Below are positions 1 to 64,000 of a stretch of DNA of 64,000 nucleotides, piece after piece. A program made the translations under genes and the position numbers. Positions within the stretch are counted from its first letter, which is position 1. Each line of letters opens with the position of its first letter. The notes under the pieces are model-generated. The model had not been told where the DNA came from. It searched no databases and was given only the letters and a program-made list of their open reading frames with translations. This DNA is from Thermoanaerobaculia bacterium (lineage in GTDB: Bacteria; Acidobacteriota; Thermoanaerobaculia; Gp7-AA8): positions 8,774 through 72,773 of the forward strand of contig DATKDP010000002.1 of the NCBI GenBank assembly GCA_035546335.1, given 5' to 3'.

Positions 1-1
1 C

Positions 2-292
2 AACAGCTTCTCGGCGTGGACGATCTCGGCCGCGTCGCGCGTTTCGATTCCCGATTCGCAGAGCGGCTTCCGGCTGTACACCGCCGAGCTGCTGCGCCGA
101 TTGCGGATCGATGCGAACGGGTTCGATGCCGAGAGCGAAGTGATCGTTCGGGCGGGGCGAATGGGATTCCGGATCGTCTCGATTCCAATCGAGCTCGGAT
201 TCGTCGACGGGGTTGCAACGAGCCACTACCGTCCGCTGGCGGATACAATTCGGATCGCGTTCCGGGTGGTGCGCACGGTGTTGAGATCGTGA
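2..292 (+). CDS. Glycosyltransferase family 2-like protein, C-terminal fragment (5' end outside window)
   Basis: Frame 2 is open from the window edge to the stop at 290-292. Translation ...SIPDSQSGFRLYTAELLRRLRIDANGFDAESEVIVRAGRMGFRIVSIPIEL... resembles the conserved C-terminal half of GT2 polyprenol-phosphate glycosyltransferases. Confidence 0.55.
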   Translation, partial: NSFSAWTISAASRVSIPDSQSGFRLYTAELLRRLRIDANGFDAESEVIVRAGRMGFRIVSIPIELGFVDGVATSHYRPLADTIRIAFRVVRTVLRS

Positions 293-322
293 GCGTTTGC
301 GTCGCACGTGTCTCCCGCGACC

Positions 323-417
323 ACCGTCACGTTTCTCGTAGGGGCGAAGCATTTGCGCGCAGGCCGCGGCGACAGGCTCGCGTGACTGGAGCGAAGCGCA
401 AATGCTTCGTCCCTACG
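323..417. repeat. REP-like repeat family A, full hairpin copy
   Basis: Arm CGTAGGGGCGAAGCATTTGCGC (337-358) pairs with GCGCAAATGCTTCGTCCCTACG (396-417), with one G:T and a ~35-nt loop. The arm-plus-loop unit recurs at 23406-23445 (same strand) and 57124-57197 (reverse complement). It sits between convergent genes. Confidence 0.85.
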
Positions 418-460
418 CGGAGCACAATAACGCTGTGCGCCCCCGCTCGGGACGGCACCG

Positions 461-1783
461 CTACGTCGTGGCCGAGCCTCTCGCGCCGCCGAGCGTCGAC
501 TTCGCGAAGATGAAATCGAGCATCTGTTTCGGCTTGTAGAGCCGCACGTCGCCAAGCTCGCTCGGCCGGCGCGTCTTCATCGTGAAGAGGGCGCGCTGGG
601 TGACGTAATCGAAGTTCGCGCGGAAGTCGTCTTCTCGCTTCTGGTGGAACATCGACTTGAGCATCGTCAACTGGCTCGCCAGGTGATCGCTCGGATCGGA
701 TACCTGGTAGCGGACGTGAGGTTGTCGCTTCGGAGGTTTCACAGGATCGAGGCCGATCGCGGTGACTCGCAGATCCTCGAGCTCCTGGGCGACGCGGTCG
801 TATCGAGTCCGCTTGGTCTCCTCCGGCGCCAGGAGGGCAGGAGTCTTCGAGCAGTTGGCGCGGTGGATGCCGTCGCTCTTCGAGATCCATCCGAGGTTGG
901 TGATGCCGCAGCGGCTGGAGACGTTGGTCGTCAGATTCTCGATGAAAGGCTTGACCGCCGTGTTGAACGTTTCCTCGATCCCGTTGAATAGATTGAGGAC
1001 GTAATAGGTGCGGAACTCGTCGATGGTGTTTTGCACGGTCGTGGTGACCGGATGTTCGCCGAGCGAGGCGAACAGGTCGTCGGCGAAGGCGTCGAGGTTG
1101 AGGATCGAAGAATCGTAGACGTCCTCGACGCTGTCGATCAGATCGTTGATCAGTTTCCAGAGGTCGATGCGGGAGCCCACCGTCTCGAAGAAGGGCGATT
1201 CCTTTCCGAAGATCAGACGCAGCTTGCGGAAGAGAATGGCCTTGACGATGTCGGATGCGGCGAGGGTCGCCGCTGGAAGCTGCGGTGTGAAAACGAGAAT
1301 TCCGGAATTGGAGAAGGGAAGAAAATCGAGGACGTTCGAGTCGAGGCCGGCCTTCAGATCGAGAACGATGTAGTCGGCGTCGAGGCTGTTGATCGAATCG
1401 ATCAGGCGCTCCTTCCGCTCCGGCCCGAAGTTGGTGATCTCCTCGATCAGATGGAGCGGCCCGGCGATGAATCCGAAGTTGCGGTATCGCCGCTCGCGAT
1501 CGAGCTTGTCGTCGAGCGGCGTGATGCAGGAGGAGAGCGGCTCGTTCCGCTTGAAGAAGTGGTAGAGGTCCTTGTCGATCGGTACGTCGATGGCGTTGCG
1601 GATCGACGAGGTCCCGGTGTCGAGATCGATCAGAACCGTTCGGCCGTACTGGGAGAGCGCAAGGGAGAAGTTCACGGCAAAGGTCGTCTTGCCGACGCCC
1701 CCTTTGCCCGAAGAGACCGGGATGATCCGCTTGATTGGCAACTCGGTCAGTCCTGTTCGTACGGTTGGCCCTGAGTGTAGCAC
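461..1783 (-). CDS. ParA/MinD-family P-loop ATPase with a long C-terminal extension
   Basis: 440-aa ORF. The N-terminus carries the deviant Walker A VSSGKGGVGKTT and MinD/ParA-like downstream motifs. The ~200-aa C-terminal half is not recognisable. Confidence 0.75.
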   Translation of the reverse strand: MLHSGPTVRTGLTELPIKRIIPVSSGKGGVGKTTFAVNFSLALSQYGRTVLIDLDTGTSSIRNAIDVPIDKDLYHFFKRNEPLSSCITPLDDKLDRERRYRNFGFIAGPLHLIEEITNFGPERKERLIDSINSLDADYIVLDLKAGLDSNVLDFLPFSNSGILVFTPQLPAATLAASDIVKAILFRKLRLIFGKESPFFETVGSRIDLWKLINDLIDSVEDVYDSSILNLDAFADDLFASLGEHPVTTTVQNTIDEFRTYYVLNLFNGIEETFNTAVKPFIENLTTNVSSRCGITNLGWISKSDGIHRANCSKTPALLAPEETKRTRYDRVAQELEDLRVTAIGLDPVKPPKRQPHVRYQVSDPSDHLASQLTMLKSMFHQKREDDFRANFDYVTQRALFTMKTRRPSELGDVRLYKPKQMLDFIFAKSTLGGARGSATT

Positions 1784-1884
1784 TCCGGAAGCGAGCCCCG
1801 TTGGTGTCAGAAGAATGTCAAAAGCAGGTGCGCGGGCCGCGGAGTCCGTCTGTTTCGGCGAGCAGATGCTAGAATCGAAGGGAA

Positions 1885-2577
1885 GTGCTCGACGTCAATT
1901 TTTTCAGAAAGTTCGCTCTGTTCGCCGAGCTCGACGATCAGGAGCTGCGCGCGATCGCCTCGGTGGCGAAGCCCCGTCGCTATGCGAAGGACGAGGTGAT
2001 CTTTCACGCGGACGAGAGTGGTGACGTTTTCTGCCTGATCCGCGGTGGTCGCGTGAAGGTGACCATCATCTCGCCGGAGGGGAAGGAGATCATTCTCTCG
2101 ATCCTGGGGCCCGGCGATTTTTTCGGTGAGATGGCGCTGCTCGACAACGAGCCGCGCTCAGCGAATGTGATCGCCATCGAGCCGCTGGAGGTGATGACGA
2201 TCTGGAGAAGCGACTTTCTTCAGCTCCTCAGTGAGAACTTCACGCTGACCCGAAAAATCCTCGCGGAGCTCTCGCACCGGCTTCGCGAAGCGTCGAACCG
2301 GATCGAGTCGCTGGCAACGATGGACGTGAACGGTCGTCTGGCGCGATTTCTACTGGGTCTGGCGCAGACCAGCGGCAAGTCTCTCGACAATGGATTCGTC
2401 GCCATCACGCGGCCGACGCATCAGGCGATCGCGAACATGATCGGAACCTCCAGAGAGACGGTTTCGAGGTTGATTCACGAGCTGATGAAACAGAACCTTC
2501 TCCTTTCGGAAGGAAAAACCATCTACCTCAGGAAGGCAGCTCTCGATCAGTTCAGGGCCGAGCTCCCCCGCGGATGA
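1885..2577 (+). CDS. Crp/Fnr-family transcriptional regulator
   Basis: 230 aa with a GTG start. cNMP-binding beta-roll (GDFFGEMALLD..PRSA) plus a C-terminal HTH with RETVSRL recognition helix. Confidence 0.9.
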   Translation: MLDVNFFRKFALFAELDDQELRAIASVAKPRRYAKDEVIFHADESGDVFCLIRGGRVKVTIISPEGKEIILSILGPGDFFGEMALLDNEPRSANVIAIEPLEVMTIWRSDFLQLLSENFTLTRKILAELSHRLREASNRIESLATMDVNGRLARFLLGLAQTSGKSLDNGFVAITRPTHQAIANMIGTSRETVSRLIHELMKQNLLLSEGKTIYLRKAALDQFRAELPRG

Positions 2578-3161
2578 ACAACCGAGCCATCTCCGGCAGG
2601 AGAAGCCGGGTGCTCACGGTTCCAAACGCTCTGACCCTGGTGCGGATCCTCGTCATCCCGTTCTTTCTGATCGCCTCGATGCGATCGGCCTTCACGCTCG
2701 CCTTGATCCTCTTCCTTTTCGCCGGAGTCACCGATGTGATCGATGGCTACATTGCGCGGAGGTTCGATCAGAGATCGAAGCTCGGCGCGGTGCTCGACCC
2801 GGCGGCGGACAAGACGATGATGATCGCCGGCTACATTCTCTTCACCTTTCACGAGGCGGTCCGATTCCGGCTTCCCGTCTGGCTTACCTTCACCGTCTTC
2901 GCCCGGGATGTCCTGATCGTGTTCGTCGCCTACCTCCTCTACACACGTGTTCGCGTGACGCGGTTCCCACCGTCGGTGGCGGGAAAGGTCTCGACACTGT
3001 TGCAGATCGTTGCCCTCTCGGCCACGATCGCCGTCAACGGCACGCCGATCGAGCCGGCCGTGCGGCCACTGGTCGGCCCCGTCTGCCGCCTCGCGCTCCT
3101 CGCCACGCTCTATTCGGGGTTCGACTACCTCCGCCGGGCGCGGATGGCGCTCGGAGCGTGA
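2574..3161 (+). CDS. pgsA: CDP-alcohol phosphatidyltransferase (phosphatidylglycerophosphate synthase-like)
   Basis: 195 aa. D-x2-DG-x2-AR...G-x3-D-x3-D motif (TDVIDGYIARRFDQRSKLGAVLDPAADK) in a multi-TM protein. ATGA overlap with the upstream crp-like stop. Confidence 0.8.
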   Translation: MNNRAISGRRSRVLTVPNALTLVRILVIPFFLIASMRSAFTLALILFLFAGVTDVIDGYIARRFDQRSKLGAVLDPAADKTMMIAGYILFTFHEAVRFRLPVWLTFTVFARDVLIVFVAYLLYTRVRVTRFPPSVAGKVSTLLQIVALSATIAVNGTPIEPAVRPLVGPVCRLALLATLYSGFDYLRRARMALGA

Positions 3162-3196
3162 CACCCTGAAGGACGAGCTTTGCCGCCCGCAACTTC

Positions 3197-3272
3197 GGGG
3201 TCGGGCGCGAGACGCCCGCTCTCCCGTGTGGCGTGCAGCGAGCAGGAGGCGGGCGCGGGACGCCCGCTCTTC
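3197..3272. repeat. Two copies of short GC hairpin repeat family D
   Basis: GGGGTCGGGCGCGAGACGCCCGCTCTCC (3197-3224) and GAGGCGGGCGCGGGACGCCCGCTCTTC (3248-3272). These are reverse complements of the copies at 37569-37596 and 61292-61320. Confidence 0.7.
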
Positions 3273-3349
3273 ACTGCGACTAGGAGGGGGAATGCTGTAC
3301 GGGGGGAGGGGGTTACTTTCCTGCGCCGGCGCCTCGCGAGGCGGTGTGA

Positions 3350-3378
3350 TTGACCGTCGAGGGCTCACCGCCTACAAT
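3350..3378 (+). promoter_or_regulatory. Sigma-70-type promoter for tRNA-Lys
   Basis: TTGACC (3350-3355), 17-nt spacer, TACAAT (3373-3378), about 28 nt upstream of the tRNA 5' end. Confidence 0.6.
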
Positions 3379-3405
3379 CCGCCGCGCATGCTTCGCTCGA
3401 ATCGT

Positions 3406-3481
<76 letters not shown>

Positions 3482-3589
3482 GATCCGGCCGCGAGCGGAT
3501 CCGGATCGGCGTGACGCAACGGGTCTGGGGCCGGGCGCGCGACTCCGAATGGCCGGCCGCAGAGGCGAAGGCAGATGCTCGCCGCGAGT

Positions 3590-3618
3590 TTGGACAAAAC
3601 CTTGCTGTCATCTATGAT
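3590..3618 (+). promoter_or_regulatory. Sigma-70-type promoter for tRNA-Leu (and possibly tig)
   Basis: TTGGAC (3590-3595), 17-nt spacer, TATGAT (3613-3618), 20 nt upstream of the tRNA. Confidence 0.55.
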
Positions 3619-3638
3619 CGCCGTGCAAGTCTTCCCGC

Positions 3639-3724
<86 letters not shown>

Positions 3725-3743
3725 GCTCCAACCGCACTTCGAG

Positions 3744-5042
3744 ATGCTCACGATGCTGACTGACATGAAAGATCTTTCCTCGGTGAAGAAAGCCATCGAA
3801 GTCGAAGTTCCCGCCGACGCCGTGGCTCGCGAGATCGAGACGGTCACGGGGGAGTTCGGCCGGAAGGCGAAGGTGCCGGGCTTTCGTCCCGGAAAGGTTC
3901 CCAGCACGGTGATCCGCAAGCGCTTCCTGACCGACATCCGGGAAGAGGTGGTTCAGCGGCTGCTGCCGCGATTCTTCCACGACGCGCTCGCCGAAAAGGG
4001 AATGGTGGCTGTCGGCAGCCCGGATGTGCGGCGTGTCGATCCGCTCCTCGAGGGGGCGCCGCTGAAGTTCGAGGTGGAGTTCGAGATCAAACCGCAATTC
4101 GAGGTGAAGAACTGGCGGGGGCTCGAGCTCGAGCTCGCCGATGCGACGGTCACCGAAGACGAGGTGACGGCGATGATCGAACGGCTGCGGGACCAGGCCA
4201 GCACGTTCCGGCCCGTCGAGGGACGCGGCGCGGAAGATGGCGACTACGTAGTGATGAACATCGACACTTCCGGCGAAGGGGTCGAGCCACGACACAGCGA
4301 GTCGGCTCAGATTCAGCTCGGGGAAGAGAGTCCTCTGCCCGAGCTGCACGAGGCACTGCAGGGAAAGCGGCCCGGAGATCAGGCCGTGGTCGAGAAGCGC
4401 CATGGTGAGGATGCGGCGAACGAGGAGATTCGCGGCAAGACGGTTCGCTACGACATCGTGATCCGGGAGCTGCGCACGCGCGAGCGGCCGGATGTGACCG
4501 ACGAGATGGCCAGGAGCTTCGGCTGGGAATCGATCGCCGAGATGCGAGAGAGGATCTCCGAAGATCTGCGGGGCCACAAGGAGCACGAGTCGCTCCGTGC
4601 ACGGCGGGAAGAGGCGGCGAACAAGCTCGTCGAGATGCACTATTTCGAACTGCCGCAGTCGCTCGTCGACGAAGAGCTTGGAAGCTCGCTTCGAAACTAT
4701 GCCCGCTATCTCGCTTCGCAGGGAGTCGATGTGGAGAATGCCGAGATCGACTGGCAGAGGCTTCAGCGCGAGTTCCTTCCCGACGCGGAGAAGAGGACGA
4801 GGCGGGGATTGATTCTGGACGCGATCGGACGCGAAGAGAAGATCACGATCACCGATGCGGAAGTGGATGCGGAGATCCGGAGAGCAGCGGAAGGGAGTGC
4901 CAAGGAATTCGCCGAGGTCAAGCAGCGCTTACGGAAGGGCGGCGGATACGAGCAGTTGCGGATGACGATGATGCAGGAGAAGGCCCTCGATTCCGTCGTC
5001 AGCGAAGCGCGGCTGGTCCCTGCGGCCGGAGTCGCCCCCTGA
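3744..5042 (+). CDS. tig: Trigger factor
   Basis: N-terminal ribosome-binding signature GFRPGKVP and overall trigger-factor layout, in the conserved position upstream of clpP-clpX. Start uncertain (ATG at 3744, 3753 or 3765). The longer ORF from 3645 overlaps the tRNA and is rejected. Confidence 0.9.
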
Positions 5043-5115
5043 GTCCGCCGGTATCGCCTGTGGTAGTGTTCCGCCGCCAGGCATTCGCAGCAGGCAAAGG
5101 AAGAGTGAGGAGACT

Positions 5116-5703
5116 ATGGTGCTCATTCCGATGGTGGTGGAGCAGACGAGCCGGGGCGAGCGCGCCTACGACATCTACTCCCGGCTGCTGAAAGACAACG
5201 TCATTTTCCTGGGACAGCCGATCGACGACACGGTCTCGAATCTCGTCATCGCCCAGATGCTGTTTCTCGAGGCGGAGAACCCGGAGAAGGACATCTCGAT
5301 CTACATCAACTCCCCGGGCGGCTCCATCACCTCGGGTCTGGCGATCTACGACACGATGCAGTACGTGAAGCCCGACATCACCACGATCTGCATCGGTCAG
5401 GCGGCCTCGATGGCCGCGGTCCTGCTCGCGGCGGGAAAAAAGGGGAAGCGGTATGCGCTTCCGAACTCGCGTGTTCTGATTCACCAGCCGCTCATGTACG
5501 GGCTTGGAGGACAGGCGAGCGAGATCGACATTCACGCGCGCGACATCATGAAGATGAAGCAGCGGATCAATGCGATTCTGGCCAACCACACGGGGCAGCC
5601 GATCGAGAAGATCGACCGCGACACCGACCGTGACTACATCCTCCAGGCGGACGATTCGGTCGAGTACGGCCTGGTCGATCAGGTGATCGCCAAGCGCGAG
5701 TGA
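5116..5703 (+). CDS. clpP: ATP-dependent Clp protease proteolytic subunit
   Basis: 195 aa, near-canonical ClpP sequence ([15 protein letters not shown]...[19 protein letters not shown]...GQAASMAA). GAGGAG RBS upstream. Confidence 0.97.
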
Positions 5704-5761
5704 CGCCGCGGAATGAAGTTCGATCCCCCCCATGTTCAGACAAGCGAACGCGCCCCGCTTC

Positions 5762-5790
5762 TTGACAGCGATCGAGACGCGTAGAACAAT
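5762..5790 (+). promoter_or_regulatory. Possible internal promoter for clpX
   Basis: TTGACA (5762-5767), 17-nt spacer, AACAAT (5785-5790) in the clpP-clpX gap. Confidence 0.4.
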
Positions 5791-5818
5791 GAAATCGGCG
5801 GAAGGGATCTGAGCTCGA

Positions 5819-7069
5819 ATGTCGAAAAAGGGGAACAGCGGCGACGTCCTGCGGTGCAGCTTCTGCAACAAATCGCAGCGCGATGTGAAAAAGCTGATCG
5901 CCGGACCCACCGTCTACATCTGTGACGAGTGCGTCGACATCTGTCTCGACATCATTGCCGAGGATCGAAAAGACGAGCCGGGTGCGCTCGAGGCGAGTGG
6001 AAGCCTTCCGAAGCCGAAGGAGATCAAGGAGTTCCTCGACCTCTATGTGATCGGCCAGGAGCGGGCGAAGAAGAAGCTCGCCGTGGCCGTCTACAATCAC
6101 TACAAGCGGATCGACTACCAGCAGAAGAACGCGCGCCAGGACGTCGAGCTCCAGAAGTCGAACATCCTTCTGATCGGCCCGACCGGGACCGGCAAGACGC
6201 TGCTGGCACAGACGCTCGCCCGCATGCTGTCAGTCCCCTTCACGATCGTCGATGCGACGACGCTGACCGAAGCGGGCTATGTCGGCGAAGACGTCGAGAA
6301 CATCATCCTCAAGCTCTACCAGGCAGCGGGGAACGACAAGGAGAAGTCCCAGAGAGGCATCGTCTACATCGACGAGGTCGACAAGATCTGCCGCAAGGGG
6401 GACAACCCGTCGATCACCCGCGATGTGTCAGGCGAAGGGGTTCAGCAGGCGCTGCTGAAGATTCTCGAGGGAACCGTGGCCAATGTTCCGCCGCAGGGAG
6501 GGCGGAAGCATCCTCACCAGGAATTCATTCAGATCGACACGACCAACATTCTCTTCATCTGCGGAGGAGCGTTCGTCGGACTCGAAGGCCTCATCGAGCG
6601 CCGCATGTCGGAGAGAACGATGGGCTTCGGTGCGAAGATCAGCTCGAAGAAGGACAGGCGAGTCAGCGAGCTGCTGGCTCAGGTGCATCCGGAAGATCTG
6701 ATCAAGTACGGTCTGATCCCCGAGTTCGTGGGGCGGTTGCCGGTGGTGGCGACTCTGGGCGAGCTGGATCGTTCGGCTCTGATCGAGATTCTGAAGGAGC
6801 CGAAGAACTCGCTGGTGCGTCAGTACGAGACGATGATGGGCTTCGAGAATGTCTCTCTGAAGTTCACCGACGATGCGCTCGAAGCGATCGCGGACGAAGC
6901 TCTGAAGAGGAATGTGGGTGCGCGCGGGCTCAAGATCATCATCGAGGAGCTGATGCTCGAGATCATGTACACGGTGCCGTCGCAGGATGCGATCTCCGAG
7001 TGCGTGATCACGCGCGAGGTCGTGTTGAATCGAAGCCAGCCGATCACGCTGTTCCGCAAGGCCGGCTAG
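5819..7069 (+). CDS. clpX: ATP-dependent Clp protease ATP-binding subunit ClpX
   Basis: N-terminal C4 zinc finger (CSFCNKSQ...CDEC), Walker A GPTGTGKT and overall ClpX sequence. Confidence 0.97.
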
Positions 7070-7138
7070 AACCAGCACAACCTCCGAGGGCTGGCGTTTC
7101 TGCAGAATCGCAGGAGATGGTTCAGGGGACAACTGCAT

Positions 7139-9544
7139 ATGGGCAATGAACTGATGACTTCCGCTCGACTTCCGCTCGTGCCGCTTCGCGACATGGTCGT
7201 CTTTCCGGCGATGATGGCGCCCTTCGTGGTGGGGCGGAAGGCCTCGATTCTCGCTCTCGAGGCGACTCTGGCCACGAGCGAGAAGAGGATCTTCCTCGCA
7301 ACCCAGAAGGACCCGAAGGTCGACGATCCCGGCATGAAAGAGATCTATCGCGTGGGTGTCGTCGCCACGGTCGTGCAGAACCTCAAGCTGCCCAACCAGA
7401 ACGTCAAGGTCATGGTCGAAGGGATCGGCCGTGCCGAGATCGTCTCCTCGCGCGAGGTCGACGGCTACATCACCGTCGACGTGCAGGCGGTGGACACCCA
7501 CTATCCGCTCACCCCCGAGGTCTCGGAGTACATCCAGAAGCTGGTGGAGATCTTCGAGCAATACGCGAAGATGTCCCACCATCTCGCCTTCGAAGGCGTC
7601 ATGTCGACTCTCAAGCTCGACGACCCCGACAAGTTCGCCGACACGCTCGCTTCGCACCTTTTGATCACCACGGCCGAAAAGCAGCAGCTTCTCGAGACCC
7701 CGAGTCCCTATGAGCGGCTGCAGAAGCTCCAGGACTTCCTCGAGATCGAGATCGAAAAGATCAACATCGACAAGAGAATCAACTCCAAAGTCAAAAAGCA
7801 GATGGAGCGGGCCCAGAAGGAGTACTACCTCAACGAGAAGATCAAGGCCATCCATCAGGAGCTCGGCCGGAAGGACGATCGCTCGGACGAGATCGAAGAG
7901 CTCCGCCAGAAGATCGAAGAGGCGGGGATGCCGAAGGAGACGAAAGAAAAGGCGTTGCAGGAGCTCAAGCGGCTCGAAGCGATGCCCGGCGTCTCGGCGG
8001 AGGCGACCGTCTCACGAAACTACATCGAGTGGCTCGTCTCGGTTCCCTGGAAGAAGGCGACCAAGGAGATCAAGGACATCGATCTCGCCGAGCGGATTCT
8101 CAATGAGGATCATTTCGGTCTCGAGAAGATCAAGGAGAGAATCCTCGAGTTTCTCGCCGTCCGGCAGCTGATCAAGGGACCCAAGGGGACGATCCTCTGC
8201 TTCGTGGGGCCTCCGGGCGTCGGAAAGACCTCGCTCGCCAAGTCGATCGCCAGGGCCACCGGTCGCAAGTTCGTCCGGCTGTCCCTCGGCGGCGTTCGCG
8301 ACGAGGCGGAGATCCGCGGTCATCGCCGCACCTACATCGGGGCATTCCCCGGCCAGATCATCCAGAGAATGAAAAAAGGGGGAACGGTCAATCCGGTCTT
8401 CCTCCTCGACGAAGTCGACAAGATGTCGATGGACTTCCGCGGCGACCCTTCTGCGGCGCTTCTCGAGGTCCTCGATCCGGAACAGAACAACGCCTTCGTC
8501 GATCACTATCTCGACGTCGAGTACGATCTGTCGAAGGTGATGTTCATCGCCACGGCCAACGTGATCCACACCATTCCCGCTCCGCTCAAGGACAGGATGG
8601 AGATCATCCACCTGTCCGGCTATACACATCTGGAGAAGCTGGCGATCGCTCGCCAGTTCCTCGTCCCGAAGCAGAAGCGCGAGCACGGTCTCGACGAGGC
8701 GAGCCTCGCCTTCGAAGACTCGGCGCTCGAAGAGCTGATCGATTCGTATACGAGGGAAGCGGGAGTCCGCAATCTCGAGCGCGAGATCGGATCGCTCTGC
8801 CGCAAGGTGGCGCGCAGCGTCCTGAGGGAAGGAAGTGCGTTCGCCATCACCATCGATCAGCAGAAGGTGCGCGAGCTCCTCGGCAAGCCGCGGTTCCGCT
8901 CGCAGGGAATGCAGGAAAAAAGCGAGATCGGTGTGGCCACGGGGCTGGCCTGGACCGAGGTGGGAGGCGAGATCCTCAGCACCGAAGTCGCTCTTTCACC
9001 GGGCAAGGGGAACCTGACGCTGACCGGGAAGCTGGGCGACGTGATGCAGGAGTCGGCGCGTGCGGCCCTGTCGTACGTCAGATCGCGTGCTCAACTCTTC
9101 GGAGTCGAGACCGATCATTTCGATAAGATCGACATTCACATCCACGTTCCCGAGGGAGCGATTCCCAAGGACGGCCCCTCAGCCGGGATCACGATGGCGA
9201 CGGCGCTGCTCTCGTCGATCACGAGAATTCCGGTGCATCGCGACATGGCCATGACCGGCGAGATCACCCTGCGGGGGAAGGTACTGCCGATCGGTGGATT
9301 GAAGGACAAGGTGCTGGCGGCCTCGCGCGTCGGGATCACCAGGATCATTCTGCCGGCCGACAACGAGCGCGATCTGCAGGACATCCCGGCGGACGTTCGC
9401 GAGAAGATGGAATTTCACCTGGTCGAGTCGATGGACGAGGTGGTGCTGCTGGCGCTCGATGGCACGATTGTTCCATTGGCTGCAAAGGACGAGCTGCCGC
9501 AACCGTCGAAGACGATCGGTGGCGAGGACGGCCTCACGCACTGA
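7139..9544 (+). CDS. lon: Lon protease
   Basis: 801 aa. LON N-domain, AAA+ Walker [10 protein letters not shown], and a C-terminal protease domain with PKDGPSAG catalytic Ser motif. Confidence 0.97.
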
Positions 9545-9698
9545 CGAAACGACGAGACCAGCGAGCCGCCGACTCGGGGCTCGGTACCGCGATTTGACAG
9601 CCGTGGGAGAATATCCGGAGCATCTTTCGACAGCTCCAATTCTCCTCCAGAGACTTTTGTGACCCAGCTTCCCCGAACCGGGGAAAGTTCAGCCTGAG

Positions 9699-10286
9699 TT
9701 GGAAATCCAGTCAGTTCATTTCTACAGGGCGGCGTACGAGCCCGAACACTTTCCCCGTGATCAGCGACCGCAGTTCGCCATCGTCGGTCGCTCGAACGTA
9801 GGAAAGTCGAGCTTCATCAATTCGATTCTTCGAAGGCGTGGGCTGGCGAGAGTCAGCCAGACGCCGGGGAAAACGCAGGCCGTTCAGTTTTATCTGCTCA
9901 ATGACAAGGTCTATCTCGTCGATCTGCCCGGTTACGGCTACGCGAAGGTTCCGCGGGCGATCACAGCTTCGTGGGGAACGCTGGTTCGCTCGTATCTCGA
10001 GAGCAGCAGCGGAGCGATCCGGCTGCTTTTTCTCCTCGTCGATGGGCGACGGATCCCTTCGGAGCACGACCTGTCGATGCGCGACTGGATGATCGAGGCG
10101 GGAATTCGGTGGAAGGTGGTACTGACCAAAGTGGACAAGCTCTCGGGAAACGAGCTGGCGCGAAGCCGCAGGGCGATCGCCGGCAAACTGGATGTTGCAG
10201 CAGCGGATCTGATCGACTTCTCGAGTGTCACCAGACAGGGGACCGAGAGGATCTGGCGCGAGATCGATGAGAGACTCAGATCGTAG
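9699..10286 (+). CDS. engB: Ribosome-biogenesis GTPase EngB/YihA/YsxC
   Basis: [14 protein letters not shown]1 motif, DLPGYGYA G3 motif, TKVDK G4 motif. TTG start as given in the ORF track. Confidence 0.85.
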
Positions 10287-10323
10287 GAATGCAGACGAGA
10301 GCCGGCCGGAGGGCCGGCCGACG

Positions 10324-11919
10324 ATGTACGAGGAAACCATGGAACAGCTCGAGGATGATGTGACCCCGATGGAGAATGAAACCGCCGTCGACGTGAGCGC
10401 GGCCGCACCGGAGCGCCCCGAGAAGGAAAAGCCGGAGCGAAAACGCCCCGAACGAGCGGCGAAGGAGAAGGGGGAGAAGAGTGCCCGTGCGGCCGAAAAG
10501 GCCGCCGAAGCGGCTCCTGCCCCGGTAGCTGCCGAGGGAAGCGACGAGACGATCGAGGAGACGAACGGAGCCGCGCCGGAAGATCGAAACGGCGACAAGG
10601 GAGAGCGTGCCGAGAAAGCGCCGCGCGCCGCCCGGCGGGCCGAGTCGCCGGCCGAGCCTTCGGGCGAGACACTCGATATCCGATCGCTCAAAGAGATGAA
10701 GCTCCAGGAGATCACGCGGATCGCCAAGGAGTTCGGCATCGAGAATGCCGCCGGGATGCGGAAACAGGATCTGATCTTCTCGATTCTGCAGGCGCAGACC
10801 GAGAAAAGCGGGTTGATATTCTCGGAAGGAGTCCTGGAGTGTCTGCCCGACGGCTTCGGCTTCCTGAGGGCCCCCGAGTACAACTACCTTCCGGGGCCTG
10901 ACGACATCTACGTTTCTCCCTCGCAGATCCGGCGGTTCGATCTCCGGACGGGCGACACGGTCTCGGGTCAGGTGCGCCCGCCGAAGGAAGGAGAGCGCTA
11001 CTTCGCACTGATCAAGGTGGAAGCGGTCAACTTCGAGCATCCCGACGTGGCTCGGGAAAAGACGCTGTTCGACAATCTGACGCCTCTGTACCCCGAAGAG
11101 CGGATCAAGCTCGAAGTTCCGTGGAACATGTCGTCGCGCGTGCTCGACCTGGTGGCGCCGATCGGCAAGGGGCAGCGCGGGCTGATCGTCGCGCCGCCCA
11201 GGACCGGGAAGACGATGCTGCTGCAGGCCATCGCCAACTCGATCACGACGAATCATCCGGAGGTCACGCTGATCGTTCTTCTCATCGATGAGCGACCGGA
11301 GGAAGTCACCGACATGCAGCGGTCGGTCAAGGGTGAGGTCATCTCGTCCACGTTCGACGAGCCGGCGTCGCGTCACGTGCAGGTCGCCGAGATGGTGATC
11401 GAGAAGGCGAAACGACTCGTCGAGCACAAGCGGGACGTGGTCATTCTTCTCGATTCGATCACCCGTCTGGCGCGTGCCTACAACACAGTGGTTCCTCCCT
11501 CGGGGAAGGTGCTGTCGGGGGGAGTCGATTCGAACGCACTGCAGCGTCCGAAGCGTTTCTTCGGCGCGGCGCGGAACATCGAAGAGGGTGGCTCGCTCAC
11601 CATCATGGCCACGGCTCTGATCGACACCGGATCGCGAATGGACGACGTGATTTTCGAGGAGTTCAAGGGAACGGGCAACATGGAAGTGCACCTCGACCGG
11701 AAACTGGTGGAGAAGAGGATTTTCCCGGCGATCGACATCAACAAGTCGGGCACGCGCAAGGAAGAACTGCTGCTCGACAAGAACGAGCTGAATCGCATCT
11801 GGGTGCTGCGCAAGGTCTTCAGTCCCCTTTCGACCGTCGAATCGATGGAGCTTCTCGTCGAGAAGCTCGAGAAGACGAAATCGAACCAGGACTTCCTCAA
11901 TTCGATGAGCTCGATGTAA
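10324..11919 (+). CDS. rho: Transcription termination factor Rho with a ~135-aa charged N-terminal extension
   Basis: From [35 protein letters not shown] onward the protein is colinear with canonical Rho, including Walker [11 protein letters not shown] at 10324 chosen because the longer ORF from 10225 overlaps engB. Confidence 0.93.
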
Positions 11920-11956
11920 GTGAAAGCAATCCCGCCCGGATCACGTTACACGTTCC

Positions 11957-14422
11957 ATGGGTAAGCGAGGCCGCGTCCGCCATTTTCTCTGGCGTCATGC
12001 GTTCGGCATCGCCTTCGTGGTGATGCTCGTGTTCGTCATCGTCATCGGGTACGCCGGCTACAACTATGTCCTGATCAACCGCAAGTTCGATTCGAGCCGA
12101 AGGTGGGACCTGCCGAGCCGGATCTACTCCGATGCCATGCCGCTGGTTCCCGGGCTTAACTACCCGCGGGATCTGCTGGAGCCGAAGCTCAATCATGTCG
12201 GGTACCACGAGGTCGACCGGCCGCTGCGGAATCCTGGAGAGTACCGTTTCCTCGACGACGCGCTGGAGGTCTACCTGCAGAACTTCACCTATCCGGACAT
12301 GGAGTTTCACGCGATGCCGGTGCGGGTCGATTTCAACAAGGGCCGCGTGGAGAAGATCTCGCGCCTGCCCGAGGGGACGGCACTCCGGGCGGTGCGTCTC
12401 GAGCCGGAGCTGATCACATCCATCTTCGACGACGTGATGGAGGATCGGAGTCCGGTGCCGCTGGCCTCGGTTCCTCAGCATCTCATCGACGCCATCCTGG
12501 TCATCGAGGATCGCTCCTTTTTTAGTCACGAAGGAATCTCTCTGCGTGGAATCCTCAGGGCGGCGATCACCAATCTGCGACATGGCGAAGTGAGGGCTGG
12601 AGGCTCGACGCTCACCCAGCAGCTGGTGAAGAATCTCTATCTCGATCCGTCGCGCAGCTATGCGAGAAAGGTGCGCGAGGCGGCGATGGCGGTGATGCTC
12701 GAAGCACGCTACTCGAAAGAGGAGATCCTCGAGGCGTACCTGAACGAGATCTATCTGGGGCAGAACGGCGCGGTGCAGATCAACGGCGTCGAAGAGGCCT
12801 CACGGGTCTACTTCTCGAAACATGTGAACTACCTGACGTTGGCCGAATCGGCGACGCTCGCCGGAATGATCCGATTCCCCAACGGCTACTCTCCTCTGAA
12901 CCATCCCGAGCGAGCACGGAGCCGGCGGAACGTGGTCCTCCAGGCGATGCGCGAAGAGGGAAAGATCACCGACGAGCAGTATCGAGTGGCGGCCGAAGCG
13001 CCGATGACCGTCAATCGATTCCCCAAACGGTATCGAAGTGCGCCGTACTTCGTCGATCTGGTGATGAAGCAGTTGCGTGAGACCTATCCCGAAACGCAGC
13101 TGAAGACCGAAGGTCTGCGCATCTTCACGACGCTCGATACGATCATGCAGAGAGCGGCCGAAGAGGCGCTCGAACGAGGCGTCGAATCGCTTGCCAAGCG
13201 GTACGCTCACATCCGCAACTCCGATGGGCCGCTCGAGGGCGTCGTCGTCACCATCCAGCCGGGCACCGGCTACGTCAAGGCGCTCGTCGGCGGCCGGAAC
13301 TACGTGCAGAGCCAGTTCAATCGGGCACTTCAGGCGAAGAGGCAGCCCGGCTCGCTGTTCAAGCCGTTCGTCTACGTCGCCGCCATGGATCCCTCACGAT
13401 CGTCCGAGGCTCTGACGGCTTCTTCGATTCTCGACGACAGCCCGATCAGTGTCGAGACGGGCAAGTCCGCCTGGCGCCCGCAGAATTACGATGGGCAGTT
13501 CCGTGGCCCCACTCCGGTGCGCGAAGCGATTTTTCGCTCGTACAACATTCCTGCGGTTCGTGCGGCACTGGACGCCGGCGTTCCGAACGTGATCAAGCTC
13601 GCCTCCAAGATCGGCGTGCAAAGCCGGCTCGAGCCGTATCCGTCGATCTCGCTCGGCTCGTTCGAAGTCACTCCTCTGGAAATTGCCTACGCCTATTCCG
13701 TATTCGCCAACGACGGCGTCAAGGCGGAGCCGATCTCGATTCTGGCTGTCGTGACCGCCGACGGCAGGATTCTCGAGAGCCGCGAAGTGACGATGCAGCG
13801 CGTCGCGCCCCCGGGTCTGTGCTACGTGATGAACGACATGCTGAAGGATGTACTGACCCGCGGAACGGCCGCGCGTCTCCGCTCGATGGGATTCACCCGG
13901 AGATTCGCCGGGAAGACGGGGACGACCAACAATTATCGCGATGCCTGGTTCATCGGCTACTCTCCCCGCGTGCTCTCGCTGGTATGGGTCGGATTCGACG
14001 ATGCGAAGAACGTCAGGCTCTCCGGATCGGACGCGGCCGTCCCGATCTGGGGCTCCTACATGATCCGCGTAGCCGGCATGGTGCCGGACATCGACTTCAA
14101 ACGTCCCGACGATGTCGTCGACCGCCAGATCGACTCCGAGAGTGGGATGCTGGCGACGCCTTTCTGTCCGCGAGTCGTGAACGAGCTCTACGTCTCCGGT
14201 ACGCAACCGTCCGAATTCTGCACTCTCCATTCGCCGCTGTTCGACGATCGCCGGCCCTTCCTGGGCAGCCGTCCGGCGCGGCGATCGGGCGAGCCGCCCC
14301 TGATCGCCGAGGCTGGTGAGCGGCCAGGGCTGCCACAGACCGAACAGGGTGAGGCGGCGGCGCGGCGCAAGGAAAAGCGGATCAAACGCATTCTCCGCTG
14401 GATGTTCGAGGAGAACCCCTGA
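11957..14422 (+). CDS. mrcA: Bifunctional class A penicillin-binding protein (PBP1A-type transglycosylase/transpeptidase)
   Basis: N-terminal TM. Glycosyltransferase motifs EDRSFFSHEGIS and GGSTLTQQL. Transpeptidase motifs SLFK, SYN and KTGTT. Confidence 0.87.
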   Translation: MGKRGRVRHFLWRHAFGIAFVVMLVFVIVIGYAGYNYVLINRKFDSSRRWDLPSRIYSDAMPLVPGLNYPRDLLEPKLNHVGYHEVDRPLRNPGEYRFLDDALEVYLQNFTYPDMEFHAMPVRVDFNKGRVEKISRLPEGTALRAVRLEPELITSIFDDVMEDRSPVPLASVPQHLIDAILVIEDRSFFSHEGISLRGILRAAITNLRHGEVRAGGSTLTQQLVKNLYLDPSRSYARKVREAAMAVMLEARYSKEEILEAYLNEIYLGQNGAVQINGVEEASRVYFSKHVNYLTLAESATLAGMIRFPNGYSPLNHPERARSRRNVVLQAMREEGKITDEQYRVAAEAPMTVNRFPKRYRSAPYFVDLVMKQLRETYPETQLKTEGLRIFTTLDTIMQRAAEEALERGVESLAKRYAHIRNSDGPLEGVVVTIQPGTGYVKALVGGRNYVQSQFNRALQAKRQPGSLFKPFVYVAAMDPSRSSEALTASSILDDSPISVETGKSAWRPQNYDGQFRGPTPVREAIFRSYNIPAVRAALDAGVPNVIKLASKIGVQSRLEPYPSISLGSFEVTPLEIAYAYSVFANDGVKAEPISILAVVTADGRILESREVTMQRVAPPGLCYVMNDMLKDVLTRGTAARLRSMGFTRRFAGKTGTTNNYRDAWFIGYSPRVLSLVWVGFDDAKNVRLSGSDAAVPIWGSYMIRVAGMVPDIDFKRPDDVVDRQIDSESGMLATPFCPRVVNELYVSGTQPSEFCTLHSPLFDDRRPFLGSRPARRSGEPPLIAEAGERPGLPQTEQGEAAARRKEKRIKRILRWMFEENP

Positions 14423-14558
14423 GCGCCCGGTGCTTTACAATCGGACATCGCGAGTCCCGGAGGCGTGCCCGTTCTGGTGAAACGGTGGTGATGAGGGCCC
14501 TCCTCGGCACTCCCCTTTGCGTCTCCATGGGCTCTGATTCGAAGGAGCTTGATCGACC

Positions 14559-15344
14559 GTGAGAGCAGCGAGAGTGATCGGGAACATCACGGGTGGAATC
14601 GAGGAGGTTCTGCTCTACGTGGGAGGGCTGACCGACCTCACGAGGCAGACCATCCGGCAGGCGTTTCGCCGCCCGTTCGAGATGCGGTTGCTGCTGGTAC
14701 AGTTCGATGTAATCGGCGTGCAGTCTCTGTCGATCGTCGGAATCACGGCGCTTTTCATCGGTATGGTGCTGGCACTTCAGACGGCCTACTCGCTCGCCGA
14801 CTTCGGAGGGAAACTGTTCATCGGGAAAGTCGTTTCTCTCTCTCTGGTGCGCGAGCTCGCGCCGGTGCTCATGTCGTTGATGGTCGGTGGGCGGGTGGGG
14901 GCGGGCATGACCGCCGAGATCGGTACGATGAAAGTGACCGAGCAGATCGACGCGCTCCGGGCGCTGGCAACGAGCCCCATCCGCAAGCTCGTCGTTCCGA
15001 AAGTGGTTGCGACGACGCTGATGCTTCCGCTGCTGACGATTCTCGCCTCGTTTCTCGGAATCATCGGAGGCCTGCTGATCGCCGTATTCAATCTCAATCT
15101 TTCGATGAACTTCTACATGAGAAGCGTCATCACCACGCTCAAGTACAACGACATTGCTTCCGGCGTGGGGAAGACCTTCTTTTTCGGGTTTGCGATCGCG
15201 ATGATCGCCTGCTTCAACGGGCTGAGAACATCGGGAGGGGCCGATGGCGTGGGACGTGCGACGACTGCCACGGTGGTTACGGCCTCCATCTCGGTTCTCA
15301 TCATGGATTTCTTTCTGACCAAGCTGTTTCTGATGGTTCTATGA
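14559..15344 (+). CDS. mlaE: MlaE-type ABC transporter permease
   Basis: 261-aa multi-TM protein with typical MlaE/Ttg2B sequence. GTG start after GAAGGAG. Confidence 0.85.
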   Translation: MRAARVIGNITGGIEEVLLYVGGLTDLTRQTIRQAFRRPFEMRLLLVQFDVIGVQSLSIVGITALFIGMVLALQTAYSLADFGGKLFIGKVVSLSLVRELAPVLMSLMVGGRVGAGMTAEIGTMKVTEQIDALRALATSPIRKLVVPKVVATTLMLPLLTILASFLGIIGGLLIAVFNLNLSMNFYMRSVITTLKYNDIASGVGKTFFFGFAIAMIACFNGLRTSGGADGVGRATTATVVTASISVLIMDFFLTKLFLMVL

Positions 15345-16162
15345 CCACTGCTCCCAACATCGATCGCCGCGCGACGGCTCGAGAGACGCCCGACCGGCGC
15401 CTCGAGCCGCGCGATGTGATCGTGGAGTTTCGGGACGTTCAGAAGGCGTATGGGCGGAAGAAGGTGCTTCGTGGAGCGAGCTTCTCTCTTTTTCGCGGCG
15501 AGGTCCTCGTGATTCTCGGCGGCTCGGGAACGGGAAAGTCGGTGACACTGCGTCACATGCTCGGGCTCGAAGCGCCCGATGAGGGACGCGTGATCGTCGC
15601 CGGTGAGGACATCACGGACCTGGAGGAGTCGGAGCTCTTTCGTGTGCGCAAGAAATTCGGCATGCTGTTTCAGAGTGGGGGCCTCTTCGACTCCATGAGC
15701 GTCTACGAGAACATCGCATTTCCGCTGCGCGAGCACACGACGATGGAAGAAGAGGAGATCGCGAGTATGGTTCGCGAGAAATTGGAGATGGTCAACCTTC
15801 CGGGGACGGAGCGGCTGATGCCCGTCGATTTGTCCGGCGGAATGCGAAAGCGCGTCGGCCTGGCTCGGGCGATCGTGCTGAATCCCGAGGTGGTGCTCTA
15901 CGACGAGCCGACCACGGGGCTCGACCCGATCACCGCCGACACGATCAACCAGATGATGATCGGATTGCAGACGAAACTGAGCATCACCTCGGTGGTGGTG
16001 ACTCACGACATTCACTCGGCGTTCACGGTGGGAGACCGGATCGCCTTCCTGAACAACGGTATTTTCGAATGGATCGGAACGATGGATGAGGCGAGGAGAA
16101 GCGACCACGCGATACTGCGCGAGTTTCTGGTCACTTCCGCGGTTGCCTCTGCACAGCCATGA
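15341..16162 (+). CDS. mlaF: MlaF-type ABC transporter ATP-binding protein
   Basis: ATGA overlap with mlaE. Walker A GGSGTGKS, signature LSGGMRKR, Walker B VVLYDEP. Confidence 0.88.
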   Translation: MTTAPNIDRRATARETPDRRLEPRDVIVEFRDVQKAYGRKKVLRGASFSLFRGEVLVILGGSGTGKSVTLRHMLGLEAPDEGRVIVAGEDITDLEESELFRVRKKFGMLFQSGGLFDSMSVYENIAFPLREHTTMEEEEIASMVREKLEMVNLPGTERLMPVDLSGGMRKRVGLARAIVLNPEVVLYDEPTTGLDPITADTINQMMIGLQTKLSITSVVVTHDIHSAFTVGDRIAFLNNGIFEWIGTMDEARRSDHAILREFLVTSAVASAQP

Positions 16163-17583
16163 ACAAGACAGAACGACAGTTTGCGCGCTACATCAGAATC
16201 GGGCTTCTCGTCGCCGTCTCGTTGCTCATTTTGATGGTGACGCTGTTTTTCATCGGATCAGAGCAGAAGATTTTTTCCAAGAAGCACGAGTATTACGTTC
16301 ATTTCGAGAGCGCCTCGGGGCTCGCTGAGGGGAATCCCGTCAGGCTTTCCGGAGTGACGGTCGGCGTGGTGCGCGACATTCGCCTGCCGCGGGATCCGGA
16401 AGAGCGGAGCGTCGTCATCGCGTTGATGGTCGATCGGAAGTTTTCCGAGAGGATTCGGCTCGATTCCCGAGCGCGTCTCAAAAAGCTCGGTCTCCTCGCA
16501 GGTGACAGCTACATCGACGTCACACCGGGATCTCCTCGATTCCCGGCCATCGAGCCGGGAAACATCATTCCCGCTCAGAAGGCGACGAACGTCGACCAGC
16601 TCATCTCTTCCGGTGAAGATCTGGTCGACAATTTCGTCCAGATCTCCTATTCGCTGAAGAACGTTCTGGAGCGTGTCGACCGCGGCGAAGGCCTGCTCGG
16701 AGAGCTGACGAAGTCTCCCGACAAGAAAGAAAGAATCACCGACACCCTCGTGACGACTCTCAGCAAGACCAACGAAGTGCTCACCGAGATTCAGCACGGG
16801 GACGGAGTGCTCGGAAAGATCATCTACGACAAGGAGTATGCGGCATCGCTGACCGGATCGCTGGAGTCGAGTGCGCAGTCGCTCCAGGCGATCATGGCGA
16901 ACGTTCAGAGGGGATTCGAGAGCGGCGAGGGAGCGCTTCCGGCGCTTCTGCACGATCCGGAAGGCAAGGGAAAGGTGATCGCTCTTCTCGAGAATCTGCG
17001 CGTCACGTCGGAACGACTCGCCCTGTTCACCGCCTCACTCGAGACGGGAGAGGGTCTCGTTCCCCGCCTGCTCAACGACAAGGAGTTCGGCGATGAGACT
17101 CTTCGCGAGTTCCGACACCTGGTGCAGCAGCTCAATGAGATGGCGACGAAGCTCAACGAGGGAGAGGGGACGGCCGGGAAGCTGATCTCCGACCCGGCGA
17201 TCTACGAATCGATCAACGACGTCCTGATCGGGATCAACGAATCGCGGCTGCTCCGATGGCTCGTCCGCTCGCGGCAGCAGCGGGGGATCGAACGGCGATA
17301 CGAGACGGAACGCAGTCGTGATACCGCGCCACCAGCGAGCGGCCCGCGCAAACCGGCTGCGACTCCCGCGCGGACGCAAGCGTCGTCCAGCGCCGCGATC
17401 GACCCTCCTCCCCCCGAGGTCGCCGTGATTCCGCCGGCGGCTGAAATGCCGGTCGAGACACCGCTTCCCGAGGCCGGTAGCGCGCCGGCGGTAGAGGAAG
17501 AGGAAGCGAATCCCGAAGGGAGGGGCGAGCAGGAGAGTGCCGAGGACGAACCGCAGGCCGACCCTCCTCCGCAGGTGTACTAA
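16159..17583 (+). CDS. mlaD: MCE/MlaD-family substrate-binding protein with a long coiled-coil and Pro/Glu-rich tail
   Basis: ATGA overlap with mlaF. N-terminal TM followed by an MCE domain (GNPVRLSGVTVGVV). Confidence 0.8.
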   Translation: MNKTERQFARYIRIGLLVAVSLLILMVTLFFIGSEQKIFSKKHEYYVHFESASGLAEGNPVRLSGVTVGVVRDIRLPRDPEERSVVIALMVDRKFSERIRLDSRARLKKLGLLAGDSYIDVTPGSPRFPAIEPGNIIPAQKATNVDQLISSGEDLVDNFVQISYSLKNVLERVDRGEGLLGELTKSPDKKERITDTLVTTLSKTNEVLTEIQHGDGVLGKIIYDKEYAASLTGSLESSAQSLQAIMANVQRGFESGEGALPALLHDPEGKGKVIALLENLRVTSERLALFTASLETGEGLVPRLLNDKEFGDETLREFRHLVQQLNEMATKLNEGEGTAGKLISDPAIYESINDVLIGINESRLLRWLVRSRQQRGIERRYETERSRDTAPPASGPRKPAATPARTQASSSAAIDPPPPEVAVIPPAAEMPVETPLPEAGSAPAVEEEEANPEGRGEQESAEDEPQADPPPQVY

Positions 17584-17705
17584 TCGCTTCGGCGAAGGTA
17601 GTATTGCGCCGCTGCGACTCGGGGTCGATCGCTTCAGTGATCGGCCGAGCCGGCGGGGCTGGATGACCCTTCGCGCCTCGTGATCGAATTCAAAGGGAGA
17701 CCTCA

Positions 17706-19046
17706 GTGAACATCGCTGTCATCGGAACGGGATACGTGGGGCTCGTCACTGGCGCCGGCCTCGCCGATTTCGGAAACGAAGTCATCTGCGTCGACATCGA
17801 CGAGAACAAGATCGGCGCGCTGCGCGAAGGGAAGATCCCGATCTACGAACCGGGTCTCGAGGCGATCGTCAGCAAGAACGTCTCCGAAGGGCGACTCGGC
17901 TTCTCCACCGATCTCGCTTCGGCGATTCAGCAGTCGCGGGCGATTTTCATCGCCGTAGGCACGCCCCCGCTGCCCGACGGATCGGCCGATCTCCGCTATG
18001 TGGCGGAAGTCGCCAGATCGATCGCCGAGCACATCGACAGCCCGAAGGTGGTGATCACCAAGTCGACGGTTCCGATCGGGACGGGGCGGATGATCGAGTC
18101 GATTCTGGCCGCCAGCGGTTCGCAGCACAGAGCGCACGTCGTGTCGAATCCGGAGTTTCTGCGTGAAGGTTCGGCGATCGAGGATTTCATGAAGCCCGAT
18201 CGCGTCGTGATCGGGGCCTCCGATGACGAGGCGGTCAAACTGATGCGGGAAATCTATGCGCCGCTCCATTCTCTCGAGATTCCGTTCGTGGTCACGAACG
18301 TCGAATCGGCCGAACTGATCAAATATGCGGCCAACGGATTCCTCGCCACCAAGATCTCGTTCATCAACGAGATTGCGATTCTCTGCGAGCGGATCGGTGG
18401 TGATGTTCAGGACGTTGCTCGCGGCATGGGACTCGACACGCGAATCGGTCAGAAGTTCCTTCAGGCGGGTCCCGGATTCGGCGGCTCCTGCTTTCCGAAG
18501 GACACATCGGCCGTTGCCGACATCGCACGTCGTTACAACTACGAATTCCGCATCATCAATGCGGTGATCGAGGTCAATCGCCTCATCAAGGAACGGATGG
18601 TCGACAAAGTGGCCGATGCGCTGGGAGGCGTGGAGGGCAAACTCGTCGGCGTTCTCGGGCTGGCCTTCAAGCCGGAGACCGATGACATGCGCGAATCTCC
18701 GACGATTCCGCTCATTCAGGGTCTGCAGAAGCGGGGAGCGAGGATCCGGACCTACGATCCGGAGGCGATGCAGAATGCCGAGTCGATCTTCCATGACATC
18801 GAGTTCTGCCGTGATGCCTACGAGACGGCGAAGGGATGCGATGCACTGGTGATCGCCACCGAGTGGAACGAGTTCCGTGCACTCAATTTCTCGCGAGTTC
18901 GCCAGGGAATGAAGCGACCGGTCATCATCGACCTCCGCAATCTCTACGACGTCAAGCGGATGCGCGAGGAGGGATTCGAGTACCATTCCGTCGGCCGCGC
19001 TCCGAGCCCTGCCCGGCGAACCGACGGTGTCGGGGAGGATCGCTGA
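17706..19046 (+). CDS. ugd: UDP-glucose 6-dehydrogenase
   Basis: GTG start. Rossmann motif [15 protein letters not shown] and catalytic [10 protein letters not shown]. Confidence 0.9.
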
Positions 19047-19996
19047 TGGCTCGCGCGCTGATCACCGGCGGGGCCGGATTCCTCGGATCTCATCTCTGCG
19101 ATCTGTTCCTCGCACGAGGCCATGAGGTCATCTGCATGGACAACTTCATCACCGGCTCGCCCGCCAACGTTTCGCATCTGGTGCGACGCCCGGGATTCAC
19201 CTTCGTCGAGCACGACGTCACCGAGCACATTCACGTCGAAGGAGATCTCGACTACGTGCTTCACTTCGCTTCGCCGGCGAGCCCGATCGACTACCTCGAG
19301 AAGCCGATTCAGACACTGAAGGTCGGTTCCCTCGGCACGCACAAGACCCTCGGGCTGGCGAAGGACAAGGGCTCCCGCTACCTGCTGGCTTCGACCTCCG
19401 AGGTCTACGGCGACCCACTCGTGCATCCGCAGACGGAGGACTACTGGGGCAATGTGAATCCGGTCGGTCCGCGCGGCGTGTACGATGAAGCGAAACGGTT
19501 CGCCGAGGCGATGACCATGGCCTACCACCGCTACCATCGCGTCGATACCCGGATCGTGCGCATCTTCAATACCTATGGAGAACGGATGCGTTTCAACGAT
19601 GGCCGCGTCGTTCCCGCATTCATCACACAGGCCCTGAGCGGCGAGCCGATGACGATCTTCGGTGATGGCTCGCAGACTCGATCCTTCTGTTACGTCTCCG
19701 ATTTGATCGACGGCATTTACCGGCTGCTCATGTCGGACGAGATCGAGCCGGTGAACATCGGGAATCCTGCAGAGATGACCGTGCTGGAGTTCGCCGAGGT
19801 CATCAGAAAACTGACCCAAACGAGCTCGCCAATCGAGTATCGCCCGCTTCCTCTCGACGACCCGAAGATCCGAAGGCCGGACATCGGAAAGGCCAGACGA
19901 CTGCTCGACTGGGAGCCGCGTGTACCTCTCGAAGAGGGACTCGAGCGAGCGATCGCCTACTTCCGTGAGAACCTCGATAGCAGCGGTGTGAACTGA
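19046..19996 (+). CDS. uxs: UDP-glucuronate decarboxylase (UDP-xylose synthase), SDR family
   Basis: TGATG overlap with ugd. GGAGFLGSH motif, and [32 protein letters not shown] typical of UXS. Confidence 0.85.
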
Positions 19997-20045
19997 CTCT
20001 CGGGCATCATGCGATCGCCCGGAGAGGTCGTTGGAGCTTGAAAAG

Positions 20046-20558
20046 ATGAAGAAGATCGACAGCGGAAAGTACACATGGGTGAGCCCCGGCGCACGGGAAT
20101 TCTCGCTGGAGAAGGGGCACGACCAGATCGGTGAGCTCCGGTGGGAGAAGGCCACCGGCTCGCTCGCGACCGGCCGGCTCGATGCCGAGCAGTGGTCGTT
20201 CAAGCGCGTCGGATACTTCCACCCTCATGTTACGGTGCGCAGGGTGGGCACTGAGGCAGACATCGGCCGGGTGGTGCTGGGAATCGGCGGTGGCGGCTCG
20301 GTTCAGTTCAGGGATGGTGAGCGCTACGACTGGACGAGCAACCTCTGGCGGTCGGAGTGGGGATGGATGACTCCCTCGGGCCGATCGCTCGTTCGATTCC
20401 ATCGCGAATTCGGACTCGGCGAGCGTTCGGGCTCGGTCGAGATTCCAGAGGATCATCTCCAGACGATCCACCTCCCGCTGCTGGTCGTTCTGGGGTGGTA
20501 TCTGATCGTCCTGCTGGCCGAAGATGCGGCGATCGCACAGTCGGTGTCGGGAGGTTGA
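20046..20558 (+). CDS. Hypothetical protein with a C-terminal TM helix
   Basis: Coding-like codon usage and no recognisable domain. ATG at 20046 is preferred over TTG at 20031 on RBS spacing. Confidence 0.5.
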   Translation: MKKIDSGKYTWVSPGAREFSLEKGHDQIGELRWEKATGSLATGRLDAEQWSFKRVGYFHPHVTVRRVGTEADIGRVVLGIGGGGSVQFRDGERYDWTSNLWRSEWGWMTPSGRSLVRFHREFGLGERSGSVEIPEDHLQTIHLPLLVVLGWYLIVLLAEDAAIAQSVSGG

Positions 20559-20559
20559 T

Positions 20560-21843
20560 GTGAAGGCTCGCGGCAACCTCGCCGTCATCGGATCGCAGTG
20601 GGGCGACGAGGGGAAAGGGAAGATCGTCGACCTTCTCTGCGATCGGTTCGATCTCGTCGCCCGCTACCACGGAGGGCACAATGCCGGCCACACGGTCAAG
20701 TACGCCGACCGTCATTACTCGCTCCACCTGATTCCCTCCGGAATTCTGCATCGGGACAAGCTCTGTATTCTGGGCAACGGGATGGTGATCGATCCGAAAG
20801 CGCTCCTCGAGGAGATGGCCCAGCTTCGGGCGGCGGATGTGGTCATCGACGACAACCTCAGGATCAGCGAATCGGCTCACTGCATTCTTCCCTACCACGC
20901 CGCCCTCGATCTCGCGCGGGAGACGGCGGCGGGAGAGGCGAAGATCGGGACGACGGGGCGCGGAATCGGTCCGGCTTACGAGACGAAGATGGCCCGGTCG
21001 GGAATCCGCATGGGCGATCTTCTCGATCGCGCGGTACTTCGCGACAAGATCCGCGTCGCTTGCGCCGAGAAGAATTCGATTCTGGAGAGTGTCTACGGAA
21101 AGAGCGGATTCGACCCAGAGGAGCTCGTCGAGACGTACGCGGGGTACGGGGAGATACTGCGCCCCCGGATCGCAAATACCACGCGAATCCTCAACGAGGC
21201 GATCGGGAAAGGACAGCGAGTCATCTTCGAAGGAGCGCAGGGGACGCTTCTCGACATCGATCATGGGACGTATCCATTCGTCACCTCGTCCAACTGCGTG
21301 ACCGGCGCGATCTGTACGGGACTCGGAATCGCACCGCGCAACATCGATGAAGTGCTCGCCGTGGTGAAAGCGTACACGACGCGCGTCGGCAGCGGCCCTT
21401 TTCCAACCGAGCTCGAAGGCGATGAAGGAGAGCATCTTCGCCGGCGCGGGAACGAGTTCGGCACGACCACGGGCCGTCCCCGCCGGACGGGGTGGCTCGA
21501 CCTGGTCGTTCTGCGGATCTCGAAGATGCTCAACGGGCTCGACTCGATCGCGCTCACCAAGCTCGACGTCTTCGATGACTTCGGCCAGATACCGGTTTGT
21601 GTCGCCTACCGCATCGACGGAAGTCTCACGAAGGCGTTTCCGGCGAGCGTTCCGGCGGGTGGCGATTACAGGCCGGAGTATCGCGTCTTCAAGGGATGGA
21701 ATCGGTCCACGGTGGGAGCCGCGAGCTTCGACGATCTCCCGGAGGAAGCGAAGAGTTATGTTCGGTTCCTGGAGGACGAGCTCGAGGTCCCGGTGTCGAT
21801 CATCTCAACCGGCCCGCGTCGCGAAGAGACGATCGTGCGCTGA
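20560..21843 (+). CDS. purA: Adenylosuccinate synthetase
   Basis: GTG start after GGGAGG. GSQWGDEGKGK P-loop and full-length PurA colinearity. Confidence 0.95.
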   Translation: MKARGNLAVIGSQWGDEGKGKIVDLLCDRFDLVARYHGGHNAGHTVKYADRHYSLHLIPSGILHRDKLCILGNGMVIDPKALLEEMAQLRAADVVIDDNLRISESAHCILPYHAALDLARETAAGEAKIGTTGRGIGPAYETKMARSGIRMGDLLDRAVLRDKIRVACAEKNSILESVYGKSGFDPEELVETYAGYGEILRPRIANTTRILNEAIGKGQRVIFEGAQGTLLDIDHGTYPFVTSSNCVTGAICTGLGIAPRNIDEVLAVVKAYTTRVGSGPFPTELEGDEGEHLRRRGNEFGTTTGRPRRTGWLDLVVLRISKMLNGLDSIALTKLDVFDDFGQIPVCVAYRIDGSLTKAFPASVPAGGDYRPEYRVFKGWNRSTVGAASFDDLPEEAKSYVRFLEDELEVPVSIISTGPRREETIVR

Positions 21844-21882
21844 TTGACGTCTCGCCTCACTCCTGAGATCCTTCGCTCGCAC

Positions 21883-23403
21883 ATGCAGACTATCGCTCTC
21901 GACGGCGGCTCCCTCACGCTCGACGACCTCGAGGCGGCCGCCGAGCGGCGGGCTCGTTTCGAGCTGGCGCCTGCGGCACGCGTTGCCATGCAGAGCTCGC
22001 GAGCGATCGTCGAGCGCGCCGTGGAAGAGAGGAGGACCGTCTACGGCATCACCACCGGATTCGGTGTTTTCTCGGAGGTGCCGATCTCGGCGGCGGATGT
22101 GCTCCGCCTCCAGTGGAATCTCATCGCCTCGCACGCGGCCGGGCTCGGCGAGCCCTATCCGCTGCCGGTCGTCAGGGCGATGATGATCCTCCGTGCGAAT
22201 GCGCTGGCTAAGGGATTCTCCGGAATACGCCCTGCCGTCGTCGATCTGCTGTTGCGGATGCACGAGCGCGATGCCGTCCCCGTCGTGCCGTCGCAGGGAT
22301 CGGTCGGCGCCTCGGGGGATCTGGCTCCGCTCGCCCACCTCGCAGCGACGCTGATGGGGGAAGGAGAGGTCGTTCTGGAGGGATCGAGGCTGGCGGCGCG
22401 AGCTGCTCTCGAGGCCATCGGCGAAGAGCCAGTGATCTTCGAGGCGAAGGAAGGCCTCGCGATGATCAACGGCACGCAGGCGATCACGGCCGTCGGGGGG
22501 CTCGCATTGCGACGCGCGGCGATGCTTCTCGATCTCGCCGACGCTATCGGCGCTCTCACGCTCGACGCGCTACGCGGCACCGATGCGGCGTTCGACGCTC
22601 GCATTCACGACGCGCGTCCGCACGCCGGCCAGCGAGTCGTCGCCGGCCGCCTGAGGCGTTTTCTGCGGGGCAGCGAGATTCGCGACTCGCACCGCGACTG
22701 CGGCAAGGTGCAGGACGCATACACCCTCCGCTGCATTCCGCAGGTGCACGGCACGGTGCGCGATGCGATCGGATTCGCCTCGGCCACGATGGCGGTCGAG
22801 ATCAACTCCGCGACCGACAATCCGCTGATCTTCGCTGATTCCGGCGAGGTCCTCTCAGGTGGCAATTTTCATGGAGCGCCGGTCGCCCTGGCATGCGACC
22901 TCGCAGCGATCGCGCTCTGCGATCTCGCCTCGATCAGCGAGCGCCGCATCGAGCGTCTCGTCAATCCTGCGCTCTCCGAGCTGCCTGCCTTTCTCGTGGA
23001 ACGGGGAGGACTCAACAGCGGTTTCATGATCGCGCAGGTCACGGCGGCAGCGCTCCTTTCGGAGTCGAAGGCGCTCTCCCATCCTGCCTCCGTCGACAGC
23101 ATCCCGACTTCGGCGAACAAGGAGGATCACGTCTCGATGGGCCCGATCGCAGCGTGGAAGCTCTCGCGCATCGTCGAGAACCTGGCGGGAGTTCTGGCCA
23201 TCGAAGCGGTTTGTGCGGCTCAGGCTCTCGACCTCCGCCGCCCTCTCCGTTCTTCGGAGCCGCTGGAGGCGATGGTGGCTGCGATCCGGAGTCGTGTGGC
23301 TCCGTGGATCGACGACCGCTACCTCCATCCCGATCTGGTGGCGGTCCGTGAGCTCCTGCCTGTGCTGCACGCGGAGAGTGAGTCGCGCCTGCCGGCCGAA
23401 TGA
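21883..23403 (+). CDS. hutH: Histidine ammonia-lyase
   Basis: GSVGASGDLAPLAH MIO-forming Ala-Ser-Gly motif and HAL/PAL family sequence. ATG at 21883 preferred over TTG at 21844. Confidence 0.9.
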   Translation: MQTIALDGGSLTLDDLEAAAERRARFELAPAARVAMQSSRAIVERAVEERRTVYGITTGFGVFSEVPISAADVLRLQWNLIASHAAGLGEPYPLPVVRAMMILRANALAKGFSGIRPAVVDLLLRMHERDAVPVVPSQGSVGASGDLAPLAHLAATLMGEGEVVLEGSRLAARAALEAIGEEPVIFEAKEGLAMINGTQAITAVGGLALRRAAMLLDLADAIGALTLDALRGTDAAFDARIHDARPHAGQRVVAGRLRRFLRGSEIRDSHRDCGKVQDAYTLRCIPQVHGTVRDAIGFASATMAVEINSATDNPLIFADSGEVLSGGNFHGAPVALACDLAAIALCDLASISERRIERLVNPALSELPAFLVERGGLNSGFMIAQVTAAALLSESKALSHPASVDSIPTSANKEDHVSMGPIAAWKLSRIVENLAGVLAIEAVCAAQALDLRRPLRSSEPLEAMVAAIRSRVAPWIDDRYLHPDLVAVRELLPVLHAESESRLPAE

Positions 23404-23405
23404 TA

Positions 23406-23445
23406 TTTCTCGTAGGCGCGAAGCATTTGCGCGCAGGCCGCGGCG
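23406..23445. repeat. REP-like family A, half copy (arm plus start of loop)
   Basis: TTTCTCGTAGGCGCGAAGCATTTGCGCGCAGGCCGCGGCG matches 331-370. It starts 3 nt after the hutH stop and abuts the family B palindrome. Confidence 0.8.
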
Positions 23446-23557
23446 TCATCCTGAATGAGGGCGGCGTGCGGGCGTGAGTGAGGGATCTGCGATCGGCAAC
23501 TGTCTAAGAACGCAGATCCTTCGCTCACGCCCACCCATCCGCCTCGCTCAGGATGAC
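23445..23557. repeat. Palindromic repeat family B (~113 nt long hairpin)
   Basis: GTCATCCTGA...GTGAGTGAGGGATCTGCG / loop ATCGGCAACTGTCTAAGAA / CGCAGATCCTTCGCTCAC...TCAGGATGAC. A second copy with inverted loop orientation is at 59245-59359. Confidence 0.9.
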
Positions 23558-23607
23558 GGCGAGGTTTGCGTGTCATTCCCTCTTCATCGGCGCGCGGGGC
23601 GTGAAAA

Positions 23608-23637
23608 TTGCTCGCCGTACGAAGGGCGAGGTATAGT
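23608..23637 (+). promoter_or_regulatory. Possible promoter of the cupin gene
   Basis: TTGCTC (23608-23613), 18-nt spacer, TATAGT (23632-23637). A GAGGAGG RBS precedes the ATG at 23670. Confidence 0.35.
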
Positions 23638-23669
23638 GAGAGCGACCCTTCGAGACGAGGAGGCCGGGC

Positions 23670-24323
23670 ATGGATCTGCACCATCAAAGCCATGGAAGCG
23701 GGACGGTTCAGACGCCCCTTCGCGTTCCGATCTCGGAATTCGCCGCCGGGCTCGAGACGATCTCGACGGGGCTGATCACCAAGCAGGGCCTATACGACTA
23801 TCTGACGACCTACGAGATCGAGCCCGACGACCTGAAACGGCTCGAGCATTGGGAGCCCGATCGTCACACCCGAAACCTGATCCTGCGCAATCCGAAGCTC
23901 GAGCTGATGCTGATCTGCTGGAACGTCGGGAACACCACGCCGCTTCATACGCACAATGGACAGCTCGGCTGGATGGTGATGGGCGAAGGGAAACTGCAGG
24001 TCGAGAACTTCCGCCTTCGCGCGTGCAACAAGCCGGAGAATCAGGAAGTGGTCGGGATCGACTGTCTCGCCGGCGCCACCGAGATCGACATGGAGCCGCT
24101 CGACATCGAGATCTGCCGCCCGGGCGGCCCGCTCAACACGGTCGACAAGCACCACACCATCCATCGCATCACGAACCTGAAAGAGTGGAACGAGCCCGCC
24201 GTCAGCCTTCACGTCTACTCCCTCCCGATCGACTCCTGCGTCGTCTTCGACCTCGAAGCGCAGCGCTGCTTCCGCCGCGACCTCACCTACGACTACGAAG
24301 CGCCGGGCGCCCGCCGGGCATAG
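23670..24323 (+). CDS. Cysteine dioxygenase type I-like cupin protein
   Basis: 217 aa. The cupin core ...LMLICWNVGNTTPLHTHNGQLGWMVMGEGKL...TIHRITN resembles CDO/3-mercaptopropionate dioxygenase metal-site spacing. Confidence 0.65.
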   Translation: MDLHHQSHGSGTVQTPLRVPISEFAAGLETISTGLITKQGLYDYLTTYEIEPDDLKRLEHWEPDRHTRNLILRNPKLELMLICWNVGNTTPLHTHNGQLGWMVMGEGKLQVENFRLRACNKPENQEVVGIDCLAGATEIDMEPLDIEICRPGGPLNTVDKHHTIHRITNLKEWNEPAVSLHVYSLPIDSCVVFDLEAQRCFRRDLTYDYEAPGARRA

Positions 24324-24344
24324 AGCGATCGGAAGAAACGTCCA

Positions 24345-24866
24345 ATGGTGGACAGCAGTATCTCCAAAGTACTCATGCTACATCTTCAAGCAGAGGGGAA
24401 AACTCGACTGCGGGATGTGACGGGGAACGACCTTCCCATCTTCTTCGAGCACCAGCGCGATCCGGAAGCGAACCGGATGGCGGCGTTTCTCCCGAGGGAA
24501 CGGGAATTGTTCATGGCGCACTGGGAGAAGATTCTCGCTGATCGGACAGTGATGGCGAAAACGATCGTCGTCGAGGATGAGGTCGCCGGCAACATCGTCA
24601 GCTTCGAGCAGGCGGGGCGGCGGCTCGTCGGCTACTGGATCGGAAGGAAACATTGGGGGAAGGGAATCGCCACCAGTGCTCTGTCGCACTTTCTCCATGT
24701 CGATGCAGCGCGTCCTCTCCATGCGTATGTCGCGAAACACAACCGAGCGTCCGCCCGCGTGCTGGAAAACTGCGGATTCGAGGTTAGTGGCGAGCAGATC
24801 GGCGCCCCCGGACCCGATGGGGAAGAGGTTGAAGAGTTTCTCATGGTTCTGACGGCGGCGGGATGA
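24345..24866 (+). CDS. GNAT-family N-acetyltransferase (RimJ/RimL-like)
   Basis: GYWIGRKHWGKGIATSAL...AYVAKHNRASARVLENCGFE acetyl-CoA-binding core. Confidence 0.8.
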   Translation: MVDSSISKVLMLHLQAEGKTRLRDVTGNDLPIFFEHQRDPEANRMAAFLPRERELFMAHWEKILADRTVMAKTIVVEDEVAGNIVSFEQAGRRLVGYWIGRKHWGKGIATSALSHFLHVDAARPLHAYVAKHNRASARVLENCGFEVSGEQIGAPGPDGEEVEEFLMVLTAAG

Positions 24867-24939
24867 TCGACGAGCTCCCCGCAGTGCGGATCCTGGCGTG
24901 CGTGGACGATCGAATCCGTGAAGGCGTACACTGCCATCG

Positions 24940-25527
24940 ATGGCGAAATCAGCCCACCGACCTCGCTACACTCTCGATGAATATCTCAAGCTGGAAGAGA
25001 TCAGCAACGTACGGCACGAGTATCTCGACGGTGAGATCTATGCGATGGCGGGCGGCACGCCGGAGCATGGGCGGATCGCCGCTAATATCATCGCCCTGCT
25101 GGGGTCGCACGAAAGCCGGACCCGATGCGCGGTCTTCACTTCGGACGTTCGTGTCCGGGTGGCGGCGTCCGGTCTCGACACCTATCCCGACATCAGCGTG
25201 GTGTGCGGACACCTCGAGAGAGACTCGCTCGACGCGCAAGCAATCGCGAACCCGGTCGTCATCTTCGAGGTGACGAGCCCGAGCAGCGACGCATACGATC
25301 GAGGTGAAAAGCTGCGACACTATCAGCAGATCCCCTCGTTGCGCGAGATCGTCATCGTCTCTCATTCCGAGCGGCGTGTCGACGTCTGGAGGCGCGGGGA
25401 CGAAGGAGAGTGGGAGCGAGCCGAAATCGGCCCTTCCGGGGTCGCTCATCTCGCGGCGATCGATTGTGATCTGCCTGTCGACGACATCTACCGCGACCCG
25501 CTCGACCGCCCCCATTCGCCACTCTGA
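24940..25527 (+). CDS. Uma2-family (DUF820) putative endonuclease
   Basis: YTLDEYLKLEE...HEYLDGEIYAMAGGTPEHGRI...PDISVVCG...VIFEVTSPSS...DRGEKLRHYQQIPSLREIVIV matches the Uma2 PD-(D/E)xK pattern. Confidence 0.8.
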   Translation: MAKSAHRPRYTLDEYLKLEEISNVRHEYLDGEIYAMAGGTPEHGRIAANIIALLGSHESRTRCAVFTSDVRVRVAASGLDTYPDISVVCGHLERDSLDAQAIANPVVIFEVTSPSSDAYDRGEKLRHYQQIPSLREIVIVSHSERRVDVWRRGDEGEWERAEIGPSGVAHLAAIDCDLPVDDIYRDPLDRPHSPL

Positions 25528-25570
25528 TATCCTTTCCCGTCGGACCATCACCGATGCAAAGGAGCCCGTC

Positions 25571-26764
25571 ATGTCGCTGATGCAGACACTCGCCGGAGAG
25601 CTGAACGAGATGCGCGACGCCGGAACGCTCAAGTCCGAGCTGTCGCTTCTCGGACCTCAGGGGGCCGTCGTCGAGGTCGAAGGTCGTGGCGAGGTCATCA
25701 TGCTCACCTCGAACAACTACCTCGGGCTCGCGAATCACCCCGCCATCGTCGAGGCCGCCGAGAAAGCGGAGCGCGATTACGGCTACGGACTCGCCTCCGT
25801 CCGCTTCATCTGCGGAACGCAGGACATTCACAAGACGCTCGAGGCGAAGATCTCCGAGTTTCTCGGCACCGAGGACACGATTCTCTACGGCTCCTGCTGG
25901 AACGCGAACGAGGGGCTGTTCCAGACGGTTCTTTCCGAAGAGGATGCGGTTCTTTCCGACGAGTTGAATCACGCTTCGATCATCGATGGAGTGCGGCTGG
26001 CGAGATGCCGCCGGCTCCGCTACAGAAATCGAGACATCGATGATCTGCGCCGCGTCCTCGAGGAGAACCGCGACGCGCGCAACCGGCTGATCATGACCGA
26101 CGGCGTGTTCTCCATGGAGGGGTCACTCGCTCCACTTCCCGAGCTCGTCGGCATCGCGCGAGAGGTCGATGCCCTCCTGGTGGTCGACGACTCGCATGGA
26201 ACCGGAGTTCTGGGCCGGACAGGACGCGGAACCGGCGAGGAGCTCGGCGTCTTCGGGAAGATCGGAGCCTACACCTCCACCCTCGGCAAAGCGCTCGGTG
26301 GCTCCCATGGCGGCTTCACCACCGGCCCCTCGGTGCTGACCGAGTACCTGCGCCAGAGGTCGCGTCCCTACCTTTTCTCCAACACGCTTCCGCCCGCCGT
26401 CGTCCTCGGATCGATTGCGGCACTCGATCTGCTCGCCTCGGACCCATCCCTGCTGGCGCGGCTTCGCGAGAATACTGCGTACTTTCGAGAGGGGTTGAAA
26501 CGGGCGGGACTGAACGTCCGCGAAGGGATCCACCCGATCGTGCCGATCCTCATCGGTGATGCGGCGAAGGCGATTTCAATGTCGCGCGAGCTTCTCGATC
26601 GCGGCGTCTACGTTTCGGGCTTCGGCTACCCGGTCGTTCCACAGGGGCAGGCGCGACTGCGATGCCAGATCAGCGCTGCGCACACGAGAGAGCATCTCGA
26701 CCGGGCTCTCGAAGCGATCTCTACAGTTGCGAGCAAATACGATGTGATCGCAGCTCCGGCGTGA
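25571..26764 (+). CDS. kbl: 2-amino-3-ketobutyrate CoA ligase (glycine C-acetyltransferase)
   Basis: ATG after AAAGGAG. Class II aminotransferase fold with LTSNNYLGLANHP...FICGTQDIH...DDSHGTG...TLGKALG (PLP lysine). Confidence 0.88.
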   Translation: MSLMQTLAGELNEMRDAGTLKSELSLLGPQGAVVEVEGRGEVIMLTSNNYLGLANHPAIVEAAEKAERDYGYGLASVRFICGTQDIHKTLEAKISEFLGTEDTILYGSCWNANEGLFQTVLSEEDAVLSDELNHASIIDGVRLARCRRLRYRNRDIDDLRRVLEENRDARNRLIMTDGVFSMEGSLAPLPELVGIAREVDALLVVDDSHGTGVLGRTGRGTGEELGVFGKIGAYTSTLGKALGGSHGGFTTGPSVLTEYLRQRSRPYLFSNTLPPAVVLGSIAALDLLASDPSLLARLRENTAYFREGLKRAGLNVREGIHPIVPILIGDAAKAISMSRELLDRGVYVSGFGYPVVPQGQARLRCQISAAHTREHLDRALEAISTVASKYDVIAAPA

Positions 26765-26866
26765 GAAGTGCAACGCCGCTTTCGCGATTCAGGGTTGTCG
26801 GAGCATGCGTCGCGGCCGGCGATCGAGCTCGACAGGCAGCCCCTCAATGAAGAGGTGAAGAACGCC

Positions 26867-28252
26867 ATGCAGTCGAAGATCATCATCGGACTCGTCATTC
26901 CGCTCCTGCTCGTTGCGCCAGCCGGCGCCGGCGTCATGCCCTGGGAGGTCCACAAACGGACTCTGCCGAACGGACTCGACGTGCTGGTGATCCCGACGCC
27001 GGAATTCCGGCAGGTCGTCAATTTCAACACACTGATTCTCGCCGGCTCGCGGAACGAGCTCGAGAAGGGACGCTCGGGCCTCGCACATCTCTTCGAGCAC
27101 ATCGCCTTTCGCCACCGATTCGACGAGGGCGAAAAGTCGTACTCGTCGCAGATCGACAGGCTCGGTGCATTCAACAACGCCTGGACCTGGTTCGATGTGA
27201 CGTATTACCACCCTGTTACCTTCACCTCCAATCTCGAGGCGCTCGTGCGTCTCGAGGCAGAGCGGTTCGTCGACATGCAGTTCACCGAACGGATCTATCG
27301 GACCGAGGCGGGGGCGGTGCTGGGCGAGTACCGAAGAATCGCTTCGGATCCCGGTTTGCGGATGGACGAGGTGATCAGCGATCTGGCCTACGGTGCATCA
27401 CACGGCTATGGACATACGACGCTCGGCTATCTCCAGGATGTGGAGGACATGCCGAATTCCTACCGGGCGGGAAGAGCGTTCTACGAGACGTTCTACCGGC
27501 CGAACAATGCGGTCGTTCTGGTCACCGGCGATGTCGACCCGCAGCGCGTGTTTGCTCTCGTGGAGCAGGTATACGGGTCGTGGCAGCCGCGCCCGATTCC
27601 CGAAGTTCCGGATCCGCGACGGGTCGGCGGGCCGAAAAAAGGACATGTCGATTGGGAATCCGACGTGCCTCCGCAGGTCGACTTCGCCTACCGCGTTCCG
27701 GCGTTCGAGCCGGGAACGACCGAGAGCTCGGTGATCATGATTCTCCCGGAACTGATCTCCGGGGAGACCGCCCCGCTCTATCAGAAATTGCGATACGAGG
27801 AGAAGCTGGCGACGAGCATGGCCACCGATACCGGCACGGTGATTCGTCGGAGCGCGACGGGATTCGATCCCCGCCTTCTGGAGACCTACATCACGCTCGA
27901 CAAGGGACGCTACGACAAGGAAGGAAAACCGATGATCGAACGCGTGGTCGGAGAGACCGAGCGCGGCCTCGACGAGCTGAAGAACTTCTCCTCCCGTTCC
28001 GGCGCAGCCCGGACGCTGGCAGCGATCAAGTCGCGGTTCCGTTACGATCTGCTCGCCGCGCTCGACTCCCCGGCTCACATCGCCGAGACCTTCTCCTGGT
28101 ATTACCGCTTCAATCGCAATCCCGACGTTCTCGATCAGCTCGTCGAAGGCGTCGACAAGCTCACTCCGCAGGACATCGATTCTTTCGCGCGGAAACACTT
28201 CGTCCCGGCGAATCGAGTCGTCGTGACGATGGAGCCGAAATCGGCGAACTGA
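26867..28252 (+). CDS. M16 (pitrilysin/insulinase) family zinc peptidase, active-type subunit
   Basis: Signal peptide MQSKIIIGLVIPLLLVAPAGAG. Inverted zinc motif HLFEH. Confidence 0.85.
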   Translation: MQSKIIIGLVIPLLLVAPAGAGVMPWEVHKRTLPNGLDVLVIPTPEFRQVVNFNTLILAGSRNELEKGRSGLAHLFEHIAFRHRFDEGEKSYSSQIDRLGAFNNAWTWFDVTYYHPVTFTSNLEALVRLEAERFVDMQFTERIYRTEAGAVLGEYRRIASDPGLRMDEVISDLAYGASHGYGHTTLGYLQDVEDMPNSYRAGRAFYETFYRPNNAVVLVTGDVDPQRVFALVEQVYGSWQPRPIPEVPDPRRVGGPKKGHVDWESDVPPQVDFAYRVPAFEPGTTESSVIMILPELISGETAPLYQKLRYEEKLATSMATDTGTVIRRSATGFDPRLLETYITLDKGRYDKEGKPMIERVVGETERGLDELKNFSSRSGAARTLAAIKSRFRYDLLAALDSPAHIAETFSWYYRFNRNPDVLDQLVEGVDKLTPQDIDSFARKHFVPANRVVVTMEPKSAN

Positions 28253-28271
28253 GAGATCTGGAGACGATGTC

Positions 28272-29921
28272 ATGGCAGGTACGAGATTCATTCCGGCGCT
28301 GACAGCGCTTCTCTTCGGTGCGGCCTGCGCCACCGGTCCCGTGGTCACCTCCCGACCGGCGTCGACCGCTCCTTCTTCCGCTGCGCAGCCGTCGATCGTG
28401 ACGCTGGCGAGTCCATCGCCGCTGATCGAGGTCAAGATGATGGTGAAGGCCGGCTCGATCGCCGATCCCGAAGGGAAGGAAGGGCTCGCGGCCCTGGTGG
28501 CCGGTGCGATTCTGCAGGGTGGATTCGGCGATCCGGGGAATCCGGTCACCAAGGAGGAACTGGCCGAGATCACGCAGGCGTGGGGCCAGGGGGCGCTTCC
28601 GTCGGTGCTGACTTCGTCACAGACGACGACATTCAACTTCACGATTCCGCGAGACGTTCTCCCCGACTATCTGGCGCGAGTCATGGATCCGATGCTGAAT
28701 CGACCGCTGTTCAGCGAGTCGGAGATCGACCGGCTGAAGAACGAAGCGGCGACTCAGATCAACGCAGCGCGTTTCGTCGATCTCGAGAGTCTCGGCCTTG
28801 CCGTGATCGACCAGTACATCCTCGCGGGCACGCGGTTCGAGCACCAGCCGTTCGGAACGGAGCTCTCGGTGCCGGGCATCACCCGCGACGACGTCGTCCG
28901 CTTCCATCGCGATTTCTACCGCGCCGGCAACATCATTCTCGGAATCTCTTCCGAGGATCCGGCAGTCGTCGAGCCGATCGCCCGCGTCGTCCGGCGGATC
29001 AACTCCGATGTGACCACACCGATTCCCTCGATCGACGCCGGACGGGTGGTTGAGATTCGAGGACGGGAAGCGGTGATCATCGAGGAGCCAAATGCTCCTG
29101 CAGCTTCGCTTCACCTCGGGTTTCCGCTGCCGATCAACCGGACGAGTCCCGACTTCTGGCCGCTTTACGTCGCCAACGTCTGGCTCGGCACGCATCGCGA
29201 TTCCTTCGGCCGGCTCTACCAGGCGATTCGCGAGGAGCGAGGGTACAACTACGGCAACTATTCGTACATCGAACATCTGGTCGGGAGGCCGCGGTTTCTC
29301 TTCCCACCGTTCAACACGCCACGTGACACTCAGCACTTTTCGATCTGGATCCGTCCCGTTGCTCACGAATTCGCCTATCCCCTCCTGAAGGCCGCGACGT
29401 GGGAGCTCGACCGTCTCGTTCGCGAAGGACTGACGGATGAGCAGGTGATCGCGGCAAAGAACAAGGCAAGGGTTCTCTATGTCAATCTCGCCGAGACGCT
29501 CGACCGGTTGCTCGCTGCGAAGATCGACGACGCGTTCTACGGCATGACCCCGGGCTATCTCGAAGGCTACCTGGAACGGATCGATGCCGTAACCGCCGAC
29601 CAGGTGCGCGAGGCGGTTCGGAAGGCTCTTCAGACCACGAACATCAGATACCTCGTCGTCACCGACTCCGCGCACGCGCCAGGTCTCGCGCAGCAGATTC
29701 GCGAGAACCAGCCCTCGTGGGGAAAGGAGCTCGCCGACTATCAGATCGACCGGGTGACCCTTCCCGACGGCCGCATCGTCTGGCAGGTTTCCGAGGATCG
29801 CCTGGAGACGATCCGGCTCGATGCCGTCTGGGCGAACTATCCGCTCGACATCCGGCGTGTCGAGATCATCCCCGTGGCCGCGGTTTTTCGCGAAGGGCGT
29901 CTCTTCGGTCCCGCAAAGTGA
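28272..29921 (+). CDS. M16-family peptidase-like lipoprotein lacking HxxEH (non-catalytic partner)
   Basis: Lipobox LLFGAAC. M16 fold-like sequence without the zinc motif. Paired with the upstream M16 gene. Confidence 0.8.
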   Translation: MAGTRFIPALTALLFGAACATGPVVTSRPASTAPSSAAQPSIVTLASPSPLIEVKMMVKAGSIADPEGKEGLAALVAGAILQGGFGDPGNPVTKEELAEITQAWGQGALPSVLTSSQTTTFNFTIPRDVLPDYLARVMDPMLNRPLFSESEIDRLKNEAATQINAARFVDLESLGLAVIDQYILAGTRFEHQPFGTELSVPGITRDDVVRFHRDFYRAGNIILGISSEDPAVVEPIARVVRRINSDVTTPIPSIDAGRVVEIRGREAVIIEEPNAPAASLHLGFPLPINRTSPDFWPLYVANVWLGTHRDSFGRLYQAIREERGYNYGNYSYIEHLVGRPRFLFPPFNTPRDTQHFSIWIRPVAHEFAYPLLKAATWELDRLVREGLTDEQVIAAKNKARVLYVNLAETLDRLLAAKIDDAFYGMTPGYLEGYLERIDAVTADQVREAVRKALQTTNIRYLVVTDSAHAPGLAQQIRENQPSWGKELADYQIDRVTLPDGRIVWQVSEDRLETIRLDAVWANYPLDIRRVEIIPVAAVFREGRLFGPAK

Positions 29922-29936
29922 TGGGACCCCAAAGAA

Positions 29937-30818
29937 TCATTCCGCGAGCGTCAGCGGTGGTCCTGCGGGAGGCCGATCGCCGACGCCATCTTCCCTTCTC
30001 CAATCGTCGCGCTGGCGGACGAACGGAAGCGCGAGAATCCTTCCGATGGTCACATCGCGCGGATCGAGATACGCCGGAACGCCGATGGTGATCGAGTCGT
30101 GCGGAACGTCGAGACGCATCGTACGATGCAGATAGTCCCACCACGAGAGAATGCTCGACCAGTTGCTGTTCGTCTCGTTTCTCACCGCGGAGTGATGGAT
30201 TCCGTGCATGCGCGGCGTGACGATGAAGCGGACCAGCCATCGCTCGAGGCTCACCGGCAGCCGCAGGTTGGAGTGATGGAAGAGAATCGATACGAAGAGG
30301 ATCGTCTGCCAGACCCAGACCGAGAACGGATCGGCTCCGATCACGATGATCTGGATCGTGCGGTAGCCCACCGACAGCACCAGCTCGCCGAAGTGAAAAC
30401 GGAGTGCCGTCGACGCATCGAGATCGCGATCGACGTGATGCACGAGGTGAAAGCGCCAGAGGAACGGGACGACGTGGCTCGCCCAGTGCCAGATCCAGAG
30501 GGTGTAGTCGAACAGCACGATCGCGATCGCGATCTCGACGGAGTGTGGCAGCTCGATCAGGTTCAGCAGTCCGATACGCCGCTCCGCTGCCCACTGCGCC
30601 GCCGGGATCAGAAGCGGCGCCTGCAGAAACGTGAGAACAGCGAGCGAGATCCCGCCCGTGGTCAGATTGCGTACGATGCGCTGGAACTTCGGTTCGACGC
30701 TTCCCCGCAGCGGCCGAATCGTCTCGGAGATCAGTGCGATGAGAAATGTCCCGCCGACCACCGCTGTCGAGATCAGGCGTTGGGCGAGCACTGTGATCGG
30801 TGTGGCGTCGGGCAGCAT
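29937..30818 (-). CDS. Fatty acid hydroxylase / sterol desaturase superfamily membrane protein
   Basis: Histidine boxes HWASH, HLVHH, HHSN and HGIHH in a multi-TM protein. Confidence 0.8.
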   Translation of the reverse strand: MLPDATPITVLAQRLISTAVVGGTFLIALISETIRPLRGSVEPKFQRIVRNLTTGGISLAVLTFLQAPLLIPAAQWAAERRIGLLNLIELPHSVEIAIAIVLFDYTLWIWHWASHVVPFLWRFHLVHHVDRDLDASTALRFHFGELVLSVGYRTIQIIVIGADPFSVWVWQTILFVSILFHHSNLRLPVSLERWLVRFIVTPRMHGIHHSAVRNETNSNWSSILSWWDYLHRTMRLDVPHDSITIGVPAYLDPRDVTIGRILALPFVRQRDDWRREDGVGDRPPAGPPLTLAE

Positions 30819-30833
30819 GCTCTCCTCCGAACT

Positions 30834-31517
30834 TCATCCGCCGTGGTGGTGGATCAGTGTCGCGAGCTCGCAGTCGACCAGAGCACCGATCCGATCGACC
30901 GTGAGGTCGGGCGCCGGGTAGCTCGCCACCTTCGGGTCGTGTGCGTAGTGTCCCTGCCGCGGGAACACGGTGGTCACCCGATCGCCCCAAACGTTCTTGA
31001 CCTCCGTCAGGATTCGGACTTTGTCATCGATCAATACGTAGTGCCGTGCTGGAAAGCGCGCCTCGACGTCGTCCAGCTCCTGCTCTTTGTGGATGTAGAT
31101 GAGGACGCGACGTTCGACGGCATCGAAGAGCCCTGATCGCTCGACCTTGCGCGGCTGGAAGACGACGTCGCCGTCGGAGAGAATGACCGTCGGTCCCCAC
31201 GCGGCGAGGTGGTCGAGGACATCGAGCGAGCCGGGGAAAAGGCGATTCGCGAAGGGGTAGTCGACGAGGTAGGAAGAGAGGCGAAGTACGGCGGGATCGC
31301 GATGGTTCTCGAGGCGATAGCGCTGGAGGGCGCCAAGATAATCGGCGTAACCGAGCTCGGCGCGCAGCTCCTCGAAAATCGCCCAGTAACGCTCTTCGCA
31401 CTTCGCTCCGACGGTGCGCAGGAGAAACCGGCGCAGGTCGGCGGTGACGCGGTCGTTATCCAGCAGCGTGTTGTCGACGTCGAGCAGGAATACGACATCC
31501 GATTCGTTCATCGTCAT
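30834..31517 (-). CDS. HAD-superfamily hydrolase
   Basis: N-terminal motif I (VVFLLDVDNTLLD) and later SDGD / IDD motifs. Confidence 0.7.
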   Translation of the reverse strand: MTMNESDVVFLLDVDNTLLDNDRVTADLRRFLLRTVGAKCEERYWAIFEELRAELGYADYLGALQRYRLENHRDPAVLRLSSYLVDYPFANRLFPGSLDVLDHLAAWGPTVILSDGDVVFQPRKVERSGLFDAVERRVLIYIHKEQELDDVEARFPARHYVLIDDKVRILTEVKNVWGDRVTTVFPRQGHYAHDPKVASYPAPDLTVDRIGALVDCELATLIHHHGG

Positions 31518-31663
31518 TCGCCAGGGCCTCCCTCAGGTTGACGCATTCCCGTCGATGATATCCGACGAGCCGCCGGGAAGGTCTGAAGGGCGAAGCTGTT
31601 CGCCTGAGTCGGGGCTGGAATGATGCGGCCCGTATCGTGGTATATCCTCCCTAGAGGAGTCCG

Positions 31664-32224
31664 ATGAAGATCCAGCGCAATGATCCCTGTTCGTGCGGTA
31701 GCGGCAAGAAATACAAACACTGCTGTATGAACAAGGAAGCGGAGCGGCGCGATCTGCGAACCAAGGCGATCCTCGTGGTAATCGGGCTCGTTGTGCTCGC
31801 CGGAGGGCTCGCGATGCTGCGGGAGTCGCAGGCCGAGCCGGGTGTTGCCGCCTCGTCCGTTGCAGCTCCGGCCGGCAGGGCCCCCGCCGCTTCGTCTCCC
31901 CCTCCCGGGCCCGCACCTGCCGGGAAGGTCTGGTCACCGGAGCACGGTCACTGGCACGATGCAGCATCGACTCCTCGAGCTTCGGTCCAGCTCGCTCCAC
32001 CGTCCGCTGCGCAAGGATCCTCCACGCCGCCGCCGGGTCCGGCGCCTCCGGGCAAAGTCTGGTCTGCCCAGCACGGCCACTGGCATGACGCCTCCCCAGG
32101 CGTGGCTGCGGCACCGATGTCGTCGCCGCCTCGTCCTGTCGCGACGTCAGCGCCGCCTGGCCCTGCACCTCCGGGCAAAGTATGGTCCGCCGAGCACGGG
32201 CACTGGCATGACGTGCCCAAGTGA
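31664..32224 (+). CDS. SEC-C-motif membrane protein with three GKVWSxEHGHWHD repeats
   Basis: N-terminal DPCSCGSGKKYKHCC, one TM helix, then three Pro-rich repeats ending in HGHWHD. GAGGAG RBS. Confidence 0.75.
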   Translation: MKIQRNDPCSCGSGKKYKHCCMNKEAERRDLRTKAILVVIGLVVLAGGLAMLRESQAEPGVAASSVAAPAGRAPAASSPPPGPAPAGKVWSPEHGHWHDAASTPRASVQLAPPSAAQGSSTPPPGPAPPGKVWSAQHGHWHDASPGVAAAPMSSPPRPVATSAPPGPAPPGKVWSAEHGHWHDVPK

Positions 32225-32255
32225 GAGGCGAAGCTCTGAGGCGAAGCTCTGAGGG

Positions 32256-34139
32256 TCAGCCTGTGGAACGCCTGCCATCGTGCAGGCGAGTGCGGAGGTC
32301 GCGCAGCAGCTCGCCGGCTTCATACGGTTTCTGACGGAAAATCGTACGTCCGTCTTCGATGAGCGCCCGGATTCGCTCATGCCCGCCATAGCCGGTCGAC
32401 AGAACGATCAGGACGTCCTCGAGACGCCTGCGAATCTCTCCATGAACCTCATCTCCGCTCATCTCCGGCATCCCCAGGTCGAGAATGATGGCGTCGGGGC
32501 GCAGGCCCTCATCGAGCATCGCCAGCGCTTCCCTTCCACTCGACGCGACCTTCACGCTCGCTCCCGCTGACTCGAAGAACATGGCCAGGCCCTCGGCGAC
32601 GGACACTTCGTCGTCGATGATGAGAATGGAGAGTCCTTCGGCCTGCAGCCGCGATCCCTGCTGTTGCATGGCCGCGGGGCGTTGCATGCTACGTGGAAGG
32701 AGGAGTTGGAAGCTGGTTCCCGATCCTGGAGTGGAGTCGACATGGATCGATCCGCCGTGCCGCGCCACGGTCTGGTAGACGACCGAGAGTCCGAGCCCGC
32801 TTCCCTGATTGATCGGTTTGGTCGAGAAAAAGGGATCGTAGATACGGGCGAGCACGTCACGAGTCATGCCGCAGCCGCTGTCGCGAATCGCGAGGACGAC
32901 CCATTGGTCTCGCTCCTTCTGCCAGCGGATCGCTTCTGCCTGTGTGAGCAGGCGGGTCTCGAAGCTCAACACGCCGCCTTCGGGCATCGCGTCGCGGGCG
33001 TTGAGCACGAGATTGATGACGGCAGGAGAGAGCAGGCCGGCATCGCCGGTGACGAAGCAATCCTCGGCGCCACGCTCGATCTTGACGATGATGGATTCGG
33101 GAATCGATGGACGGATCGTTCGGATCTGATCGTCGAGAAACGCAGCGAGGTCGAGTGTGGTGACGTTCGGCTCACGCGGCTGCGCGAACTCGAGCAGTCG
33201 GCGCGTCCCCTCTCTTGCACGCATGACCGAGGCGCGGATCTGTGCCGAGGCTCGCGCCACGACCGCGTCATCGGGAAGATGTCTGCGGAGAACTTCGGCC
33301 CACGGGAGAGCGAGCATCATCGTGTTGTTGAAGTCGTGAGCGATTCCGGTCGCCATCCTGCCGAGCGAGTCGAGCTTCTGGGCCTGCGCCAGGGAGCGCT
33401 CCAGCTCGGCGGATTTCCGCACTGCGTCTTCCGCCCGGGTCTTCTCGATCTCGAGCCGGGCGGATTGATTCTCGAGCCGGTGGATCAGCGTCCTTGCGAG
33501 CAGAACCGCCTCCTGGAACCGATCACGGCGCCGCTCGACCTGACGTGCCACGAGGGAAAGATAGACACAAGCGGAATAGATCAGCGCACATTTCGCAATC
33601 GCTGATGGGACATCGACTGTCCTGCCGTCGATCAGAGTCACCCAGAGAATCATGCCGCCGTACGCCAGCACCGACATGTGCGTCAGGATGATCGCCCGAC
33701 GGAACGTCGTCGGAATCTGATCGGCGACGCGAATGAGCATCATCGGGAAGAGCCAGCTCTGGTCTCCACCGGTTTCACGCAGAATGTAGGCCCAGAGAAT
33801 GAGGTCCGCGTTGAGGAAGAAAAAGCCGAGATCGAATCGCGACGCCGGCTCGAACAGCCATCGAAGGATCAGCGTCGAAGCGACCACATAGATTGCGATC
33901 ACGGCGACGAGTCGCAACCAGCCGGTGGGAGAGAAGGAGCCGAGCACGAACAGGTTGTGAATCAGCGCGGCGACCGCGACGAAGGCGCAGCCGATCAGCC
34001 GAAGCCGCGGGATGACCGAGACGTTGACATGGCGAAGGTATGCGCGCTTCCGCCGGTCGCCTTCCTCGGACGAAACGCCGAGCTGGAGCTCAGAATGGGC
34101 GGCGACCGATTCCGGCTCGACTCGACTCTCTTTGGGCAT
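32256..34139 (-). CDS. Hybrid sensor histidine kinase / response regulator with a polytopic N-terminal membrane domain
   Basis: HisKA H-box (MATGIAHDFNN), HATPase N/G boxes, and a C-terminal receiver (ILIIDDE...IILDLGMPEMSG). Start ATG 34139 chosen; the ORF extends to 34304. Confidence 0.85.
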   Translation of the reverse strand: MPKESRVEPESVAAHSELQLGVSSEEGDRRKRAYLRHVNVSVIPRLRLIGCAFVAVAALIHNLFVLGSFSPTGWLRLVAVIAIYVVASTLILRWLFEPASRFDLGFFFLNADLILWAYILRETGGDQSWLFPMMLIRVADQIPTTFRRAIILTHMSVLAYGGMILWVTLIDGRTVDVPSAIAKCALIYSACVYLSLVARQVERRRDRFQEAVLLARTLIHRLENQSARLEIEKTRAEDAVRKSAELERSLAQAQKLDSLGRMATGIAHDFNNTMMLALPWAEVLRRHLPDDAVVARASAQIRASVMRAREGTRRLLEFAQPREPNVTTLDLAAFLDDQIRTIRPSIPESIIVKIERGAEDCFVTGDAGLLSPAVINLVLNARDAMPEGGVLSFETRLLTQAEAIRWQKERDQWVVLAIRDSGCGMTRDVLARIYDPFFSTKPINQGSGLGLSVVYQTVARHGGSIHVDSTPGSGTSFQLLLPRSMQRPAAMQQQGSRLQAEGLSILIIDDEVSVAEGLAMFFESAGASVKVASSGREALAMLDEGLRPDAIILDLGMPEMSGDEVHGEIRRRLEDVLIVLSTGYGGHERIRALIEDGRTIFRQKPYEAGELLRDLRTRLHDGRRSTG

Positions 34140-34357
34140 TGCTGGCGCGCTCACTTCTTCCGACTGCTCAGTCGGAGCTCGGGGGGACAAAAACCAGATG
34201 GCTTCACACGCGTGATTTCGGTTGTTGGACTGGCATTCTAATCCACGAGGAGTCTGGTGGTCGTGAAATCTCGCTGGCATGCCCGGAGTTACCCCTTTTG
34301 GCATACACTATCGGGCATAGACGAAATGTCGCCGGCGGATCAGCTCAGGAACCTCGC

Positions 34358-35275
34358 GTGACCAGAGAAGATGGCGAAGGCTCGAAGTGGGACAGCGCGC
34401 GGGAGCTGTACTTCCGTCTCGCTGCTTCCGGCCTCGTTTCGCCACGTCACTATCTCCCGTCGATGCCCGATGCCGGTTCGCTCGCGGCTCGTTCGGGACA
34501 TCTCGACATCGAGATCGTGAGCCATTGCTGGAAATATCACGGCCTGCTCGCCTATCAACTCAGCTCGCTCGTGAACCATCCGCCGAAGAGCGTCTCGGTG
34601 CGAATGACCGTCTTTCATTCACGCGAGGACGCGCCGACCGTGGAGCTGCTCGATTTTTTCTCGGCGATTCAGCTCGATGGTGTCACCTGGAACTTTCAGC
34701 CGCTGGAGACTCCGTACCTGCTGCGCAGGGCCATCGGACGCAACCTCGCGGCGCGCGCGACGACGGCCGACTGGATCTGGTTCACCGACTGCGACGTGAT
34801 CTTCCACGAAGATTGTCTCGATACATTGGCCGAGCGCCTTCAGGGCCGCCGCGATCCCCTCGTCTTTCCTCAGAAGGAGCATTGCACGGCCCTGCTGACA
34901 GGGGACGATCCGATGCTCACCGCGGCCGCGGATGCTCCGCGCGTCGTCGACATCGACGTTTCGCGATTCACTCCTCGTGTCTGCTCGGAGGCGAAGGGGC
35001 CGTTGCAGATCACGCATGGCGACGTAGCACGAGCCTGCGGCTACTGCGAATGTCTCGATATCTACCAGAAGCCCGCCCGCCACTGGCGGAAGGCCTACGA
35101 GGACCGCGCGTTCCGATGGCTGCTGCGCACCGAGGGCGTCGGGCTCGACATCGGAGGTGTGTACAGGATCCGTCACGCCGCGAAAGGGCGGTACGCCGAT
35201 TCTCGAGAAGCCCTCGTGCGGGGCAGCATCCGGCGCGTTCGTTCGTGGATGCAGGAGCGATGGCTCGGCCGCTGA
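34358..35275 (+). CDS. Putative glycosyltransferase (GT-A-like, DCD motif), orphan
   Basis: Coding-like composition. WIWFTDCDVIF resembles a DxD nucleotide-sugar motif. Start uncertain (GTG 34358 or ATG 34463). Confidence 0.45.
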   Translation: MTREDGEGSKWDSARELYFRLAASGLVSPRHYLPSMPDAGSLAARSGHLDIEIVSHCWKYHGLLAYQLSSLVNHPPKSVSVRMTVFHSREDAPTVELLDFFSAIQLDGVTWNFQPLETPYLLRRAIGRNLAARATTADWIWFTDCDVIFHEDCLDTLAERLQGRRDPLVFPQKEHCTALLTGDDPMLTAAADAPRVVDIDVSRFTPRVCSEAKGPLQITHGDVARACGYCECLDIYQKPARHWRKAYEDRAFRWLLRTEGVGLDIGGVYRIRHAAKGRYADSREALVRGSIRRVRSWMQERWLGR

Positions 35276-35316
35276 AGAAGCCGGCGGTGAAGGCATGGCG
35301 TTCGTGTCGGGAGCGT

Positions 35317-35550
35317 GAGGAGGGGAGCCCAGAAGGCTGACCGCGATCACCGTGACCGCATTGAAGACGAAGCCGGGAAGAATCTCGTAGACCTCGAACA
35401 CCCCACCGCTCAGCTGCTTCCAGATGATTACCGTGACTGCTCCGATGATCATGCCCGCCAGGGCGCCGCTTCGCGTCATTCGCCTCCAGAAGGACCGCGA
35501 GCACGGAGCGAGAAGCCAGAACCAGGTGGCGGCGGAGAGCGAGGATAGCT
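35317..35550 (-). pseudogene. putP: 3'-terminal remnant of a sodium:proline symporter (PutP) gene
   Basis: ...FWRRMTRSGALAGMIIGAVTVIIWKQLSGGVFEVYEILPGFVFNAVTVIAVSLLG is nearly colinear with the last two helices of E. coli PutP (MWSRMTRNGALAGMIIGALTVIVWKQ...LYEIIPGFIF...SLLG). About 400 codons of the 5' part are missing, and the frame then runs antisense into the neighbouring gene without a stop. Confidence 0.65.
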
Positions 35551-35623
35551 CAGATCGCCCCTCGCGGAAAGTTGTCGGCCGTGCAGATGCGCGCTTGCGT
35601 TTTCAGCTTCGACGTACGAGATT

Positions 35624-35679
35624 TTTCAGGTTTCAGGTTTCAGGTTTCAGGTTTCAGGTTTCAGGTTTCAGGTTTCAGG
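35624..35679. repeat. Perfect heptanucleotide tandem array (TTTCAGG)x8
   Basis: Eight identical 7-nt units counted directly, 56 nt with no mismatch, plus partial units on both sides. It lies between the putP remnant and ada. Confidence 0.97.
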
Positions 35680-35756
35680 TTCGCCTCCCTCTTTTGCGCA
35701 GTCCTGAAACATCCATGTCGCATTTTCGGTGGAAAGTCTCGATCCGACCCCCTACG

Positions 35757-36857
35757 ATGAGACTCATGACGCCGAACCTCCTTCCCGAGCGCGTGATGAT
35801 GAAGGCATTGCTCGAGCGCGATGCCTCGTTCGATGGACTCTTCGTCGCGGCGGTCACGACCACCGGCATCTTCTGCAAGCCGTCGTGTCCGGCACGCAAG
35901 CCGCTGGAGCGCAACGTCCGTTTTTTTCCCTCGCCGGCGCAGGCGTCGTTCGCCGGCTACCGTCCCTGCAAGCGGTGCCGACCGCTGAGCGTCGCCGCTG
36001 CTCCCGAATGGGTCGAACGACTTTTTCGCGAGATCGAAGCGAGGGAGGACAAGCGGATCCGCGATTCGGAGCTGCGCCGGATGGGAATCGATCCCGCCCG
36101 GGCGCGCCGGTTCTTTCAGAAGCACTACGGCCTGACGTTTCAGGCATACGTTCGAGCTCGCCGGCTGGGCTCCGCGCTCGCTCGGATCCGCAGCGGCGAA
36201 CCGCTCGAGGAGGTCGTCTTCGCCAGCGGGTACGAATCGCACAGCGGATTCCGCGACGCATTCTCGAGAACGTTCGGCAAGCCGCCCGGTCGCAGCCGCT
36301 CCACCGACTGTGTCGTCACCTCGCTCCTCGACACGCCTCTCGGCCCGATGCTCGCCGGCGCGACCACCGCCGGCGTCTGCCTTCTCGAGTTCAGTGACCG
36401 GAGAATGCTGGAGTTTCAGCTGCGCACCATTCGTCGCCTCTGTTTATGTGCGATCGTTCCGGGGAGCAACCGCTGGATCGAGCAGATGAACCGCGAGCTG
36501 GGAGAGTACTTCGCCGGCATGCGCCGCCGGTTCGATGTTGCTCTGGTCACGCCCGGGACCTCGTTTCAGCAGCGCGTCTGGACGGCGGTTCGCGCCGTCC
36601 CCTTCGGCGAGACGCGGACCTATGAAGACATCGCGCAGGAGATCGGAGAGCCGTCCGCCGTACGAGCGGCCGGCCATGCCAACGGGCTGAACCGGATCGC
36701 GATTCTGATTCCGTGTCACCGGCTCGTCCGCAAAGATGGAACACTGGGCGGCTACGGCGGAGGGCTGTGGAGAAAGCGGCGCCTGCTCGATCTGGAGGAG
36801 GGCGCCGTGGGCGCGCTGTCCGTCGGCGCATCAAAGCTCCGAACCGCTCATCAGTAG
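35757..36857 (+). CDS. ada: Bifunctional Ada-type regulator: Ada zinc methyl-acceptor domain, AraC HTH and O6-methylguanine-DNA methyltransferase
   Basis: TTGIFCKPSCPARK...GYRPCKRCRP (Ada N-domain), an AraC-type HTH (SGYESHSGFRDAFSRTFG), and a C-terminal MGMT with IPCHRLV. Alternative start at 35715. Confidence 0.88.
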   Translation: MRLMTPNLLPERVMMKALLERDASFDGLFVAAVTTTGIFCKPSCPARKPLERNVRFFPSPAQASFAGYRPCKRCRPLSVAAAPEWVERLFREIEAREDKRIRDSELRRMGIDPARARRFFQKHYGLTFQAYVRARRLGSALARIRSGEPLEEVVFASGYESHSGFRDAFSRTFGKPPGRSRSTDCVVTSLLDTPLGPMLAGATTAGVCLLEFSDRRMLEFQLRTIRRLCLCAIVPGSNRWIEQMNRELGEYFAGMRRRFDVALVTPGTSFQQRVWTAVRAVPFGETRTYEDIAQEIGEPSAVRAAGHANGLNRIAILIPCHRLVRKDGTLGGYGGGLWRKRRLLDLEEGAVGALSVGASKLRTAHQ

Positions 36858-37108
36858 GGTCGCCGTACATGGACATTCCGGGCCGAAGCGCGTATGGTGG
36901 AGCCAGGTCGAGGAATCTTCTTCGCCTCTTCAGTCATCTGAACTAAGTCAGATCCTCTGGACTCACTCCTCTTAGCCTCCTGGTCTCTCCGGGCCTTCGT
37001 TGTGCCATTTGCGGCAGCACCGGGAGAACGGCCGGCATGACCGGTCAGGAGCGCACACGAGAGGACGATCGATGCGGCCGCTCTCGTACTCGCTGGAAGG
37101 AGACGCTC

Positions 37109-37549
37109 ATGGTCGCGTGGTTGACGATTCTGGCTTTTGTCGTCGTTGCATTGCTGGGATGGAATCTCTATCGCCGCTTCGGCACCGACAGCATCGACGG
37201 ATTCAACGAGCGACGGCGCGCGACATCGCTTCTCGTGGGTCGTGGAGAGCTCATCGACGGAAACCGGCATCTCGATGTCGCGCTCGCGGTGACCGGAACG
37301 ACGCTCTTCTACGAGAACTCCGACATGCAGGCTTCCATCGATCTCGAATGGGTGCACGAGATCGAATACGACACCGAGCTCGCCACCGGTCGGGCGATCG
37401 ACGAGGGCAGAGTCCTGCGGCTGCGCTCGCGCAGCCAGACGCTCGAGCTCGTGCTGCCGAACGACGTCGTTTCACGCTGGTACGCAATTCTGCCTCCGCG
37501 CCGCTCTCTCGACACGCGGCTCGATGCGACGGTGGCAAGCACGGCATGA
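37109..37549 (+). CDS. Hypothetical membrane-anchored protein
   Basis: GGAAGGAG RBS 8 nt upstream of the ATG. N-terminal TM (VAWLTILAFVVVALLGW) followed by a soluble domain with no recognisable motif. Confidence 0.55.
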   Translation: MVAWLTILAFVVVALLGWNLYRRFGTDSIDGFNERRRATSLLVGRGELIDGNRHLDVALAVTGTTLFYENSDMQASIDLEWVHEIEYDTELATGRAIDEGRVLRLRSRSQTLELVLPNDVVSRWYAILPPRRSLDTRLDATVASTA

Positions 37550-37568
37550 GCCAAGTCCTCATCCGAAA

Positions 37569-37596
37569 GGGAGAGCGGGCGTCCCGCGCCCGCCCC
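37569..37596. repeat. GC hairpin repeat family D
   Basis: GGGAGAGCGGGCGTCCCGCGCCCGCCCC, 20 nt after the preceding stop. 7-bp stem GCGGGCG/CGCCCGC. Confidence 0.7.
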
Positions 37597-38018
37597 TGTT
37601 CCACACGAGACGATGCGACCCAGTGGCCGGCAGGCCGCGCGATCGCTCGATGGTGAGATTCACATCCCGGCAGAGATGCAAAGATCCTCAGCATCTCGCA
37701 TCATGCCGAGCGGTCCGTGGCAATCGTGCGAAGCGGTTCGCGGCGGGAGATCCCTCCTCAAGCACATCGTGAACCTGAAGCGGATTCACGCCTACAATGC
37801 CGTCAACCTCAAGAAAGGTTATCCTCTTCTCGAGATTCGGACTCCCCGGGAGGTCTCAGGTGATGGGTAAGCTCAAGGTAAAGGAATTCGACTGTGTTCA
37901 GAGCATGCGTGAGACGCGAGACAAACTCAGTTACGAGATCGCGGACATGAATTCCGAAGAGTTGCTCACGTGGCTCCGGACGCATCGGTACGGTGACCCG
38001 TTTCTTCAGCGCCCTGCG

Positions 38019-38702
38019 TCACTCGGGCTCCATGTCGCGGAGAGCGTCGAGATCGGTGATCACGAAACCGTCCTTGTCCGTGCGGACGATCTCGTCCCTC
38101 TGCCACCGGCTCATCAGCCTGATCGCGGTCTCCATCGTCGTTCCGATCAGGTCTGCGATCTCCTGGCGCGCGAGCGGCAAGGGGATGAAGATGCCATCGT
38201 CCTTCGCGACGCCGATCCGTTCGGCGAGCGTGAGGAAAAGACGGATGGCGCGACGTTCGACGGAGCCGGTCATGTCCGCGATGCGCTTGTTGACCGCCAT
38301 CAGACGCATGGTCAGCCCGGAGAGCAGATGACGCGTCATGTCCGGCCGCTTCTCCAGCAGTGCGAAGAACTCCCGCTCCGGGATCGAAAGAATCGTCGAA
38401 GGCTCCAGAGCGATCGCAGTCGCCGGGAACGGCCGGCGCTCGAATACCGCGACGGCTCCAACCGGCTCGCCGTCGCCGAGGATTTCGATGATCACGTCGC
38501 GCGCTCCGGCGGCCTTCACGATCTTGACACGGCCCGTGACCAGCAGATGGATGCGCTCCGCCGGATCGCCTTCACGGAAGACGACGTCGTTCTTCTCATA
38601 CGTGCCGAGGCGACAGAGTGGAGTGAGCGCATCGCGGTCCTCGTTTCGGAGAGAGGCGAGCAAGGGGATCGAGCCAAAAGGAAGCAGCGTCTGCACGGAC
38701 AC
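38019..38702 (-). CDS. Crp/Fnr-family transcriptional regulator (FNR/Dnr-like recognition helix)
   Basis: cNMP-binding-like barrel (VVFREGDPAERIHLLVTGRVKIV) and an HTH ...IADLIGTTMETAIRLMSRW that retains the E and R of the FNR E--SR motif. No in-frame ATG, so a GTG start at 38702 (or 38696) is proposed. The upstream part of the 322-aa ORF is translated repeat array. Confidence 0.8.
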   Translation of the reverse strand: MSVQTLLPFGSIPLLASLRNEDRDALTPLCRLGTYEKNDVVFREGDPAERIHLLVTGRVKIVKAAGARDVIIEILGDGEPVGAVAVFERRPFPATAIALEPSTILSIPEREFFALLEKRPDMTRHLLSGLTMRLMAVNKRIADMTGSVERRAIRLFLTLAERIGVAKDDGIFIPLPLARQEIADLIGTTMETAIRLMSRWQRDEIVRTDKDGFVITDLDALRDMEPE

Positions 38703-38753
38703 CGTGGAGCTTATACGAATGCGATGCCGCGAGACAGGGCCTCGCCCGGTGAG

Positions 38754-38830
38754 TCTCGAGTCCCGAGTTCCGAGCCTCGAGTCCCCGAGTTCGAGTCTCG
38801 AGCCTCGAGTCCCGAGCCTCGAGCCTCGAG
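38754..38830. repeat. Degenerate heptanucleotide tandem array (YYYCGAG)x11
   Basis: Units TCTCGAG TCCCGAG TTCCGAG CCTCGAG TCCCCGAG TTCGAG TCTCGAG CCTCGAG TCCCGAG CCTCGAG CCTCGAG. It contains six CTCGAG palindromes. Confidence 0.9.
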
Positions 38831-38889
38831 TCTCACCCGCAGGGCGTCGAGCCGGGCATGGTCGTACCCGAGCAGTTCGTGGAGCGTCT

Positions 38890-39675
38890 TCACGATCCGG
38901 ACGAGCTTCCGCAGGCGTGTGAGAAGGCGAATTCCTCCGGCGAGCCGCTGCGCTCCTCCAGCGATACGGCGCGGGTGAAGTAGACATTGTTCTCGATGTG
39001 GATGTGCTCGTGGGTGCGCAGCTCGAACTCCGTCAGCCTGCGATACAGCTCGCGGTAGCTGAAGCAGGCGCTCTCCGGAGGCGTGTAGTCATCGGTCACG
39101 ACCCGCAGGCGGCCGAGCAGCTCGCCGACGCGATCATGCTCGAGCATCATCATGCGGATGGGGTTCTTCACCGTGCCGAAGAAGGGAGTGGGAGGCGGTC
39201 CGCCACTCTCCGCCGCCTCCTCGAGCTGCGCGACGTACGGAAAGAGGACCTGTTCCTCCTTCAGCATGTGCGGCAGCATGTCCGTCGTCAGGTCGCGGAC
39301 CAGTTCGACGACCTCGGGCAGCTCCGGCCGCCGCTCGCCGTGAACGCCGAGGACTTTTGCTGCCAGAGGTGCGAACGTCGCCAGCTCCTCGCGCGTGTAA
39401 CGGTGATACGCATCGACGATGTGACCGGAAAGCGTTCGCAACGACTCGGATGACCAGTCCGTTGCGAGGGAATCGGGCATTGCTACAGCGCTATCGACTG
39501 CAGCCGCAAATTCCTCGACGGATTTCCCGACCGCCGTGCACGCCTCGGAAAGCGTCTGCTTGCCGCCGCAGCAGTAGTCGATCTTCCACGCCTCGAAGAC
39601 GCGGATCGCGATGGGCAGCTCGGCGGCGATCTCTCCGATCGTCTGCTCGTGAAGTGAACTTGTCGTGTTGTTCAT
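38890..39675 (-). CDS. ytfE: Iron-sulfur cluster repair di-iron protein (RIC/YtfE/ScdA family)
   Basis: AGGAGG RBS. N-terminal ScdA_N motif (IAIRVFEAWKIDYCCGGKQTL) and two hemerythrin-like His/Glu segments (HMLKEEQVLFPY, HEHIHIENN). Confidence 0.85.
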   Translation of the reverse strand: MNNTTSSLHEQTIGEIAAELPIAIRVFEAWKIDYCCGGKQTLSEACTAVGKSVEEFAAAVDSAVAMPDSLATDWSSESLRTLSGHIVDAYHRYTREELATFAPLAAKVLGVHGERRPELPEVVELVRDLTTDMLPHMLKEEQVLFPYVAQLEEAAESGGPPPTPFFGTVKNPIRMMMLEHDRVGELLGRLRVVTDDYTPPESACFSYRELYRRLTEFELRTHEHIHIENNVYFTRAVSLEERSGSPEEFAFSHACGSSSGS

Positions 39676-39724
39676 TGGCTCCTCCTGTTGTTCTCGATTA
39701 TCGGGAACTTCGGTGCGATCGGGT

Positions 39725-39738
39725 ATGACGGGCGTCAT
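39725..39738 (-). promoter_or_regulatory. FNR/Dnr-type palindrome ATGAC-N4-GTCAT upstream of the RIC gene
   Basis: Perfect 5-N4-5 inverted repeat. Its centre is 41.5 nt upstream of the transcription start implied by the GATAAT hexamer at 39702-39697 (minus strand). Confidence 0.5.
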
Positions 39739-39742
39739 GCCT

Positions 39743-39797
39743 CCGATCATCCCTTCGGGATGACGGGCCCGTGGGACTGCTGCCGGCCGCAGTCGCG
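39743..39797. repeat. Repeat family C, partial copy
   Basis: CCGATCATCCCTTCGGGATGACGGGCCCGTGGGACTGCTGCCGGCCGC... aligns with the 3' two-thirds of the copies at 40564-40655 and 46546-46639. Confidence 0.7.
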
Positions 39798-40029
39798 ATT
39801 TCGGCAGATCTAACCAGGTTCTACAGCGATGGCGGGGCCGCCATTGCGATCGTGCGAGGACGCCGACCCCCGGTTGCGCGGCGTTCCGAGGACTGCGCGC
39901 CTTTTTCGCGACTCCGCCCTGACGGGCGGGGCTGAGGTTGTGTCAGCCTCCTATTAGGTCGCGGATGGAATCGCGCATGCCGGAGCGCGGTGGTTTCCGA
40001 AGCGCGGCCCGAGTTATGATGATCGGACC

Positions 40030-40284
40030 ATGGTGCTCACGGTTCAGATCGAGGTGACCGAGCAGACGCTGGCCGCGCTGCGGCAGGATCCAGAGGAGTA
40101 TGCCGCGGAGTTGCGGCTGGCGGCTGCGGCGAAGCTCTACGAGCTGGGGCGCGTATCCCAGGAAGTCGCCGCGGAGATCGCCGGCTTGAACCGTGTTCAG
40201 TTTCTCGACGCACTGGCACAGTTCGAGGTTTCACCGTTTCAGGATACGCCGGAGTCCTTGAAGGACGAGCTGGGGCGTGCGTGA
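40030..40284 (+). CDS. UPF0175-family antitoxin-like protein
   Basis: 84 aa. ...AAKLYELGRVSQEVAAEIAGLNRVQFLDALAQFEVSPF... is typical of UPF0175 partners of DUF3368 PIN-like toxins. Confidence 0.75.
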   Translation: MVLTVQIEVTEQTLAALRQDPEEYAAELRLAAAAKLYELGRVSQEVAAEIAGLNRVQFLDALAQFEVSPFQDTPESLKDELGRA

Positions 40285-40597
40285 GCTCTGGGTCGTCGAC
40301 TCATCACCCCTGATTGCTCTCGGCAGGATCGGCCGGCTCGACCTTTTCTCATCCCTGGCCAGTGACGTCGTGGTGCCGAAGGCTGTGGCCGTCGAGCTCC
40401 GGCGGGCCGAAGATGAGGCAAGCCTCGCATTGTCCGCGTCATGGATTCGAATCGAGAGGACAGAGATCCACCACCTCGTCGCTGCGTGGGGCCTTGGGGC
40501 CGGAGAAACGGCGGTGCTTTCGTTCGCCAAACTCAATGAAGGCTACGTGGCGGTCGTCGGTGAGCGGTGGTGCGCTGCGCGCCTCAACACCGGCTGA
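40277..40597 (+). pseudogene. DUF3368 (PIN-like) toxin gene, 3'-truncated by a family C repeat
   Basis: Overlaps the antitoxin by 8 nt. The N-terminal WVVDSSPLIALGRIGRLDLF... is typical of the family. At 106 aa it is visibly shorter than I expect for the family, and the last ~11 codons plus the stop lie inside repeat C2. Confidence 0.6.
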
Positions 40598-40655
40598 ATC
40601 CGATCATCCCTTCGGGATGGAGTACGGGTGGGTCTGTGCCGGCCGCCTGCGCGCC
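40564..40655. repeat. Repeat family C, full but degenerate copy
   Basis: GCGGTGGTGCGCTGCGCGCCTCAACACCGGCTG..GATCATCCCTTCGGGATGG..GTGCCGGCCGCCTGCGCGCC aligns with 46546-46639 in the same orientation. It contains the stop codons of both flanking convergent genes. Confidence 0.8.
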
Positions 40656-41683
40656 CCTGCAAACGACCGGACTGCGGTCCACAGGAGTCCGCCGAAGGCG
40701 AGCGCCCACGCCGCGATGGCCACGAACACGACGACGCGCGGAATCACCATCAGGAACTCGAGGTGCGTCGCCTGAGCCAGCCGGTACGTGCAGACCGTGT
40801 ACATCCCGAGGGGAAAGACGGCCCCCCAATACAGCGGGTGATACGTCAGTGGAAAGCGTTTGTAAACATGGCGCCAGTAGCCGAGGATCAGGAGCATCGG
40901 GATCCACCAGGTGGCGGTCGCCCAGAAGAGGATCGTGAAGCCGAGGATGAAGGGCGCGAGTGTCGTCAGAAGCGGCGATGACTCCTGCGCGGCGAACAGC
41001 AGCGTTCCGGCGAGAGTCGAGATCGCCATCGCTCCCATGTTGATCCAATAAGGCGGCATCAGATCCGAGGGCGAGAACCGATAGAACGTGTATCGATAAA
41101 AAATGAGGGAAATCAGCCAGATGTACAACATTCCTCCGGCGAGCCAGAAGGTCAGACTGAGGAACAGCAGCAGCTGGGTTTGCGATCCGGACGACGGTGC
41201 GATCAGCGTTGCGAGGGTCGAGACTGATTCGGTTGCCACCACGGCCACGAGCCATCCGCCGTTGATCCCCTGATCGAGAGTCGGTTTCGACTCCTTCACC
41301 GTCAGGCCCGCGAACACCGCATAGACGAGCAGCAGCCAGAGCCCGAGGGTCGCGAACCAGAGTGCCGTGGCACTTCGATGGGCGTCGAAGAGGATGAAGA
41401 GCTGCGAGCCGAGGACGCTCGTCGCCGCGACCATGGTGAAGAAGCCGACGCCGCGCTGGTGATCGATGAGATCGCTCAGAACCTCGCGAGGGAACGAGGT
41501 CAGGCGTACGATCGTGAGGATCCAGAGGATCACGTACGCGGGGAGGTTCACGACGAGCAGCGCCAGGGCAATCGAATCCATGCCCATCAGCTCCGCGGCG
41601 ATCGAGACGATGCCGGTCGCCATGACCATCGCGAAGTAGGCGGGATGGAGCGTGCGAATGCCGTCCATCGGCGCTGTGGTCAT
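40604..41683 (-). CDS. TehA/SLAC1 (TDT) family anion channel/transporter
   Basis: About 10 TM helices. N-terminal LHPAYFAMVMATGIVSIAA matches the family signature. ATGA overlap with the upstream small gene. Start at ATG 41683, since the longer ORF to 41938 overlaps two genes. Confidence 0.8.
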   Translation of the reverse strand: MTTAPMDGIRTLHPAYFAMVMATGIVSIAAELMGMDSIALALLVVNLPAYVILWILTIVRLTSFPREVLSDLIDHQRGVGFFTMVAATSVLGSQLFILFDAHRSATALWFATLGLWLLLVYAVFAGLTVKESKPTLDQGINGGWLVAVVATESVSTLATLIAPSSGSQTQLLLFLSLTFWLAGGMLYIWLISLIFYRYTFYRFSPSDLMPPYWINMGAMAISTLAGTLLFAAQESSPLLTTLAPFILGFTILFWATATWWIPMLLILGYWRHVYKRFPLTYHPLYWGAVFPLGMYTVCTYRLAQATHLEFLMVIPRVVVFVAIAAWALAFGGLLWTAVRSFAGARRRPAQTHPYSIPKG

Positions 41684-41904
41684 CGGCGTTCCATCTGGTA
41701 GATGTACCAGAGCAGTCCGGCGTTGAGGAAAAGACAGACTGCGCTCGCGATTCCGGCAGGCAGAAGGACTGTCTCTTCGCCGCCCAGAAACGAGTTCATC
41801 GTCGCCGTCAGCAACCACAGCTGCAGCACGACGATCATGGCGACGATCGAGAGAATGCCGTTGACGATCGTCAGCTTCTGCCGGCGGGAAAAGGAGCGTT
41901 TCAC
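41680..41904 (-). CDS. Small 2-TM membrane protein
   Basis: 74 aa. GTGA overlap with the Rieske stop and ATGA overlap with the next gene. Two hydrophobic helices and no recognisable family. Confidence 0.55.
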
Positions 41905-42446
41905 CCGCGCACCTCCACGCCCGTCGCGTAAATGGCACCGTCGCGGATCTCCAGCTGAATTCGGGGAAGAGGGCGGCGTGGAGGCCCGGCCGTTGGTACG
42001 CCCGTCTCGAGATCGAACACGCCGTTGTGGCATGGACAATAGAGGCAGTTGTCCTTCGGGCGGGGTGTCACGGCGCAGCTCAGATGCGTGCACTTCTGTC
42101 CGTAGGCGACGAACCGCTCCTCGCCCGTTCGTACGAGGATGCAGTCGTCGTGAGCCGCGGGATAAGCGAACGTCAGCGCACTACCGATTGGAATCGTGCT
42201 CAGATCCGCGATTTTTCGAACGGGCGGCAAGCCGCGGCGTCGCCGACGCAGATTCTCGAGCACGATCCAGGCCTGACCGACCACGAAGGCGAAGCTGGTG
42301 AGCACGAGGAACTTGGTGAAGTCCCGTCGCGCCACGAGCTCGTCCTGAGGCCAGTCGATCGGGAAGTCGTTCCGCCACTGCGGTTGCTCGTGGTACGGGC
42401 GGCCATTCGGGGGAACCGAGAGCTGATCCGGAGGCGTGTCTGTCAT
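41901..42446 (-). CDS. Membrane-anchored Rieske [2Fe-2S] protein
   Basis: CTHLSC...CPCHNG cluster motifs. N-terminal ARRDFTKFL followed by a hydrophobic helix and then RRRRR. Confidence 0.88.
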
Positions 42447-42447
42447 C

Positions 42448-43083
42448 TCACATCTCGTCGAAAACGTTGTCGAGCATGTCTGCAGGGCTCTCGGGGTCCT
42501 CGTTCATCGCCGCGGTGACGTCGATGTGCTGGATCGCCGGGTCGCGGGGAACCATCATGTTCACTTTGGTGGTGATGACCTGGTTTCCGAACCGGAAGGT
42601 GTTCGTCGGCTTCGATTGCGGTCGCATGCGCTCGATCTCTTCACGCGTTCCGAAATGGAGCGCACCGCTGGGGCAGACCGACGCGCACATCGGTTTCAGA
42701 CCCACTGAAGTGCGGTCGTAGCACATGTCACATTTCATCATCAGCGAGAATTCGGTCTGCATCTTCGGTACGCCGAACGGGCAGGCCAGCACGCAGTTGT
42801 TGCAGGCGATGCAGCGAGGCTTGCGCGCCGTCTGCACCACGCCGTCGCCGGTCCGCTTGATCGCGTCGGCCGGGCAGACCTCCGCGCAGGTCGGCGAATC
42901 GCAGTGCATGCAGACGACGGGGACCGTCTGAACGGAGACCGGCCGCTCGACGAACTCGAGATGGATCATCGACACCCCCTTGTGCGTGTCGCATTCGCTG
43001 CATGCCGCAACGCACGACTGGCAGCCGATGCAGCGATTCGGATCGACGAAAAACTCCATGTTGGTCGACGGGGGCATGGTCAC
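42448..43083 (-). CDS. Four-cluster [4Fe-4S] ferredoxin subunit (DmsB/NarH-like)
   Basis: Four Cys groups ([41 protein letters not shown]...CASVCP). GTG start overlaps the upstream stop (GTGA). Confidence 0.9.
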
Positions 43084-45389
43084 GTTCTGCGCGGTGCGGC
43101 GCGGTGGGCCGCGTCGGTCGAGCCAGCGCGCTCGATGAAGGTGTCATCGGTTTTTTCGGTGATCGCCTCCTCGCCGGGAGGCTGTTGCGCCTTCTTCATG
43201 CGAACCGCGCATACCTTGTACTCGGGAATTTTGGAGATCGGATCCTGCGCGGCGATGGTCAGCTGGTTGGCTGATTTGCGACCCGGCCAGTGATACGGAA
43301 TGAAGATCGTGTCGGGCCGGATCGTCGTGACCACCTGCGCGCGGAGGGTGAGGTCGCCGCGTCGAGACTCCACGGTCGTCCAGTCGCCGTCCGCGATCCC
43401 GTACTTCGCGGCCAGCCTCGGGTGCATCTCGATGCGAGGCTCCGGGTACTGATCCACGAGCGGTCCGATGCGGCGCGTCTGCGTGCCGGAGAGGAACTGG
43501 CTGATGACTCTGCCCGTCGTGAGAATGATCGGGTATTCGTCATCGACGTCTTCTGCAGGCGGCCGGTATGCGGCGACATTGAACCTCGCCTTGCCGTCGG
43601 GGAAGTAGAACGGTCCGGCTCCTCGGGCGACCGGATTCCAGGAATCACTCTCGAACAGCCGCGGTGTTCCCGGATGATCCTCCGAGGGACAAGGCCAGAA
43701 GACGCCGTTGCGCGCTTCGATCTTCTCGTAGGTGATGCCGTAATAGTCGGCGACACCCCCCTTCGAGGCCACGCGCAGCTCGTCGAAGATCTCCCTCGGG
43801 CTGTCGAAGGTGAATCCGTGGGACCGGCCGAGTGCTCGAGCGATGTCCTGGATGATCCGCCAGTCCTGCCGTGCGTCTCCCGGAGGATCGACCGCCTTGT
43901 TGATCTTGATCACGCGCCCCTCCACCTGTGCGACGACGCCTTCGTCCTCTTCGTGGAGCGATCCGGGGAGCACGACGTCGGCGTGCTGCGCGGATTCGCT
44001 GAGAAAGAAATCGATGACCGTGAAGAACTCGAGCTTCTCCAGCGCCCGGGTGACGAAGGCGTTGTCCGGAAGCGAGACTTTCGGGTTGAAGCAGATGGAG
44101 AGCAGCCCTTTGATCTCGCCGGCGTCGATCTTGCGCATCATCTCGTAGCAGTCGACGCCTGCCTGTGGAATGTGTTCCGGCTCGATGCCCCACACGCTGG
44201 CGATGTATGCGCGGTGCTCGGGATTGCCGATGTCTCTCCAGCCCGGGAGCTGATCCGCTTTCTGTCCGTGCTCGCGTCCCCCCTGCCCGTTGCCCTGGCC
44301 GACGACCGTTCCGTATCCGCAAAAGGGGCGGCCGATGCGGCCCGACGCGAGGACGATGTTGATCGTGCCGAGACAGTTCTCGACCCCGTGCGTGTGATGC
44401 TCGATCCCACGCGCATGCATGAGAAAGCTGGTGCGCGCCTTTCCCCACAGCTCGGCGGCCTGGCGGATCGATTTCTCGGCGACCCCCGTGACCTCCGCCG
44501 TCCGCTTCGGCGTCCACTGCTTCACCTCGCTGGCGACCGCGTCGAACCCGGCCGTGTGCTTCTCGATGAAGTCGTGATCGAGCCAGTCGTTCTCGATCAT
44601 CAGGTGCAGAATGCCGTTGAAGAGCGCGACGTCGCGGCCGGGCTTGACGGGAAGAAAGACATCGGCTGTTCGTGCGATCGGCGTGATCCGCGGATCGACG
44701 ACGATGAGCTTGCCGCCGTTCTCTCTCGCCTGCCAGACGTAATTCGTGGTGATCGGCGAACACTCGGCGGTGTTCGAGCCGGCGATGAGCACCACTTCGG
44801 CCTCGAGAATGTCGTCCCACGGATTCGCGCTTCGATCGATGCCGAACGCTTTTTTGTTCGCCGCGCCGGCGCTGACCATGCAGAGGCGGCCGTTGTAGTC
44901 GATGTACTTCGTGCCGAGGCAGACACGCGCAAACTTCCCCATCAGGTACGTCTTCTCGGTTGTGAGACTGGCGCCGCTCAGCACGCCGAAAGCGTCCTTC
45001 CCCCAGGTCGACTGAATGCGATCAATCTCTGCGGCGACCCGGGTGATCGCCGCGTCGTAGGGGAGCGCCTCGAAGCCGCTCGCGGAATCGGGATTGCGCT
45101 GCAGAGCGGTCAGCAGCCGGTCGGGATGGGCTCCCTGCAGATAGCGCTTCACCCCCTTCGGGCAGAGCATGCCTTTGTTGAACGGAAAGTCGTAACGAGG
45201 CTCGAATCCGATGACGATGTTGTCCTTGACCTCGAGCCGGATTCCGCACTGCTGACCGCAGAAGCAGCAATGCGTGTCGACGAGCCTGTCCGGCTCGACG
45301 GCCGTATCGAGACTCGCCCCCTCCATCCGATTCAGGTGGGGGCCGTAGACGTCGATGAGAAGAGCCTCTTCTTTGGGAAGTGTCGCCAT
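43080..45389 (-). CDS. Molybdopterin (bis-MGD) oxidoreductase catalytic subunit, NarB/NasA-like, no Tat signal
   Basis: 769 aa from ATG 45389. N-terminal [10 protein letters not shown] FeS motif and a [24 protein letters not shown] segment characteristic of assimilatory-type nitrate reductases. No RR leader and no in-frame TGA. Confidence 0.9.
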
Positions 45390-45391
45390 CG

Positions 45392-46474
45392 TCAGGATGT
45401 CCTCGTCCTTCCACGCCACAGCTCGCCCTGCGCCAGCGCGAGTATTCTTCGCCGGCATGAAGGGCAGATATGTTGGTAGTGATCGGCTCCGGCGGACTCG
45501 ATCTCGTACCGATACCCGAGCTCGCGCTCGACGTCGATGAGGTCGTTGATCTGGAGCAGGGGAGCGAAGTCGCGGCCGCAACGCCGGCATGCCGCCATTC
45601 CCTCGCGAGCTCCAACGTCCTTGTAGAAGCTGACGCCGAGTTGTGCGGGCCGCTGGAAGATGTGAAAGAACTTTCCGAACGGGAGCCACAACAGTGTGAA
45701 GATGACGGTGACGGCATGCAGCAGGGCGAGGAAGTCGTATCCGTAGCCTTTCATCCAGGTATAGCTCGCCGTCAGAAGCAGGCCGCTCACGCTGATGGCG
45801 AACAGGAGAATCAGCGGCATGAAGTCTTCGCCGAATCGCTGCGTCGCCGCCGCGCCGTGCTCGCGCATTCTGCGGCGCATGGCGAGCATCACGCCTGCGA
45901 TCACCAGGAACGAGGACCAGACCAGTCCGTGAAAAATCAGGAACGCGGTGAGGGAGTGAATTCGGAACGAATTCGTGGCAAAGCCGAAGACGTACGTCCG
46001 GTAGCTCTCCAGATCGCCCGGAACCGTTTCGAAGTGAATCCATCCGAAGACGAGGGGAAAGGTGATCGCGAAAGCGAGAATGCAGCCCCACATGATGAGC
46101 GCGTGCGCCACTCCCCGCGTGCGATTCCGCGTGAAGATGAATCGGTTCAGGGCGAAATCGCTGATCACCCGACGGAACAAGTTTCCGATGTTGCGCGTCA
46201 GGTACCGCGGCGCGAAGAACACCTGCCAGCCTCGGATCCAGTACTTGCGGGTGGGAGGCCGCTGAAGCCACATCGCGTAGCGGTAGGTGATGGCAAACGT
46301 GGCGAACAGGGTTGCGAAGGTATACCCGACGAGCGCCGCATCGAAGTGCGCGAGGTTCCTCGACCCGAATACGATCAAGACCCCGAGGATCGCCGTGAAG
46401 AGAAGACCCCACGACAACGCTGTCCATCGTTCTCGCCCAACGCGACCGAAACTCAGCATCGTAGCGAACTTCAT
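45392..46474 (-). CDS. NarI/TcuB-like polytopic membrane protein (probable b-haem subunit) with a C-terminal CxxC...CxxC tail
   Basis: Six or more TM helices with conserved His, [13 protein letters not shown] near the last helix, and CRRCG...CPSCRR at the C-terminus. Start uncertain (TTG 46507, ATG 46474 or ATG 46459). Confidence 0.7.
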
Positions 46475-46497
46475 AGCAGAATCCGCAACCGGGCAAC

Positions 46498-46511
46498 ATG
46501 ATATCAATCAT
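46498..46511 (-). promoter_or_regulatory. FNR-type palindrome ATGAT-N4-ATCAT upstream of the molybdoenzyme operon
   Basis: Perfect 5-N4-5 inverted repeat containing the TGAT-N4-ATCA FNR core. A TATGAA hexamer (46475-46470, minus strand) is at the class II distance. Confidence 0.45.
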
Positions 46512-46545
46512 GCGGTGGTGAATCGACGGGTGCGGTTGACCTCTG

Positions 46546-46639
46546 CCGGTGGTGGCGCTGCGCGCTCACCACCGGCTGGACTCCCATCATCCCTTCGGGA
46601 TGGCGGACCCGTGGAACTGTGCCGGCCGCCTTCGCGGCC
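46546..46639. repeat. Repeat family C, best-preserved copy (three hairpins)
   Basis: Three stem pairs: CCGGTGGTG...CACCACCGG, then CATCCC-TTC-GGGATG, then GGCCGC-CTTC-GCGGCC. Same orientation as 40564-40655. Confidence 0.85.
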
Positions 46640-46651
46640 AACTGCCCGATA

Positions 46652-46870
46652 CTAACGACGCTTCGGCACGACGAGCAGGAGTGCGCCGGCGGCAATCGCG
46701 GCAATGCCCGCCCAGAGGGGGATGTTGACCGTCCGCTTTTCTTTGACCGAGAAGTCGAAGGGACCGAGGTTGACCTCGTGCGTCGCCTTCGTGTAGGTGA
46801 ACTTCCCGTAGAGGATGCCGGCGATGCCGGCGATGATCAGGATGATGGCCACGATTTTGAGCGCGCTCAT
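46652..46870 (-). CDS. Small 2-TM membrane protein (DUF3185-like)
   Basis: 72 aa. MSALKIVAIILIIAGIAGILYGKFTYTK...IPLWAGIAAIAAGALLLVV. Coding-like, with a lower-GC codon pattern than its surroundings. Confidence 0.65.
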   Translation of the reverse strand: MSALKIVAIILIIAGIAGILYGKFTYTKATHEVNLGPFDFSVKEKRTVNIPLWAGIAAIAAGALLLVVPKRR

Positions 46871-46983
46871 GACACCAACCTCCGGCTGGATCGCCGGCTG
46901 ATCGCATCGATCACTACGAAGCAGAGCAGTTCCATGCAGTCCGTTCTTCTTTCACCTTCATCGCAGTATCTGATGAACGAGAA

Positions 46984-47370
46984 TCATCGGCGGCCTTTTC
47001 GCGGCTCAGCCGGTCTGCGTCGAAGTTCCTCCCCTTTCTGGGGGGATGTCGTCGTCTCTGCAGCATGTTCCGTGAGCTGCACGAGGTTGTCGATGATCGT
47101 CGCCACACGAGCCAGAAACTCGGGCCTGATCGTTGCGAGACGGTCGATGAGCGGTTTCAGGTGGCCGATGTTCCCTATGTCGTTCGGAAGAAGATTGCCC
47201 GGCTTCTCGCCGAGGGCCTCGCTGATGCTGACGAAGTCCTCGAGGTACAGCCCGCGCTGACTGGCCTCCAGCCTGGCGAGCTGCGCGGGGGACATGCCGA
47301 CGGTTCTGGCGACGTCGGCCTGGCTCCGAGACTTTGATTTGCGGAGCTGCCGGAGGATTCGCCCGTACAT
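46984..47370 (-). CDS. XRE-family helix-turn-helix transcriptional regulator
   Basis: 128 aa from ATG 47370. LRKSKSRSQADVARTVGMSPAQLARLEASQRGLYLEDFVSISEALG is a typical HTH_3 domain. Confidence 0.8.
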   Translation of the reverse strand: MYGRILRQLRKSKSRSQADVARTVGMSPAQLARLEASQRGLYLEDFVSISEALGEKPGNLLPNDIGNIGHLKPLIDRLATIRPEFLARVATIIDNLVQLTEHAAETTTSPQKGEELRRRPAEPRKGRR

Positions 47371-47392
47371 GCTAGCGGGCGATGCACGCGGC

Positions 47393-47415
47393 TTGCCAGA
47401 CAGGCAACATTTGCC
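47393..47415. promoter_or_regulatory. Overlapping inverted repeats TTGCC-N5-GGCAA-N3-TTGCC (candidate XRE operator)
   Basis: Read directly, 23-45 nt upstream of the XRE start. Further TTGCC half-sites occur at 47542 and in the -35 of the divergent promoter (47571). Confidence 0.3.
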
Positions 47416-47570
47416 ATGACGATTTCCCAAACGGATAGTCGAGTGCGGCTGCCGCCGCGGAGAGGGAAGGGGATCCGTCGGAAAAATCAGGAACTGACCG
47501 ATGGTGGCGCGCCGATGCTTGTCAACACAGCGGGCCGTTATTGCCGATAAGGTAACTTTTGTCTGATTCG

Positions 47571-47599
47571 TTGCCAAAAACGAAATTAGAGGATATACT
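47571..47599 (+). promoter_or_regulatory. Sigma-70-type promoter facing the CheB/CheR kinase gene
   Basis: TTGCCA (47571-47576), 17-nt spacer, TATACT (47594-47599) in a locally AT-richer gap. Confidence 0.5.
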
Positions 47600-47845
47600 G
47601 GACTCGTGATCTCAGTACACGCCTGATCAAGCAGGTCGCGACTCAAGCGCGCATGAGACGGCTGCCAATCCGGCAAATGCTGTGCGCGTCCCGCCACTTC
47701 CTCCATCCTCAGACGGGTATTCCAGGAAGGATGTGCGTCGATGGCAACCCGTACCACCTCGCGGCACTCCGCCATCCAAGCGGAGGTGTCTAAGACCACA
47801 TCCGCCCATGCGCGCGACGACGCTGACAACGCCGGCGAGCGAATC

Positions 47846-50800
47846 ATGTCACAACGCAGCGCAGCCGCTGTCCGTGTCGTGGGAATCGGTGCATCGGCGG
47901 GAGGTCTCGACGCATTCCTCGATCTCGTCGGCGCCATTCCGGCCGACACGGGACTGGCCTTCGTGCTGATCCAGCACCTCGATCCGCGCCACGACAGCAT
48001 GCTCGGCGAGATCCTCGCCGGGGCCGCGTCGATTCCCGTGCAGGAAGTGGCGGACGGGATGCGCATCGAGCGCGATCGGGTCTACGTGATTCCGCCCGAT
48101 ACGCAGATGACCATGGATGGCGATGTCCTGCGGCTGATCCCGCGAACGCCGAAGGCGCCGCATCGTCCGCTGGACACGTTCTTCTCCTCGTTGGCGAAGG
48201 ACCGGAAACGCTTCGCGATCGGCGTAGTACTCTCCGGCAACGACGCGGACGGAGCTCTCGGCCTGCAGGCGATTCGCGACGCCGGAGGAATTACCTTCGC
48301 TCAGAATCCGGAAAGTGCGAAGTTCGACGTGATGCCGCGGGCAGCAGCCGTCGCCGCGGACTTCGTGCTGCCGCCCGCCGGAATCGCCGAGCGGCTGGTG
48401 AGCATCGCCCGGCGCGGCGGCTCGGAAGAAAGCAAACAGTCGCGGCATCAGAATGCGGACGAGCTCGACCGCATTCTCGAACTGCTGCACGCGCGGCATC
48501 CGACCGACTTCAGCCATTTCAAACGAGCAAGCGTCGAGCGGCGCATCCTGAGGCGTGTTCTTCTGGGGGGCCACGAAAACGTCAGCGGGTACGCCGACGC
48601 TCTCGAGAAAGACGACGACGCAGTCGAGACGCTCTACCACGATCTTCTGATCGGCGTGACTTCGTTCTTCCGCGAGCCGGGGCGCTTCGAGGCACTGAAG
48701 AGGGTCGCCTTTCCCGCGATCCTCGAGAACCGCGGACCCGACGACAGCATCCGGATCTGGGTCGCGGGCTGCTCGACGGGCGAGGAGGTGTACTCGCTGG
48801 GCATCACGCTGCTGGAGTTTCTCGACGGCCGTGCCGATGCGCCGCGAATCGTCATCTACGGGACCGACATCAACGAGAAATCGCTGAAGAAGGCGCGGAC
48901 CGCGGTGTACTCGGAGCGTGCGGTGAGCGGCGTGTCGCAACGACGCCTGGCGGAGTTCTTCACGCCCGTTCCGGGGGGGTACAAGATCGCGACGGCTCTT
49001 CGCGAGCTGTGCGTCTTCGCCGCGCACGATCTGACACGAGATCCTCCCTACTCGCGGATCGATCTGGTGACCTGTTGCAACGTCCTGATCTACTTCGATC
49101 CGGAGCTGCAGAAGAGAGCGGTCGCGATGCTGCAGTACGCGATTGCCCAGGGGGGATTCCTGATGCTCGGAAGCTCGGAGGGTCTCCGCGGCACGACGAA
49201 TCAGCTGACCCCCGTTTCGGCCAAGCCGCTGATCTATCGCAAGCTCCAGGTGCCGGCGGCGCTGGCCCCCTTCGACGTTGAGCGCCCACCTCGGTCGAGC
49301 GTTACCGCAGCCGCTCCTCTCCAGCACCGCATCGCGGGCGGAGCTCACGTCGATCGAAACAACGAGGACGACGCCTTCCTCGCCTTCCATCTCGCTCCGT
49401 GCGGGGTGCTCGTGGACGGACAGATGGAGATCACGCGTATCCGTGGTGACGTGTCTCCTTTCATCGCGCTCGAACCGGGAGACGCGTCACTCGATCTGTT
49501 CAGCCTGGTGCGGCATCACGAGATGCTCGCGGTGCTGCGAGGCGCAGTCCGCCGTGCGTTCCGCGAGCAGATCACCGTGACCAGGGAGAACATTCTGGTG
49601 ATGGACGGCGACGCTCGCCGCACCGTCGGGTTCGATGTGATTCCGTACGGGACTCCTCCCCCGGGACACGAGCGTTGCTGGATCGTGTTCCGCAGCAGCC
49701 TGGTTTCGGCGAATCGCAAGGCCGGGCGGCCGGGCGTTCAGGCGGAGATCGACGGGCTTCGGCAGGCACTGGCCTCGGCCATCGATGATCGCGAGCTTCT
49801 CGCCGAGGAGGCTTCCGCCACGGCCGAGGAAGCACAGTCGAGCGATGAAGAGCTGCGCAGCACAAACGAAGAGCTGGAGACGGCGAAAGAGGAGCTCCAG
49901 TCGGCGAACGAAGAACTGAGCACGCTCAACGACGAGCTCCGGGCGCGCAACACGGCGCTGGTGAAGCTGAACGACGACATCGAGAATCTCCTGGGCGCCG
50001 TGGAGATCCCGATTCTCTTCGTCGGAACCGATCTGACCGTGCGCCGGTTCAACACCACCGCAGGGCTGCTGTTGAACCTGCGCGCCGGCGCGATCGGCCG
50101 GCCTCTCCACGAGGCGAAGTCGGTGCTCGACGTTTCCAATCTGGGGAAGCTCGTCGGAGCGGTCATCGAGACAGCCATGGCCGCGGACGTCGAGGTGCAG
50201 GATGCGATCGGCGACTGGCGGCTGCTGCGCATTCGCGCGTACCGCACAGCCGACGGAAGGATTGACGGTGCCATCGTGGCCGTCCTCGACATCAATGTTC
50301 TGAAGCGAAGCGTCCTGGTCGCTGAAGAAGCGGCGTGTGCCGCCGACATGCTCTCCCAGGCGAGCGTTCTGCTTGCGTCATCGCTCGACTACGAAACGAC
50401 GCTCGAGTCGCTCACACGCCTCTCCACGGCGGCGTTCGCCGACTGGTGCGCCGTGGATCTGGTCAACGAAGATGGCTCGATTCGCCACCTCACCGTCTCG
50501 CACGCCAACCCCGTGCTGCGCGACCTCGCGCTGCAGTTCCAGGAAGTCGCCTTCAGCGAGCCGGAGCGCGCGCCGGGCGCGCCGCAGGCGCTCCTGCAGC
50601 GCAAGTCGGTGCTGCTCACCGACATCGCCGACTCACATTTGTCCGGCGTGCAGCCTGAGGCGAAGATCATGCAGCTCATCGGCGCGCTCGGCGTACGCTC
50701 GCTCATCAGCGTGCCGCTGATCGTCCGCGACAAGGTGCTGGGGACGACGACATTCTCCTCATCACGCCGCCGGTACGACGAAGCCGACCTGCGTCTGGCC

Positions 50801-51646
50801 GAGGAATTGTCCCAACGCGCCGCCGTGGCGATCGATACGGCCATGCTCTTCGGCGAGGCCGAGAGCGCGAACCGGTACAAGGACGCATTCCTCGGGACCG
50901 TGGCTCACGAGCTGCGAACGCCGCTGACCTCGATCATCGGCTGGGTGCAGTTGTCGAAGGAGGCTCCGAATCTCTTCGGCGAAGCCTTCGTCCGGATCGA
51001 ACAAAGTGCGAGCCTGCTCCAGGTGTTCACCGAGGATCTGCTGGACGTGACGCGAATCCGTGAGCAGAAGTTGAGCATGGAGATGGCGGAGGTCGATTTT
51101 GCATCGGTCGTCAGGTCGGCCCTGGACATCACTGCTCCTGCCGCGCTCGGTAGCGCGATTCGAGTCCATTCGGATCTCGCCCTCGATCCTGCGCCGATGT
51201 GTGGCGACAGCGTGCGGTTGCTGCAGGTCGTGTGGAACCTTCTGGGGAATGCGATCAAATTCACGCCGCCCGAAGGAGAGATTGACGTCCTGCTGGACCG
51301 GACCGGAAACGATGCCCGGTTGTCGGTGCGCGATACGGGCGCCGGCATCAGCGCCGACTTCGCGCCGCATGTCTTCGAGTTGTACCAGCAGGCGGATGAG
51401 GCGACAGGTCACCAGCCGGGGCTGGGAATCGGCCTGGCGATCGTCAAGCAGATCGTGAAGCTCCACGGCGGAACGGTGCGCGTCGAGAGTGCCGGTCTCG
51501 GTCGCGGATCGACGTTCGTCGTCACGCTGCCGCTCTCCTCCACGGCGACCGAAAGCGTGAGTCCTTCCGGAGCCGGCCCCCGGTCGGGCAAGTCCCGCCT
51601 AGCCGGCAGGCGAGCTACGGCGCAGCCCGAATCGGGGCCTTCATGA
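47846..51646 (+). CDS. CheB methylesterase-CheR methyltransferase-PAS-GAF-histidine kinase fusion protein
   Basis: VVGIGASAGGLDAF (CheB), WVAGCSTGEEVYSL (CheR SAM site), the SDEELRSTNEELETAKEELQSANEEL coiled coil typical of these fusions, a GAF-like segment, the H-box AHELRTPLTSI and HATPase motifs. The ORF opens at 47741; ATG 47846 fits the domain start. Confidence 0.88.
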   Translation: MSQRSAAAVRVVGIGASAGGLDAFLDLVGAIPADTGLAFVLIQHLDPRHDSMLGEILAGAASIPVQEVADGMRIERDRVYVIPPDTQMTMDGDVLRLIPRTPKAPHRPLDTFFSSLAKDRKRFAIGVVLSGNDADGALGLQAIRDAGGITFAQNPESAKFDVMPRAAAVAADFVLPPAGIAERLVSIARRGGSEESKQSRHQNADELDRILELLHARHPTDFSHFKRASVERRILRRVLLGGHENVSGYADALEKDDDAVETLYHDLLIGVTSFFREPGRFEALKRVAFPAILENRGPDDSIRIWVAGCSTGEEVYSLGITLLEFLDGRADAPRIVIYGTDINEKSLKKARTAVYSERAVSGVSQRRLAEFFTPVPGGYKIATALRELCVFAAHDLTRDPPYSRIDLVTCCNVLIYFDPELQKRAVAMLQYAIAQGGFLMLGSSEGLRGTTNQLTPVSAKPLIYRKLQVPAALAPFDVERPPRSSVTAAAPLQHRIAGGAHVDRNNEDDAFLAFHLAPCGVLVDGQMEITRIRGDVSPFIALEPGDASLDLFSLVRHHEMLAVLRGAVRRAFREQITVTRENILVMDGDARRTVGFDVIPYGTPPPGHERCWIVFRSSLVSANRKAGRPGVQAEIDGLRQALASAIDDRELLAEEASATAEEAQSSDEELRSTNEELETAKEELQSANEELSTLNDELRARNTALVKLNDDIENLLGAVEIPILFVGTDLTVRRFNTTAGLLLNLRAGAIGRPLHEAKSVLDVSNLGKLVGAVIETAMAADVEVQDAIGDWRLLRIRAYRTADGRIDGAIVAVLDINVLKRSVLVAEEAACAADMLSQASVLLASSLDYETTLESLTRLSTAAFADWCAVDLVNEDGSIRHLTVSHANPVLRDLALQFQEVAFSEPERAPGAPQALLQRKSVLLTDIADSHLSGVQPEAKIMQLIGALGVRSLISVPLIVRDKVLGTTTFSSSRRRYDEADLRLAEELSQRAAVAIDTAMLFGEAESANRYKDAFLGTVAHELRTPLTSIIGWVQLSKEAPNLFGEAFVRIEQSASLLQVFTEDLLDVTRIREQKLSMEMAEVDFASVVRSALDITAPAALGSAIRVHSDLALDPAPMCGDSVRLLQVVWNLLGNAIKFTPPEGEIDVLLDRTGNDARLSVRDTGAGISADFAPHVFELYQQADEATGHQPGLGIGLAIVKQIVKLHGGTVRVESAGLGRGSTFVVTLPLSSTATESVSPSGAGPRSGKSRLAGRRATAQPESGPS

Positions 51647-51903
51647 CCAGACAGCTCGTTCGAACGACGGCGGGGAAAGTCCTTCGCAGCGACGATCTGA
51701 TCGGCGACGAGAAGGAGGTGGCCGCGGAAATTCTGCGAGCGAGCCCCGATCTCGGCAACCCGCATGTGGTCCGATGCGATTGGTGCCGCGAGACTCGAAT
51801 GCTCTTTCGCGACGAGAACGACGGTCCGTTCAAGCTCACCGCACACGGATGGCGTTGCGAGCCGTGCGATGCGAATGCAGCCAGTCAGGAAGTCAAGTTC
51901 TGA
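51643..51903 (+). CDS. Small zinc-ribbon-like protein, translationally coupled to the kinase
   Basis: ATGA overlap with the kinase stop. 86 aa with CDWC...CEPC. Confidence 0.5.
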   Translation: MTRQLVRTTAGKVLRSDDLIGDEKEVAAEILRASPDLGNPHVVRCDWCRETRMLFRDENDGPFKLTAHGWRCEPCDANAASQEVKF

Positions 51904-51913
51904 ACCGTGACGT

Positions 51914-52228
51914 TCAATGTTTCACGGCGCTCCCGAGCGGCTTGACTGTGCCCGGGCGCCGATGCGGGCAGCGGTCGAGGCGCATTTCCGCCCCCGCTTC
52001 CACCCAGGCCCAGCCGGAGACGCCACATTTTTCGCAGCGCCAGGGCGTACGCTGAAACACGCGCGGCGGCGGTGACTCATCGAAGTGCCCTTCGGCGCGC
52101 GTCATTTTTCCAGCGCCGGTGTGCCGCGGAACCTTCGTAATGCCGGCTGCCCCTTCGCCGTTCGGGCAATCGGGCCATGGGCAGGGGAGCTGCCTGTGCT
52201 CGTGACGATGCTGGTCGCAGGCCTTCAT
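51914..52228 (-). CDS. Cys/His-rich hypothetical protein
   Basis: 104 aa. By eye, most third codon positions are G or C, consistent with coding. CDQHRHEH..CPWPDC and CEKCG...CPH motifs. No recognised family. Confidence 0.4.
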   Translation of the reverse strand: MKACDQHRHEHRQLPCPWPDCPNGEGAAGITKVPRHTGAGKMTRAEGHFDESPPPRVFQRTPWRCEKCGVSGWAWVEAGAEMRLDRCPHRRPGTVKPLGSAVKH

Positions 52229-52248
52229 CTTTCTCGCTCATGCTATCA

Positions 52249-52443
52249 AAAAGCAAAGCGCAAAGCGCAGAGGGCAGAGGGTGATCGTTCCGTTCCTCGC
52301 AGCCCTGCCGGGCTGCGTCGATTGTTTCGTGTTCACGCCGAACCGGTGGTGGCGCTTCGCGCTCACCACCGGCTGTGCTCCGGGCACCCCTCGGGGTGTT
52401 GGCTGCGCTTTCCCTCTGCCCTCTGCTATCTGCTATCCGCGCT
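52249..52443. repeat. Composite palindrome: inverted heptamer arrays flanking a family C-like hairpin
   Basis: Left array AAAAGCA AAGCGCA AAGCGCA GAGGGCA GAGGGTG (52249-52283). Right array CTGCGCT..CTGCCCT CTGCTAT CTGCTAT (52403-52443). 15-bp perfect complementarity GCAGAGGGCAGAGGG/CCCTCTGCCCTCTGC. CCGGTGGTGGCGCTTCGCGCTCACCACCGG lies in the middle. Confidence 0.85.
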
Positions 52444-54051
52444 CTCCTCCTCCCGATCCCACGCATATCTCTGCGCGAAGAGAGGGGCGAGAAGACTCTC
52501 GGCCGGAGTGTAATCATCCGTCATGACGATCGCGTTTCGTGACGCGATCCAGGTGCGGAGCTGTTCGGAAGGGAGAGCGAGCCCGAACGCGGTCGTCGGA
52601 TCACCGATGGTCCCCATGCCGAACATTCCCTCGATCACCCGTTGCAGCTCCTCGGAAGCGATGACCACGAAGGTCGACTGGGTGTCGGTCAGATCGTCAT
52701 CGCCTTCGACGAGGAGCGCGACGTTCTCCTCGCCGAACACCGACTGGAGTGTGCGGATGTAGGAGGCGAGAAATCTTCCCTTTTCGAAGTTGTCGATCAC
52801 GTTGACGAGAAGGATGCCGTCGTCGGCGAGGAGGCGCTTCAGCTCGGAAGCAAATTCGCGTGTGGTGAGGTGAAACGGGACTGAGAGGTCGTTGAACGCG
52901 TCGAGCAGGATCACATCGTGAGTCGATCGCGCGCGAATGGCGAACCACCTGGCGTCGTGATTGATCGTCCTGATCGCCGTGGTCGGCGGCAATCCGAGGA
53001 ACTGGTGGGCCGTGCGCGTGACCTCCGGGTCGATCTCGACCACCTCGATCTCAGCCCGAGGATAGACGATCTCGGCGCGTCTGGGCAGCGTGTAACCGCC
53101 TCCGCCGATGAAGAGAAGACGCATCGAGTCGAATTGCCGATGACGCCAGGCGAGAGCCTCGTCGAAGAGCTTCAGGTACCCGTAGGTGAGATGCGCCGGC
53201 TCGTACAGATCGTTGTACGAGTGCGCGAGCTGATCGAGATAGAGAACCTGCAGCGCTCCCCCGCCGTCCGTTCTCGCACTCTTCTCCACGCGGATCGTGT
53301 AGTACTCGCTCTCTGCGAAGTGATACGCCTCGGCCATGAGCGATTTCGGGAGGAGCCGATCGTGAACGCGCGCCATGAGAAACGGATCGGCGAAGATCGC
53401 CGCGACGATGGAGATTGCGAGAAGCACTCCCATCGCTCGCCCCCAGCGGCCGAAGAGCTCGCCGAGAACGAGGCCGGTGAGAATGAGCAGCAGGCCGATG
53501 GCCACGAGAATCGTTCGTGTGCCGAATCGGGGTACGAGATAGAAGCCGGTCATGAAAGTCCCGGCGATCGCGCCGAGCGTGGAGAAGGCGTAGAGCTTGC
53601 CGACGACGCGGCCGGTGCGGTCGAGATCGCGCACGGCAAGCTTGACGGCAACGGGCGAGATCATCCCGAGAAGAAGCGCGGGAAGGAAGAACAACAGCGT
53701 CGAGAGGATCACAACGCGCTGGAGCAGCGTGTCGCCGGCTCCGAGGCGGGCGACGATCCCCTGGTCGGCAGCGAGCAGATCGGTCAGAGGAGGAATTGCG
53801 ATCGAGGCCACGCCCGAGAAGAGCAGGAGCCAGCCGAGTGTCGATCCATGGGGAAAGCGGTCGGCGATGAGTCCGCCGAGCCAGGCGCCGACGCTGATGC
53901 CGGCGAGCACGACGCCGATGATGCTGGTCCAGGTGTAGAGGGAGACTCCGACATAGGGGGCCATGATGCGTCCGGCGACGAGCTCGATGACCAGCGTGCA
54001 GAAGCTGGCGATGAAGACGATGACTGCAGCTTTGACGACCTCGACTCGCAT
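52426..54051 (-). CDS. Fused membrane domain / spermidine synthase-like (aminopropyltransferase fold) protein
   Basis: About 7 N-terminal TM helices, then LLFIGGGGYT...VEIDPEV...DAFND motifs of the spermidine synthase family. The stop lies inside the heptamer array. Confidence 0.8.
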   Translation of the reverse strand: MRVEVVKAAVIVFIASFCTLVIELVAGRIMAPYVGVSLYTWTSIIGVVLAGISVGAWLGGLIADRFPHGSTLGWLLLFSGVASIAIPPLTDLLAADQGIVARLGAGDTLLQRVVILSTLLFFLPALLLGMISPVAVKLAVRDLDRTGRVVGKLYAFSTLGAIAGTFMTGFYLVPRFGTRTILVAIGLLLILTGLVLGELFGRWGRAMGVLLAISIVAAIFADPFLMARVHDRLLPKSLMAEAYHFAESEYYTIRVEKSARTDGGGALQVLYLDQLAHSYNDLYEPAHLTYGYLKLFDEALAWRHRQFDSMRLLFIGGGGYTLPRRAEIVYPRAEIEVVEIDPEVTRTAHQFLGLPPTTAIRTINHDARWFAIRARSTHDVILLDAFNDLSVPFHLTTREFASELKRLLADDGILLVNVIDNFEKGRFLASYIRTLQSVFGEENVALLVEGDDDLTDTQSTFVVIASEELQRVIEGMFGMGTIGDPTTAFGLALPSEQLRTWIASRNAIVMTDDYTPAESLLAPLFAQRYAWDREEESADSR

Positions 54052-54137
54052 CGGTATCTCACGTTCCCTGCATCGGTCTGATCACAGGGGGCGGTCATTG
54101 TATCGATGAGTCGATCCGAAGAGCTAGACTGGCGGGC

Positions 54138-55028
54138 ATGCGGGAGCTCGTGGTTCGTCAACTGCTGGGTGGCCAGATCTGGTTCGGTTGTGCTGCGGTC
54201 CTGCTCATCATCATCGCCGTCGATGTTCTTCGACTGCTCGACGGGCGCAGCGGAGCCGTTCGTGCGGGGCGCTTCCTCCTCGTCCTCCTCGTACCTTTGT
54301 CCGCTCTGACCGGGACGCCTGTGCCGCTCTACCTGGTGATCGCGCTGGCCATTCTCTGGCTTTCTTACGCATTCGCCGGCTTTCAAAACGAGTCGCAATG
54401 GCTCCGGCGGGGTGTGGGAGCCGGTCTGGCGACGCTGGTGCTCATCGCTGTGGTGCGCGAGCTCCCGTACCATGCCCGCCCCACGATCGATGCCGGCTCG
54501 GGCCCGATCTACGTGATCGGCGACTCGATCAGCTCGGGAGGGTTCGGCGAGACGCTTCCATGGCCGGACCTGCTCGCCCGGATGACCGGCCTGGCGGTCG
54601 TCAACCTCGCGCAACCGTCGGAGACGACGAGATCCGCGATGCAGTATCAGGTGCCGAAGCTGACTTCGGATCGAGCCGTCGTGCTCGAGATCGGAGGAAA
54701 CGATCTGCTCGATGGACTTCCGGCGGGAGCATTCGAGCAACAGCTCGATGAGCTGCTCGGGGCGTTGCGTCCGGAGGGGAGCGATCGGCCCGTTCTGATG
54801 TTCGAACTGCCGATCCCGCCCGGCCGCTGGGCATTCGGCGCCGCGCAGAGGCGCGTCGCCCGCCGGCATGGAGCTCCGTTGATTCCCAAACGACTCCTGG
54901 TCGACGTGCTTCTCGATCCTGGGCTCGTCGCGGATGGGCTCCATCTGACCGATGCGGGGCACCGCAGGGTTGCTCAGATCGTCGCACGGTCAATCGGAAG
55001 GCAGAAGGTAGTAGACTCTAGAAAGTAG
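54138..55028 (+). CDS. SGNH/GDSL hydrolase with an N-terminal membrane domain
   Basis: Blocks I (VIGDSISSGG), III (GGNDLL) and V (DGLHLTDAGH) after 3-4 TM helices. Confidence 0.8.
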   Translation: MRELVVRQLLGGQIWFGCAAVLLIIIAVDVLRLLDGRSGAVRAGRFLLVLLVPLSALTGTPVPLYLVIALAILWLSYAFAGFQNESQWLRRGVGAGLATLVLIAVVRELPYHARPTIDAGSGPIYVIGDSISSGGFGETLPWPDLLARMTGLAVVNLAQPSETTRSAMQYQVPKLTSDRAVVLEIGGNDLLDGLPAGAFEQQLDELLGALRPEGSDRPVLMFELPIPPGRWAFGAAQRRVARRHGAPLIPKRLLVDVLLDPGLVADGLHLTDAGHRRVAQIVARSIGRQKVVDSRK

Positions 55029-55129
55029 AAAGCAGATGCCAGAAGGCAGAAGCACGTGGGCGATGCCAGATGCAGAGGAAGATAGCACCTCGGAGATTTC
55101 CCTCTGCCTTCTGCCCTGCCCTCTGCCCT
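54994..55129. repeat. Inverted heptamer arrays (NNNNCAG x8-9 versus CTGCCYT x4) between convergent genes
   Basis: Left array TCGGAAG GCAGAAG GTAGTAG ACTCTAG AAAGTAG AAAGCAG ATGCCAG AAGGCAG AAGCACG. Right array CTGCCTT CTGCC CTGCCCT CTGCCCT. CAGAAGGCAGA pairs with TCTGCCTTCTG. The unit is shared with 52249-52443. Confidence 0.8.
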
Positions 55130-55130
55130 C

Positions 55131-55589
55131 CTACCCCCTTCTCTCCACGACGAACGTTTCGAAGTGGTAAGCGTAGTTCTCGCCGGTCGAGAGTCCGACG
55201 ATGATCCGCAGCCGGACGATGCTGCTTCGCTCCTGACGCGGGACTCCGGCCCGCGTCATTCCGCGAAGGGTGATCTCGAACAGACCATCATCGCCGGGTT
55301 GAATCGTCTTCGGATCGCGATGGAATCCCGCCTCGAATCGATAGTATGGGTCTTCGGTCGGGGTGACGGAGACGTGGCTCACGGTGATCTCTTCGTGGGT
55401 GAGATTCGTGACGGCCACGGTGATCGTGCCCGAGGGCTCGGTCATGGTCTGGTAGGGATGGATTTCGATCCCGCTGATCAGGACTTCGAGGATGTTCGCC
55501 GCCGATTCCGCGGAACGGATGTCGGTTGTCTGGCATCCAATGACTGCGGTGGCGAGAAGAGCAGCGATGGAGATGAGAGCTGATCGCAT
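55131..55589 (-). CDS. Hypothetical lipoprotein
   Basis: 152 aa from ATG 55589. Lipobox-like ATAVIGC, then a beta-rich mature part. No recognised family. Confidence 0.6.
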   Translation of the reverse strand: MRSALISIAALLATAVIGCQTTDIRSAESAANILEVLISGIEIHPYQTMTEPSGTITVAVTNLTHEEITVSHVSVTPTEDPYYRFEAGFHRDPKTIQPGDDGLFEITLRGMTRAGVPRQERSSIVRLRIIVGLSTGENYAYHFETFVVERRG

Positions 55590-55704
55590 GGCGTCCCGAT
55601 CGATGTCGCATGGTATCACTCGCCGCGGCGGAATGCGGAATAGTCGCGCTGCCCTTCCTGTCGTGATGGGCGGACGCTGAAACGTCCGGATCGGAGCCTT
55701 CTCG

Positions 55705-56328
55705 ATGAGATCTGCAAGCCTCTTCGTCATTCTCGTTTCGTCGTCGATACTCTTCGCCTGCGAACGGGCGGGCGCGGGCACGGAAGTGCCGAGTCCGCCG
55801 TCCGCCACGGGGCTCGCCAAGGCGACCTTTGCCGGAGGGTGCTTCTGGTGCATGGAGCCTCCGTTCGACGATCTTGAGGGGGTCAGCGCGACGACTTCCG
55901 GCTACATGGGCGGCTCGACGACCAATCCGACGTATGAGGATGTTTCGCGAGGAGGGTCGGGGCATGCCGAGGTCGTTCAGATTCTCTACGATCCGAAGAA
56001 AGTCACCTACCAGACGCTTCTCGACGTCTTCTGGAAGAACGTCGACCCGACGGACGCGGGAGGCCAGTTCTGCGATCGTGGCGATCAGTACAGGACTGCG
56101 ATCTTCTACCACGACGACGAACAGAAACGTCTGGCGGAAGCGTCGAAACGCTCGCTGGAAGAATCGGGCAAGCTGGCCCGCATCGTCACGGAAATCGCTC
56201 CGGCGACGGCGTTTACGGCCGCCGAGGAGTACCACCAGGACTACTATCGGAAGAATCCGGTCCGCTACAAGTTCTATCGGACGAACTGCGGGCGCGATCG
56301 CCGGTTGAATCAGATCTGGGGTCGCTGA
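55705..56328 (+). CDS. msrA: Peptide methionine-S-sulfoxide reductase MsrA with a lipoprotein signal peptide
   Basis: GGCFWCMEPPF active site and full MsrA colinearity. N-terminal MRSASLFVILVSSSILFAC lipobox. Confidence 0.92.
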   Translation: MRSASLFVILVSSSILFACERAGAGTEVPSPPSATGLAKATFAGGCFWCMEPPFDDLEGVSATTSGYMGGSTTNPTYEDVSRGGSGHAEVVQILYDPKKVTYQTLLDVFWKNVDPTDAGGQFCDRGDQYRTAIFYHDDEQKRLAEASKRSLEESGKLARIVTEIAPATAFTAAEEYHQDYYRKNPVRYKFYRTNCGRDRRLNQIWGR

Positions 56329-56677
56329 ACGATGTAGCGCAAGGAGACCCGATTGAATCACGGTGATCGCGGCGGTCCGGGCGAGAGCGCTTGCTCGGAT
56401 CGCACTTTCCATTTTTGTTGAAACAGTCTATTGTTGAGCACGAAAGGTCCGGCGCCGACACCCAACGGTTGGAAAGAGGTCCAAAGACTCAGCGGATCGC
56501 GAGACGGGTCGGCGTGTCCATATGCCCGACGACAGGGGAAACAAGCGGAATGGCGATGTGGGGAGGAGAAGTGGAAAGCCAGGTCGCCCGCGACCCGTGA
56601 CGGTTTCCAAGCCGAGGCCGAGCGACGCCCGACGTCCGCGCGGACTCACGATCGCCAAGCATCCGGGATCGCAGCCG

Positions 56678-57106
56678 ATGACTGACATGCAGCACTCCAT
56701 GGCGTCCGCGCAGCCGATGCTCCACGACGAGAACAGAAAGAAAAAGATCCTGGTCATCGACGATGATCAGTCCGTCCGCCGGCTTCTCGAGAAGATCATC
56801 GAGAGAGCGGGGTTCCTGGTCGAATGCGCCGTGGATGGCGGGGATGGAATCCAGCGGATCGGAGCGGCGGGGGATGGGGGGTTCGATCTGATCATTCTCG
56901 ATCTGATGATGCCGAACATCAGCGGTTTCGATGTGATCGAGCATCTGAGCACGCATCATCCCGACAACCTCCGGAAGATCATTGTCCTCACCGCGCAACC
57001 CCGTGTCAGCGACGAGCGCATCAAGCGCAATCTGATCCGCAACGTGATCCAGAAGCCGTTCGACATCCACGAGCTGACTGCGTATCTGAAATCGTGCTTC
57101 GAATGA
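56678..57106 (+). CDS. Stand-alone response regulator receiver protein
   Basis: KILVIDDDQSVRRLL...DLIILDLMMPNISG...VLTA...KPF receiver motifs with no output domain. The upstream part of the ORF (from 56522) looks non-coding. Confidence 0.85.
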   Translation: MTDMQHSMASAQPMLHDENRKKKILVIDDDQSVRRLLEKIIERAGFLVECAVDGGDGIQRIGAAGDGGFDLIILDLMMPNISGFDVIEHLSTHHPDNLRKIIVLTAQPRVSDERIKRNLIRNVIQKPFDIHELTAYLKSCFE

Positions 57107-57123
57107 CGCGTTAGTGGAGTGTA

Positions 57124-57197
57124 CTTCGCTCCAGTCACGCGAGCCTGTCGCCGCGGCCTGCGCGCAAATGCTTCGCCCCTACGAGAAATGTGACGGT
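57124..57197. repeat. REP-like family A, half copy in reverse orientation
   Basis: CTTCGCTCCAGTCACGCGAGCCTGTCGCCGCGGCCTGCGCGCAAATGCTTCGCCCCTACGAGAAATGTGACGGT is the reverse complement of 323-395 with very few mismatches. Confidence 0.85.
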
Positions 57198-57231
57198 CGC
57201 ACGAGACACGGTGAGGTCGTCCGACATGGGA

Positions 57232-59148
57232 TCAGGGTGACGGAACCTGTTCCGCCTGCCAGTCGCTGCGCTTTCCCAACAGCAGCACGGCACCGACGAT
57301 CATCGCCGATCCGAGGGCGAGGGCGAGCCAGACATTCAGCCCGAATGCGGTGGCGATGTCGCCGATCAGCATACCGAGAATTCCGATCGCGAACGCGTAG
57401 GGGAGCTGCGTCCGGACGTGCGCGATGTGATCCGATCCCGACCCCATGCTCGAGAGAATCGTCGTATCGGAGATCGGAGAGCAGTGATCGCCCCAGACGC
57501 TTCCGGCGAGGACCGAGGAGATCGTTCCCAGCATGAAGACGTGATAGGCCTCGCTTCCCACCGGGTGCCCGGCACCCAGAGAGAGTCCGTGTGCGATCGG
57601 GATCACCAGCGGCATGAGGATGCCCATCGTTCCCCACGAGGTTCCGGTGGCGAAAGAGATCGCCGCGGAGGCGATGAAAACGAGCACTGGAAGCCAGTGC
57701 GGCGACAGGACTCCCTGCGTGAGCCCGACGACGAAATCGGCCGTGTGAAGTTGCGCGCAGATGCTGCCGATCGACCAGGCGAGGACCAGGACGATGAGGG
57801 CGAGCAGCATCGCCTTGAATCCCTCCACCATCGCATCCATCGCCTGGCGGATCGTCAGGAGTCGTTGCGCCAGCGGAAGGAGAAGCGCGACGACGACGGC
57901 CGTGAGGCTGGCCCAGAGAAGGGCATCGAGACTGCTCGCATTGGAGAAGACGTCCTGGAGCCATTTGTATGCGGAGGGATAGTCGGCGCGGTTGACGGCT
58001 GCCGAACCGGAGACGAAGAGGCCGATGATGGTCATGGCGATGACCGTGAAGATGGGGATGAGCGCGTTGCGTGCGCGCTTCGGGATTCCGTCCGGAGGCG
58101 CCATCGAAGTGGCGTTGTAGTCGGCCAGAGGCGTGTCGCCGTCGGCGATCACTTTTCCTGTCTCGCTCGCCCGTCGCTCGGCGCGGAGCATGGGACCGAA
58201 ATCGCGACAGGTGAAGGCGATGGCGAATCCGAGCACGAGAGCAAAGATGGGATAGAAGCGGTAGGGAATCGAGGCGATGAGCGTGGTATAGGCGTTGAAA
58301 GGAAGATCCAGCTGGGTGAACGCCGCGGCGATCAGACCGATTTCGAACCCGATCCATGTCGAGATGGGGAAGATGCTGGCCACGGGAGCCGCAGTCGAGT
58401 CGACGATATAGGCGAGCTTTTCCCGGCTGATACGCAACCGGTCGGTGATCGGACGCATCGTCGAGCCGACGATCAGCGAATTTGCGTAGTCGTCGAAGAA
58501 GATGAAGATGCCCATCACCCAGGTGGTCACCTGCCCCCGCCTCGCGTTCGTCGCGAAGCCCTTGATTCGCTCGACGATTCCCTGGGTGCCGCCGCTTCGC
58601 GTGATCAGGCCGACCATGCCGCCAAGAAGGACCGAGAAGATGATGATCTTGGCGTGATCGCCATCCGCGAGCGCCGGTGCGACGAAGCTGTCGATGGTTC
58701 GTGCGAAGGCTCGGATCGGATTCCAGTGGTAGAGAATCATCGCTCCCGAGAAGACGCCGGCGAAGAGAGCGATCAGAACGTCCTTAAACAGGAGGGCGAG
58801 AGCGATCGCGATCAGCGGCGGCAGGATCGAGAGCCATCCCGGAATCTGCTCGAGTCGTGTCGTCGCTTCGGCGCCTGTCGTACGGACTGTCACCTCCGAG
58901 ACGCTTCCTGCGGCGGCGGCTTCGATCGTGACCGTTTGTTTGCCTTCGACGAGCTCGAATTCGTGGACCTCCCTTCCGTCGATGAGAATTTGTGCCGGCT
59001 GCGGTGCGGCCAGCTCTCCGGCCTCGATCTCGAGATGGAGGCGGCCATGACGCAGCGATGCTCCACTCGAAGTCACGGAGAGAGTCACGTCTGCCGTCAG
59101 CGTCAGCGAGCTCAGAAGGATCAGAACGAAGAATGCAAGACGCTTCAA
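57232..59148 (-). CDS. NhaC-family Na+/H+ antiporter-like transporter with an N-terminal extracytoplasmic domain
   Basis: Signal peptide plus a ~90-aa beta-rich domain, then a polytopic core with FFDDYANSLIVGSTMRPITD...AYIVDSTAAPVA typical of the NhaC C-terminal family. Confidence 0.85.
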   Translation of the reverse strand: MKRLAFFVLILLSSLTLTADVTLSVTSSGASLRHGRLHLEIEAGELAAPQPAQILIDGREVHEFELVEGKQTVTIEAAAAGSVSEVTVRTTGAEATTRLEQIPGWLSILPPLIAIALALLFKDVLIALFAGVFSGAMILYHWNPIRAFARTIDSFVAPALADGDHAKIIIFSVLLGGMVGLITRSGGTQGIVERIKGFATNARRGQVTTWVMGIFIFFDDYANSLIVGSTMRPITDRLRISREKLAYIVDSTAAPVASIFPISTWIGFEIGLIAAAFTQLDLPFNAYTTLIASIPYRFYPIFALVLGFAIAFTCRDFGPMLRAERRASETGKVIADGDTPLADYNATSMAPPDGIPKRARNALIPIFTVIAMTIIGLFVSGSAAVNRADYPSAYKWLQDVFSNASSLDALLWASLTAVVVALLLPLAQRLLTIRQAMDAMVEGFKAMLLALIVLVLAWSIGSICAQLHTADFVVGLTQGVLSPHWLPVLVFIASAAISFATGTSWGTMGILMPLVIPIAHGLSLGAGHPVGSEAYHVFMLGTISSVLAGSVWGDHCSPISDTTILSSMGSGSDHIAHVRTQLPYAFAIGILGMLIGDIATAFGLNVWLALALGSAMIVGAVLLLGKRSDWQAEQVPSP

Positions 59149-59244
59149 AGCCGGACTCCTCGATCTCGGATTCAGGACGACGGGCGAAACTGTAGCACGA
59201 CTCGCGCGCGTCGATGGCGGCGATCGCAGGCCGCGTGCTGACTC

Positions 59245-59359
59245 GTCATCCTGAGCGAAGGTGGGTGGGAGGGTGTGAGTGAAGGATCTGCGTTCTTAGA
59301 CACTTGCCGATCGCAGATCCTTCACTCACACCCACCCGCTCCACCTCGCTCAGCATGAC
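59245..59359. repeat. Palindromic repeat family B, second copy
   Basis: GTCATCCTGAGCGAAGG...GTGAGTGAAGGATCTGCG / loop TTCTTAGACACTTGCCGAT / CGCAGATCCTTCACTCAC...CTCAGCATGAC. The loop is the reverse complement of the loop at 23491-23509 apart from one base. Confidence 0.9.
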
Positions 59360-59496
59360 GGGGGCTTGCGGTGCGAAACAGCTTTGCACGCATTCTCGCA
59401 AGAACGTGACATGTCTCCAGGGTCGCACTGGATGTTTTTCATCGGCGACGGCGTTACGCTGGCTGCCTGCGCGCGAAAACGACGAGCAGGAGAAGG

Positions 59497-61290
59497 TTGG
59501 ATATGAAGAAAATGATCGTTCTGATCGTCATCGCAGTCATTCTCATGACCGGAGTCGCTGTGAGTGCCGAGCGCTCCGCCGAGGATCTGGACACACGCCG
59601 AAAGGCTCTCGACGGCCTGCTGACCGAGCAGTGGGAGTACGTCCTCGCCACCTCTCCCGAGTACGCTTCGATCCTGGGGGACAAGCGCTACAACGACAAG
59701 GTCAGCGACCTGTCCGAAGCGGCCATTCTTCGTGATCTGGCGATGACGAAGACGTTTCTCCGCCGTTTCGAGGCGATCGACACCTTCGGATTCTCCGATC
59801 AGGAGAAGCTCAACAAGAGACTGATGGTCGAAGGTCTTCGAAACCAGATCGAGGACTCACGATTCCGCAACTGGCTGATGCCGGTGAATCAGATGAGCGG
59901 AATCCATCTTCGACTCCCCTCCTATCCGCAGTACTTCTCCTTCGAGTCGGTGAAGGACTACGAGGACTATCTGGTGCGGATGCGCCAGCAGCCGCGCCAG
60001 CTCGATCAGACGGTCGAACGGATGCGCAAGGGAATGGCACAGCGTCTGATGCCGCCGAAGTTTCTTCTCGAAAAGGTCGCCGATCAGGCGGCGCAGATTG
60101 GCGGAGGGAAGCCGGAAGAGAGTCCGTTCGCCCTTCCTCTCTCGAAGTTCCCCGAGGGGATCGCGCCGGCAGAACGGGACCGTCTTCGAGCGGTGTACCT
60201 GAAAGTCATCGGTGACGAGGTGCTACCCGCCTACCAGCGCTTCGCCCGGTTCGTCCGGGAGGAGTATGCACCGAAGGGGCGCACTGAAGTCGGAGTCTGG
60301 TCGCTGCCCGACGGAGCGGCGCGGTACGCGTTGCTGGCGAAGCGCTCGACGACGACGGACCTGACGCCCGAGGAGATTCACCAGATCGGGGTGCGCGAGG
60401 TCGCGCGGATCGAGGGTGAGATGCTCGAGATCGCGAAGAAGGTCGGGTTCATCGATCTGAAAAGCTTCCGTGAATCGATCGAAAACAATCCCGAGCTGAA
60501 GGCGAAATCGGGCGAGCATCTGCTCGAGCTCTATCGCAAGTACATCGATCAGATGTGGGTCGAGCTGCCGAAGCTCTTCGGCAGACTGCCGAAGGCGCAG
60601 CTCGTCGTGGAGGCGGTCGAAGAATACCGTCAGGCCACCGCTGCAGGCGCAGAGTACAACCGCGGTACGCCCGACGGGTCGCGTCCGGGGAAAGTCAAGG
60701 TGAACACCGGAGATGCGACCTCGCGGAAGATCATCACCGCGGAATCGACCGGCTATCACGAAGGGGTCCCGGGCCATCACATGCAGATCGCCATCGCTCA
60801 GGAGCTGACAGGCCTTCCGACGTTTCGCCAGCAGGGTGGACACACGGCGTACGTCGAGGGGTGGGCTCTCTACTCCGAGCGCCTCGGAAAAGAGGTGGGG
60901 TTCTATCAGGATCCGTACATGGACTACGGCCGTCTCGAGGACGAGATGCTTCGAGCGATCCGGCTGGTGGTCGACACAGGACTGCACTACAAGAAGTGGA
61001 ACCGGGAGCAGGTCGTTCAGTTCTTCCGCGACCATTCGGCCGCCGACGAGGTCGACGTTCAATCGGAGACCGATCGCTACATCGTCTGGCCCGGCCAGGC
61101 CCTCGGCTACAAGATCGGCCAGCTGAAGATCGTCGAGCTGCGGGAGCGTGCGCGTGCGGCTCTGGGACCGGCGTTCGACATCCGGAAGTTCCACGATGAA
61201 GTTCTCGGGAATGGATCGCTTCCGATGAACGTGCTCGAGGAACGGATCGACGACTGGATCCGGCGCGAGAAGGGGCGCGCGGCCGCCTGA
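59497..61290 (+). CDS. DUF885-family protein with a signal peptide
   Basis: 597 aa. YHEGVPGHHMQ and GWALYSERLG segments are typical of DUF885. Confidence 0.8.
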   Translation: MDMKKMIVLIVIAVILMTGVAVSAERSAEDLDTRRKALDGLLTEQWEYVLATSPEYASILGDKRYNDKVSDLSEAAILRDLAMTKTFLRRFEAIDTFGFSDQEKLNKRLMVEGLRNQIEDSRFRNWLMPVNQMSGIHLRLPSYPQYFSFESVKDYEDYLVRMRQQPRQLDQTVERMRKGMAQRLMPPKFLLEKVADQAAQIGGGKPEESPFALPLSKFPEGIAPAERDRLRAVYLKVIGDEVLPAYQRFARFVREEYAPKGRTEVGVWSLPDGAARYALLAKRSTTTDLTPEEIHQIGVREVARIEGEMLEIAKKVGFIDLKSFRESIENNPELKAKSGEHLLELYRKYIDQMWVELPKLFGRLPKAQLVVEAVEEYRQATAAGAEYNRGTPDGSRPGKVKVNTGDATSRKIITAESTGYHEGVPGHHMQIAIAQELTGLPTFRQQGGHTAYVEGWALYSERLGKEVGFYQDPYMDYGRLEDEMLRAIRLVVDTGLHYKKWNREQVVQFFRDHSAADEVDVQSETDRYIVWPGQALGYKIGQLKIVELRERARAALGPAFDIRKFHDEVLGNGSLPMNVLEERIDDWIRREKGRAAA

Positions 61291-61291
61291 A

Positions 61292-61320
61292 GGGAGAGCG
61301 GGCGTCCCGCGCCCGCCCCC
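61292..61320. repeat. GC hairpin repeat family D
   Basis: GGGAGAGCGGGCGTCCCGCGCCCGCCCCC begins 2 nt after the DUF885 stop, between convergent genes. Confidence 0.75.
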
Positions 61321-61339
61321 TGGTGGCGGGACGCATGCG

Positions 61340-62038
61340 TCATCGGCGCAGCGCCATGAGGGTCAGATCGTCGTTTGGCGCGCGGCCGGCGCGATGCGAC
61401 GCGACCGCTTCGTAGACCAGCGAGGTGAGGCCGTTCGCGTCGAGATGCCTGCCGCGGGCGAGTGTTGCCCGGATCCTGTCGAATCCGAACTCCTCCTCGT
61501 CGGGCGAGAGCGCTTCGAGCAGGCCGTCGCTGTAGAGAAAGAGCGTTGCCTTCTCGTCGAGACGCAGGAGCCGCGTCGCCCAGCGCGAGCAGCAGAGGAT
61601 GCCGACCACCGGTCCTGTGGCCACGACCGGCTCGACCTTGCCGCTCTGGTGGACGATCAGCGACGGAGGATGTCCGGCGTTGACGATCTCCAGTCCGCCC
61701 TCGGCATCCACTCTCCCTGCAGTCAACGTAACGAATCGATTCGGCGGAAGCTCGGGACGGAGCGAGCGATGCAGCTCGTCGATCAGCGAGGCGACCGAAG
61801 GGACGCCGAGGTCGACCATTCGCTCGATCTCCTCCATGACGAGTCCCATCAGAACCGCCGAGTCGATTCCTTTTCCCGCCACGTCGCCGAGCACGAACCA
61901 GAGCCCGCTCGACCTGCGGGCCGAGAAGTAGAAGTCGCCAGTGAAGAGCGAAGCAGGGCAGGATAGAGCGCTGATATCGAAGTCTGCTCGCGCGGGCGGG
62001 GGAACGGCACCGACGCCGGACAAGGCAAGTGCGCTCAT
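61340..62038 (-). CDS. PP2C/SpoIIE-type serine phosphatase, catalytic domain only
   Basis: 232 aa. FTGDFYF...VLGDVAGKGIDSAV...NAGHPP...LYSDGLLEA...NDDLTLMALR motifs. ATGA overlap with the upstream gene. Confidence 0.8.
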   Translation of the reverse strand: MSALALSGVGAVPPPARADFDISALSCPASLFTGDFYFSARRSSGLWFVLGDVAGKGIDSAVLMGLVMEEIERMVDLGVPSVASLIDELHRSLRPELPPNRFVTLTAGRVDAEGGLEIVNAGHPPSLIVHQSGKVEPVVATGPVVGILCCSRWATRLLRLDEKATLFLYSDGLLEALSPDEEEFGFDRIRATLARGRHLDANGLTSLVYEAVASHRAGRAPNDDLTLMALRR

Positions 62039-62931
62039 GCGGTCGCCGCCAGCGGCCGGCATCGCCGGCACGGCCGGAATCCGAGTCGCGCCGCTTCCTG
62101 CTCGCTCCGGAGAGACACGCGATGTGCTTTCCTGATTCGCCTCGCATCGGGGCAGGTGGGGAAGCAGTAGATCTTCGTCGTCGCCGAAGCAACGTAGCGG
62201 AATCCTCGCTCGCCCAGATCGTCGAGCTCGTCGACGATCACTCCCTCCCGCGCGAGAAGTGCACGCTTGAGGGCCGGGCCGAATCCGTAGTTGCCGATCC
62301 CGCCTGAGGAGGGCACGACGCGGTGACATGGAACGACGAAGGGAATCGGATTGCGGGCGCACGCATTGCCGACGGCGCGAATGGCGGCCGGCCTTCCCGC
62401 CTCGCGAGCGACCCAGGCGTAGCTTCGCACCTGGCCCGCGGGAATCTTCACCAGCACCTCGAGGACTTCGCGCTCGAACTGCGGAAGATCGGAAAGATCG
62501 ATCTCAGGGCGGCCGCTCTTCCCTCCTCCGATCGTACGGCGGAGCGCCTCGCGCATTTCTGGCGGCAGCTCTCCACGCTCGGCCTCGCGGCCGAAACGGT
62601 TGCAGTACTCTTCGAGGAGCACCTTCTCCGGGCGATTCGCGAGCGTGACGCGGACGAGCCCTCTCGATGAGAAGACGACCCAGAGGGGCCCGATGTCCGA
62701 CTCGACGATGTCGTAGCGATCGGACAGCGAACGGCGAATCTCCTCGTGGCACGACGAGGGGCAGCGCTCCTTGAGCGCCGGCCCGGCGCCGGCGAGCTCG
62801 TCGATCTCTTCGAGCGAATCGGCGCAGCTCCGGCAATCGTCGAGATGCTCGCGAATCTCGTCGCACGTTCCGCTCTCGAGCTCTTTCGTCCGGAACTGAT
62901 CGAGCCGGACCAATACGCTGTTACATCGCAT
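62035..62931 (-). CDS. Soluble anti-sigma factor fusion: zf-HC2 (ZAS) domain, O6-alkylguanine-DNA alkyltransferase and Ada-type zinc domain
   Basis: 298 aa. HLDDCRSC (HxxxCxxC) at residues ~29-36. MGMT core FEREVLEVLVKIPAGQVRSYAWVA...AIRAVGNACARNPIPFVVPCHRVV. C-terminal IYCFPTCPDARRI...GFRPCRRCRP. No TM helix. The start overlaps the sigma gene by 11 nt. Confidence 0.8.
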   Translation of the reverse strand: MRCNSVLVRLDQFRTKELESGTCDEIREHLDDCRSCADSLEEIDELAGAGPALKERCPSSCHEEIRRSLSDRYDIVESDIGPLWVVFSSRGLVRVTLANRPEKVLLEEYCNRFGREAERGELPPEMREALRRTIGGGKSGRPEIDLSDLPQFEREVLEVLVKIPAGQVRSYAWVAREAGRPAAIRAVGNACARNPIPFVVPCHRVVPSSGGIGNYGFGPALKRALLAREGVIVDELDDLGERGFRYVASATTKIYCFPTCPDARRIRKAHRVSLRSEQEAARLGFRPCRRCRPLAATA

Positions 62932-63505
62932 GAGCGTTCCCCCTTTCCGCGAGCGCGTCGCGCAGAAGCCGCAGGGAGCGGAAGATCTTTCCCCGCAGCG
63001 ACGCCTCGGTGAATCCTGTCGTCTTTGCGATCTCGCCGTACGACATCTCTTCGATGAATCGAAGCGCAATGAGCTCTCTGGTTTCTGACGGAAGGCCGGC
63101 GATGGCCCGATCGAGCCGTGCGATCTCCTCTCGTTTTTCGAGCTCGCTCACCAGATGAACGGCGGGAACGAGCGGTCGAAACCGCGGGTGTTCGGCCTGC
63201 GAGAGCGCTTCCTCCCGCCTGCCCGGAGCGTCGCGCCGTTTGTTGTACGCCAGGTTCCTTCCGATGCGAAACAGCCAGGGCCGGAGCGCCAGCGCGGCAC
63301 ATCGCTCGGCCGTGTATTGGCGAGTCAGCGCGTGATGAGCTCGAATGAACGTATCCTGAACCACTTCCTGCGCATCCTGATCGTTGAGCAGAATCCTGCG
63401 GACGTAATTGAAGAGGGCGTGCTCCCACGTCTCGACCAGACGATCGAAGGCTCCCGGCTCGTGACGGTGCACGGCGAGAGCCGGATTTTCGGACTCATGA
63501 TCCAT
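62921..63505 (-). CDS. ECF-type RNA polymerase sigma-70 family factor
   Basis: Region 2 (FDRLVETWEHALFNYVRRILLNDQDAQEVVQDTFIRA...PWLFRIGRNLAYN) and region 4 (ALRFIEEMSYGEIAKTTGFTEASLRGKIFRSL). ATG 63505 with a GGAGGAG RBS is preferred; the ORF opens at 63550. Confidence 0.85.
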   Translation of the reverse strand: MDHESENPALAVHRHEPGAFDRLVETWEHALFNYVRRILLNDQDAQEVVQDTFIRAHHALTRQYTAERCAALALRPWLFRIGRNLAYNKRRDAPGRREEALSQAEHPRFRPLVPAVHLVSELEKREEIARLDRAIAGLPSETRELIALRFIEEMSYGEIAKTTGFTEASLRGKIFRSLRLLRDALAERGNAHAM

Positions 63506-63553
63506 GCGGGAAGCTTCTCCTCCGATCCAGGAGCTCCTCATGCCTTCCATAAC

Positions 63554-63575
63554 ACGGCTCGAGCCGGTTTCGTTC
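63554..63575 (-). promoter_or_regulatory. Candidate ECF-type autoregulated promoter
   Basis: On the minus strand, GAAC (63575-63572), 15 nt, then CGT (63556-63554). This resembles the GAAC...CGT pattern of many ECF promoters, but the spacing is 1-2 nt short. Confidence 0.25.
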
Positions 63576-63656
63576 GGTGATGATGAAAGGCACCGGGCGG
63601 TTTTCGGTAGAATTCGCTCCGGTGATCGGGTCGCTCGATCGCCAGGAGGAATCTCA

Positions 63657-64000
63657 ATGCGCGTTCCGGCTCTCGTCGTTGCGATTCTGCTGACCGTCAG
63701 CGGCCCCGGCGTTCGCGCCGAAGAAGTTCCGGCGAGGATTCTGATCGCCTATTACAGCGCATCAGGCCACACGCGCACAATGGCCGAGGCGGTCGCGCGA
63801 GGAGCGCGGTCGGTCGAAGGGGCGGTCGTGACGCTGCGCTCGGTCGGAGAAGTGAAGAATGCGGAGCTGTTGGCCGCCGACGCGATCATCGTCGGCTCGC
63901 CGGTCTACAACGCCGCACCAGCGCCCGCGGTACAGCAGTTCATCAACGGATGGCCTTTCGAGAAAGAGCCGCTGAAGGACAAGATCGGCGCAGCCTTCGT
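63657..64000 (+). CDS. Flavodoxin-like fold (WrbA/NAD(P)H:quinone oxidoreductase-like) protein with a signal peptide, 3' end outside window
   Basis: AGGAGGA RBS and ATG 63657. MRVPALVVAILLTVSGPGVRA, then ILIAYYSASGHTRTMAEAVARGA...DAIIVGSPVYN. Open to the window end and absent from the ORF track for that reason. Confidence 0.65.
   Translation, partial: MRVPALVVAILLTVSGPGVRAEEVPARILIAYYSASGHTRTMAEAVARGARSVEGAVVTLRSVGEVKNAELLAADAIIVGSPVYNAAPAPAVQQFINGWPFEKEPLKDKIGAAF

Follow-up and report, generated by a model that had tools for sequence, protein, structure and literature searches.

A widespread, predicted membrane-bound nitrate reductase with a NasC-type catalytic subunit and a Rieske protein

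In a 64,000-nucleotide stretch of a Thermoanaerobaculia genome (GCA_035546335.1; here called the window), a molybdoenzyme that resembles cytoplasmic assimilatory nitrate reductases is encoded together with an iron-sulfur protein, a Rieske protein, two membrane proteins, and an anion channel. The locus raises the question of what such a set of proteins would do and on which side of the membrane each of them would work. From sequence comparisons, we put at roughly 0.5 the probability that its product is a membrane-bound nitrate reductase of uncharacterized architecture, probably driven by (mena)quinol. The system is widespread and apparently undescribed; the literature that we searched contained no description of it.

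Gene order and conservation of the operon

All six minus-strand open reading frames (ORFs) between positions 40604 and 46507 were present in the window sequence, with the junctions that had been predicted (Table 1). The genes for the catalytic subunit (MopB) and the iron-sulfur (FeS) protein share GTGA at 43080 to 43083, the Rieske and DUF6755 genes share GTGA at 41901 to 41904, and the DUF6755 and SLAC1 genes share ATGA at 41680 to 41683, all on the minus strand. The FeS and Rieske genes are separated by 1 nt (42447), and the membrane-subunit and MopB genes are separated by 2 nt (45390 to 45391). The upstream limit had been set at 46511, but the ATG there lies in the MopB reading frame rather than in that of the membrane-subunit gene, for which a start at ATG 46474 is more likely than one at TTG 46507.

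Table 1. Features of the operon and its surroundings (positions in the window)
Feature	Position	Strand	Remarks
Membrane subunit	45392-46507 (TTG) or 45392-46474 (ATG, MKFATML)	-	6 TM; no Pfam family
MopB catalytic Mo-bisPGD subunit	43080-45389	-	769 aa; NasC clade; no Tat signal
Four-[4Fe-4S] ferredoxin subunit	42448-43083	-	211 aa; DmsB/FdnH/HycB type; no signal sequence
Respiratory-type Rieske [2Fe-2S] protein	41901-42446	-	181 aa
DUF6755	41680-41904	-	74 aa; two TM helices
SLAC1/TehA-family anion channel	40604-41683	-	359 aa
RIC	38890-39750	-	YtfE/ScdA-type di-iron protein, repairs iron-sulfur clusters; TIGR03652
Crp/Fnr-family regulator	38019-38987	-	ORF as listed over-long, start uncertain
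~60-nt repeat copy with palindrome CATCCCTTCGGGATG	46575-46639	+	70-130 nt upstream of operon

Pfam and NCBIfam profiles matched the operon proteins to Molybdopterin/Molybdop_Fe4S4, Fer4_11, Rieske, DUF6755, and SLAC1. The motifs quoted in the original prediction were also in place, namely, the N-terminal Cys motif and a second segment in MopB; RRDFTKFL, a helix, and RRRRR in the Rieske protein; and conserved His residues with CxxC...CxxC in the membrane protein. The neighboring RIC and Crp/Fnr-family genes were confirmed by profile matches, with RIC scoring 216.8 against TIGR03652 (cutoff, 204.7) and probably starting downstream of 39750. The ~60-nt repeat found upstream of the operon has other copies at 40592 to 40656 and 39735 to 39800; it is absent from related loci and belongs to this locus.

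The six genes had been taken for one translationally coupled unit whose order should be conserved elsewhere, and both expectations were borne out, the latter strongly. A five-gene core, comprising the 6-TM membrane protein, the NasC-clade molybdoenzyme, the four-cluster FeS protein, the Rieske protein, and DUF6755, was found in the same order in about 160 independent fetched loci (80 genomic and 80 metagenomic), an arrangement shared far beyond chance. Carriers span at least eight phyla and include Acidobacteriota, Chloroflexota, Planctomycetota, Gemmatimonadota, Armatimonadota, Bacteroidota-related bacteria, Binatia, Deinococcota, and Bacillota. The DUF6755 protein (PF20540; full-length match of 103 bits against a gathering threshold of 27, E = 8e-30) has no cofactor ligands and is kept in the operon across phyla.

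The subunits and their predicted sidedness

In a tree built by a distance method only (neighbor joining, 200 bootstraps), the catalytic subunits of this system formed a clade with 100% bootstrap support, placed within the NasC group (99%) and apart from the NapA/proteobacterial NasA group (98%) and FdhF. MopB nests within NasC, away from formate dehydrogenases and NapA. The window protein scored 806 bits against the NasC model NF047855 (below the equivalog cutoff of 1100), 260 to 268 bits against NapA models (cutoffs of about 900), and 48 bits against the narG model (cutoff, 1084). MopB carries both the N-terminal [4Fe-4S] Cys motif and a Cys Mo ligand followed by Met. In alignments, the Cys motif...LCPKG and GRLC170MVSAG line up with NasC and NapA motifs, and formate dehydrogenases carry C/U-H at the position of Cys170-Met. 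Identity to NasC/NarB/NasA-clade enzymes is 43 to 48%, with identical active-site motifs, and a Tat-like N terminus was seen in none of 83 MopB homologs. The placement with NasC nitrate reductases rather than formate dehydrogenases and the Cys-Met active site uphold the earlier call of a Tat-less, NarB/NasA-like catalytic subunit. Automatic labels of the catalytic gene are assimilatory nitrate reductase (JGI) and molybdopterin oxidoreductase family protein.

The partners of MopB are respiratory in style and not NAD(P)H or ferredoxin modules, as had been proposed. The FeS protein has the 16 conserved Cys residues of a four-cluster subunit, and none of its 81 homologs has a Tat-like motif. The membrane subunit has conserved His residues in TM3, TM4, and TM6 of its six helices and a C-terminal CxxC...CxxC domain that is predicted to be cytoplasmic. 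H124, H253, and H271 are universal, H182 is found in all homologs except Brevibacillus, and C296, C299, C337, and C340 are 99% conserved. H253 and H271 lie 18 residues apart, which we take to be the spacing of the two heme-ligand His residues in TM5 of NarI. The N terminus is assigned to the cytoplasm because fusions to NarK place it there, and the large loops are on the predicted cytoplasmic side. The earlier description of this subunit as NarI/TcuB-like is weakly based: TcuB/QmoC matched weakly, over their C-terminal membrane domains (E ~1e-5; 7e-11 for the Deinococcus ortholog against QmoC), and the protein has no Pfam family, with no match to PF02665, PF00033, or PF00032. No sequence match was found in the PDB, and Foldseek returned nothing significant (best, EtfD; probability 0.82, TMq 0.35). 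More than 7,500 homologs were retrieved, and annotation pipelines label the protein hypothetical or, wrongly, MFS transporter.

The Rieske protein begins with a conserved tail of 40 aa, continues with a twin-arginine motif and a TM anchor, and ends in a Rieske domain with CxHxGC...CxCH boxes and bc1/AioB-type disulfide cysteines. Among homologs, CTHLxC...CPCH is invariant, the disulfide cysteines are 100% conserved, and the Tat motif is present in 74 of 76, with textbook Tat signals in the Brevibacillus and Deinococcus orthologs. The closest solved relatives of the domain are Thermus bc Rieske, QcrA, and AioB, and the top fold match to AioB had an E value of 5.6e-9 (TM-score normalized to target, 0.72 to 0.76 across AioB matches). 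Because of the conserved Tat motif, the disulfide cysteines, and the respiratory-type fold, the Rieske cluster domain most likely faces the periplasm. The original prediction, which had the whole assembly facing the cytoplasm, is not supported on this point, since RRDFTKFL and the following helix are a Tat motif. It is thus probable that the membrane separates the Rieske module from the FeS module, an arrangement that would have counted against the prediction if no plausible electron path joined the two; the membrane subunit with its conserved His residues offers such a path. A periplasmic Rieske domain would lack an obvious partner in the operon, which has no cytochrome c or cupredoxin gene.

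The SLAC1 protein matched PF03595 over profile positions 2 to 329 of 331 (168 bits against a gathering threshold of 27.9; E = 3e-49). The anion channel had been regarded as belonging to the system, and this view was confirmed, with SLAC1 or NarK encoded in 80 of 85 complete operons (NarK in 48, SLAC1 in 32). In other genomes, an MFS protein whose best match is the NarK family takes the position of SLAC1, and at least 10 loci encode NarK and the membrane subunit as a single fused protein (nine by domain coordinates, plus L170). That SLAC1 and NarK are interchangeable and sometimes fused favors nitrate or nitrite as the substrate and a cytoplasmic active site, and we infer that the SLAC1 channel carries nitrate and nitrite across the membrane.

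Proposed mechanism and competing readings

The best reading of these features is a quinol-linked, two-sided complex. Nitrate would enter and nitrite leave through the SLAC1 channel, and MopB would reduce nitrate in the cytoplasm with electrons passed from the 6-TM NarI/QmoC-type membrane subunit to the FeS protein and on to MopB. The membrane subunit would probably bind two b hemes, one ligated by H124/H271 toward the cytoplasm and the other by H182/H253 toward the periplasm, and its cytoplasmic Cys4 domain may be a docking or relay site. Tat would insert the Rieske protein, leaving its cluster domain exposed to the periplasm and its conserved N-terminal tail in the cytoplasm. The Rieske domain would most likely join the membrane subunit and DUF6755 in forming a quinol-oxidizing site of the kind known from Rieske/cytochrome b complexes. 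The nitrite produced may go to NrfA-type ammonification or export, with RIC and NnrS guarding against any NO formed.

We also entertain, tentatively and as rather unlikely in this specific form, a bc1-like machine that sends the two electrons of each quinol along separate routes and couples cytoplasmic nitrate reduction to periplasmic electron delivery. Here, the periplasmic Rieske domain and the membrane subunit would together make up a Qo-type site that oxidizes quinol. One electron would leave via the Rieske protein for a soluble periplasmic carrier whose gene lies elsewhere in the genome, and the other would pass through the b hemes, the Cys4 domain, and the FeS protein to the NasC-type subunit and nitrate, with no quinone reduction at a Qi site. 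If true, this would be a new mode of energy conservation.

The sidedness of the complex could be read in two other ways. MopB and the FeS protein may associate with the Rieske protein before leaving the cytoplasm and be exported with it by Tat hitchhiking, as AioA is with AioB, giving a periplasmic nitrate reductase with a Q-cycle-type Rieske/b module, similar to pNar but of NasC type. The Tat motif is indeed confined to the Rieske protein, whose fold is nearest that of AioB, which docks directly on its molybdoenzyme, and to our knowledge, the characterized molybdoenzyme-Rieske pairs (Aio, Idr, and archaeal pNar) have both proteins on one side of the membrane. However, the NarK or SLAC1 proteins found in nearly all complete operons, some of them fused, would have no role if nitrate were reduced outside, and the strictly conserved Cys4 domain and large loops of the membrane subunit on the cytoplasmic side, the association with RIC, a cytoplasmic protein, and the position of the clade inside the cytoplasmic NasC group all make export unlikely. 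Alternatively, the entire redox chain could face the cytoplasm, with the Rieske protein a membrane-tethered analog of NasG/NirD that feeds NasC. The positive-inside rule is consistent with this arrangement, as the C-flank is more basic than the N-flank in the window protein (median net charge, +4 versus 0), although basic residues behind a Tat-dependent helix are a known feature and the basic cluster is missing in Anaerolineae, Deinococcus, and Brevibacillus. A precedent is NasG, the Rieske-type partner of Paracoccus NasC cited in PMC3475470. Against these points stand the near-universal RR motif, the canonical Tat signal at the N terminus in Brevibacillus, the fully conserved disulfide cysteines, the match in sequence and fold to respiratory Rieske proteins and AioB rather than NirD, and the natural fusion P0298, in which the RR helix follows a 6-TM domain; we consider a cytoplasmic Rieske domain quite improbable.

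Other alternatives concern the role of the two-sided complex rather than its topology. The same quinol-driven enzyme could serve assimilation in aerobic soil bacteria, with NirA or NirBD encoded elsewhere. Because many hosts are mainly aerobic heterotrophs (e.g., Blastocatellia, Vicinamibacteria, Deinococcus, and planctomycetes) and the clade is derived from assimilatory NasC, and given the JGI annotation as assimilatory, we retain this role as a possibility, if a somewhat doubtful one. Gene neighborhoods argue against it. No NirB turned up in the first set of related loci (the genome loci and three found via homologs), whereas the nearest NasC genes outside the system all have nirB adjacent, with nirD, narK, and GS also alongside. 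Instead, RIC adjoins or lies near the operon in 38 of 161 related loci, Fnr/Crp in 18 (including a Bacillus-type Fnr in Brevibacillus), NnrS in 13, and NrfHA in 6; hemerythrin is also a recurrent neighbor, and the narK-fnr setting in Brevibacillus is that of a typical Bacillus nar locus. Because of these neighborhoods, a dissimilatory or redox-linked role is more likely than classical assimilation. Finally, the substrate could be another oxyanion (chlorate, selenate, tellurite, or iodate), as the name of the SLAC1/TehA family, taken from tellurite resistance, might suggest, or the enzyme could run in reverse as a nitrite oxidase that sends electrons to the periplasmic Rieske protein, a direction of flow that would fit a linear MopB-FeS-b heme chain. 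Both are very improbable given active-site motifs identical to those of NasC, the substitution of NarK-family transporters for SLAC1, and NrfHA, RIC, and NnrS as neighbors; in addition, the hosts are not known as nitrite oxidizers.

Relation to known systems and significance

A quinol-linked nitrate reductase of this kind would share with NarGHI and NarK its membrane association, predicted cytoplasmic active site, four-cluster FeS subunit, narK in the operon, Fnr-type regulatory context, and perhaps, judging from the weak TcuB/QmoC matches, a b-type anchor of the NarI-like superfamily. However, NarG has an Asp ligand, is ~1250 aa long, and is accompanied by NarJ, whereas the shorter enzyme described here has a NasC-type Cys ligand, no NarJ-like gene in its operon, a 6-TM anchor with a Cys4 tail, and a Tat-type Rieske protein and DUF6755, both missing from NarGHI. 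Clade, active-site motifs, lack of a Tat signal, and the link to a NarK-type transporter are shared with NasC, NarB, and NasA (NasC-NasG-NasB; NarB-ferredoxin), and some Nas systems also employ a protein with a Rieske fold. In contrast to those systems, nirBD, nirA, and GS are not linked to the operon, membrane proteins stand in place of an NAD(P)H or ferredoxin module, and the Rieske protein is respiratory, Tat-targeted, and disulfide-bearing rather than NirD/NasG-like. Archaeal pNar (NarGH, Rieske NarB, and cytochrome b NarC) likewise combines a nitrate reductase with a Rieske and a b-type membrane protein in one operon, but it is a Tat-exported NarG-clade enzyme of the outer face that needs no transporter, unlike the Tat-less NasC-clade enzyme with its usual transporter gene.

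Complexes of the bc1/b6f type, as is predicted here, place a Tat-inserted, disulfide-bearing Rieske protein beside a multi-His membrane protein, and quinol oxidation would be at the outer face in both. The membrane subunit here nevertheless lacks a PF00033/PF00032 match, there is no cytochrome c1 or f, and a predicted cytoplasmic molybdoenzyme module stands where the Qi site would be. AioAB and IdrAB similarly pair a Tat-less molybdoenzyme with a Tat-bearing Rieske subunit, but both are periplasmic and lack a four-cluster FeS subunit, membrane subunit, and transporter, and AioA lacks a Cys ligand and carries a 3Fe-4S cluster. Nap differs in having a Tat signal on its catalytic subunit and the NapB/NapC cytochromes c; within the window, no CxxCH-containing ORF lies in or beside the operon.

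In metagenomes from soil, sediment, and fresh water, such catalytic subunits number in the thousands and bear automatic labels; Acidobacteriota, Chloroflexota, Planctomycetota, and Gemmatimonadota are among the hosts. Should the system prove to be a nitrate reductase that is bound to the membrane and linked to energy conservation, inventories built on nasA, narG, and napA would be assigning much of the nitrate-reducing potential to the wrong class. The system would also be a possible source of nitrite for NrfA-carrying organisms that lack Nar and Nap, and it would supply functions for DUF6755, an unnamed membrane-protein family, and bacterial SLAC1/TehA homologs, the last as nitrate/nitrite channels. 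The arrangement poses a bioenergetic question, namely, what task a periplasmic Rieske domain performs in a complex with a cytoplasmic active site, and cultured carriers, among them Brevibacillus laterosporus, Herpetosiphon sp. NSE202, and several Deinococcus strains, put the system within experimental reach.

Operon Structure and the Catalytic Subunit

The six consecutive minus-strand open reading frames of the operon are all present, and their junctions match the original prediction exactly, with 4-nt overlaps at 43080-43083 (GTGA), 41901-41904 (GTGA), and 41680-41683 (ATGA) and gaps of 1 nt at 42447 and 2 nt at 45390-45391. The upstream end was misplaced at 46511, which is an ATG in the molybdoenzyme frame and not in that of the membrane gene; the latter starts at TTG 46507 or, more plausibly, at ATG 46474. 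Immediately downstream, on the same strand, are genes for a YtfE/ScdA-type di-iron protein (RIC; score above the curated cut-off) and a Crp/Fnr-family regulator. No further nitrogen-cycle genes were found across the window, and sigma-70 and terminator scans yielded nothing useful. The single FNR box in the window (657-670) is remote from the operon, and this number does not exceed chance expectation. Family assignments are listed in the table; a PDB search with the SLAC1 protein gave no sequence hit at E ≤ 1e-3.

Features of the window and of related loci (L-numbers)
Feature	Location	Strand	Annotation
Membrane protein		-	Pfam: 7tm_1 at chance level only (18 bits; cut-off 30.5 bits), no credible family
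Catalytic subunit (MopB)		-	Molybdopterin, Molybdop_Fe4S4, and Molydop_binding domains (Pfam/NCBIfam)
FeS protein		-	Fer4_11-type, four clusters
Rieske protein		-	Rieske domain
74-aa protein		-	DUF6755 (E=8e-30)
Last operon gene		-	SLAC1/TehA family (E=3e-49)
~60-nt element, three same-orientation copies	39735-39800, 40592-40656, 46575-46639	+	Palindrome (T)CATCCCTTCGGGATG(A)
Antitoxin-like gene	40030-40284	+	UPF0175; overlaps next gene; between RIC and operon
106-aa protein gene	40277-40597	+	No Pfam match; between RIC and operon
1301-aa protein gene	47741-51646	+	CheB methylesterase, CheR methyltransferase, PAS, GAF, and histidine-kinase domains
NarK-membrane subunit fusions	L058, L063, L070, L071, L073, L074, L077, L081, L083; ~5.6-8.0 kb in each		
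NarK-membrane subunit fusion	L170:2685-4943		Metagenome contig
Permuted operon	L166:895-5499		FeS, Rieske, DUF6755, NarK, membrane subunit, MopB
FmdE-family gene, Deinococcus	L084:14793-15410		
FmdE-family genes, Anaerolineae	L069:5508-6122, L080:6472-7134, L082:5508-6092		
SLAC1-family fragments, Hymenobacter volaticus plasmid	L096:5840-6896		Three, frameshifted
Soil metagenome contig Ga0068855_100001800	L172:1-7993		Start: SLAC1; type-II DMSO-reductase-like MopB (842 aa, no obvious Tat signal)
			Next: 612-aa fusion of four-cluster FeS domain, TM helix, cytochrome c domain, and QmoC/TcuB-like membrane domain
			End: Tat-Rieske protein; cytochrome b6-like protein; stand-alone membrane-subunit homologue

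Three copies of a ~60-nt element separate RIC, a toxin-antitoxin-like pair, and the six-gene operon, with the middle copy overlapping the last SLAC1 codons. Its core was matched four times, compared with 0.09 matches expected by chance. The element could be REP-like, a terminator, or a recombination scar; a conserved regulatory site was rejected, as the repeat is absent from related loci. Within the pair, the 106-aa protein might be a PIN-like toxin. Upstream of the operon, beyond genes for a small membrane protein and an HTH regulator, lies the gene for the 1301-aa protein.

Among NCBIfam models, the catalytic subunit scored highest to NasC (806 bits, short of the 1100-bit equivalog threshold), followed by Fdh-alpha (586 bits), haloarchaeal NasA (381 bits), and NapA (~265 bits). 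The top-scoring solved chains in the PDB were FdhF-type formate dehydrogenases and Desulfovibrio NapA. Despite these scores, identity as a formate dehydrogenase was rejected because both the active-site residues and the phylogeny contradict it. The active-site motif GRLC-M-VSAG follows the NasC/NapA pattern, whereas formate dehydrogenases carry Cys/Sec-His, and a 20-residue segment is common to NasC only among the enzymes compared. Neighbor-joining analysis (200 bootstraps; references from annotated plasmids) placed all MopBs of the system, including those of Deinococcus, in one clade (100% bootstrap), with the Brevibacillus MopB of the same operon as its sister (95%). The whole group was nested in the NasC clade (99%), which was distinct from NapA and proteobacterial NasA (98%) and from FdhF. 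This position, inside NasC and not among formate dehydrogenases, bears out the nitrate reductase affinity first proposed.

Distribution, Transporters, and Gene Context

Thousands of close MopB homologues were found at 72 to 88% identity. A scan of one genome per species gave 580 confirmed candidate stretches, and the gene order membrane subunit-MopB-FeS-Rieske-DUF6755 occurred in all of the best 80 that extended far enough. Carriers among these 80 were Thermoanaerobaculia, Blastocatellia, Vicinamibacterales, and Bryobacterales; others were Anaerolineae, Caldilineaceae, Ardenticatenaceae, cultured Herpetosiphon, several planctomycete orders, Longimicrobiales, Gemmatimonadaceae, Armatimonadota, Kapaibacterium, and Binatia. 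The synteny originally predicted thus recurs across distant groups, both in the best 80 genome loci and in metagenomes, where a search starting from the membrane subunit brought in a Bacillota-like clade and a large clade from soil that shares the core. More distant versions of the operon were found on Deinococcus plasmids (MopB identity of 55 to 57%) and a Brevibacillus laterosporus replicon (47%). One locus carries the operon in circularly permuted form (L166), so the gene set stays together despite the changed order. Within the system clade, the MopB tree is star-like, with 72 to 88% identity across otherwise very distant phyla (loci L004 to L083), which points to strong constraint together with frequent horizontal transfer. 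FmdE-family genes lie near the operon in Deinococcus and several Anaerolineae, and molybdenum cofactor biosynthesis genes adjoin it at planctomycete loci (MoaA identified with Pfam, MoeA- and MobA-like genes solely by inspecting the sequence); these neighbors may be maturation factors.

The slot after DUF6755 is occupied by a SLAC1-family channel or, alternatively, by an MFS protein with NarK as its best family. Of the 85 operons flanked by enough sequence, NarK was present in 48, SLAC1 in 32, and neither in 5. An in-frame fusion joins a complete NarK to the membrane-subunit N-terminus in nine Vicinamibacterales genomes and on one metagenome contig; the fused proteins are 720 to 790 aa long. 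An unrelated "nitrate reductase" (34% identity) on the H. volaticus plasmid has the SLAC1-family fragments close behind it on the downstream side, which hints that these channels associate with nitrate reductases more generally.

Recurrent neighbors of the operon were RIC (38 loci), Fnr/Crp (18), NnrS (13), hemerythrin (9), and NrfHA (6). The Brevibacillus operon adjoins narK and an fnr of the Bacillus type, with cysteines at its C-terminus; narK and fnr also form the context of narGHJI in B. subtilis. The nearest NasC genes that are not part of the system (Skermanella, Mycobacterium, Paenibacillus, and D. grandis) all lie beside nirB, nirD, narK, or GS, and no NirB was found near the system in the first locus set (genome loci plus three found through homologues). 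Taken from sequence, the evidence is for nitrate as the probable substrate and a cytoplasmic active site. From gene context, we lean modestly toward a dissimilatory rather than an assimilatory role.

Membrane Topology and a Candidate Electron Path

The more than 7,500 homologues of the six-helix membrane subunit are named "hypothetical protein" or, wrongly, "MFS transporter" in their sources. The latter label, carried by the Deinococcus wulumuqiensis pDrdI protein (L084:5889-7001) and many NCBI MAG proteins that have no MFS domain, probably spread from the NarK-fused versions. Every clade keeps H124, H253, and H271; H182 is missing only from Brevibacillus, and H147 is confined to the main clade; C296, C299, C337, C340, and H332 are also conserved. 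We take the H253/H271 spacing to resemble that of the two heme-ligand histidines in TM5 of NarI, and a di-heme b function is plausible. The subunit had been described as NarI/TcuB-like; no homology was detected beyond weak matches to the QmoC and TcuB membrane domains. Neither a PDB sequence match nor a significant Foldseek match was found; one nonsignificant match was mycobacterial EtfD. Because both termini of NarK are cytoplasmic in the NarK/NarU structures, the NarK fusion would put the N-terminal end of the membrane subunit on the cytoplasmic side. Given six helices, the strictly conserved C-terminal CxxC...CxxC (Cys4) domain is then predicted to be cytoplasmic as well, in line with the charge pattern and the AF2 model (pLDDT of 78.5).

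The Rieske domain had been expected to face the cytoplasm, which is contradicted by a Tat motif, RR(D/E)F.(K/R)F before a hydrophobic helix, in 74 of 76 Rieske homologues; the basic cluster after the helix is missing or acidic in Anaerolineae. The Deinococcus orthologue combines an N-terminus rich in lysine with the sequence SRREFTRF and an h-region rich in Gly, Ala, Ser, and Thr, while the Brevibacillus N-terminus, LDRRGFMKTMAGAVGVFAVASLP, is a textbook Tat signal. Tat-like N-termini were found in 0 of 83 MopB and 0 of 81 FeS homologues. The cluster boxes read CTHLxC and CPCH, and conservation of the two additional disulfide cysteines is 100%. The nearest solved proteins by sequence are the Thermus bc-complex Rieske (E=2.5e-14), QcrA, AioB, and the b6f Rieske, and AioB is the best fold match of the AF2 model (pLDDT of 84). 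In one representative homologue (P0298; 393 aa), a six-helix domain related to the membrane subunit, with neither His ligands nor Cys4 tail, is followed by an RR helix and a Rieske domain. Considering the Tat motif, disulfide cysteines, respiratory relatives, and P0298, the Rieske domain is most probably Tat-translocated to the outer face, while the conserved N-terminal tail of 40 residues would remain cytoplasmic. Across ~160 loci and 150 Rieske representatives, the only fusions were NarK-membrane subunit and that of P0298; none joined FeS to the membrane subunit, FeS to Rieske, or MopB to Rieske. An apparent FeS-Rieske fusion (P0383) was rejected as a frameshifted ORF.

Conserved features are found on both sides of the membrane, and a two-sided complex, to which we assign a probability of about 0.5, is the reading that uses all of them. 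The Rieske protein, membrane subunit, and DUF6755 protein would oxidize quinol on the outer side of the membrane; b hemes would carry electrons across the membrane to the Cys4 domain and on through the FeS subunit to the NasC-type subunit, with SLAC1 or NarK passing nitrate and nitrite through the membrane. The fate of the electron on the Rieske cluster is left unexplained, since the operon encodes no periplasmic electron acceptor. The features of the Rieske protein would also be accounted for if MopB and FeS were exported together with it, as in AioAB, but we consider this rather unlikely, as it leaves the transporter, the NarK fusion, the Cys4 domain, and the RIC linkage without explanation. 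The arrangement of the original prediction, with all modules facing the cytoplasm, is at odds with the Tat evidence and appears highly improbable. A different molybdoenzyme system on a soil metagenome contig (L172) is also two-sided in appearance.

Novelty of the Architecture

No description of the operon was found in the openly searchable full-text literature (queries for DUF6755, Rieske/nitrate reductase/NasC, and taxon names). Published accounts of Nap with Rieske/cytochrome b in Caldithrix, work on Bacillus azotoformans and B. bataviensis, MopB phylogenies, and a Sec-Tat paper do not apply to it. Nitrate reductase is a known kind of enzyme, but the architecture of this operon appears to be undescribed. 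A NasC-clade catalytic subunit is combined with an FeS protein of the DmsB type, a Rieske protein of the Tat type, a six-helix His/Cys4 subunit that has no name, and DUF6755, and a SLAC1 or NarK transporter, with only 5 of 85 operons having neither, is an obligatory part of it.

Follow-up and report, generated by a model that had tools for sequence, protein, structure and literature searches.

The 64,000-nucleotide stretch of DNA analysed here (the window) carries an operon that may form a self-contained, positively autoregulated sigma/anti-sigma module whose anti-sigma factor is a single-use DNA-alkylation repair protein, a reading to which we give an even chance. The operon lies on the minus strand and consists of an ECF sigma factor gene, a gene for a 298-aa fusion protein and a SpoIIE-type PP2C phosphatase gene, in that order (Table 1). 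As the initial annotation had noted, the three reading frames are tightly coupled: the sigma stop codon (62923-62921) falls 11 nt within the fusion gene, and the sequence ATGA at 62038-62035 is common to the fusion and PP2C genes, which thus overlap by 4 nt. Scans of the operon for terminators and sigma-70 promoters returned nothing informative.

Table 1. Coordinates of the operon and its predicted domains within the window
Feature	Coordinates	Strand	Details
ECF-type autoregulatory promoter CGAACGAAACCGGCTCGAGCCGTGTT	63551..63576	-	-35 CGAACG, spacer 14 nt, -10 CGTGTT
Sigma ORF	62921-63550	-	ATG at 63541 is the conserved start codon
ECF (group 4) sigma factor gene	62921..63541	-	206 aa from the conserved leaderless ATG
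Fusion gene	62035-62931	-	298 aa; ZAS, two-domain MGMT and Ada-type Cys4 zinc domain
Fusion residues 1-70, ZAS (class I ASD)	62722..62931	-	Predicted zinc ligands C3, H29, C33, C36
Fusion residues 71-241, two-domain O6-alkylguanine-DNA alkyltransferase	62209..62721	-	Acceptor Cys202; Pfam and Foldseek
Fusion residues 242-298 and stop, Ada-type Cys4 zinc domain	62035..62208	-	C256, C260, C288, C291
Stand-alone SpoIIE/RsbU-type PP2C, last operon gene	61340..62038	-	232 aa; Pfam SpoIIE 7e-41

The first gene of the operon encodes an ECF (group 4) sigma factor. The protein, 206-209 aa in length, consists of regions 2 and 4 only (Pfam Sigma70_r2, 2.7e-9; Sigma70_r4_2, 2e-11) with no region 1.1 or 3, scores 73.9 bits against a cut-off of 42.9 with the NCBIfam model sigma70-ECF (TIGR02937), and has AlgU, RpoE, SigE and SigW as its nearest solved structures. 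Its start codon and N-terminal peptide (MRSSWIGGE in the window, fitting the family motif M-[KR]-[NS]-S-W-[TIS]-G-G-[ED]) are conserved across orthologues despite synonymous codon changes. The possibility that the segment read as SWTGGE is instead a Shine-Dalgarno sequence (GGAGGA) in a 5' untranslated region, followed by a later start, was rejected because the two glycines are mostly encoded by GGC or GGT in orthologues, the codons of the peptide vary synonymously, and locus L002 has no other in-frame start.

The second gene had been proposed to fuse a zinc anti-sigma (ZAS) domain to an alkyltransferase (MGMT) and an Ada-type zinc domain, an architecture borne out by Pfam, NCBIfam, profile, AF2 and Foldseek matches; the motifs HLDDCRSC, PCHRV, YCFPTC and RPCRRC are all found in the sequence. 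The three predicted domains (residues 1-70, 71-241 and 246-293) would leave no space for a TM helix, in agreement with the original description. The N-terminal anti-sigma match was upheld at the level of the family, while in the window protein itself it is sub-threshold: zf-HC2 aligns with residues 16-37 at an E value of 0.0045 and 17.5 bits, under the Pfam gathering score of 22.2, but matches 24 of 28 family members at E<=0.01 (best E 1.4e-6). In the PDB, a profile of the family N-terminus matches RsiW (5.5e-4), DdvA (1.5e-3), RslA (0.017), RsrA (0.095) and ChrR with the HxxxCxxC motifs in register, and HMMER places residues 3-41 without gaps on RsrA (5frf) with identical C-x25-H-x3-C-x2-C spacing. 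The pattern M-x-C-x25-HxxxCxxC occurs in 109 of 119 homologues; the predicted ligands H29, C33 and C36 are invariant in A1 and, together with C3, in A2, and T15 of the domain is almost invariant. AF2 predicts helices at residues 3-14, 20-32, 34-53 and 59-70, with pLDDT values of 91-98 across residues 1-50, and the top two Foldseek matches of the isolated domain are the anti-sigmas RskA and RslA, at E values (2.0 and 3.7) that are not significant. These matches point to an anti-sigma domain like those of RsrA-SigR, RslA, ChrR and the RsiW N-domain, which share HxxxCxxC, an upstream cysteine at RsrA-like spacing and the four-helix fold predicted here. RsrA-SigR and other soluble ZAS systems are, likewise, cytoplasmic and autoregulated, with the anti-sigma gene directly downstream of sigma. 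Unlike the window fusion, in which approximately 230 of 298 residues belong to alkyltransferase domains, RsrA, RslA, ChrR and RsiW carry no DNA repair fusion.

The middle of the protein is predicted to be a complete and active two-domain MGMT/Ogt with an intact acceptor site. DNA_binding_1 (PF01035) matches residues 151-231 at 3.3e-30, as the first reading of the MGMT core had anticipated, whereas the companion N-domain family PF02870 gave no Pfam match in the window fusion and the N-domain was seen by fold instead: in Foldseek approximately 165 columns of the model align to full-length MGMTs (1sfe, 1yfh, 4bhb and others) with TM ~0.8, E ~1e-12 and 30-33% identity. The NCBIfam Ada model aligns with residues 69-230. 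The acceptor Cys202 (codon 62326-62328) lies inside PCHRV (P201-V205), and Y171, R185, N194, PCHRV and E229 are invariant in the family, in keeping with the His-Glu network and the Arg-finger DNA-binding helix-turn-helix of these enzymes. The proposed Ada-type zinc site is matched by Ada_Zn_binding (PF02805) at residues 246-293 (7.2e-11; 42.4 bits against a cut-off of 23), although roughly the first 17 positions of the Pfam profile are missing. All four cysteines (C256, C260, C288 and C291) are invariant, and C256, which the alignment pairs with Cys38, the methyl acceptor of E. coli Ada, is the predicted phosphotriester acceptor. Profile matches extend to the N-Ada structures 1adn, 1u8b, 1wpk and 1zgw, and Foldseek matches 1wpk with a probability of 0.99 and 39% identity. 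This domain is likewise 39% identical to its zinc-domain counterpart in the canonical Ada encoded at 35757-36857 of the window (Ada_Zn_binding, HTH_18 and DNA_binding_1), a gene correctly recognised at the outset. The fusion ends in an Ala-rich tail, LAATA; AA is the terminus in 78/119 family members and [AST]A in 101/119.

Homologues fall into more than 119 clusters with only 46-55% identity, yet HxxxCxxC and Cx3C...CxxC are kept in 119/119 and PCHRV in 117/119. The sigma gene precedes the fusion gene with the identical 11-nt overlap in 11 of 11 ZAS-type loci, whose flanks are unrelated, and the same arrangement in L084-87 brings the total to 15 of the 15 loci examined; the fusion is therefore no one-off artefact, the outcome that the initial annotation had named as fatal to its hypothesis. 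In species-representative genomes an ECF sigma gene lies directly upstream of 11/11 ZAS-MGMT-AdaZn loci, 6/6 ZAS-MGMT loci and 41/43 MGMT-AdaZn loci, but of only 3/9 plain MGMT loci. The alkyltransferase is therefore the constant partner of these sigmas and ZAS optional. The order sigma then MGMT(-AdaZn) is also found in the actinobacterial loci L023, L026, L038, L039 and L074, and related loci occur in the cultured actinomycetes Nonomuraea sp. and Actinokineospora spheciospongiae. One ZAS-AdaZn protein without the MGMT C-domain (P0124) was set aside: it is represented by one sequence only, its deletion lies between two EGVD repeats, and it may be an artefact.

This wider, ZAS-less family of MGMT-AdaZn proteins beside ECF sigmas matches by description the uncharacterised group ECF122 of the Casas-Pastor et al. 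2021 classification, for which PMC8999054 gives a representative from Cellulomonas, 6-O-methylguanine DNA methyltransferases as conserved neighbours, an unknown mechanism and no anti-sigma that has been recognised. The original claim of novelty was thus too strong, in so far as that text already lists ECF122 with methyltransferase neighbours. The window system resembles ECF122 in the pairing of an ECF sigma with a conserved methyltransferase of this kind; it differs in that its partner carries a recognisable ZAS and that it comes from a Thermoanaerobaculia-like acidobacterium, and in a neighbour-joining tree the window sigma clade is separate from the sigmas of actinobacterial MGMT-linked loci.

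Each of the 15 loci has a single ECF-type promoter upstream of sigma, with the sequence CGAACG-N14-YGTGTT or one closely similar to it. The exact pattern occurs once in the window and once each in L001-5, 7, 9, 10 and 11, always immediately upstream of sigma; L084-87 have it too, and L006 and L008 carry it once the pattern is slightly relaxed. Since the sigma ATG lies 9 nt downstream of the promoter in the window and 8-10 nt downstream in 11/15 loci, the mRNA must be leaderless or nearly so. A looser pattern (GAAC-N16-GTGTT) gave no further match on either strand of the 185 kb scanned. The only additional window site, with one mismatch (50413-50438), was rejected as a regulon target because it lies antisense within a 1301-aa ORF and chance alone would be expected to produce 0.77 sites of this kind. 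The motif scans covered 64 kb of this genome and approximately 8 kb per relative, and a larger regulon may lie beyond them. In the non-ZAS, ECF122-like relatives a related promoter, TGCAAC-N15/16-G[TG]GTTC, was found in 35/44 loci, the -35 element TGCAAC standing against CGAACG in the window. The promoter, with its AAC-type -35 and CGT-type -10, is thus conserved and would be used by the operon's own sigma.

The last gene encodes a SpoIIE/RsbU-type PP2C (PF07228) whose metal-binding Asp motifs make it active-looking: all of 10 orthologues retain GDF, GDVAGKG, (S/T)DG and DD.T, and the nearest solved structure is M. tuberculosis Rv1364c. The earlier view of it as a sensor-less phosphatase with no partner in the window stands, although as an operon member it is confined to about two thirds of the loci (10/15 ZAS-type loci; missing from 5/15 and from essentially all non-ZAS relatives). 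The window was searched for Ser/Thr kinases, FHA proteins and a further ECF sigma or PP2C, and none was found; a kinase near L086 and FHA regulators near L084 and L086 were dismissed as partners, being neither conserved nor present in the window. RsbX of the B. subtilis sigB operon is a sensor-less PP2C encoded by the last gene of a sigma-autoregulated operon, where it serves as a feedback phosphatase. The window enzyme is likewise sensor-less, stand-alone and encoded last in an autoregulated operon, but RsbX acts on STAS stressosome proteins, and the partner-switching set of PP2C, STAS and RsbW-type kinase is incomplete here, STAS and GHKL kinases being absent from the operon and from the gene tables of seven related loci.

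Given these features, we propose the following circuit. At rest, the ZAS domain would hold the ECF sigma, as its domain identity and gene coupling suggest. The remainder of the fusion would scan DNA and, judging from its intact, invariant catalytic sites, irreversibly take up alkyl groups, Cys202 from O6-alkylguanine or O4-alkylthymine and Cys256 from methylphosphotriesters. Alkylation would then inactivate the anti-sigma, either through a change of conformation or through loss of stability and proteolysis, in which the conserved Ala-Ala C-terminus may play a part. The free sigma would transcribe the operon from CGAACG-N14-CGTGTT, yielding sigma, unalkylated repair/anti-sigma protein and PP2C; the new anti-sigma would repair DNA and re-capture sigma, so that the circuit sustains the supply of a suicide enzyme. 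The term "non-resettable", applied to this switch in the initial annotation, accordingly needs qualifying: because the operon has its own conserved promoter, new anti-sigma would be made whenever sigma is free, allowing reset by resynthesis. The PP2C would be an accessory, probably a feedback phosphatase acting on phosphorylated sigma or anti-sigma, an assignment we make with low confidence.

In function, the whole would amount to an adaptive response of the Ada kind that works through a sigma/anti-sigma pair. That alkyl transfer releases sigma is inferred from the sequence and by analogy with Ada, where C38 and C321 accept methyl groups irreversibly and a regulator is thereby switched on (PMC4437013). 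The fusion and Ada share the same pair of suicide acceptor modules, namely a Cys4 zinc site (C256 being the Cys38 equivalent) and PCHRV with C202, and in both the sensor, here a proposed one, is the repair enzyme, encoded in its own autoregulated operon (PMC4437013). They differ in module order (ZAS-MGMT-Zn in the window, Zn-HTH-MGMT in Ada), in the lack of a Pfam match to an AraC-type HTH in the fusion, and in output, which would be ECF sigma release rather than direct promoter binding. The canonical Ada of the same genome counts against the alkylation-switch model, which moreover accounts neither for the PP2C nor for the conserved sigma N-terminal peptide.

Other readings distribute the sensing differently. 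RsrA is thiol-oxidation-sensitive, and as the zinc ligands here have its spacing, the ZAS site could itself be the sensor: oxidation or direct alkylation of C3, C33 or C36 would expel zinc and free sigma in an RsrA-like thiol-redox/electrophile switch, leaving the MGMT and Ada zinc domains as repair cargo that is produced along with the response and does not trigger it. The invariant set C3-H29-C33-C36, with a Cys-His spacing equal to that in 5frf, is consistent with this scheme, and zinc-bound thiolates are good nucleophiles, as the Ada site shows (PMC4437013). Yet of 43 MGMT-AdaZn proteins in which the ZAS motif is missing, 41 remain coupled to an ECF sigma, which makes it unlikely that ZAS is the sensor conserved across the wider family, and a passenger would not need strict conservation of both acceptor cysteines, although repair alone could explain it. 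We regard a ZAS-based sensor as unlikely. A housekeeping Ser/Thr kinase acting on anti-sigma or sigma, with PP2C reversing the modification and alkyl transfer merely enzymatic, seems to us more doubtful still. In its favour are the translational coupling of an active-looking PP2C in 10/15 loci, the coincidence of PP2C with a conserved sigma N-terminus (at the protein level) that contains Ser or Thr, the nearly invariant T15 and the precedent of M. tuberculosis RseA, a soluble ZAS anti-sigma of SigE that is phosphorylated by PknB and then degraded in the cytoplasm by ClpC1P2 (PMC11173970). An RseA-like logic is conceivable here by analogy, given the Ala-Ala tail and the operon PP2C; the modification we propose is, unlike that of RseA, self-alkylation, and no kinase is linked to the locus or conserved in its neighbourhoods. 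The absence of PP2C from a third of the ZAS-type loci and nearly all non-ZAS relatives also weighs against a phosphorylation signal, and its co-occurrence with the sigma N-terminus may only reflect the shared ancestry of one subclade.

Least probable is that the fusion is a positive factor that, once alkylated, contacts the ECF sigma or RNA polymerase and aids transcription. Methylated Ada does contact sigma70, an Ada-sigma subunit interaction at E. coli promoters is documented in the reference list of PMC4437013, and the non-ZAS relatives have no recognisable anti-sigma domain; but the window protein, like its family, contains a domain of the ZAS type, the known members of which act as inhibitors, and Pfam detects neither an HTH nor any other sequence-specific DNA-binding module.

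Among alternative sigma factors the ECF class is the largest, and for many of its groups, ECF122 included, neither a regulator nor a signal is known. Full-text literature searches on the point returned no account of an ECF system in which a repair enzyme serves to sense DNA damage. We tentatively suggest, at somewhat less than even confidence, that a second, Ada-independent adaptive response to DNA alkylation exists and extends widely through Acidobacteriota, Actinomycetota, Chloroflexota, Dormibacterota, Eremiobacterota and others; in it, a dedicated ECF sigma would have as its anti-sigma a suicide MGMT, usually with a C-terminal Ada-type zinc domain. Each repair would use up one inhibitor and the leaderless autoregulated operon would replace it, so that the system would count damage stoichiometrically and serve as a homeostat for its single-use enzyme, with the ZAS version as the clue that the MGMT partners of ECF122-like sigmas are the missing anti-sigmas. 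Known routes of anti-sigma inactivation include proteolysis, conformational change, partner switching and phosphorylation; if the alkylation-switch model is true, covalent self-alkylation would join them, and the methyltransferase neighbours of ECF122-type sigmas would be explained. The logic of the Ada response would then have evolved twice, the second time on another transcriptional chassis, giving bacteria an undescribed, Ada-independent route to switch genes on upon DNA alkylation.

The initial annotation's layout of three co-directional minus-strand genes was borne out by the ORF listing and by reading of the sequence, as were the overlaps it had claimed, the sigma stop lying 11 nt inside the gene for a 298-aa fusion protein and the fusion gene sharing an ATGA with the gene for a PP2C protein. 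The sigma protein contains Sigma70_r2 and Sigma70_r4_2 (Pfam) and passes the NCBIfam sigma70-ECF cut-off, and the PP2C protein matches SpoIIE (Pfam, 7e-41). The fusion had been read as a zinc-binding anti-sigma domain (ZAS), an O6-alkylguanine-DNA alkyltransferase (MGMT) and an Ada-type Cys4 zinc domain (AdaZn). Pfam recovered DNA_binding_1 (residues 151–231, 3.3e-30) and Ada_Zn_binding (residues 246–293, 7.2e-11), but zf-HC2 fell below its cut-off in the window protein (residues 16–37, E 0.0045, 17.5 bits against 22.2); the NCBIfam RsrA anti-sigma model matched residues 2–72 weakly (2.3e-5).

Coordinates of the operon and of other features in the window
Feature	Positions	Strand	Remarks
ECF sigma ORF	62921–63550	−	conserved start ATG at 63541, from orthologue comparison
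Fusion, 298 aa	62035–62931	−	ORF listing and sequence reading
PP2C, 232 aa	61340–62038	−	ORF listing and sequence reading
Fusion/PP2C ATGA	62038–62035	−	shared by the two genes
Fusion tail codons	62035–62052	−	
ECF-type promoter	63551–63576	−	CGAACG-N14-YGTGTT upstream of sigma
Sigma N-terminal peptide	63514–63541	−	first 9 codons; same place in loci L001, 2, 5, 7, 9, 11, 84, 86 and 87
Intergenic region, ~115 bp	63542–63656		common to sigma promoter and flavodoxin/FMN-reductase-like gene
Flavodoxin/FMN-reductase-like gene	63657–64000	+	divergent from sigma promoter; hydrophobic, signal-like N-terminus
Canonical Ada gene	35757–36857	+	Ada_Zn_binding, HTH_18 and DNA_binding_1
TTTCAGG heptamer	35624–35681		8.3 perfect copies, ~75 nt upstream of canonical Ada gene
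GAGTCTC-like heptamer	38751–38834		12 tandem copies, intergenic

An AlphaFold2 model of the fusion built from the family alignment (pLDDT 89.3, pTM 0.71) comprises four N-terminal helices (3–14, 20–32, 34–53 and 61–69), a two-domain alpha/beta body (71–241) and a small beta/alpha domain (246–293). In Foldseek comparisons with the PDB, the body aligned with full-length alkyltransferases over ~165 columns (E ~1e-12, TM ~0.8), including E. coli Ada-C (1sfe), human MGMT (1yfh) and M. tuberculosis Ogt (4bhb), and the tail matched methylated N-Ada (1wpk) with probability 0.99 and 39% identity. Relative to the canonical Ada of the same window, the zinc domain is 39% and the MGMT core 40% identical.

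A homologue search with the fusion returned at least 120 clusters, 119 of them 280–312 aa long and 46–55% identical. Where members are named, their sources are metagenome bins of Acidobacteria or Thermoanaerobaculia, and methylated-DNA-protein-cysteine methyltransferase is their sole annotation. In a 28-sequence alignment of the family, H29, C33 and C36 of the zinc motif are invariant and C3 nearly so; the MGMT catalytic set (Y171, R185, N194, P201-C-H-R-V205 and E229) and all four Ada-type cysteines (C256, C260, C288 and C291) are likewise invariant. Among the 119 full-length homologues, M-x-C-x25-HxxxCxxC is found in 109, PCHRV in 117 and Cx3C...CxxC in all. Architecture and conservation alike are solid; domain composition and intact, strongly conserved catalytic and zinc sites are demonstrated.

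The N-terminus is probably a class I ZAS anti-sigma domain. Across the family zf-HC2 matches 24 of 28 members (best E 1.4e-6), and a profile of residues 1–78 aligns, with HxxxCxxC in register, to the anti-sigma factors RsiW (5.5e-4), DdvA (1.5e-3), RslA (0.017), RsrA (0.095) and ChrR (0.45). Because the RsrA alignment (residues 3–41) is free of gaps, the C3–H29 spacing equals that of the RsrA ligands. The top-ranked match of this profile, a C2H2 zinc-finger array, was regarded as spurious. Run against 1.84 billion library proteins, it retrieved 14,126 representatives at E≤1e-3, and the six top non-family matches checked were all zf-HC2 proteins. When the domain was submitted alone to a fold search, RskA ranked first and RslA second, neither significantly. 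Several library representatives, P0121, P0123, P0125 and P0165 among them, carry two to five tandem zf-HC2 anti-sigma domains, accompanied in P0123 (716 aa) by a Ser/Thr kinase domain.

Fifteen ZAS-MGMT-AdaZn loci were examined: the window and, from other genomes, L001, L002, L004–L011 and L084–L087. An ECF sigma gene lies directly upstream of the fusion in all 15, an obligate linkage that, together with the conserved family, contradicts the possibility of a one-off artefact. The 11-nt overlap is identical in the 11 loci first examined, flanking genes are otherwise unrelated, and PP2C follows the fusion in 10 (missing from L004, L006, L008, L010 and L085). At PP2C's place, after the ZAS-MGMT-AdaZn gene, L006 has a second MGMT-AdaZn paralogue without ZAS (4596–5678). 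When one genome per species was scanned, sigma was directly upstream of ZAS-MGMT-AdaZn in 11/11 cases, of ZAS-MGMT (Eremiobacterota) in 6/6, of MGMT-AdaZn without a ZAS motif in 41/43 and of plain MGMT in 3/9. The partner common to these sigmas is therefore the alkyltransferase-plus-zinc-domain protein, to which ZAS is a lineage-specific addition or in which it is a lineage-specific retention. Cultured actinomycetes of the genera Nonomuraea and Actinokineospora also carry a related locus. The MGMT-AdaZn loci without ZAS derive from Acidimicrobiia, Chloroflexota, Dormibacterota, Actinomycetes and some Acidobacteriota, and usually show an ATGA overlap with sigma; their proteins have only a 30–45-aa N-terminal extension, in which no Pfam anti-sigma domain was found. 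In a rough NJ tree, the window sigma clade is separate from the sigmas of this group.

Upstream of sigma, CGAACG-N14-YGTGTT or a close variant (GGGGTT in L008, AGTGTT in L006) occurs in 15/15 ZAS-type loci. The exact pattern is found once in the window, once in each of L001–5, 7, 9, 10 and 11, and also in L084–87; a looser GAAC-N16-GTGTT gave no other match on either strand of 185 kb, and within this sequence the promoter is specific to the operon. In 11/15 loci the sigma start codon lies 8–10 nt past the −10 element, and no alternative in-frame start was found in L002; the sigma mRNA is therefore leaderless or nearly so. Promoter conservation, the motif scan and start positions taken together indicate that the operon is positively autoregulated, and within the sequence available it appears as its own only visible target. 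The loci without ZAS (L012–L063), which probably represent ECF122-like groups, carry TGCAAC-N15/16-G[TG]GTTC in 35/44 cases, with a similar −10 element and in many an ATG ~9–12 nt later. Intergenic DNA of two relatives holds other short tandem repeats: in L007, ACTCCGAGGA-type copies precede the sigma promoter (~2120–2215), and L002 has CTCGCAA x3 (~4320–4345).

Ada works by a well-established mechanism: C38 and C321 accept methyl groups irreversibly, in a suicidal reaction that turns on a regulator (PMC4437013). For the fusion, a suicide sensor is the best-supported, if hypothetical, reading. The ZAS domain would hold sigma sequestered until alkyl transfer to C202, the MGMT acceptor, and/or C256, the AdaZn acceptor, disables the anti-sigma; freed sigma would re-induce the operon, and newly made repair protein would mend DNA and re-capture sigma. 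The switch had been called non-resettable, a label that fits the single-use molecule but is revised for the whole circuit, because in this model it resets through resynthesis. The main rival holds that the RsrA-like zinc site of ZAS itself senses oxidants or electrophiles; relatives without the domain are nonetheless ECF-linked, which argues against zinc-site sensing as the general mechanism.

For the suicide sensor, the C-terminus may provide a lead. Family proteins stop 2–5 residues after the last zinc cysteine, 78/119 ending in Ala-Ala and 101/119 in [AST]-Ala, and relatives without ZAS have similar tails. These Ala-rich ends presumably resemble ClpXP-type tails, and by this analogy the tail may be a Clp-type degron coupling alkylation to release.

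A role of PP2C as feedback phosphatase is plausible but weakly supported. Ten orthologues retain its catalytic motifs, and the closest solved relative is M. tuberculosis Rv1364c. Near the related loci examined there is no conserved STAS protein, RsbW-type kinase or Ser/Thr kinase, and the 64-kb window yielded no kinase; because the cassette is the only conserved unit, sigma or the anti-sigma would be the most economical substrates. A peptide at the start of sigma, M-[KR]-[NS]-S-W-[TIS]-G-G-[ED], kept at the protein level while its codons change synonymously, is present in 10/10 loci with PP2C and in 0–1/5 without, a co-occurrence that, given the rough NJ tree, may reflect shared ancestry. RseA, an anti-sigma of M. 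tuberculosis whose degradation by Clp depends on phosphorylation, offers a precedent (PMC11173970). Two relatives have further neighbours that the other loci do not conserve, namely a Trans_reg_C + FHA regulator just downstream of the cassette (L084 6789–7451; L086 6082–6732) and, upstream in L086, a Pkinase-FGE-sulfatase protein.

A single link turned up in the literature: a review citing Casas-Pastor et al. 2021 places ECF122, with a representative from Cellulomonas and "6-O-methylguanine DNA methyltransferases" as conserved neighbours, among groups without a cognate anti-sigma and of unknown mechanism (PMC8999054); the main text of the ECF classification paper does not mention it. The association of ECF sigma with methylguanine methyltransferase had thus already been catalogued, without a mechanism. 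The literature searched yielded no description of the ZAS-MGMT-AdaZn architecture or of a C-terminal Ada zinc domain, of any anti-sigma/alkyltransferase fusion or ECF-based alkylation response, or of the operon's promoter, leaderless organisation or PP2C link. The alkyltransferase-linked ECF sigma module is directly testable.
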